DNA from: Lytechinus pictus
Taxonomy: Eukaryota
Length of the DNA stretch: 64,000 nucleotides
Direction: 5' to 3'
Assembly (NCBI RefSeq): GCF_037042905.1
Contig: NC_087250.1
Span: 13,642,001-13,706,000 of the forward strand
Positions 1 to 64,000 of this stretch are shown piece by piece (position 1 is the stretch's first letter; each line of letters begins with the position of its first letter). A model generated the notes under the pieces. That model worked only from the letters and a program-made list of their open reading frames with translations. It had not been told where the DNA came from and did no database searches. Made by a program: the position numbers and the translations under genes.

Positions 1-59
1 TCATCCCAGTCGGACCCTCCATCTACTATCCCTTGGTCAGAGTTTGGTAGGGACGGGGC

Positions 60-240
60 TGACCACCGGGCTACCTCCAGGTATGTCTCTTTTATCATGT
101 CGCCCGGTATGATTGGGGTTTTTTCTTTTCCTCCCTCGTAAAATGTGATGCGACAGCAAATCTTCCCATCCTGATCTTCTTCATAGGATGTTCGAGCATC
201 ATCGGATTTCGCACGGAGAGGACATTAATTAAGTAAAGGA
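60..240. repeat. Direct repeat copy of 1314-1490
   Basis: gaccaccgggc...gagaggacatt...aagtaaagga aligns between the two loci with scattered substitutions. Confidence 0.9.
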
Positions 241-551
241 TCCACCAATTAATTCCTCAAAAATCATTAGCTGCCTTGCTAGTGTGATCAATTTTTTTTT
301 CTTAAAGTTCAAAAGTTATTGAAATCATAAATATGAATATATTGTGTTTGATGTCAACAAACAACGTTCAAAGAATTAAATCATAATCACATCTTTAATG
401 TACCATAAAGATTGCAGCTCCAAGGTATATTATGAGAAGTTGTGAGTCAGTTGAGATTACAGTCACATTATTCAATATACTTCTTGTTTACCTTTATAAT
501 GACAAGTCACTGCGGGTTGTGTGTAGTTAACGAACACCTTTTTTTATTCGT

Positions 552-735
552 TAGATGTCTCCTGCAACACTAAACATCCATTCCGCAGTGACACTTGATG
601 GTGGGCAAGCTACTGACACTAAGATGGGGAAGGTTTGTTGTGACTGCTCCAATACTCCAAAACATTGCTGTTGAGTTTTGCAACTGGCTGCTGGAGATAG
701 ACTTCCAATTCGTGGGAAATTGACTTTTTAATGTC
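552..735 (-). mobile_element. hAT transposase C-terminal dimerisation-domain remnant
   Basis: ELEVYLQQP...VLEYWS, then after a frameshift CPPSSVTAEWMFSVAGDI (canonical P.SS..SER.FS.AG). Confidence 0.8.
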
Positions 736-1009
736 ACTTTGAGCAGGGGTCTCATCTTCATTATCAGATGTAGTTGGAGATGATTCAATCATGGCAGCTT
801 CCATTGCTGACACGAAGCTTGGACGATGTGAGTGTTGTGAAGGCAACTGGGTTGCTTGTTCGGGTGTATCTGTATCGGAAAGTTTGACGGCATCGTCAAC
901 ATTCTTCTCATTGTCAGAGAGTCCAACAACTGATGTTGAGATGTTTTATCCATTGCAACTGAACACTTAAAGTAGTTGTCCACGCTTCTACGTGTAGCTG
1001 ACTTGGGTA

Positions 1010-1235
1010 TGCAGTTCATGCATGGATGATGTTTTAATTGAAATTGCCACACTTTATCCATGCTACTCTGATTAATGAGGGCAAGGCCAGTGGTGTCTGT
1101 CTGGTTCCACATGGCATCTAACACAGCCTGGATAAGTCTACGGGTTTCCTTCACACCCATTGTTGGATGTCTACAATATTTTGCCAGTTCTGCTGTTGTG
1201 ATGCTCCCAGTGACTTGGGCATCTGTAGGTATTGA
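1010..1235 (-). mobile_element. Fragment of a DUF6729-type, transposase-associated ORF
   Basis: ITTAELAKYCRHPTMGVKETRRLIQAVLDAMWNQTDTTGLALINQSSMDKVWQFQLKHHPC resembles, from memory, the multicopy 'KHCRRRTRG.EET..LI...W..Q.KH..CI' family. Confidence 0.5.
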
Positions 1236-1916
1236 TAATAATAATAAGTTATTTAAGTAATTGGGTGTCAGAAGATGCTCAGCAACAGTTCCTTTGAATA
1301 TATGTATACATACTGACCACCGGGCTTCCTCCAGGTATGTCTCTTTTATCATGTCGCCCGGTGTGATTGGGGTTTTTTCTTTTCCTCCCTCGTACAAAGT
1401 GATGAGACCGCAAATCTTCCCGTCCTGATCTTCTTCATAGGATGTTCTGACATCATCGGATTTCACACGGAGAGGACATTAAGTAAAGGAAGTATGCATA
1501 CGGTATACGTACTGCAATGGCTCTCCTTTGCAAAAAAAGGCCTCTCGATTTCTCCTCACAAACTCCGCCATTTGATGTACCTGGTCTTCTATGAGGTTAC
1601 CATGTCTATTTTCTTGATTCTTCTGAAAGAAAAGTGTCAATTTGTCTTTACATTTTCCCTTTTCCCAATGAAAGTGATTTTCTCCATAAACAAAATATCA
1701 ATGTAATTAAAGTCATACTAAAAGTATAGTTATGCATCACCCACAGGAATTCCTAGCTACATCCTGGTGGGGCCTGGTGCCCTCCTGCTTGCTGCTCTGT
1801 TCGCAGACAATTAAAGGGGCATCTGCACAATCAGTATTGCAGTAAACTTTCAGTTTTGGTAGTTCATGGTGTCCTCTTGGCATTGTCCATCCAGTATGTC
1901 TTGAAGTAAGGTTTTA

Positions 1917-2315
1917 CAGACATGCCAACCATTCCTCTTTTTTTGCTGTGAATACACCAATACTTTTTTGTATGATTTGTTATCTTTTTTTTTAAATTTC
2001 CGATCATGGAGTTTGTACACAGCGCGTATAACTAGCGCCGGTCCGACAGTCCCAGTCCGGTAAAAATCACTGTCGGGCTAGTAACTTATTGCATAAAAAG
2101 AACAAGTAAATTCTTGCCTACGAGCACATGTTTAAAAGGGTGAATTATCAAGTTTTCAAGTAGTCATTTCACATGTTTTTTCACCGATCTCACTACAACA
2201 GGCTAGCAATTGTTACATTGAGACAAATTTCTAAAAAAATACTCTCTTTTTTGGTCAAAAAATACTTTTTCATCCTTCTAAGAATACTTTTTTTTATAGA
2301 AAGTTGGCAAGTCTG
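1917..2315. mobile_element. Non-autonomous hAT-like element with 6-bp TSD
   Basis: TIRs CAGACATGCCAAC / GTTGGCAAGTCTG, TSD GTTTTA on both sides. Confidence 0.75.
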
Positions 2316-2652
2316 GTTTTAGTCATTTTTCTTTTGGTAGCAAGTTACGCATACCTGCATGACATGCTCCTGCATGACATGCTCCTTGCGTGCTGCTTCT
2401 CTGCAAAGCTGACATTGGCGCTTGATCTTGGACCGACCCTTTTTTAATGAATGAGAGAGCAATCTCCATTTAAATATACTGGGATGCAGCCAAGAATATC
2501 ACTACATCAATACTTCAGAAAGCTTTGAAAAGTTGATGCCCGATATTATCCAACTGCACATCATCAAGCCAGGCAAATTCCGGAAACTGCAGGTGCCTAC
2601 TGGTGCTAGTGTTGTCTTTATCCAGTAATAACGTTAAAAACTGATGTACCAG

Positions 2653-2766
2653 CAGTGGTGGACCGTGACCCGGAGGAGACAATTGATTGGAGGGGCACTG
2701 TATTGTTTGTGAACAATGCTGTGCCCCTCCAATGCTTTGTCTTCTCCGGTCACGGCCCAGCCACTG
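2653..2766. mobile_element. Fold-back hAT-type MITE (whole-length hairpin)
   Basis: CAGTGG...CCACTG, arms complementary over ~55 nt, 8-bp TSD TGTACCAG/TATACCAG. Confidence 0.85.
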
Positions 2767-3461
2767 TATACCAGCATCGTGTGTGTATTCCAGATTCCTC
2801 TGCAAGTTTGGCTGCTTCAGTCAGACTTTCTCACCAGGCGTCCCTTTCTTGACCTAGCGGTTATGTTTACTCGAAGGCACCAAAGAACTCTGAAATACCA
2901 AAAAGAAATTGAGCGGGGGCAACGGTTGAGTCTCTGCAATCAGTTCTTCCAGTTGCCTGTCAAGATATTCTGCATCTGATATGGACAAGGCCAAGACAAT
3001 CAAATGTTTCACATAAATCTTTTTTCTTTTCTTTCCTCTCTATAAGCACAATCCCAATCTTGTAGAAAACAATGTATTTGCTATTAATAAATTCATATAA
3101 ATATAATTATATATCCTGTATAAAGTATGCATTTAACTATGATGACCAAATCATTTCAGCTTTTGGTTGTCATTTTGTGCGAATTCGGTGCTAGGGGTTC
3201 TATTTGTCACTTCTCCAGCCGAATCATGTGCAATAACTTCCACTACAACCAATTGAAAGTGTAGGTATGGCAGTTACCAACCCACAGTCCATTTTGGGAC
3301 CAGTAAAGACTCTGCAACATCTGTCCCAGTCGGTGATTTCCTATCTTTCTGGATCTTCTGTTATTGTTATTGATCTGTGCAATGTTTAGTGTATCCAGTA
3401 AAAAAAGTGATATGTTTAAAGTAGCATACTAGTAAACAATGTAACACTGAAATGTAACATA

Positions 3462-3672
3462 CCGTGAAAATCCTACTGTCGTGCGTGCTTCCAGGCCACC
3501 TGGCAACAACATTTGTAATCTTGTACTTGTAATCACAGATCAGTTGGACATTGAAGGACTGTCTCCCTTTCCTGTTTATATACACGTATTCATCTTCTCC
3601 TAGTGGGGATCCAAGTAAGTTTACATGTGTGCCATCAACCGCTCCAACGATGTTTGGAAATCTCGCTATCTC
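3462..3672 (-). mobile_element. PIF/Harbinger (HARBI1-like, DDE_Tnp_4) transposase fragment
   Basis: [13 protein letters not shown]...[17 protein letters not shown]...[15 protein letters not shown]. Confidence 0.92.
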
Positions 3673-3765
3673 AGTGGCTCAATCTAATATGGCTGAACAT
3701 TACTGTGGTCTATGTTCTTGTCTAGCAAGTATGGGGTATGTTTCAGGGTGTATCATTGAGGCTTA

Positions 3766-3933
3766 TACCTTGGTCACATTTGTTCTACGGCGGCCGTACG
3801 GCAAGTCGAAAATGGCCGTTTTAACATTGTTTGTACCAGCTACATGTATATATAGGTGGTGTTAGTAAAAATGAATAAAACGGTTGTTTTCGACTCGCCG
3901 TACGTCCGCCATAGAGCAAATGTGACCGTGGTA
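3766..3933. mobile_element. Fold-back Harbinger-type MITE
   Basis: ~58-bp inverted arms TACCTTGGTCACATTTG... / ...CAAATGTGACCGTGGTA, TTA TSD. Confidence 0.8.
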
Positions 3934-4324
3934 TTAGTATCCCCTTAAATTCTTCAATTATCTTTTCGTTGCCATGATGATGAGCCTGATGATGTTCATC
4001 TCTTCTGTACTGTACAGAAAGTCATCACAGTTTGTTCTGGATGAGAGTTTGCGAGTTGTCTTGAAAAGTGTATGTTTTCTGCGACTTTGCATGATGGCAT
4101 GGTGATGTTTTTCTTCCACGAATGCTGTGTCTAATCTCTGTTCTGTCTTAGCGATATACCTATGAAATAAAGCACTGTAATCTTTACCGTAGTCTATTTT
4201 CTTGTTTATAGCGAGTCTCGGGAAGTTTATTTCCTCCAAATTTTCCTACGGATACTCCGAGTTTGAGGCATTTGCCACAACTTGTGCGCTACATGTATGT
4301 CAATACAAAGGTATTGTTGGCTCT

Positions 4325-5270
4325 TTCCACTACAAGCGAATGCCTCGGAACATCAAGTTCAGCTCGAGCTCTGGCAAGCTCCCGTCGTTTGTTCCAGCTG
4401 TGGGATAAACCCACAACAATGTTCTTGCCCATCCCAGTTGCGTGACTTGTTTAGTTGTTGTTATGTTACAAACAATTGTGATTTGCTAGGTTGAGATTGT
4501 GCCCAAAGCAAATTAACCATGGCAACTCCAACCCTCCCATGAGACATGATCTTTGCACCATTGTCACTTGTCATGCACGCTAGTTTGAACTCGTCCAAGT
4601 TCCATTCGGCAAAAGCCTCCTTCAGTGCATCTCTGATATTGTCCACGGTGTGGTTTTCTGGAAAAAATGATGTTGCCAAACATCGGGAGATCAATTTCCA
4701 CTCCTTGGAGATGAAGTGGAAACTCATGTAAGGAGCCATGGTTGTATTCGACCACAGGTCCGTTGTTGCAGACAATTATTCTGCTTCCTCGACCTCTTCC
4801 TGAATTTTTGTGCGAACAGAGTTACAAAGAGACGAGAGAGCAGACTCCGTAAAATACTTTTTCCCTGGAAGTGTGTATCGGGAGTCAAATGCTTGTAGCA
4901 TTTCTCTAAATGCTGGCTTGTCCACCGTGTACATGGGGAGCATCCCTTTTGCTAGATACTTTTCCACACAGTCTGTCAAATTTTTCCACCTCCGATCATC
5001 ATGACTATATTTTGCTGCCCTAGCTTGAACATCAGTTAGCATCGGTTGTTGCGGCATTGAGGCGGATGATGATGTCCGTTTAGGTTGCCGTAATTCACTT
5101 GCTTGCTTTGGGTGTTTGCTTTTAAGATGAGACATGAAGTTCGATGTATTCCCTCCTATTGCATCACAACCACGTCCACAAAGTCTATAAATGGCCTTGT
5201 CTGGGTTAATGACTTTCCAATCTTCTCCACACTTGAACCCAAAATGTACACGAACGGGAGATGTTGCACC
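4325..5270 (-). mobile_element. hAT (ZBED1/Ac-like) transposase pseudogene fragment
   Basis: Degenerate BED finger (SPVRVHFG...GGNTSNFMSHLKSKHP), DKPAFREML...RYTLP, SATTDLWS, FPENHT..NI, TSDNGA, SHSWNKRREL; stops and frameshifts. Confidence 0.92.
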
Positions 5271-5274
5271 CTTT

Positions 5275-5860
5275 TTCTTTATGATGGAAATAGGCACATG
5301 CGATTTGTGTCCGTCGTATATCAATGTGTCCTTTCCCCTTCCTCCTCGCATCTACGAATGGAGTAAAGTGGCTTTTGACAACGTCTTCAAAGATGGTTGC
5401 GTTGCTCCACCCACTATCGCTTTATTTGCACCCTCGTCTTGGGAAGTGCACCTTCTCGGAACTTATCCGTTTTCTTCATTTTGCCGCAAGCTATCAGGGT
5501 TGTCAATGCAGATCATGGTGTCACTATGAACTGCGGCCTAGTGAGGGTCACCCTAGCCACAATCTTGACTGGCTTGTGCTCACATTTAAAGCCGACTTGC
5601 CTGCATTGAAGATTCTATCACTTTTAACCTCAAAGCCATACTTCTTGAGTATGGCACTGAGTTCATTGAAGTAACTTGTTATAAGATGCAGCTTTGATGC
5701 TCTTGCACGTGCCATGCTAAGTGAATGTGGCTTTACCAAGCGAAGAGAAGGCCATCTCTTCATGAATGACTGCAGTCGATTGAATGTCAGCCAACACTTG
5801 TCGGGGGGTCTATGCAGTAGTCGGCCAAGCTGATTTGCGAGGTCACTTCCAAGGCAGATA
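5275..5860 (-). mobile_element. pogo/Tigger-like (CENP-B HTH + DDE_1) transposase fragment
   Basis: FMKRWPSLRLVKPHSLSMARA...YFNELSAILKKY...RIFN, GWSNATIF, LIYDGHKSH. Confidence 0.85.
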
Positions 5861-6362
5861 ACCTGCAGGTTCATTAGGGAAATATTAAAAGTGAAAGTAT
5901 AAGAGATTGATAACAATATGCTCTCCATTTTATATTTGTCTAGTTTCCTTCTTTCTTTTCGCTCTTCTACCACTACATTCTTTTTCTCTACTGACACTAT
6001 TTTTGTTTTCTAAGATCATATAGTCATCTATAATCTTTGTTACATTTTTCTGTCGCATATCACAAACGGTTCATTGTATTGCGTCAGGATGCGTGGTTTT
6101 TATATTCATAAGTATTCAAATGCTTTATGGTGATATTGTTTTTATTGCATATGGATAGATCTAGTAAACATAGCTAGTAAAATATAGTTGCCGTTTACTG
6201 CATCCCAGAGGCTCTTCTTTTTCGCTTCCGAATTCAAAAAGCCAGGGCATTGCCTTTTTGCTTGCGCTGTGATGGCCATGAACACGTAATCAGTTTTTAA
6301 TGGCTTCTTAACCCGGTCTCCATTGAAGCTGTGCAGAACCTGTAATAGGGGCACTAGGGCTA

Positions 6363-6537
6363 CAGAGCTGCCAAGTAGTACGGACTTTTTATATTTAGTA
6401 CTGAAAAATGAGGAAAAATACTGATGGTTTCATGCAAAATACTGATTTCTAAAGTTCCAGTTTTATGTGTTGTCCTATGGAATTTCTTTGAAAATACTGA
6501 TTTCCACACCAAAATACTGTTCAGGTTAGCAGCTCTG
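6363..6537. mobile_element. Short hAT-like MITE with 6-bp TSD
   Basis: TIRs CAGAGCTGCCAA / TTAGCAGCTCTG, TSD GGGCTA on both sides. Confidence 0.85.
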
Positions 6538-6544
6538 GGGCTAG

Positions 6545-8660
6545 GCACCTCGACCCTCATTGGCTTCTTGGCCTGTTGGGCAGAATCCGAGGAGTCGGGC
6601 TGATCCGCAGAGGGTTGCGACTCAGCCCTTTACTTGAGAGTTTAGCCAGAGCCCAAACGAGTAGTCTCTTGTATAACAATACGTTGGACTGCCGGTGGGT
6701 TGGTTACCATCTCCGCCCATGAGACCCTCGCCAAGGGGCTCTCGTGCGGTGCAGTGCTCGCGCCTCCACTTTTCGACTGGCCTGGCTCTTTCGAGATTCA
6801 CGACCACCTGTCCCGGTACCGGGATTAGAGCTGCCATCCCGAAATTGGCGATATTCCAAGATGGAATTAATCATTCCCTTAGCTATCACCAAGTCCCTAT
6901 TGCAGGTGTAACGCAAGACCCCCTCAAATAATAGTATGCTGCCACCACAATAGTTTGAGCTCTCGATCAAGCATTATTTAACACTTGACCGTAATGAAGG
7001 ACTTTTCCTCGATGAGAACTTTAATTAAATGCCTAGTAAACCTCCAATCAGAATAGCCGTCTCATGATCCATAATATCGTAAAATACATAAAGATAAAAA
7101 AAAATTATTTAACAACAGATCAAATTATGTGGACTTCTTGGTGGGTCGTTCTTCTGGATAATGAGAGTCTGTTAATCTTCGTTTCAGTGAGTAGCCGTCT
7201 TTCGTTTTAACATAATATGATGTATCGATGGTGACCTTTGTCACAACTTGGATCTGTTCATCTGGACATGCTGGTAAATTAAGAGTTAAACATTTATTTC
7301 TATTGACAATTTTGAAATTTCTTATCTCTTTCTGTCTCTCTGATTTTCTGCCTCCAGTTTCCTCCTCTCCTCCAACTTCTTCCTCTCCTCTAATTGTCTC
7401 TCTTCTATCTTCTCTTTTAACAGCTTCTTTCCCTCTTCATCTAAGCGTTTCTCCTCTTCTCTATTCCTACTCTCCTCCAGTTTTTTTGCTCCTGGATCTC
7501 CTCATCTAGCTCTGTCTCCATCCTGTCTCTCCTATCCCTCTTCCATACTCTGTCGTCCTGGCTGTCCTACCTCTTTCTCCTTTCTTCTTCCACCGCTTTC
7601 AACCGCTTCCGTTCCTCTTCTATCTTTTCTTCCTGTGAACCAGAGGCCCTCCCTCCAGGAACTTAAAGTTCTGTGCCAGAATTCCCAGACCGCCCCATAT
7701 ATCTTCCAACATTTTGAGGAAAAGCTTCCCCAAGTAAAATTGTAGTAGTGCCATTCCTACTCCCAACGACACACAGCAGCGCCATGAGCCATTCTCCCGG
7801 TTCTGCATTGAAATGTTTACACATAAATTCATCTTCCTCTTATCTTTTGATATCCCATCCACCACCCGCAAACCCCTTCCATCATGTTAATTATCCCCCC
7901 TTTTTTTCTTTTCCACTGGCCTTATCATACCAGTTGATTATCCTGCCTAGAATTAAGAGAAGTCGTGGAGCTCGGGAATGTTTTTCCCATATTCTTAGGC
8001 CCATTCTTAGAAGCTGGAATTACGGCAGGGGTCGCTAATATGTCCCTTGTTAGTAACATAATTTCCCTCGCCTGAAATCTTATTCTGCTTTCCTTTTCAT
8101 TTTTCTTCCTTTCCCCATTTTTTTTGCCAAAAGATACCATCGGTCCAATATTCCTATTCATGTTATGGCCAGTTTTATCGTTGGTATTTTATTAATCGAT
8201 CTCTTAACCCAGGGTTCCTTTATGGACGAGTTTGCCCCAAGAACTGTAGTCACACAAGACCGCACTATATCCCCGCCAACGGGGTCATACTCTCAAATGC
8301 ACTAGTCTTGACACGTGATCACAGCCAGAGGGAGAACTCGAAGCCAATTTTCCGTCCTTATCTCTCCTTCGGTCGGGTGTTAGGCATAGAATGAGTAATT
8401 TGGTTGCCTAACATCCCTCCTAAGCTCATATTTTGATTGAGCTCCACTACACTGTGGCAGTGGTTTCAGTCCTGTGCCCTCAGGTCGAGCTGCTGTGTCC
8501 AGCTCGCCATCATTCTTAGTTCCTTTAGACAATTCTGCAGCATCAGTCCTCCATTCGCGGACTGCCTCTTCTAGAGCGTCCTGTATCATGTCCTCTCACC
8601 CGGAGCGGGTTCGTTCGGGCCGAGGCCTCTTAGGGAAAGTTATATACTGTTATGGGTCAA
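6545..8660 (-). mobile_element. Degenerate retroelement-like remnant (possibly LTR/Gypsy gag and pol-end pieces)
   Basis: Broken minus-strand frames with an E/R/K-rich coiled-coil stretch (7330-7640) and an ORF ending YELRRDVRQPNY (8380-8589), reminiscent of Gypsy pol termini; no RT/IN motif seen. Confidence 0.35.
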
Positions 8661-9539
8661 GGGTCTTATAGTCCAAAATATTCATGCCATCTTTTTGTTC
8701 AGTTCATTTATTTATTTATTCATTTCTAAAAAAAGAATGTGTGCAGATATACATCGAATGTACATGTATACATCAATAATTGAAAATTAAAACATGCAAA
8801 AAACAACTTGAAAATTAATGCAAATGATATTATATGTGTATGAAAAGGCCTGTGTAATAGATATGAAAAATGAAATTGGAGGACTTAAATAAAGCCAATA
8901 GTGGCCTTGTGGGGTAAAGCCTCCTAAAATAATAAATGATAATTAGGAAGCTAGTACATATAATTGATCTCTGGCATCTCTCAACTACAAAGGGTGTTTT
9001 CAAGAATTTACTTCTCATAGGTCTGATCATTGGAGGTCGTGAGGTCAAATGTCACAGGGGTCTCTTTGACGACAATATATTTTTTTATTGGGTGCTCAAA
9101 ACTGATTCACAAGGTACAAAATACAGGTTTATACTAGTTAGATAAGTGAAGCAAACTTTTTAAAATGCTGTGTAATCTTATCATGTTTTGGAACAATAAG
9201 ATATTCAGATCTATACTTCATCTTAATGAAGGAAAGAATGGAATGAAAATTAGGCTTTTTATTTTTATGAAAATATCTTGTTCTCCCCAAAACAAAATAC
9301 TGTTTGACAGGGTGGATTCAGGATTTTCCAAGGGGGGGATTTGACAACCTCCCGCCCCCCTCCCCCCCCCCCCATAAAAAAGCAGTAATTGGAGGGTCAT
9401 TTTCTTCCAGGTGAAATTTGACCAGCCAAAAAAAAGGGATTGGGGTCCTGACTCATGTATGCATATGGAAGTGATAATTGGGGTCATGTATTAAGTTTAA
9501 AGGTCACAGATGTCAGTATTTCTAGAAGTTTGGTGTTAA

Positions 9540-10111
9540 AGGAGAATGAAACCCTTGAAACCAGCTGAATCCATATCAAAGAAACATATTGTTGAAAGTT
9601 TGAGGAAGATTGAATGAATAATAAGAAAGTTATGAGCATTTGAATATTGAGATCACTAATGCCATGTAGATCCTCCCATTGGCAATGCGACCAAGATCTG
9701 TGATGTCACACACGTACAACTCCCTCATTACTTTAGTACTTATTTCACTTATATTCTCACTTTTCTAGAGTTCTATCACAAGGTGAGGTGTTCTCTTTAT
9801 GAGAAGACAAGTACAGAGGTTTCACAACATTATATCATTGATGAATGGTTTGTCATATGATTAGAATGAGCAAAAAGAGATGTTTTGGGGTATATTTTCA
9901 GTGTCCAAAAGGGGAGAGTTGTTCATCTGTGACATCATAGATCTTGGTCGCATTGCCAATGGGAGGATCTCCATAGCATTAGTGATCTCGACATTCAAAT
10001 GCTCATAACTCTTCTATTGCTAGTCCTATTTTACTCAAACTTTTGTTGATCTTATTCTTTGATTTTTCTGCTTTCACAAAAGCTAACTTGCTCCAAGAGT
10101 TTCATTCTCCT
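9540..10111. mobile_element. TTAA-targeting fold-back MITE (Kolobok-like)
   Basis: TTAA|AGGAGAATGAA...TTCATTCTCCT|TTAA with long internal inverted repeats; near-identical inverted copy at 26735-27309. Confidence 0.88.
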
Positions 10112-10921
10112 TTAAATATATTTCTGATCTGGCAATGGTGGTCTATGTATAGTAGTTTAATACTGTATAATGTTATTGAATGTCACAGAGTGATGTCTAT
10201 TTGATGTACCATTTGTGCTTCCATGCTTTCAAAAAGCAAATTGTGTTCTTGGTTGAATACTTTACTTGTTTATGTTTTTGTTAATTAATATTATTTTATT
10301 ATTATCATTGAATTATCTTTCTAACACCATAGTCAGTACTCGGACAGTGCAATTAATGTCAAGCATAGAATGTAGATTGGACAATAAATAGATTGTATAA
10401 TTAAGCAATGTGAATATACATGTACCTTAATACAAAAATTGCTTCCATAACATTGCTGTATTTAGGGATCACAGTGACTGTCATCTCTTTATTGTTATGT
10501 CTTCACAGAAATGCAAACGAAATTTTGTGTCTTATTATAATACAGAATATTTGAATACATGTACAGGTAAAATAATTTCCATGTTTGGAGAAAGTTGTGT
10601 TTATGGAATTGTAATTTATGGGGAGGGGGGAGGGGGTTGCTTGCATAGAAAATGGTAAAATTTAAACTTTAAAATCAACAATCTCTGTATTACTGCTGGA
10701 GGGATTTTCACCAAACCTTAATTGATGTGTTTCTTTCACTTTCCTGTTTCTATAAAAATCGATCTGAATCAAGATTGGGTGAACCTCCCCTTTAAAGATA
10801 TCCACTTTTCCTGTCATTTTGACTTGTTTGAAATACACTGTATTTTTACCTAAACTTTTATACATTTATGCAACAAAATTGCATGATACTGTTTAAATTA
10901 AATATGTTTGGGTCTATCCTG

Positions 10922-11079
10922 GGCCCCCTAACACAAAGGTTAGCGATTAATCGCTAAATGAATTTTGGCCTATCAAGATCATTGTTGCATGTGCATGCTT
11001 GCTCAGTACTGACTCTGAACCAATCAGAATGATTCTTTCAAATGAGCGATTAATCGCTAACCTTTGTGATGCGGGGTCC
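10922..11079. mobile_element. Small palindromic MITE
   Basis: CACAAAGGTTAGCGATTAATCGCT ... AGCGATTAATCGCTAACCTTTGTG inverted arms. Confidence 0.7.
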
Positions 11080-11978
11080 TGGTTTTTTTTTTGGCAATTG
11101 TGAAAACCATGCAATATCTTCTATTCTTTGAAATTTTATGCGTTTTTGTTTGCTATTTTTGTCTTTTAAATATTTTTATATGGAAAAATAAATAATTATT
11201 GCATTGTAATAACAGTGTGGTCAGTCTCTTTATTTTATGTGAATCTGGCCTGTTTGCACAAAGAGCTGCAATCAAATGCAATTGAAAAAATCAGTTGCAA
11301 CTTGATTTTCAACCAATCAAGAAGCATGTTTTTTAAATTTGCATTTGATTTTGCAGAGTTGCGATAAAACACAACTGTTTGTGCAACAGGCCTCTCTAAC
11401 TTTACCTGTAGTGTCAAACTCAAATCCAAAACATCATTTGGAGGAGCTCTTGACGGTTTAAAAAAAAAGGAATGGGGGATACGGGAGAGGTGTATGATAG
11501 TGCAAGAAAGTGAATGAAAAGAACAGATTTAAGCAGAGAGAGAAAAGAAGAGATAATTCTTTCATATATAATGGGGGATACGGGAGAGGTGCATGATAGT
11601 GCCAGAAAGTGAATGGAAAGAATAGAAAACGGTTCTAAGCAGAGAGAGAGAAAAGTATGAGAATTCTTTCATATTCAGTTGGAGAGATTTCAGCTTGAAG
11701 CAACTGATACACAACAAATGAGAGAGAAAAATGGGACTGTTGCGAGACATTTGCAATCGATTGCAATTTTGCATCGATTCCCAATCTACTCCTTACAATG
11801 AGGAGTGTACACTAATTTTCCTACAGCTAAGATTCTTCCATCAAATGTAAAATTGCATTATAAATTTGCAATTAATTGCAAATATTTTCTTGCAACACAC
11901 CGCCAAGATTGAAATTGTAAGAAATAAAAGGAGAGAAAAGGGTAAGGATTGGGGTTATATTTTATATTGAAAATCTGT

Positions 11979-12288
11979 GGCCCGTATTCTGAAGTCAGGT
12001 TTAACTTGGACCATGGTCTAACTCTCTGCTAAAATTATGGGAAGCCAAGTGTCAAAATGTTTTATTACGTTGTATGTTTCTTATGTTTACTGTGCTCTTT
12101 CCTGATTCATCGATGGTGAAGACAATCATCTATTTATACTTCCTAGACAATTATGAATGATTTGAGAGTCAAATGAGCTGAAATATGATATCTCTTCTGG
12201 TAGTGATTTATGTAGCAATTGGCTTTCCATACTTAAACCACCACTTTAAACCTGAGTTTAAGATGAACCCTACTTCAGAATATGGGCC
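11979..12288. mobile_element. Harbinger-like MITE (GGCCCGTATTCTGAAG termini), copy 1
   Basis: TIR GGCCCGTATTCTGAAGT / ACTTCAGAATATGGGCC; three copies in the window. Confidence 0.8.
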
Positions 12289-12425
12289 TGAGAGTTCACA
12301 AGCTGAGATGGTTCTTGAACCAAAATGAGAGAGAGGGGGAGAGATATGGGATAGGAAATAATGTAGTGATGAGGGAGAATATAGGGGAGGATGTTGTCAA
12401 GTAGTGCATTGCCTCGTACTATTAA

Positions 12426-12922
12426 AGGGATGGTCCAGGCTGCAAGTATTTATATCTAAATAAATGGAGTAAAATTCACCCCAAAAAATGCTGAAAATTT
12501 GATCAAAATCGGATAACAAATAACGAAGTTATTGAATTTAAAAGATTTGCATTATTCCGGTGAAACAGTTCTCGGCATGTCGTCATGATTATTCATTAGG
12601 TTTGCTGATGATGTCATATCCCCACTTGTTCTTTTGTATTTTATTACATGAAATTAGGTTTATTCAAAAAATTTCTACCAAGAACTATAACAATTGGATT
12701 GACTTTATTGCCGCAACTTATTGTGGGGATGTGACGCCATCAGCCCACCTAATGAATATTCATGACGATATGCATATAACTGTTTTCACAAAATATTTAT
12801 AAAATTAAAAATTCAATAACTTTATTATTTGTTATCCGATTTTGATGAAATTTTCAGCATTTTGCTCTGTGAATTTTACTTGTTTTAATTAGTTATACAA
12901 ACTTCCAGCCCGGACCATCCCT
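12426..12922. mobile_element. TTAA fold-back MITE (AGGGATGGTCC termini)
   Basis: TTAA|AGGGATGGTCC...GGACCATCCCT|TTAA. Confidence 0.85.
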
Positions 12923-13816
12923 TTAAAATATAATCATTTCAAAGCACAACTGTTCATGAATGTCTTTATGGCAAATCATGAACAAAAAGTTACAATCATG
13001 ACAGGTTTAGAGATACTTACACTAACAAATGATTGTAACTGATTGTACTTGGTTGTACTTGATAGACTTGCGATTATGATTTATTTAACAAATTATTGTT
13101 TGTTTTTTCTTAGAGGGCTCAGATATGTTATACCAGGGGCGTGTGCCCATTTCAGGTGTCACGCGCGTAAAACATTCCCCATAGACTTGTGTGTTAAAAT
13201 GGCACTTAAGAAAAATTCATACAAAATAAATGTGAAATTAGAGGGTCGAATGTTTACTACCTTTGGATAGGATATATATCTGACCAGAGAAGGGTATCGT
13301 AGCCAGCTTATTTTAAAAATAAATCGCCATTTATGAAGATAACTATGATGGGATCAAATTCATCAACTGAAACAGTAAAATAGCCCCAATTCATCCGCCA
13401 GTCAAAAAATAGTTCCAAATCATTGATATATCTTCCCAATTTTAGCAAAGGAAGTTCAGTAGTTACCATTTCTAGAATCAGTGTTAGATTTTGAATCATA
13501 TTCATACACTTTTGTCAATCAGCAATATCAAATTGAAAAAATTCGAATGGGTTGGGTCGAACGAATATCTTTAGCCCTCCTGATGTAATTAGGCTCATGG
13601 CACCTTCATCATGAACTACCCCCTCAGAAGAACAGCCTGTGGCTGAAGAGAGCCATCCAGCCAACGAGTGGAGAATAAATAAATAAATAAGTAAAAAAAT
13701 ACATAAATGAATAAATACATACATAATTGAATGAATGTAAATAAACAAATGAATTTAACTAATCAGAGAAGAAGACAAACTGCTTGTAAACCAAGTGAAT
13801 ATTACAGGTTATGTGT

Positions 13817-14092
13817 GGACATCGTGGTCTAGAGGTTATGACTCTCGTCTTTCAATCAGAGGGACGTGGGTTCGATTCCCAGCCATGGCGTGTTTTCCTT
13901 CAGCAAGAAATTTACCCACATTGTGCTGAACTCAACCCAGGTGAAGTGAATGGGTACCTGGTAGGAAGAAATTCCTGGAATGATCGAGCGCCTACTGGGC
14001 AACTCATCTAAAGCCGAGGTAATAATAGCAGCGATTTGTATCCTCAGGCAATTAGTCCTTTATATATCCACCTATTATTAAAATTATTATTA
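13817..14092 (+). mobile_element. tRNA-derived SINE
   Basis: A/B boxes (TGGTCTAGAGG, GGTTCGATTCC), core CACATTGTGCTG..CTCAACCCAGGTGA..GAATGGGTACC, (TTA)n tail. Confidence 0.85.
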
Positions 14093-14860
14093 AGCTACTT
14101 TTTCAATAAACAAAGAAAGAAAGGATTTGAAGGGATGATTTGGAGAGTTGATTTGATCTAAATGTTTCCCTTTTGATGGGAATGAGCCTAATAATAAATA
14201 AGAATAAGTATTCAAAAGAAAAAAGGGAAAACCGACAGAAATAAGAAATTCACTGATTCTGAGACCAAAAGATATATTTCTATAAAATATTTTTTTATTT
14301 CCACCTTTATGATAATCTATACAGAAAATAACACATTCTTTTTATAGTATAATTACAATACAATTAGAATATTGCATGATTTGCATGGCTTAGGGAGTAA
14401 AGCACAGAATGGCCAAAGAAAACAGCTTCTCAAAATAGCTCCAATAAATGCTGTAAATGACTAAATAACACAACAGATACAAAATCAAAATCTCAGTATA
14501 GAATTGTATACAGGCTCGATGGGCTGTTAAAACCTCGCATCCCAACATTAAAAAAATTGAGGGCAGCTACAAAAAAATCACTTTATTACTTTAGAAATAT
14601 GGCAATGGAGGTAATTTCATCTTGTGTCTGTAAACAGTCTCCTAATCCCTGCAGAGAACTCATTTCAAGCATCGATATAATATTCATATAACAAAAACTA
14701 GATAGAGCAACAAAAACACTCTTTGAGGCCACAGGAAACAAAACTACTCCAAACGGTCAAGTGCGCAAAGAGTTCCACACATTTTCCTTGTGTGTGTGTG
14801 TGTGTTGTTTCTTACGTGTTGGCCCATATACTGTTGATTGTGTCATGGAGTACTTTGTGC

Positions 14861-15127
14861 CATTGGCGGCGGAAGCAAAAAAATTTAGGGGGGGGCCCAC
14901 CTGAAATTTTTGGATGGACACTGAGAGGGAAAACATTCGACAAGCCCAAAAGAAAAAAAAAGGTTATCAACCTAAATTTTAGGGGGGGGGGACCACAAAC
15001 ATTTCAGGGGGGGCCCACATGAATTTAGGGGGGGACGGAGGAAACAAATTTGACAAGCAAAAAAAAAAAAAAAGGTATCAACAAAAAATTTAGGGGGGGA
15101 CCGTCCCCCCCGCTTCCGCCGCCTATG
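14861..15127. mobile_element. hAT-type MITE, 8-bp TSD
   Basis: CATTGGCGGCGGAAGC / GCTTCCGCCGCCTATG, TSD CTTTGTGC. Confidence 0.88.
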
Positions 15128-15733
15128 CTTTGTGCAGCAATCCAATCTAAAGGTTATTTGATGTTGCGCCATTTCCTTTCTGTTACAAAGTGCTGTGCAC
15201 ACACTACCGGTACTCCATGTGTGGGCCACTAAAACAATAATTAAACACCTCAGAATGGTCAGCTTAGTCCATGCAATTTATTGTCCTTTTTAGCAAAATA
15301 GATGTGATTTAATGGCTTTCTTGAATAATTCAACAAAAGAGGCTGTCATACAAGCTCTATCCTCTTTTTTTTTATACATGTATATATTGACGGACACAAG
15401 GTGGTTAGTCTCCAGGCACAGACCCTTATTCAAACTTTGATCAACGAGTGGGTCTTCACATTAAGACTAGTACAATACAACTTGCTCCTTGTGAATGACA
15501 GGGACCTTCTGTACACAAGTCATTGGCAGCATATGGCATGGAATTTAGGCTGCATATACAGACCACTTTCCTCGAATGATCCGTTTCTCCAGCAGACTAG
15601 ACTAAAAGGAGGTTGCCACTTCTGTAATAAGTCTTAAAAAGAGCTTTTTCTATGCTCTCCTAGAAATATTCAAATTTTGAGATGCACGGTTTCACCAGCC
15701 CACCGGTGATATACATATATCTGATGAGTCCCT

Positions 15734-16044
15734 GGCCCGTATTCTGAAGTCGGGTTTAACTTAAACTCAGGTTTAAAGTTGTGGTTTAAGTATGGATAGC
15801 AAATTGTTACATAATCATTAACAGTAGAGATATCATACTTTCAGCTCATTCGGCTCTCAAATCATTCATAATTGTGCAGGAAGTATAAACTCATGATTGT
15901 CTTTACCATCGATGAATCAGGAAAGAGCATAGTAAACATAAGAAACATAAAACTGAATAAAAATGTTGATACTTTTGGCTTCCCATACTTAAACCACAAC
16001 TTTAAACCTGAGTTTAAGTTAAACCCGACTTCAGAATACGGGCC
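15734..16044. mobile_element. Harbinger-like MITE, copy 2
   Basis: TIR GGCCCGTATTCTGAAGTCGGGTTTAACTTAAACTCAGG and its reverse complement. Confidence 0.85.
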
Positions 16045-16754
16045 CATGAGTCCAGGGCTTGAATGAAATATAATTACATAGGGTATGTAGCGCAAGGATC
16101 GCATTTTTTATATTCTAGGTTTTGACGTCACCTTATTGAATGTAATTATAGCATTGTAAACGGCAGCGGTATTATCACTTAAAGTGACGTCACTTGCTGC
16201 TTACAAGTTAACTTGATGTATGTGCCAGTGTGCATGCGTAGATTTCATGAAGCACGCGTTTGTTGTAATTATCCTAAATTTTTCTATTACGACATACATG
16301 GATCAGAGTAGCAGCAAGCCTTGCGAGTCTATCGTAAAATCTACATAGACTACATAATATAATAGATATTGCCTGGTCTATATTTTAATAAGTAACATTT
16401 CAATTCCCATACAAAACTATATTGGGCAAAATATTATCATTCCGTAAAAAAATGAAATGTTACATTCAAATTATCGGGAGGCAATAACTGTATGATACAT
16501 GTATGATCTGAATGAATTTACAGATTACAAAATATACATATAATTAGTGTTGTTCACTAATCAGTATGATGACACTGAACTAGCTGTGAAACTAGTTGAA
16601 TCTTTCGGGACCCCTGAAATCTCTTTAGAGTTAGAATTTGACCTTGACAAAATAACACGTTTTGCACAATCAGAGCCTCGCTGCATAAAAGTTGCAAGTA
16701 ACTTTGCCATCAAAGGTACTGTAATGGTAACAATGCTAATAATAAGTAAATCAG

Positions 16755-17160
16755 AAAGTCAAAAAGGGGCCTAAGCTTTCGATCCTAGCAGAATCTTCGT
16801 CGGAGGCAAAATGACAAACATATAAAGTGGAACAACCATAATATAGACCACAAACAAGCTACAGCAACACTAGAAACAAGGAGACAAAAGGGGCATTAGT
16901 GAGTAGAGAAGACCAATCAGGTTAGTGAAGGGGATGAAAGAAAAGGAGTAGGCAGACGCAAAGGGAAGTTAGTGTAAGTAAGGCCAGTAAAAGACCTCAA
17001 GCCAAGAGGGATTAAAATATTATTTACTTTATATGTTTGTCATTTTGCCTCCGACGAAGATTCTGCTAGGATCGAAAGCTTAGGCCCCTTTTTGACTTTC
17101 TAATTTACTCCATTGGCTCTCTTTTATTAGATAAGCAGTTTTCAGCAGCTTCTTTTTGCC
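16755..17160. mobile_element. Penelope-like (PLE) pLTR inverted insertion
   Basis: ~75-bp perfect inverted repeat (16754-16828 vs 17026-17101), 14-bp TSD AATAAGTAAATCAG (16741-16754, 17161-17174), hammerhead-like motif in each arm. Confidence 0.7.
17047..17085 (+). ncRNA. Minimal type I hammerhead ribozyme-like motif (variant core); mirror copy at 16769-16807 on the minus strand
   Basis: GCCT-CCGACGA-A-GATT(CTGCTAG)GATC-GAA-AGCT-T-AGGC: stem I GCCT/AGGC, stem II, palindromic AGCT. Confidence 0.5.
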
Positions 17161-17572
17161 AATAAGTAAATCAGTCATTAGAATCTTTTAGGGAAGGTAT
17201 CATTTGATGGCAAAGTTACAATAATTAGTAACTTCTAAGCAATGAGCAAATTTATGGTCTAAAAAAAATAGGGGATTATTTGACTTGGAGAAGCTCATGC
17301 AGACATAAATATATCTTGCGATGAAAATTTCGATGAGTAGACAACATTCGCTTCGGAATATGTCTCCTCTGACAGAACAGAACATTTGGGGTTTGTTTTG
17401 AACATCGAGGCCTGTATTCTAAAAAGAGGTTTCAATTGTATCACAGTACAAAACCGTGGATTATGCAGATTTCTCCATATTGTCACCCTTCCCTTTGAGC
17501 GCCCTTTGCCCAAAACTGCACATTTAGTTGGATTTTTCAGTGTACACGATGAAATAAGCGTTATTATAAAAT

Positions 17573-17930
17573 AATAAATAATAATAATAATGTGACTTAC
17601 AAAGCGCCAAACCACTCTGTAGAGTGCTCAAGGCACATAAAGAGCTAAGAGTTAAATAAAAAAGTTTTTTAGAAGATTTTTGAAAGTTTCGACAGAGGTA
17701 CATTTTTTTTAATGTCTTCAGGAAGGCTATTCCACAAAGTGGGGCATGCAAAAGCAAATGATCTTTCCCCCCAAGTTTTTGAAACTTTTGGAATGACAAG
17801 GAAGCCAGAAGTGGATGAGCGCAAAGACCTGCTTGGTCTGTAGTAATTGATGAATGAAAGACTGTATTGATGTGCTGATCCAAGAAAACTATTATTTTGC
17901 ACAAAAATCTGCTTAGTCTATATAGTTCAG
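17573..17930 (-). mobile_element. L2/CR1-group LINE 3' end
   Basis: YRPSRSLRSS...LVIPKVSKTWGERSFAFACPTLWNSLPEDIK, followed by a short 3' UTR and (TAT)n tail. Confidence 0.88.
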
Positions 17931-19597
17931 TACCATGGAACAATCGAAACCTGTTTCGAGAATAAGGGGCAATAACTTTATGTACAGTAGTTCAAATTGC
18001 GATAAATAGGAATGGCAGGCTATTAATACAATATACATCTTAGATTCATTAAACAACTACATGTATTTTGGCTATTTAAGAAATCTCCATGATGTTATAG
18101 TCTTTTCATTAGAAGCAGTGGCAATATAAACATAAAAAGAAATTTCAGCAAACACAGGAATATGAAATATGCTTGCATGCTTAGCTACATGTAGATAAAA
18201 TAATGATAACTATAAACTAGGATAAATACAAATATAAAGTAGAAATAAAATCAATCATATTTATATTCCAAGTACTGACGAATTAAAACATTATCTTTTT
18301 ATAACTTTGACTGAAATTCTATCATCATTTATAGTATCAGTTTATACCATTTTGTAGATATGATTGGCTTCCAGTGTTCCCACAGCATTATAATTGATTG
18401 TCATTAAAATCTGGGTCTATTAGCATTTTCTCCCAAAAAATATTTCATATTAGGGGTTAATTTACAAATCTTCTCACAGCAATTCTGAATTTTAGGGGGT
18501 AATTTTGCTAGTTTTCTTTCCAAATACCTTTGATAATGGATGTGATTTAGATGGCTTCCCTCCTAATGCACATAATAGTGGTAAACAAGTCAGAAACCTA
18601 ACCCATTCTTATCCTTATAGGGGGTATCTCTTTATAAGAAGAGCCAGAAACAATCACATATGCAAATGGTTGACCACCTACTAAAGAACCAGGCCGGTAC
18701 TCAATTTGATACTTCAGCCCGAATTTAAACTATTTTACTCAGTATTTTGCTTAAGTAAAATACTTATCTATCCTTGGTATTCAATTGCATGTTTTGGCTA
18801 AGTATTTTGCTTCTTTTTTTTTAAATCTAAGTCAGCCGCTTACCAAATTTAAGTCTGGCTTGCGTGCAGTTTACAAACGTGATACGCATAGTCATATATT
18901 CTGCACACAGATGGATTCATACATTGTGATTTAGCTCAACTTTTATGTCAGAATGGTTATGGCTTGATAAAGTAAAGTACTTAAATGTGATCTGAATACG
19001 AGTTTAAGCATTTTGCTTAGCCACGTTAAATCAGTGCTTGAAATTAAATACCAGCCCTGAATCTTGTAAGTGAAACAGAATTTAATTTTCCCAAAAATTT
19101 GCAAGATCTTTTCCTGAAGGCATGATGATCTCCTAAAATCATGACAAAAATTCACTTAAAATCATTAGATTTTCCTTGAATGCTAAACATGAATGTCATA
19201 GAAAGCTTTCAAACTCAACACATGTAATCCCAACCATCAGGGGTGTGAGTGGTCACAAATAAAAAGATCTGAAAAAAGCTGAAAGAGTGTTGAAAAAGTC
19301 TGAAATAGAAAGAGCTCCCATACTTTTTGTACAGAGGAAGGCCAAAAATAAGCTGAAATTAAGCTGAAAATCAAAAAAAAAAAAAATCTGAAATCAGATA
19401 GAAATCTGAACTCTCACACCCCTGAACCATACAATCTTGTGTCGGTTTCATCATTTCTTGACAATCATTTAAGTCCATGCAGCCACATCACTTTGGCGCA
19501 GCTAATCAGTGATCTCCAAAGATCATATTTTTCACATGTAGTCCCACACACTCATTTTGCTGTAATCAGTCCATGATATACCTCAAGAGCAATTCCT

Positions 19598-25795
<6,198 letters not shown>

Positions 25796-25799
25796 TACT

Positions 25800-25960
25800 G
25801 ATATATAACACAACCAAAGTTTTCAAATGACAATGAATCGCTTCTTCAGATAACGAAGCAGTTAGGATGATTTGGCGTTTAGGTTTTTGATGGGGATTTT
25901 CCTTTCGCAATGTTTACGTTTTTGCCAAATAGGAAATAAGACGTCACCTGAATTTGACTG
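25800..25960 (-). promoter_or_regulatory. Putative LC3 promoter with forkhead/FoxO and CRE-like motifs
   Basis: TGTTTAC at 25911-25917 and GACGTCA near 25940-25947, just upstream of the ATG. Confidence 0.3.
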
Positions 25961-26734
25961 CTCCTACTAGTCTACAACTCAATTTGGTGCAGACGCGCTA
26001 CTTTACTTACTCTTTTTTTTCTTCTGGAAAAATACGTAAAATAAGCTGTAGCTGTCATTTTCATGTGTTTAGAAAATATGTTCTTAGGCCTGTATATGGC
26101 TAACATTTCAACAACGAATAGGCCTACCCAAACAAAGAAAAAAAAAATTCCAAATGTGATGGATAATAGCTCCGCTGGCCGGGGGGCCGGGGCACATGCA
26201 CACTTATGTTACAATTACATCTGGCACTTTATAAACTGTTAAAACTAAAGCTCAGTAAAGAATAAGATAATTGCATAACTTGGTTCGTAGGCCTATCTGT
26301 AATGAGGAAAAATTAGCCTATATGTTTAAGAGCTTCATAACTTATCATATTAACTCTTATCACACTTAACTTATCATATTCTGTCAATTTTGTCCCATAT
26401 TGCGTATTAGTTTAATGTTTTTGTTCTTTTTTTTTCATAATCTAATTAGATATGGTTTATACAGATTAAATTTAGATACTTTTTTTGTAAAAATCAAAAA
26501 TGAAAATAGTGAAGCAGATCACCAGAGAAAAATGCTCTAGATATTCAGCTGCTTACAGCATGCAAGTATGATGAATTGTGAATAAACCCCTTGTTTATAG
26601 AGTTACAAAAAATCTATCTTTATATATGATTATCATAACCTGAATGAAGGGTATTTTCTTTTAGCAAGTCAGAAAAAAAGTTGGTAGTAAGTATAAAGGA
26701 AAAAGGTAATGAAGTGGGGGTTCTTTTAGTTTAA

Positions 26735-27309
26735 AGGAGAATGAAACTCTTGGAGCAAGTTAGCTTTTGTGAAAGCAGAAAAATCAAAGAATAAGATCAA
26801 CAAAAGTTTGAGTAAAATAGGACTAGCAATAGAAGAGTTATGAGCATTTGAATGTCGAGATCACTAATGCTATGGAGATCCTCCCATTGGCAATGCGACC
26901 AAGATCTATGATGTCACAGATGAACAACTCTCCCCTTTTGGACACTGAAAATATACCCCAAAACATCTCTTTTTGCTCATTCTAATCATATGACAAACGA
27001 TTCATCAATGATATAATGTTGTGAAACCTCTGTACTTGTCCTCTCATAAAGAGAACACCTCACCTTGTGATAGACTCTATAAAAGTGAGAATATAAGTGA
27101 AATAAGTACTAAAGTAATGACGTAGTTGTACGTGTGTGACATCACAGATCTTGGCCGCATTGCCAATGGGAGGAACTTCATGGCATTAGTGATCTCAATA
27201 TTCAAATTCTCATAACTTTCTTATTATTCATTCAACCTTCCTCAAACTTTCAACAATATGTTTCTTTAATTTTTCTCTTTGATATGGATTCAGCTGATTT
27301 CATTCTCCT
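26735..27309. mobile_element. TTAA fold-back MITE, same family as 9540-10111, opposite orientation
   Basis: TTAA TSD, AGGAGAATGAA TIR. Confidence 0.88.
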
Positions 27310-29080
27310 TTAATAAGAGACATGATACCATCAGAAGAAAATTGCAGTAATAGCTGTGGAAGTATTTTAAAACATTTTAAACCTTGTACCTTTAGTAGCT
27401 TGTATTGTTTACTTGCTTAGGAATTTTCTCCCGTTTTGTTTTGCTCTCTAGCATTCCCCGCCTCCTCTACTTTTTCAACTTAATTTTCTATGTTTTTATC
27501 TATTCTTATTTTATTTATCTATTCATTTATTTATTTTATTTCATTTTTGGGGGTGTCTCTTCACCTCCCCCCCCCCCCCTTCAATTTTCCATTTTCTACC
27601 CTTTCACTATCTAGCTTTGCTCTGGACTCTCCTTTCCTTCTCTTTCTGGCATTCCCCCGCATCCTCTTGCTTTATTTTTTATTCAATTTTCTCGCCTATT
27701 TTTCCTGGCATACTTTCAACTTACCCCCCCCCCCCCCTCTCTCCCTCTTTCTCTCCCTCTCCTTATCCAGCTCTCCTGGGTAGTGTTTCATCAACATTTT
27801 CATCCGACAAGTTGTCAGATCTGACATCTTTCTCTGATGTTGATTGGCTGAGAGGTACTGTTACTATGGTAACTGTCGGATAAAATGGGACTTGTCGGAT
27901 AAAACGTCTGACAACTCCTTTCATGAAACGCCCCCCTGATCACAATTAACCACATATTCAATCCTGAAACTCGGCTACAGAACTATGAAGATATACAAAA
28001 ATAACATTTCTCAATATGCTGCTTAATTTATTCCTATATGACTATGACACACACATCACAAATAGACCACAAAGTGTACATCTTGAATATCACGAAACTC
28101 CAGTCCAAAGACAAACAAAAAAATGTACAGATTACATGTGCATGTCTGTGTTGGATGAAATATGAGAAGATAAATGCAATAAATAGCCAATATTACAGCA
28201 ACAAAGCCCTAAATTGAGACTCTTCATGTAAAATAGCATTTGTTGTTGATAAAATTGTCCATCTTACAGGCCCAGAAGTCAGTGCTAAAATTGATTCCTC
28301 AATATATTTTTTTTTTCAATCAATCACTGAATGACATGGCCAATAAAGATGAATGTGATATGTCATTTTGTTAACAGACATCTACCATAAACCAATGAAA
28401 ATTATTCAGTCATATATTTTCTCCATCATTTCTGTTATGTCACACTTTTGTGTTCAGGGGCCCAGATCACCTGTTGTGGATCAAATCTTGTGTAAAAGAA
28501 CAGCATAATTATGAAATAATGCTTTGGACGAAATGCTGATAAAACCTACCAGTTTCAAAATATTGCTCAAATACTTTTTTCAGACTGCCCATACATATAT
28601 ATGTCAACTTTTAAATATGTTCCAGTTTTGTCTATATACATTATCCGGAATGTATGTAGAATACAAATTGCATTGCACAGAACTGATAACTGAGAAAACA
28701 TCTTGGCAAGTATATATACATTGGTGTTTTTTTAAACTGAATATGATGCGATTATCGACTTTGTGATACATTATGTTTACATATACAGAACTTGATAAGC
28801 GTACATCATGAATAAACTCAACACATTATAAAATGTAGATCTAGGGGGGGGGGGTGTTTCACAAAATATGTATATTTCGGTCAGACTATAAATTGCAATT
28901 AATTTCTTGATAGTGGTATACAAACACATCGCAGCATTGGTTAGCTCCACCTGGGATACGTGCCTATACGTATCGTGGCTGGGCTGTTGAAACCTCATAT
29001 CTCAAAATTTAAAAAATGTTGAGGGCAGCTTAGAAAAGGCTGTATTTTAGAAATATGGCAATGGTAATTCCTAGATAGAA

Positions 29081-29213
29081 CTCTCCATTTCACTGCTACC
29101 TCCATCCAATTTCTTTAATAGTCTATCTAATTACTAATTGAAAAAATCCCAATCAGTTAGTAATTAGATAGACTATTAAAGAAAGTGGATGGAGGTAGCA
29201 GTGAAATGGAGAG
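29081..29213. repeat. Near-perfect 61-bp inverted repeat with 11-nt loop
   Basis: 29081-29141 complementary to 29153-29213 with 2 mismatches. Confidence 0.9.
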
Positions 29214-29654
29214 GCCAGAAAGTGGGAGGTTAGAAAGTAGAGTGTCTTTTGGAAATGAGCACAGTCCTTAGACCTTTTAACCAGACTAAAAAGTTGAGAG
29301 GCTTGAGTAGTTGGAGAGAAGGCTGGCTTGAGTCGACAAGTAGGGTTGTAGAACAGGAGAATTTTGTCAATTATTGAATGTTTGAATTTGCCAGCGCCAT
29401 AATATCAGGCTGCGATGAATGCAAGGAATGCTCCCCAGGGAGTGGAAATTGTGCACTTTTCGTGCAGACTGAAATGAATCCAATGACCAGTGTTAGTAGC
29501 AACATGCTGCAACACACATCGAGCCGTTATGGGAAAAGCGCTATATAAAAACTAGCTATTATTAATTCACTTTTACCTCTATCAACTTTTCTTTTCCTTC
29601 TAGGACTCAACACATACGCTGAAAAGGAATTTCTGACAACAGAAGACGATTATG

Positions 29655-30044
29655 TGCAATTCCATACGTGTCGTACGGGACATTTCAACAACAAATTCTT
29701 GTCTCTTGGCTAAATGATTGAGCAATAAAATTTTATTCTTTGCCAAGGATAAAGTTATAGTGGGGAGTCATGTGAAAAACTGATTACGAAAAATGTTTGA
29801 TTATATGTGAATTAAAGGTGGAAATGTTGTGTGTCTTACGGACTCAGAAATGTCCCGTATGACACGGGACATTTTCGCCTCCAATTCACCCATGGATGAA
29901 ATTGTTTTGTTGGTTGTCGTTTGTACATGACTACCAAGTAGTACTTTATTATTACCACAAAACAAATTGAAGTCCCTTGTTTGCTTGGACAGCAAGTACA
30001 AAAATGTTGTGAAAATGGCTGATTTTTCTAGAATGGAATCGCCC
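29655..30044. mobile_element. Harbinger-like MITE; inverted sister copy at 45628-46005
   Basis: GCAATTCCAT...ATGGAATCGCCC termini; shared CGTACGGGACATTT and AGGTGGAAATGTT blocks. Confidence 0.65.
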
Positions 30045-30944
30045 TTATAATGAAAATCATAAAAAAATAGGTGACATACCGTCTTTCACAAATTCATATA
30101 ACACTAGGTGATCTGTGATTTTTATACTGCTTAAAATAATATTCATAATATTAAAATTTCTGAACATATAAAATCTCTACAAGGTAAACTTTTCACTTAG
30201 TAATATCTTTATAATAAAAGTCTTATTAGAATTCATTCAAAAGTTTTAAAAAATTAATTTCAGTATTAATAAGCACAGCACACACTAAAAACAATGCATA
30301 ATAATTCATAGAAATGGCATAAAACAGTGCATAATATGGACATGAATATAGAAAAATAAAATTTCAGCAAAATAACACATTATTGACAAGTTCTGGTTAA
30401 AAACAAATATGCATTTTTAAGAATATATATAGTTAGCAAATGAAATGAAATCTAATTGGTATTACCAATCTAAAAATTATGGCGAAGACATGCTCAATAA
30501 GCCAGTTCGTAGTTCCTCTCTGCGCATGATCAGAAGATTCTGCGCATGATCAGAGGAAGGTCATTTGTACTAAAGTGACATGGTGGTTTAAAATTTAATG
30601 AGATAAGCACCAAATTCGATGTCTTGATTATTCATATATTCTTTTGAATTGTGTTTTTCATTCACATCCACAAAAAAAATGCGTCCACGAATGATTGGTA
30701 TATTTCACAGTTCGCCAAGTACATTGTACAACATCCTCTAGTATGCATTCAAAGTAGAAATGCAACAAATAACTTCATAGAGTGTTCATTGATGTGCTAT
30801 TCAATTTCTTCATCCCGCTATGTAAGGCATGCATACGTAATATCTTGCTTTGAAATCTACCTATCTTAATGAAAGAAATGAAAGGTCATTTGACCAAAAT
30901 TGTCCCCGAAGTAACTACGAACTGGTCTATTTGTTTTACATGGG

Positions 30945-31120
30945 TTTGTCATGGTCTACTGGTTCTGACTCGTGTCTTTTAAATAGAGGGTCGTGGGTTC
31001 AAATCCAAGCCATGGCACCTTTTCCTTCAGCAAGAAATTTATCAACACTATGCTGCACTCAACCCAGGTGAGGTGAATGGGTGCATGGTAGGATTAATTC
31101 CTTGGATGCACGGAGCGCTG
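30945..31120 (+). mobile_element. tRNA-derived SINE, 3'-truncated
   Basis: Same head and core as the 13817 copy. Confidence 0.75.
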
Positions 31121-34100
31121 TACTACCCCTGACTATATCTTATACTATTACCCTTTGGTATGGTGTCTTTATAAATTGTCTTTTGCTTTCGGATGTCTTC
31201 CGTCACTCAAAAACTGTACAACTTTGGCAAATATTTGGCAGCTACTCCAAGCAAATCAGACAGTGAGTGTTGTTACTAACATACATGTTTCAATACACTT
31301 GTTTACCAACATATTATGCTTATGCATTAAGACCATTAAGTGTGTCACTTTTCTGGAAAGTAGAGACCATTAGGATATTTCAATGGTTCAAGTAAATAAG
31401 TTACTTTAGTTGTGTCCAGTGAATATTCATTATTTGCAATAATCGAATTTTAAGTGATGATGTACGTAATAAAAATCAATGTTTCATTTAATTAAATATT
31501 AATATACATTTATGAATATCTTTATATTGCAAGTTATATTCTGGATGTGACAAAGCTAATGAAAAATGTGTGACTTTTCAGAGTTCAAGAACAAAAACTT
31601 GCATTTCTCATTAATATTCCAAACTAGGATAAATGGTTTACATACATACACATGTACCGGTAATTCATTATAAATTAATGGATATTCATACCTTCAAAGG
31701 TTAACAATTATACTTATGAATATTCATTACTACCCTCATAGCTCAATGATACAAACATGTACATGTAATTCTAATGAATATTCATCAATAGCTCAATCTT
31801 GAATACACTACGTCGGAGGACCTTTACACGTCAATAGTTTAATTCTCTGCTTTTTACAAGGTGGAATAAGACAGCTTTAAATATTCAAGCACAGACATGA
31901 TTCAGCGCGTTAGATAAACATAACATCAATTTATATTTATACACAATATTAGCATAATTCCATATGTACAAATTTGAAAATTTATAGTCTCCTTTCACTG
32001 TGAATATAAGAACTTATAGAGCGATTGTAAATTGTGTAAAATTATTTCTACATCTGTGTTTCATTCAAGAAAAGTGTTGGGCATCCTCTACTCATGATAA
32101 TATGCATACATGTACAACTTTTTCCCCAAAATATGCCAATGCCGGAATCCTGAGCGTTATTTTCAAAGCAATTCCAGCGACAGTTCCCATGTTTGAATTC
32201 ATATCAATATCGGCTCAAGCACCGCTAAAAATCAAAAGGAGATGTAATCAGAAAAATCTACTTGGATAGATGGCCTCTGCAGGTCAAAGGTCAAGTTTTG
32301 CTTTTAAGAAATAATTTGACACTGCATTCAGTGAACTTATATATCATCTTGAATATAATACACTCTTTTTCCCCCTTTGGCATCAGGAAACGCATAATAC
32401 TTTTATTTTTTATTTTTTATTTACACATCTTTGTTACTTTCATACACATTTAATACACACATGCAGATCTACAACATATTTTGTGGCTAAATATAATAAT
32501 GACAATATATGATAATATACAGTATATTTATATCTTTAAAGGAAGAGGAATGCATCAGTTAAATTCTAATAAATACTTTACAAAAAAAAAAACAATCTTA
32601 ATATTTATGTACATAACTCTAAATAATATCCATATATGTCTAAAGCATTTGAATTTAATACACATGAGTACCCATGAGCAGTTGCATGATAAAAGTAAAA
32701 GAAAGACATTCAAGTTCTTCAAGACAGTATTTTCTAACAAAGAAACATAATCAATGCTTATGGTACAGCTGCAGACATTCAATAAAGATTAAGATGGATT
32801 TCATGCAACACTTTTGGTAGCCTATGAAAGAGGCGGAGGCTGAAGCTTTTGTCTTTGATTTTACAAATCTGATGCTGTGACACAAATTGTAAGCAATACG
32901 TATAATGTTGAAGACCGCCTATACACTCTGGTCTTGCGTTAGTTGTTGTTGCTTTTATCGACAAATGTCCGGCGGCAGTTTTTCATTGCGAAAAACATGC
33001 AGCGAATCCTAGTCCATAAAAAAAAATAAAAACTTGTGCAAGAACAGAGTGTATAGGCGGTGACTGTTTCAGCCATGTCCGCAGTCTTCCACATAAGACG
33101 TATCTATCGCCGACGTTTCACCTCACAGCATCACTCATAAAGGCAATGACAAAAGCGGCAGCCAATGCTGAGATTATCTCTTAGGATGAATTCGTCTAGG
33201 GTTTTTTTATAAGTAACATTGTTCGAGTTTTAAATTAGAAAAAGATCAACTTGAAGCCTTTAAAGCAAACAGAGTCTAATAATATATTTTAAATCTTTGA
33301 GTGAGTGCTTTTAGTTCTGCCACTCCAAAATTTGGAAAAAGTCTGCTCAAGGGAATAAGAAAAGCCTATATCATTCGTCTTCTTTATATCTTTGTTGAAG
33401 AACTTTCCCATGACTGATTTTTTCCATTAATGATTTCTAAAGTCTTGATTGTCAATACCAGGGGTTCTCAATAAGTTTTGTTGAAGTGCCGTATTTGTTA
33501 TCAAAACTCAACAGCAGCACTATCCAAGAAATGTTTTGACTCAGCTTGGATTAAAGGGACCTGCTAAAAAGCCCCTGGCAGGGGAAGAGGGCTGGAGCCC
33601 CTAACCACCCCATTGTTCCACACCACATTATATCCAGAACATGGTGGTAATTCATTATCTCCCTAACAAGGGAATTATCCATGACCAAAATTACCATATT
33701 CGTAATTAGATCAAACAAGGTACAGGATTATAGATAACTATTACAGATTTTTTTTTTTAAGGTGAAGCGAGCGAAGCTTGATTGATCACACATGCACATG
33801 GTATAATCAATATATCATAAACTTCATGCACACTTTCTTATATGGTAAAGCATTAATATGAATTAATTTCAGCCATGCATATGCTTTCCTGTTCTACACA
33901 AGTCAATCTTTATGACTGACAGCATTGGTTTGCTGACTGCTATTTCTTATAATGTAAATATTCTAATGAATTCATTAATATGGATTCATTTCAGCCATGC
34001 ATACGCTTTCCTGCTCTACACAAGTCTATATATATGACTGACAGCATTGGCTTGCTGGAGTACTAAAGACTACCCCTTTGCCATCATGGATGGCACTGTT

Positions 34101-34242
34101 TCATGAAGCTGAATTTCTCTAATATGCTCTTGGCCAATTAGATTGCAGGATTTTAGTAGCTTATAACAGCAGCATACTCTGATGAATTTGTGAAACAGGG
34201 TCCAGTAGCATACCATAGGTGATTGCACAGCGAGTTTCTCTC

Positions 34243-51626
<17,384 letters not shown>

Positions 51627-52353
51627 CTTGAATTAGGGTGTGTCTATCAACAATCAAATATTGTAAAATAATTTTAATGAAAGATAAAGTGATCAACAAA
51701 ATCTTACTTTCCATCACAAAATGCTAGATTATGATGGTATTTTTGCAAGTTAAATCTGCCGGCAAAAAATGGCTAGTGGCAATTTGCTCAAAGTTGGCTG
51801 CCTGCATTGCCATTGGCCAGATACTCTGCTCTGCCTCTCTCATCAGCTCATGTGTCACCCAGGGGGGGGGGGGAGTCAAATGTATTGCTGTACACATGCG
51901 TGACCAAATTATTTCCAAACACCCCCTAAACAATTTTTTCTGTGTGTGCAAAATAAACAAATTATTAGCATGTTTAGTGGGCTTTATTTACACAGTCTGG
52001 CTCCTAAATAAGTTATCGGCAGAACATGACCCAAGGTAACTAAAAAGCTTGGCCCAAGCCTTGGGGAAAAACATACCCTAAACACATTTACCTAGTCTTA
52101 AAAAAAAAGCTTTGGAAAAAATTCCCTCAACTCTAAATGTTTGACCCCGTGATTGACCATTGACCAGTCTTTAAAAACCAACCTTTTTTTGGTAAATCAG
52201 TGTTTTTGATACCCTTAACAAGTGCATGCGCGGCCCGCGGCCAAAACTGAAAAAAAAAACACCCCTTTAAACACGTTTTTGGGGTCACGGCTCACATATG
52301 TGTGCTTCTGGGCTCCGGCCCGCGCTCTCTGGGTTAGTAGACCTAGCATGCCT

Positions 52354-52836
52354 AGAGAGTACAAATCATAAGTTTACTAACTTATGCTTACTCTCAACGG
52401 AGCCAGGAATTGCTTCCCATTCATCTGCGTGTACCGCCAAAAAAAAATTCGCCCCCAAAATTTCTACTTTCCTTCTAAAAGATCTAGCCTTAAATCATGT
52501 ACATGGTATACAACTTCATTTCCGACATTTCTCTAAGATATTGATTTCATTACAAAAATTCATTCAAAAATGAGAAAAATGTTATGAAAAGACGGGGAAA
52601 ACTTGCCACCGTGTTTACATCGCTTTTTTGATTTCATTGTCTTTCGCTTGCCCTTGGCTACAGCACGCAAATCGCGCGATTTAGTTAGAAGAAAAGTATA
52701 AATATTGGGGGCGAAAGTTTTTTGTTTGGCGGTACCGGTACACGCAGATGAATGGGAAGCAATTCCTGGCTCCGTTGAGACTGAGAGCAGGAGAGTAAGC
52801 ATGGTAAGCATACATTAGTAAATGACTTTTACTCTC
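52354..52836. mobile_element. Fold-back MITE in the putative KIF17 5' UTR intron
   Basis: CTCAACGGAGCCAGGAATTGCTTCCCATTCATCTGCGTGTACCG and its reverse complement near 52735-52779; arms extend imperfectly outward. Confidence 0.8.
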
Positions 52837-53097
52837 GAGCTCTCTAGTAGGAGCCTCCTGGCTAGACGCAGGGCTGGCAAACAGTCCATGACTCACGAGA
52901 CGAGTCGCGCCGGCCGAGGCTAGCTGAGCTGCGGAGCGCAAGATCGATGTCGATGAGAACGGGAGCCTGCCATCATGGCATGCCACTGCCAGCGCGGCGC
53001 GCCGCCGCACAATGCAGCGCAGCAGTGCAGTGCTGCCGGGGTACACCGGTACCGTAGGCCGGTATTTCGCAAATAGGGTCAGTCTACCGTACGTTAC

Positions 53098-53330
53098 CTT
53101 ACGCTCAGTTAAATGTTGATTTCTTTCACATCAAGCACTCATATCTCGCCTTAAATGACACTCCGAAACCAGTATTTCCGTAATATTTCAAAAGTTATTC
53201 ATTTTCGAGGATTAAACAGTAAACAGCCACTAGTCTGGTTTCGTAAACACCAATTACGGTACACTCGGTGATAAGCAAAACATATAGGTTTGACATTTCG
53301 CTCGTACTTCTCGATAAGATATGTGCGTTG
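53098..53330 (-). other. KIF17: Probable 5' non-coding first exon of KIF17 (5' end approximate)
   Basis: Donor AAG|gtaacg at 53098/53097 next to a CpG-rich stretch (52840-53100); coding exon 1 has an acceptor just upstream of the ATG. Confidence 0.5.
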
Positions 53331-53420
53331 AATTGCCTGCATTACGGGTCACGTAAATATAAAATACCAGCGAAAATTCATGACGTCATTATGCAATCTT
53401 TTGCCAACTTTTTTTCATTT
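53330..53420. promoter_or_regulatory. Putative KIF17 promoter with CRE palindrome TGACGTCA
   Basis: TGACGTCA at 53381-53388 between the putative first exon and the tRNA gene. Confidence 0.35.
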
Positions 53421-53608
53421 TTATGACAATTTTCGCCAAAATTCATAGAATGCACCGAAAATAAGTCATTGAAAACGTTAACCTTAATTTTTGATAAGTG
53501 GGAAAATTGCTTAGGACGACAATATAATCATAGAATGAAAAGATTTCACGACAAACATGGATTGAAAAAAAAAGGATTTAATGTGTTGTACACCCATTTG
53601 AATGGAGC

Positions 53609-53681
53609 GGCCCTGTGGCCCAATGGATAAGGCATCTGACTACGAATCAGGGGATTCCAGGTTCGAGTCCTGGCAGGGTCG
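53609..53681 (+). tRNA. tRNA-Arg (anticodon ACG)
   Basis: 73-nt cloverleaf GGCCCTG...CAGGGTCG, anticodon arm TCTGA-CT-ACG-AA-TCAGG, T-loop GGTTCGAGTCC, poly-T Pol III terminator immediately after. Confidence 0.96.
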
Positions 53682-54039
53682 AATTTTTTTTTTTTTTAAA
53701 CATTTATTATGTACAGAATGCTCTTGAATTCTCCCATAGAACTATCAAAACCCATGATCCATAATTTTCAACGAAGATTGAAGAATGAAATTCTCCTGCC
53801 ATGCATACCACGCCATTGATTGATTGATTCATTCATTCATTGACTGATTGACAACTAAAGTTTTTTTCATTGATATTAAATGAAATCAGTAGGCCTATAG
53901 AGGCTTGATAATTACCTTCGAAAGACTATACGTGATATCTCCAATAAAGACCTTCCCCGATACTGATATACACACTACATGACTGCATACATTATTTGAA
54001 TTCACTCTCGTAAAGTAAAGCCAAGATATGGAGGGAGGG

Positions 54040-54330
54040 CACTAGCGTACCTAAGGGGGGGGGCAGATTGCCCCCCTGACGAGTCACAACTCATGCAAAG
54101 GACGTACCCCTGCCCCCCCCTGACGAGTCACAACTGATCCCTGACGAGCCACAAGTGGCCCCCTCTTTTGAACTTGAAGACCTTTTTTTTTTTTTTTTTT
54201 TTTTGCTTGTCAATTTTATTTCTGGTACGAAATCCTTTATTTGTGGTTGAAGACCTTTTTTTTTTGCTTGTCAAATTTTTTGGCGGACGAATTTGCCCCC
54301 CCCCCTTGGAAAATCCTGGGTACGCCACTG
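54040..54330. mobile_element. hAT-type MITE, 8-bp TSD
   Basis: CACTAGCGTACC / GGTACGCCACTG, TSD AGGGAGGG. Confidence 0.8.
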
Positions 54331-54506
54331 AGGGAGGGGGAGAACAGGATCAAACCCGGGGGGGGGGGGGGTACTCACGAAATAAGGCATACGGGAAGTG
54401 CCTCTGGAATGGGGGGAATGGGTCGCTTTTTTGGAAGAAATCCGTAAACATGGGTATGGTTTTATGCTGGAAAATCCCTAAACATGGCCGCAAATTTTAG
54501 ATACTG

Positions 54507-54748
54507 CACTGTAAAAACTGTGGTGTTAAAACTGACACCAGTTGGTGTTAATAGAGGACCACACCCTGAGGTGTTAAAACTACACCCTAGAGATTGAACA
54601 TCAGTAACACCAAAGAGTGTAAATATAACAACCAAAGGTGTTGTAATAACACCTATGGGTGTAAAACTAACACCACCAATTTAACACCGGTGTAAAACAA
54701 CTGGTGTGGTCCTCTATGTACACCGGTTAACACCACAGTTTTTGCTGT
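54507..54748. mobile_element. CACT-terminated MITE with AACACC subterminal repeats (EnSpm/CACTA-like)
   Basis: CACTGTAAAAACTGTGGTGTTAA / TTAACACCACAGTTTTTGCTGT. Confidence 0.65.
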
Positions 54749-57700
54749 CTGGCCATTCTCCTCCAATTTTGGGTGATATAACCCTTTTTTTAACCATCAG
54801 CCGCACACCCCCGGCAAACCAAATCTAAGTACCCCCCCCCCCCTCCCCCGGGGAACGAATCCAGGCAGGGTATGTCCTCTATGTCACCCATTAAATTACA
54901 AAATCTAAGAAAATTGTCACTTTCGATCATTTATCATGAAAACAATGATGATGAACAAGAAATGCATATATTTTCATAAGCAACTTCAAACTGTTATCTT
55001 CATCGATGATCATATTGACATTATTAATACTTCAATATCGGCAAGTCACCGTCTTTAGAAAAGAATAAAAAAAAACAATATTTTTTTCTTTGTGAAATTT
55101 TTAATGGATAAACATCAGATAGGATGTAAAATGTACTTTTGTATTTCGAATATTTATGTGTTTCGTGTTAAATTTCCATGTTGGAATTGGTAAAAATGGA
55201 CATTCTACTAAGGTTTCATTCCACATGATTTAATTAATCTAAGTATCTGAGAGAATAGCACTATCATATATATCAAAATAAAACAGCTGTGGATATGGGA
55301 AAGTGGTGAATAAATATCCTTGATTTACAGAAAAACACAAAAAGTGGATTTCGCTCCTTTTTGTGAATAAAACTCTTCATATAGAGAAGTGGTGCACATG
55401 AAAGTATTTATAATCAAAATAATGCAAATTATGAAATTAATCTTGTGCGCTTATTTTGCATAGGCCTATCATATTTTGAAGGTGGGTGCATATGGAATCA
55501 TAGTTCTCCTTACACGAGGCATCTTTTATAATAATTATATGCATATCATAATTATTTTGATTTAGAAAATGTTATTATATGGCCAGTTCAACAAAGTGCA
55601 CTATATGGGAGAGGTCTCGTTGTACGAGGCATTTTTTTTTTTTTGGGGGGGGGCTACTTTTCATAACTTACTGCCTACATTTGTAAGATTTGATAAGCTT
55701 TAACATTGCAACGAATGGGGATTTCCAGGGCTACTTTTTAAAATCATTATTTCAAGGGCTCTTTTTAGCATTTCGGGGACTAGCTATTATAAATCGCCCC
55801 TATTCAGCCAACGTGTACTTTCTTCTCTGCCTTGTGCGAACATGAAAGAGACAGCTTATGTCTGGAGTAAATAGGGATTTTACCATGTTACAGTTTTACT
55901 TTGCTTAACTAAAATTCAACCCCAAATATGTCCCGGTGGGGGCACAATTTTATTCATTTATATTTTTTTCCATCGCAGTGAATCTGTAGAAAAAAGACAC
56001 TTCCCTGTCTTGCATTTGACAAGAGCTGGCGCTAATCCAAAATGCACAATGCACACGAGATCAATCAGCTGTGTGAATTGTACATTCGACAACAACACAC
56101 GGCTAGCTAGCTACTACTACTATACTGCGTGTAATAATACGATAATTGTGATATCTTCCGCATCTCTTGCCCACTTGATAGTTGAAGCGAGATCGAGCAG
56201 TAAATCGTCATGGAATTTCCTTTCTTCGCCAAAAACAAAGTAAGAGCGAGTTGAAATATATTTGTCATGTCTTTGATGATATCTTTGCGGCCTCCTTTTC
56301 CAAGAAAATGATATTGAAAAATGAGAGCGGATGATATTTTGTTTGATTGAGAAGTGCGAGATGCAAGAGATTCGCGAGTCAAGTGAACATGCACTCACAA
56401 TCACAAAAGATCCGCTGCATGCGACAGCCGGTGATTTTACCCATGTGTTTTTTGAATACATGTTTCAAATAATCGTGATATCTTGTATTCATGTGTGTGC
56501 TTAGATATTGCCTATGCTGGAAATCGTAATGGCCTGTGGTGTTGACATGGTGTCTGGTGTGTTGTTGATCGTTTGTGATTGTGGATTGTGGAGTTGGAAA
56601 CAAATTTTTTAATGATTATCTCACCTTTTCATGTTTTATTCTTGTTAGACTATAGGATCTATTTATTAAAGGGGAAGTTCACCCTGGCTGAAGTCAAGAA
56701 AGATTAGACAGCTGGCAGCCGTCTGTTTCGAGGAGTTTTTAAACATTTTTAATTTTTTAATTTCTCCTCGTACACAGACGGCTCGCTATCGTGCAGCCAC
56801 CATTAGGGGGTTAACAACGCAAAATCCCCCGACGGGGGTCATCGATTTTTGTCTTTATTTCATAAAAATATATAAAAAGAACTGTACCAAAATAAAGATT
56901 ATCATTTTGTTTTGGCCTGAAATGCACCAAAACGGGGAAAATAAACTTAAAAGGGTAAAAAACAGTGACTTACTTCGGAATTCAGCTGTCGCGCAACTTC
57001 ACTTTCTTGTTTTATCCAAACTTAATACATAAACATATATGGCCATCGAGTCCCTGTACAAATCGAGCTAGAACTTCGGTTTCTGTATATGGTGGGTGGA
57101 GCCAACGGAGTTCAGCGGAACAACCAACATAACAGAGACCGAAGCTTTTGGTCTTAACCTTGAACCTTGAATAGTAATCCCTTTCAGCAGCTTCAAAGCT
57201 ATCCCGTGATGAAAACATTCTGTGTAAAGAAAGATTTGATGTAAAAATATCAGAAAAAAATAATATTGGACTGGTGACGTGAAGGTTTGACATGAGAAAA
57301 ATTCAAAGATTAATTATTAATAAAGAATATTTAGCAAGGCTTCACACTGACTAATTTTTTTCTTGGTGGCCAGATCGGTCAACCAAACTCATCAATTTCA
57401 TTTTTTCAGTGGCTCACAAAGCAAATTTGGTGGCCCTAAAACAATACAAAACATTACGATTTATCAAAACTTTGGTAGCCCAACCGGGCCACTAAGTGTT
57501 GGCTTTGAAGAATATTGGTGGCCCAACTCTCATTTTTTGGTTGCCCCGGGCCACTGCTAATGTCGAGCCCCGTTATTAGAATTAATAGGTCTTTGCTTTG
57601 ATATGTGATGTCACATACAAGCAGCTGCCCCATTAATTTCAAGTTTTTTAACGGTTCATGATGTAAAAAAAAAATGCTTTCAAGAGACTTGAATTTAGAT

Positions 57701-58157
57701 GAGTCTACTCAACTGAAGGAACAATAAAAAATAAAAAAATAAATCTTTTTTTTAGGAAAGGAAATTTCATTACCGTAAGTAACGGTGTATTAACCGCACC
57801 CGTGTATTAACCGCACCCCCCATTTTCGGATGGAAAAAAAAAAAAAAAAAAATCATCCAAAAAAAAAAAAAAATTCATCAAAATTTTTTTTTTATCAAAC
57901 TTACTTTCTATCTCTAATATGCGTATTTAAGAAAGAGTCAAGAACCAAAAAAATATCGAAGAATTACTGGTAAAAAATGATGGGATATCAGCGCTTCGTC
58001 ACTTATCTGCAAGTTGCCGACATTATTATACTTCCACACTCACCTCACATACACACATATGGTACCGGTGTTCATTGCAAGTACCGATACCAGCATCAAC
58101 ATGGGGGCTCACCCATACGAGAAGATCGTTCATATCATATTTCCTGCATCACAGCCC

Positions 58158-59380
58158 CACGGGTTTTCGAATCGTAGCCATGGCGTATTTTCCTTCAGCA
58201 AGAAATTTATCCACACTGTGCTGCACTCGACCCAGGTGAGGTGAATGGGTACCCGGCAGGAGTAATTCCTTGCATGCACTGAGCGCCGGTGATGGTAGCT
58301 CGAGCTAAAGCCGGGGTAATAATAGCAGCGCTTTGCAGAGCTGCCAAATAGTAGGATTTTGTCGTATTCCGTACGATTTTTCACTTAAAATACGACACTA
58401 CGATTTTTCTAAATAAAATACGATTTTACGAAAATATAGCTATGTGCATCCGTGTATTATGTGTGTGTATATCTCATTGGCATTACGTACGTAATACCGC
58501 GCTCGTATATAGCGAGCGCGGTATTACGTTGTGTGTGTGCACAACAGGCAAGTACGATGTTCCCAGCGCTAGCGCAGCCATGGCCAATCCAGGACTCATG
58601 TGTGCGCGCGTGCATGCTTATGCATGTACTGTGTGCGAATCTCGCGGCGCTTTATCATCTTTGGTGCGAAGCTAAATTCACTGTGTAGCTACCGGTACGG
58701 TACGGTACTAGCGCGCTGGCCTGGCTGACGATACCGCATGCTCCGGCCGGCCTCGTACTCGTCTTGAGCACCGTCGTCGTTTGTGTCTGTGATCATATTG
58801 TGAACAATGGACAAAGAGAGTTAATTCTGTAATATTCATCATGGCATCGAAAGGATCTGGATCATCACGGAGACAAACATTCCTATCCGAATATACGACT
58901 AGGTGGCCATGCATAGTGGCCAGCAAGAAGAACGATTACACCGCTCGATGTACGGCATGTGCATGTGACTTCTCGATATCGCATGGCGGTGCGAAGGACA
59001 TCAGCTTGCACCTAAGTCGGCAGAAGCATCGACAAGCTGTGGAAGCCATGAAAAACATGACAACACTTGCTACATTTTGGACAAAAACAGATTTTTCTGT
59101 TATCAGAGCGGAGACGCTGATGGCGAATTTTTTTATAGAACATAACTTGCCCTTTGCAACGGCGGATCATTTTACCCAACTTGTTAAGGTCATGTTTCCA
59201 GACAGTAGGATTGCAAAGGAATTCGCATCAAAACGGTATGAATAGGATTTTTTGTCTAAAAATAGGATTTTTGGGGTTAAATAATAGGATTTTTGTTGAA
59301 GTGTGGTTGGCAGCTCTGGCTTTGTATCCTCTGGCAAAAAGCGCTTTATAAATCCAACTATTATTATTATTATTATTATC
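58158..59380 (+). mobile_element. SINE split by a nested hAT element
   Basis: Core at 58170-58335 resumes at 59319 (GCTTTGTATCCTCTGGCAAAAAGCGCTTTATAAAT, (ATT)n). Confidence 0.85.
58336..59318 (+). mobile_element. Internally deleted hAT-superfamily transposon with 6-bp TSD, retaining the transposase N-terminus (ORF 58841-59245)
   Basis: TIR CAGAGCTGCCAA / TTGGCAGCTCTG, TSD GCTTTG; ORF has zinc finger C..C..DFSISHGG..DI..H....KH and AETLMANFFIEHNLPFATADHF...MFPDS.IAK. Confidence 0.9.
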
Positions 59381-59775
59381 TGTACTTTTCCACCCTTTTT
59401 GGCAAAAAAAACCTTACGTGATCATTGATTTCATTGGTCATTCTGTAAGATCAATTATAAAAACTTGACGGTCCCACAATAAATCGCTAGTCTATGTTAC
59501 GAAGACCCAGGGAGTGCATAGATTAGGGAAAAATTACATGGGGTCTTGGACTCTTGGGGCAATTTCACCCCCCCCCAAAAAAAAAATGTTTAAAAGAGCC
59601 AGGGCTGGAAAATAGAAAGAAAGCCCCCCCCCCCTAAAAACACCCCATTCACTGCAATGTTAAAGCTTGTTCAATGTTGGGAGATTTAAGCAATTTTGGG
59701 AAAGTAGCCCCTGAAAATATATACCCCTGTATAAATATTTTTTTTTTTGGGCCTGCCATACATGTAATAGACTTT

Positions 59776-61413
59776 GGGCAATTCCACAGGTTGGTGGACA
59801 TGAGCTTAAAAATTCAAATTCAATATTTTCTTGAATTTTTTAATACTTTAAGTCCTTCATACATGGTAGTTTCAGAAACAAAAAATAAAAAGTTTATTTT
59901 CATATCTATACTTTGGAAAAAAATTGTCAAAAGTTGTGTCTTCCATTCTGTACCAAAATACAAGAAAAATAGTGAAAAATGAAATATGCCTTATTACCAT
60001 TTTGTTATTGCAACAACATACCACTTTATATATTTCTGAAGTTTAGAAGAGTCAAATTACCTAAAATACACAACAGCTTTTCAAGTACATTTGTAGTACT
60101 CATTCAAAAATGAATATTGCAACCTGGTCAGGTGATGTAACGTGAGTAACCGAAAAAACTGACTTTGTTTTCAGAGAGAAAAATTCTTCACAGTTAATTG
60201 GTGGGATTTTAAATTCTCTTCCTTCAAACAATCTTTGACACAGTGATGACTATCAAAATCATTAAAAAGTACAATTTTTTATAAAAATGATGAAGAAAAA
60301 CTGTAACGTGAGTAACTTTGTAATGTGAGTAACCATCATGTAATGTGAGTAACCAGTAAAAATTATGCAGTAAGGTAACATTTTCTGTGGGATGTCAAGT
60401 TTTAAGTCTCATGGTGAGTTGTGAAGTTATTTTTGATTAATTAAAAGCAAAATGAGGGTACACCTCTTTGATGTGACTCTTTGTTCATAAAAATATCAGT
60501 GGTCATACAATCACACACAAAATTGAATATTAGTAGAAGTATTCACAATGCGAGAGAGCAATTGTAAGACTTGGTTTCGATTAACCAAACTTTAAAGAGT
60601 GTTCGAACAACACATTGAATGTCCTTACCTGTAACCCTATCTAGGCTGGGGTATTTTGGGAGTTAATATGCCCGGGGGGGGGGGGGGGGGGTGGGGCCTC
60701 CCAGGCCCCCCTTGAGATCTCGGCCATTGGCTGCACGATCACGCCGAAAATTTGCACGCAGGTTGTCTTGGACATAATCTACAATACTATACAGTAATTT
60801 ACTTCATGCAAATTGGTAATAAGCAATTATGCTAATTTATGCATAATTAGTAAGCAAAATCATACTTTTCCCTCTTACTATCTAATAAAGCTCCAATTGT
60901 TCCAATTTTTTTGTATAAAATCTCTTTTTGATGTTCCTAGCAATGAATTTTACACACATTGAATTTTTAATGACATTTGTGTTGTTAACTATACATGGAC
61001 AAAATGTAACGTGAGTAACCGTAACGTGAGTAACCATATTATCTGCACCCCAAGTAAAAACCATGTGTTCTTTATTTTTTAAATTATGTACAAAGTTAGT
61101 CTCCCTAATATACTTCTTTGAAATGGATATAATCAACTTTCATAAAAGCCTTGTATGTGGAGACTTTTCACTTATGTCGAATTTTCATTTTATGCATGTC
61201 CAAATCATGTAACGTGAGTAACCGACACATTCCAAAGATTTGCCAGGAGCATAATAAAATTTCCCAAGTTTTGTTTTTATACAAAGGATAGTCAGACTGT
61301 GTACTTTGTTGTGATAAGGAGATGTTTAGTTCCTATCAATAATAATGGAGTTACAGCTCCAAGTATGAGTCAAGGTGTCTCCAAATGTAACGTGAGTAAC
61401 CGTGTAATAGCCC
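59776..61413. mobile_element. Harbinger-like non-autonomous element with repeated TGTAACGTGAGTAACC motifs
   Basis: Imperfect TIR GGGCAATTCCACAGG / CCGTGTAATAGCCC; eight same-orientation motif copies. Confidence 0.55.
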
Positions 61414-62031
61414 CTTTGTGATAATAAGCACAACTTAAATCTCCTAGATTTCTTCTTTTCCATTCAATTCTGATGAAGTTTAAAATTTCTCCATGTACAT
61501 GCTTGTTTGATTTTTCCTCAATTCATTCAAATCAAAGGGTAGAATTGACTTAATTCACCATGTACACTCTCTCTATTTCCAAGAATAACAAGCTTCCTAT
61601 TGTAGAGTATTTCCTTTTGAACGGCTCTTGAATTGAATCTCCTGATCCAACCACACACAACACAAATACAGTATGTACACACAAAGTTGACTCTTTCACT
61701 TTCATAACTGTCATCTACACATTAAACAATTAATTAAATATCAAAGCCAGTTGTGATATAATGATAATTTCAATAGAACCCATTAGAATAACCATGACAA
61801 ATTATTTGTCAATTGATTTCTCATGGAAAAACAGTAGTGCTAACTGCAATAAAACATTCCCTTTTAATAAACATGACGATTGATTGTTTCTGTCATGAAT
61901 TTCAACAGTTTTTGGTCAGTCTTATCATCTGCCTTCATAATTGTAGATGTTTGTATTTTTCCAAGAAGTAGAATAAATAAATTGAGAATATGAGAAAATA
62001 TACCGTGTATGAACAGGATAATTTTTGTTAA

Positions 62032-62634
62032 AGGTCAAGTCCACCTCAGAAAAATGTTGATTTGAATCAATAGAGAAAAATTAGACAACCACAATGCTGA
62101 AAATTTCATCAAAATCGGATGTAAAATAAGAAAGTTATGACATTTCAAAGTTTCGCTTATTTTTAACAAAATAGTTATATGAACGAGCCAGTAACATCTA
62201 AATGAGAGAGTCGATGAAGTCACTCACTCACTATTTCTTTTGTTTTTTATTGTTTGAATTATACAATATTTCAATTTTTACGAATTTGACGATTAGGACC
62301 TCCTTGCCTGAAGCACAAAATGTTAAAATAATGGAATTCCACGTGTTCAGGGAGGAATGAAACTTCATTTCACATGACAATGACGAGAAAATCAAAATAT
62401 TTCATATTTCATATAATAGAATACAAAAGAAATAGTGAGTGAGTGATGTCATCAGCTCCCTCATTTGCATACCGACCGAGATGTGCATATAACTGTTTTG
62501 TGAAATGAAGCGAAAATTTAAAATGTCATAACTTTCTTATTTTACATCCGATTTTGATGAAATTTTCAGTGTTATGCTTGTTGAATTTTTCTCTTTTTAT
62601 TCAAATCAATTTTTTGTTGGGGTGGACTTGTCCT
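62032..62634. mobile_element. TTAA fold-back MITE (AGGTCAAGTCCACC termini)
   Basis: TTAA|AGGTCAAGTCCACC...GGTGGACTTGTCCT|TTAA. Confidence 0.87.
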
Positions 62635-64000
62635 TTAAATAAACATGTAAGACTTTCTCTGGAATTATATCTCCCTGCAAGGCCTGCCTGCAACAAATTC
62701 TAAACTTTGAAAGTCACAGATTTTTTAAAACTCTAATATGTCATGTGACCCTTCAGGTACAGTGTAGTTTTTATGACTAGTATGTCTGGATCTTATTTCA
62801 GAAAGAGGTAAAATCAAACGCAAATAAAAAAACGATCAAGTTTATTTTCAACCAATGATATGCGCGCATTACTGGGTTTGTTATTTTTTTTTTTTTACGT
62901 TCAAACGCAACTATTTCTGCAACGCCCCCAGGAAACACATACATGTACATGCAAAAATGAATTTGCAGTAAAATGTTAAAAACTATTGTGCATAGTAGGG
63001 GGGGGGGGGCATTCAGACCCCCAACTTTTTTTGTGCTTCCTTGCTTCATGACCATTTTCTTTAGAATTTGCATGCATAGCACCGTTAGGGGAAACTTGCC
63101 TTCTTTGTACCACCGTCTCCCCTTGTATGTTTTTATTCTTATTTTTGGCACTCAAAGCTTGTCTAGAAGGTCAATCTTTTATTCAAAATTTCGTGAAACA
63201 ACCAAGCTTCTACGCTCCAGTGCAAGAATTTGGCAAACTTCCCCTACCCTCCCCCTCCCCCCCCCCCCGGGAGAGTCCTTCCCTTGCTAAAATTTGAACC
63301 TACATGTACGACCTTCTCTTTCAAAGGCAAGAGTCAGAACTACCAGACCGTCCACAACGCTCACAGTCTCAGACACCGTTCTCATTATGCTTTCTAAAAC
63401 TAGTTTAGGGTCATTACATGCCAATTCACCCAATGAATGTGCAATTTTGCACCCGACCCTCTCGGAATTCGTTGTAAATTGGAACACATAAAATTCACCA
63501 TGGCCCACGCACAAAACAAAAAAAATAAGTCCAATTGGTCCGTCGGTTCTCGCGCTACGGCCTGCCCTTTTCTCCTTGTTTTGACAAAAATGGGCGTGAC
63601 CTTCAAATTTCAATGGCCACTGCGTCGTAACGTGTTGATCAATTTTCATGAAACAGGTACCATTTATTAGGAAATTCAGAGAGGAATCCAAAACATGCAT
63701 CAAATAATGTATTCGAGCGATGTATAAGGTCGTGACCTTTGACCTTTACTTTGACCTTGAGTTTGACCCCCGGACAAATAATTTTTTAACTTGATTTTCA
63801 TGCATGTTAATTATTAGTATGATATTGACAAAATATGTTAAAATCAATGATGATATTATATTTCTTCACCTTTTAAAACTCTTCCAAAGATACCATGAAA
63901 TTTCACTCTAGTCCCACATACTAATATTCATGTTAGTAAAGTGTTTACCAGTTACATGATTTCTTCCAATCTTAAGTTACAGTATGCATGCACATGAAAA

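Follow-up and report, generated by a model that had tools for sequence, protein, structure and literature searches.

The block of transposable element (TE) pieces that opens the analyzed window, a 64,000-nucleotide stretch of Lytechinus pictus DNA, bears all of its polar pieces in minus sense: eight of eight solid and two of two weak pieces, with none in plus sense. It covers ~12.5 kb, from about -3857 (upstream of the window) to about +8600. We give roughly even weight to the reading that it is an ordinary intergenic TE graveyard of old insertions, nested and trimmed by deletion. At least eight unrelated families would have inserted in or next to one another—represented by three LTR-retroelement pieces, the 5' end of a 2A-type LINE, and DUF6729-family, Harbinger, hAT, and pogo pieces. 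Termini and most of the bodies would then have been lost by deletions with end-joining-type junctions, and miniature elements (MITEs) would have inserted later. What is directly observed in this account are the identities, strands, junctions, and ages of the pieces and the single-copy status of the whole; the shared orientation would be chance or a weakly selected by-product, and the block would probably serve no dedicated function.

Identity and strand of the pieces

The solid pieces comprise four DNA-transposon-like fragments, three from LTR elements and one from a LINE. Among the first group, a DUF6729-family (TE-like) protein fragment occupies 864-1325(-). A phmmer search with the ORF 792-1478(-) against 1.84 billion representatives returned 112 matches (best E 1.6e-25, residues ~83-168). 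PF20499 (DUF6729) is present in nine of the 14 longer matches scanned, and all 100 tblastn alignments from the phmmer matches fall within 864-1325 on the minus strand. Pfam run directly on the piece gave nothing; the fragment corresponds to a region ~170-200 aa downstream of the DUF6729 domain. On the strength of these relatives, the DUF6729-like stretch that an earlier note on this DNA had placed at 1010-1235 is real and in minus sense. At 552-945(-) lies a frameshifted remnant that resembles the C-terminal dimerisation region of hAT transposases. Here, Dimer_Tnp_hAT reaches only 14.9 bits (E 0.024) on the ORF 619-945(-), under the Pfam cut-off of 21.4 bits, and motifs of hAT type in the neighbouring frame were recognized by eye only. 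Hence, for the hAT dimerisation region claimed at 552-735 the minus sense stands, whereas its identity is weak. A single protein comprising both pieces was rejected, as none of the 14 long matches carries a hAT domain and the 100 tblastn alignments all stay inside the DUF6729-family fragment.

The remaining three DNA-transposon-like pieces could each be tied to copies elsewhere in the genome. At 3405-3673(-), a Harbinger/PIF transposase fragment has kept no more of its DDE domain than the N-terminal part (DDE_Tnp_4, E 4.3e-11 in Pfam), and 3451-3672 shares 85% amino acid identity with a fuller copy (L025), which bears out the Harbinger piece proposed at 3462-3672. The BED-finger hAT transposase fragment at 4323-5277(-) corresponds to coding exon 1 of its family: it starts ~8 codons past the ATG and ends 5-6 nt beyond the intron donor. 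Its DNA is 88-89% identical to three genome copies, and in one of these relatives (L002) the BED/RNaseH and dimerisation ORFs are near-intact; the ZBED-like hAT suggested at 4325-5270 is therefore genuine. The pogo-like fragment at 5290-5918(-), reaching from the Tc5-type HTH to the middle of the DDE domain and suggested before for 5275-5860, found no match in Pfam. It is 72% identical to a copy (L032) whose ORFs are pogo-like by reading of the sequence, with an HTH, a Tc5-type HTH, and a DDE domain containing 'LIYDGHKSH'. A further weak hAT-like remnant (RNase-H region) lies at 8506-8592(-), where a 29-aa alignment to the hAT protein of L002 shows 41% identity (tblastn, E 0.012).

What had been described merely as a retroelement-like stretch is a Glu/Lys/Arg-rich fragment of an LTR-element 3' ORF at 7073-7634(-), recognized by its match to a copy (L034) in which this ORF comes after the integrase ORF. 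The orientation bias goes on beyond the window, as the earlier note had suggested checking: the 3.9 kb upstream hold three further minus-sense retroelement pieces—two from LTR elements and the 5' end of a 2A-type LINE.

Thus, every piece named before is indeed on the minus strand, and host exons are absent from 1-8660, as had been stated. The pieces also lack their own termini; a tblastn search over 124 kb found neither hAT exon 2 nor the remainders of pogo and Harbinger. A six-frame Pfam scan of 1-9002 with stops read as X points the same way, with matches in two of nine minus-frame chunks and none in the nine plus-frame chunks. Before any correction for the choice of this window from a very large scan, the nominal chance of full co-orientation is 2 x 0.5^8 = 0.008 for the eight solid pieces. 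Counting the two LTR-element pieces upstream as a single event gives 0.016, and including the weak remnants gives 0.002. A neutral model does not predict such complete co-orientation, which is a point against the graveyard.

It is this co-orientation that invites the alternative of a small uni-strand piRNA source. A plus-strand transcript—from its own promoter or by read-through from the upstream gene CTBS—would run antisense through all pieces and might give rise to piRNAs against several families. This would agree with eight of eight solid pieces sharing one orientation that runs 3.9 kb past the window start, with the many unrelated families in a unit of single copy, and with a host animal that has a PIWI pathway. 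Nevertheless, we regard such a source as unlikely, for reasons of age, transcription, and size given below.

Age, junctions, and later insertions

By sequence, the pieces are old: identity to the nearest copies lies at 72-89%. Compared with the best few copies per family, perfect 26-mers are found in 0/652 windows for pogo, 4/244 for Harbinger, 16/1481 for the Gypsy-like gag that is one of the compared pieces in the block, 125/938 for hAT, and 86/413 for the LTR-element 3' ORF—a share of 0-13%, and 21% for the last. Windows with at most three mismatches to the nearest fetched copies, again the best few per family, make up 6-68%. Such divergence may speak against the piRNA source.

Two of the joins are direct. 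The pogo piece meets the hAT piece within 12 nt, with a frame open across the join (ORF 4776-5351, 191 aa), and between the LINE and LTR-element pieces lies 1 nt, with ~2 nt of shared letters. Direct joins of this kind between internal pieces are typical of deletion by end joining, and are in line with the graveyard. One feature is at odds with it: the hAT piece ends no more than 6 nt from the splice donor of its family, which random deletion does not predict.

The same junctions can be read differently. The mosaic might stem wholly or partly from a single event, or a small number of them, in which sense strands are copied, either by reverse transcription that switches template from one TE transcript to another or by patchwork synthesis in break repair, and co-orientation would then follow automatically. 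Unrelated internal pieces joined directly in the same sense, a hAT piece made of one exon, and a LINE piece consisting of the 5' end only would all suit such an origin. Normal LINE copies are 5'-truncated, the opposite of what is seen here. However, the similarity of the hAT piece extends 5-6 nt into the intron, which makes a spliced RNA template unlikely, and the 3' (low-coordinate) end of the block has no poly(A) tract, as there is no T-run on the plus strand. Neither hallmark of a chimeric retrocopy, a 3' poly(A) tail or spliced templates, is therefore present. Moreover, only two joins are direct, with hundreds of unassigned bases between the other pieces, and divergence from the nearest copies varies widely among the pieces—a measure that does not date the event. 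All in all, we consider a copying origin very unlikely.

Around and between the old pieces of the presumed graveyard lie repeats to which no strand is assigned. A local direct repeat (59-244 and 1313-1498; 91% identical, 1254 nt apart) encloses the DUF6729-family and hAT C-end pieces. A short interspersed repeat of ~105 bp at 1716-1821 is 83-91% identical to many copies (best 40 of 253 candidates scored). The element at 1917-2315 (best 40 of 4931 candidates scored), aligned with six copies, is a high-copy MITE without polarity because it carries 13-nt terminal inverted repeats, CAGACATGCCAAC and GTTGGCAAGTCTG; these also rule out a SINE. Two palindromic MITEs follow, a young one at 2653-2766, whose copies match it at up to 97% identity (best 40 of 947 candidates scored), and one of ~175 bp at 3762-3937 that matches both strands (best 40 of 3349 candidates scored). 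Further repeats, found by genome matches, are one of ~100 bp at 5924-6024 (45 candidates), a high-copy one of ~157 bp at 6361-6520, and a piece at 6927-7071 with copies on contig C1 at 88% identity. With identities of up to 97% to their copies, the MITEs are later arrivals.

Genomic setting and transcription

The block lies in a spacer flanked by two convergent genes. CTBS, on the plus strand, has its last coding exon end at -10274, 6.4 kb ahead of the block, and a MAP1LC3-like gene on the minus strand has its last exon at ~19.6 kb of the window. Among ORFs of at least 70 aa in the 124 kb searched (136 upstream and 139 in the window), an RVT_1 ORF at -44 kb is the sole coding TE piece outside the block. 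A provisional library built from 166 ORFs of the fetched loci, small and biased to families already recognized, likewise detected no additional polar piece beyond it, just MITE-derived frames. In an Rfam scan of the window, a tRNA at 53609-53681 was the only match.

As a unit, the block is single copy, with relatives elsewhere only for individual pieces. A genome search with the whole 8660-base query gave, as a unit, the self-match alone, and for 1-1690 of the window the one candidate in the genome was itself. Terminal repeats bracketing the block, inverted or direct, were not found. Both results reject a Pack-type or Helitron composite; a mosaic that is multicopy as one such element, named in the earlier note as what would refute its piRNA reading, is hence not what the genome holds. 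Truncated unrelated families, a unit of single copy, and younger insertions inside it are the hallmarks of a graveyard, and all three are found.

Base composition sets the block apart from its surroundings. Its G+C content is 0.385-0.46 compared with 0.31-0.37 in the flanks, and A exceeds T on the minus strand along most of its length. Together, these two features hint that the remaining unclassified stretches are also minus-sense coding remnants, a hint that counts against the graveyard. Several minus-strand frames are moreover still open over 100-229 aa, which likewise counts against it. The 229-aa ORF gave nothing usable against the Protein Atlas (best score 0.87, unrelated EF-hand clusters).

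Could ordinary plus-strand transcription, by a long 3' extension of CTBS or an unannotated non-coding RNA, have shaped this bias? Sense insertions, with the splice and poly(A) signals they introduce, would be purged by selection, while antisense ones would stay. An antisense excess of TEs inside transcription units is a general pattern, and the TE sense in the block is indeed opposite to that of the upstream CTBS. However, the coding part of CTBS ends well before the block, and from the block onward to the MAP1LC3-like gene no exon on the plus strand came to light. Poly(A) hexamers number 15 on the plus strand of the block compared with 10.5 +/- 3.0 expected, so that the depletion looked for is absent and there is no sign of selection for read-through. 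We therefore hold this by-product explanation to be quite unlikely. The undepleted hexamers also count against a piRNA source read from the plus strand, and if transcription instead entered from the MAP1LC3-like gene on the minus strand, the RNAs would be sense rather than antisense.

Comparison with known systems

With an ordinary nested TE graveyard, the block shares old, truncated, unrelated insertions, deletion junctions, later MITEs, and a unit of single copy. It departs from a neutral nest in one respect: mixed orientations are expected there, whereas 0 of 10 polar pieces are in plus sense here. Pack-type and Helitron composites likewise pack internal fragments of unrelated genes in one orientation, but they are multicopy units with defined termini, in contrast to a single-copy block without flanking terminal repeats.

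Flamenco and flam-like clusters of Drosophila resemble the block in that truncated TE pieces of many families lie on one strand without host exons, as far as the account in PMC10643416 describes them. The overwhelming placement of TE pieces on one strand, typical of such clusters, is found here as well. In size, the two are far apart: clusters of the flamenco type extend over hundreds of kilobases, the flam-like example in that account being a Gypsy-enriched locus of ~560 kb (PMC10643416), whereas the block runs for ~12.5 kb, from -3857 to ~8600, and ends on both sides. Flamenco-type clusters are also described as Gypsy-driven (PMC10643416), with dominance of the Gypsy family and ERVs, while LTR elements provide three of the eight solid pieces of the block, a LINE one, and DNA-transposon-like elements four, and its pieces are old. 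Finally, the Drosophila clusters possess a discrete promoter, and small-RNA sequencing has validated them (PMC10643416), whereas the block is known from its sequence alone. Size, age, and poly(A) hexamers—the sequence features other than co-orientation—do not favour a piRNA source.

If the block were such a source nonetheless, it would be a compact uni-strand one of an echinoderm, built half from DNA-transposon pieces instead of Gypsy and read from a plus-strand transcript downstream of CTBS, a possibility to which we assign a low probability. To our knowledge, no uni-strand cluster has been mapped in a sea urchin before, and a limited literature search found none, so that, if true, this would be the first. 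Should piRNAs be made, the block would offer a concrete sea-urchin locus for testing how DNA transposons are archived for silencing in a non-vertebrate deuterostome, and it would mean that one-way archives of kilobase scale exist outside insects. Should none be made, it would be a warning that eight to ten fully co-oriented TE pieces can arise without function in a large scan, and orientation alone would therefore be unfit for calling piRNA clusters.

Sea urchins themselves provide the last comparison. Although they come from a different species and nothing ties them to the block, the 28-nt piRNA-like RNAs of sea-urchin gonad—as reported in a review (PMC13666137, on Wei et al. 2012)—belong to the same animal group, are clustered, and match DNA transposons as well as retrotransposons.

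Setting and extent of the block

The block of transposon pieces spans about −3857 to 8600 (12.5 kb) in an assembly of 811.7 Mb and 368 contigs; coordinates of 0 and below are counted back from the window start, window position w being position 10000 + w of the fetched locus L011. Upstream lies the CTBS (di-N-acetylchitobiase) gene on the plus strand (−20444 to −10274), whose seven coding exons are 82–100% identical to a 413-aa Lytechinus pictus protein, and downstream lies a MAP1LC3-like gene on the minus strand, with an exon in the ORF at 20783–21262 and the end of its last coding exon near 19600. Hence, the block sits in a spacer of ~30 kb between convergent sea urchin genes. A kinesin-2-like gene follows on the minus strand (45966–51632), with a tRNA gene a few kb away (53609–53681, plus strand; Rfam RF00005, 58.9 bits). 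Going upstream from −3857, MITE-like repeats and a tandem repeat array (period ~190 nt) come before CTBS is reached; the array covers −9984 to −7743 (L011:16–2257) and the end of the fetched locus L012. The repeat units code for copies of the C-terminal 24–48 residues of the last CTBS exon, and tblastn matches fall at −10158, −9962, −9843, and −7954.

G+C is 0.385–0.46 from −4 kb to +9 kb versus 0.31–0.37 in the flanks (0.31–0.41 back to −20 kb), and A is in excess over T on the minus strand across most of the block. The analysis covered 124 kb, made up of the window and the 60 kb before it (L016–L011). In the rest of this stretch, no other transposon domain was found in ORFs of at least 70 aa—136 of 136 upstream ORFs within fetched loci, leaving out 7 that span locus borders, and 139 of 140 window ORFs from 8833 on—except for a minus-strand RVT_1 ORF on the far side of CTBS, near −44 kb. 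An improvised library of 166 ORFs drawn from the fetched loci gave no additional piece outside the block. The window contains three or more members of a MITE family whose 155-nt inverted arms are 81% complementary (9536–10115, 24229–24615, and 26833–27220), and one arm matches a contig C3 copy at 99% identity. The same contig carries, at L055:381–1427, an open 349-aa piggyBac-like transposase fragment, recognized by eye, which adjoins a decayed LTR element. A 60-nt piece at 8630–8688 is 85–89% identical to sequences paired 5.4–6.6 kb apart on six contigs; these could be terminal repeats of an element, and the one interior examined holds a peptide-repeat ORF, not gag.

Transposon pieces and their orientation

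The earlier note had read window 1–8660 as a mosaic of minus-sense transposon fragments, and the pieces that it named are all present on that strand, displaced by no more than a few tens of bases from the positions it gave. The Harbinger piece (3451–3672) matches Pfam DDE_Tnp_4 (E 4.3e-11) and shares 85% amino acid identity with a fuller genomic copy, L025. For the pogo piece (5290–5918), a Pfam search gave no match; it is 72% identical to the copy L032, whose ORFs are pogo-like by eye (HTH, Tc5-type HTH, and DDE), and tblastn places Tc5 residues 5–109 and DDE residues 3–107 of L032 on 5916–5317. Pfam likewise gave no match for the ORF at 792–1478. Nevertheless, the earlier assignment to the DUF6729 family was right, although the domain itself is absent: phmmer against 1.84 billion representatives returned 112 matches (best E 1.6e-25, residues ~83–168), PF20499 is present in 9 of the 14 longer matches scanned, with the matched stretch ~170–200 aa downstream of the domain, and all 100 tblastn alignments of these proteins to the block fall at 864–1325 on the minus strand. 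A local direct repeat of 186 nt (59–244 and 1313–1498, 91% identical) brackets this piece together with the hAT C-terminal one. The latter, claimed as a hAT dimerisation region, holds up in its minus sense, but the match is weak (E 0.024, below the Pfam cut-off); a second weak hAT-like match lies at 8506–8592 on the minus strand (E 0.012). When 1–9002 was searched with Pfam in six frames, 2 of the 9 minus-frame chunks gave matches and none of the 9 plus-frame chunks did.

The retroelement-like stretch could be placed at 7073–7634 on the minus strand, where an ORF shares 88–91% amino acid identity with a Glu/Lys/Arg-rich ORF 3′ of the integrase ORF in locus L034. A relative on contig C8 adjoins gag-like ORFs. 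There (C8:1882376–1887471; L030, L031, and L033), a gag-like ORF and a Glu/Lys/Arg-rich 3′ ORF recur in tandem every ~1.45–1.7 kb, and the fetched stretch contains no pol ORF of at least 100 aa.

Upstream of the window, the orientation bias persists for 3.9 kb with three further polar pieces—fragments with a readable strand—all of minus sense. A LINE 5′ leader with the first codons occupies −23 to −283; in all four genomic copies examined, this piece immediately precedes the LINE ORF on its 5′ side, in the same orientation, and a 2A-like DVETNPGP motif in the ORF and an endonuclease-like ORF were read by eye. In this family (L057:1760–2974, L058, L059, and L060), the first ORF bears DVETNPGP and a zinc-finger-like stretch, is followed by the endonuclease-like ORF, and shows 94–100% protein identity among the four copies. 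The C-terminal end of an integrase and a 3′ ORF of another LTR element follow at −285 to −981 (176-aa ORF, 41% identity, E 1.3e-21). The stretch from −2539 to −3857 is the 5′ part of a Gypsy-like element (gag residues 14–397 and pol residues 1–76) and is 76% identical at the nucleotide level to the apparently intact copies L042–L045; additional 5′-leader pieces occupy −1930 to −1474.

The earlier observation is thus confirmed and extended. All eight solidly identified polar pieces (Gypsy-like gag, LTR-element integrase/3′ ORF, LINE 5′ end, DUF6729 family, Harbinger, hAT exon 1, pogo, and LTR 3′ ORF) and both weak ones are on the minus strand. The two-sided probability of such co-orientation is 0.008 for eight pieces, 0.016 with the two upstream LTR-element pieces as one event, and 0.002 with the weak pieces added—all nominal values, as the window was chosen for this pattern from a very large scan. 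The high-copy repeats of the block have no usable polarity: a MITE with 13-nt terminal inverted repeats (1917–2315), palindromic MITEs (2653–2766 and 3762–3937), and otherwise short repeats. That antisense pieces survived within an unannotated plus-strand transcription unit might account for the layout, which we consider quite unlikely.

Joins, age, and origin of the block

The pieces lack their own termini, as the earlier note had stated for most of them; every one is internal, and the rest of hAT, pogo, and Harbinger was not found in the 124 kb. Over its full length, the 8660-base query matches only itself, and window 1–1690 has no other candidate anywhere in the genome. The mosaic is therefore single copy as a unit, and a Pack-type or Helitron composite, which the earlier note had named as a result that would refute its reading, is rejected.

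Two joins are direct. The pogo end (5290) and the hAT start (5277) are separated by 12 nt that resemble both partners, with an ORF (4776–5351, 191 aa) running open across; LINE and LTR element meet at −283/−285, where a single base is interposed and ~2 nt are common to both. Both joins are of the kind left by deletion through end joining, and both would fit template switching as well, one route by which the mosaic could have arisen in one or a few copying events. Overall, such an origin by copying is very doubtful. The hAT piece (4323–5277) is 88–89% identical to three copies. Its copy L002 has a 370-aa BED/RNase-H ORF and, ~400 nt apart, a 301-aa ORF with the dimerisation region at its end. 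The piece corresponds almost exactly to coding exon 1, starting ~8 codons past the ATG, and its similarity ends 5–6 nt beyond the GTAAGT donor of the L002 intron. Random deletion does not explain this match; since the similarity extends into intron sequence, a spliced RNA is unlikely to have been the template. In L002 (C5, 190–2609), the intron of roughly 400 nt is bounded by a consensus donor (GTAAGT) and an acceptor of the polypyrimidine-AG type; L002 and the C31 copies L003 and L004 are 92% alike over 3.6 kb, two of them in tandem 3 kb apart.

Relative to their nearest genomic copies, the polar pieces show 72–89% identity. In perfect 26-mers shared with the best copy, pogo has 0 of 652, Harbinger 4 of 244, the Gypsy-like gag 16 of 1481, hAT 125 of 938, and the LTR 3′ ORF 86 of 413. 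The MITE at 2653–2766 arrived later, as its identity to other copies reaches 97%. We give about even chances to an ordinary transposon graveyard, in which deletions would have trimmed nested old insertions to internal pieces and the one-way layout would reflect chance or weak selection; some other explanation takes what the readings discussed here leave.

A uni-strand piRNA source, as proposed by the earlier note from the sequence, is an unlikely candidate. The co-orientation and the many unrelated families would suit it, and the available text of one report describes PIWI and clustered piRNA-like RNAs in this animal host group (PMC13666137). Against it, or at least lending it no support, every piece is old, and any read-through from the MAP1LC3-like gene would yield sense, not antisense, RNA. 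The plus strand carries 15 poly(A) hexamers versus 10.5 ± 3.0 expected; hence, there is no visible selection for read-through. The locus would be of interest only if RNA shows small RNAs from one strand. The comparison with a flam-like locus, in the available text of its description ~560 kb long and Gypsy-driven (PMC10643416), also does not favour a piRNA source: the L. pictus block measures 12.5 kb, and half of its solid pieces are DNA-transposon-like.
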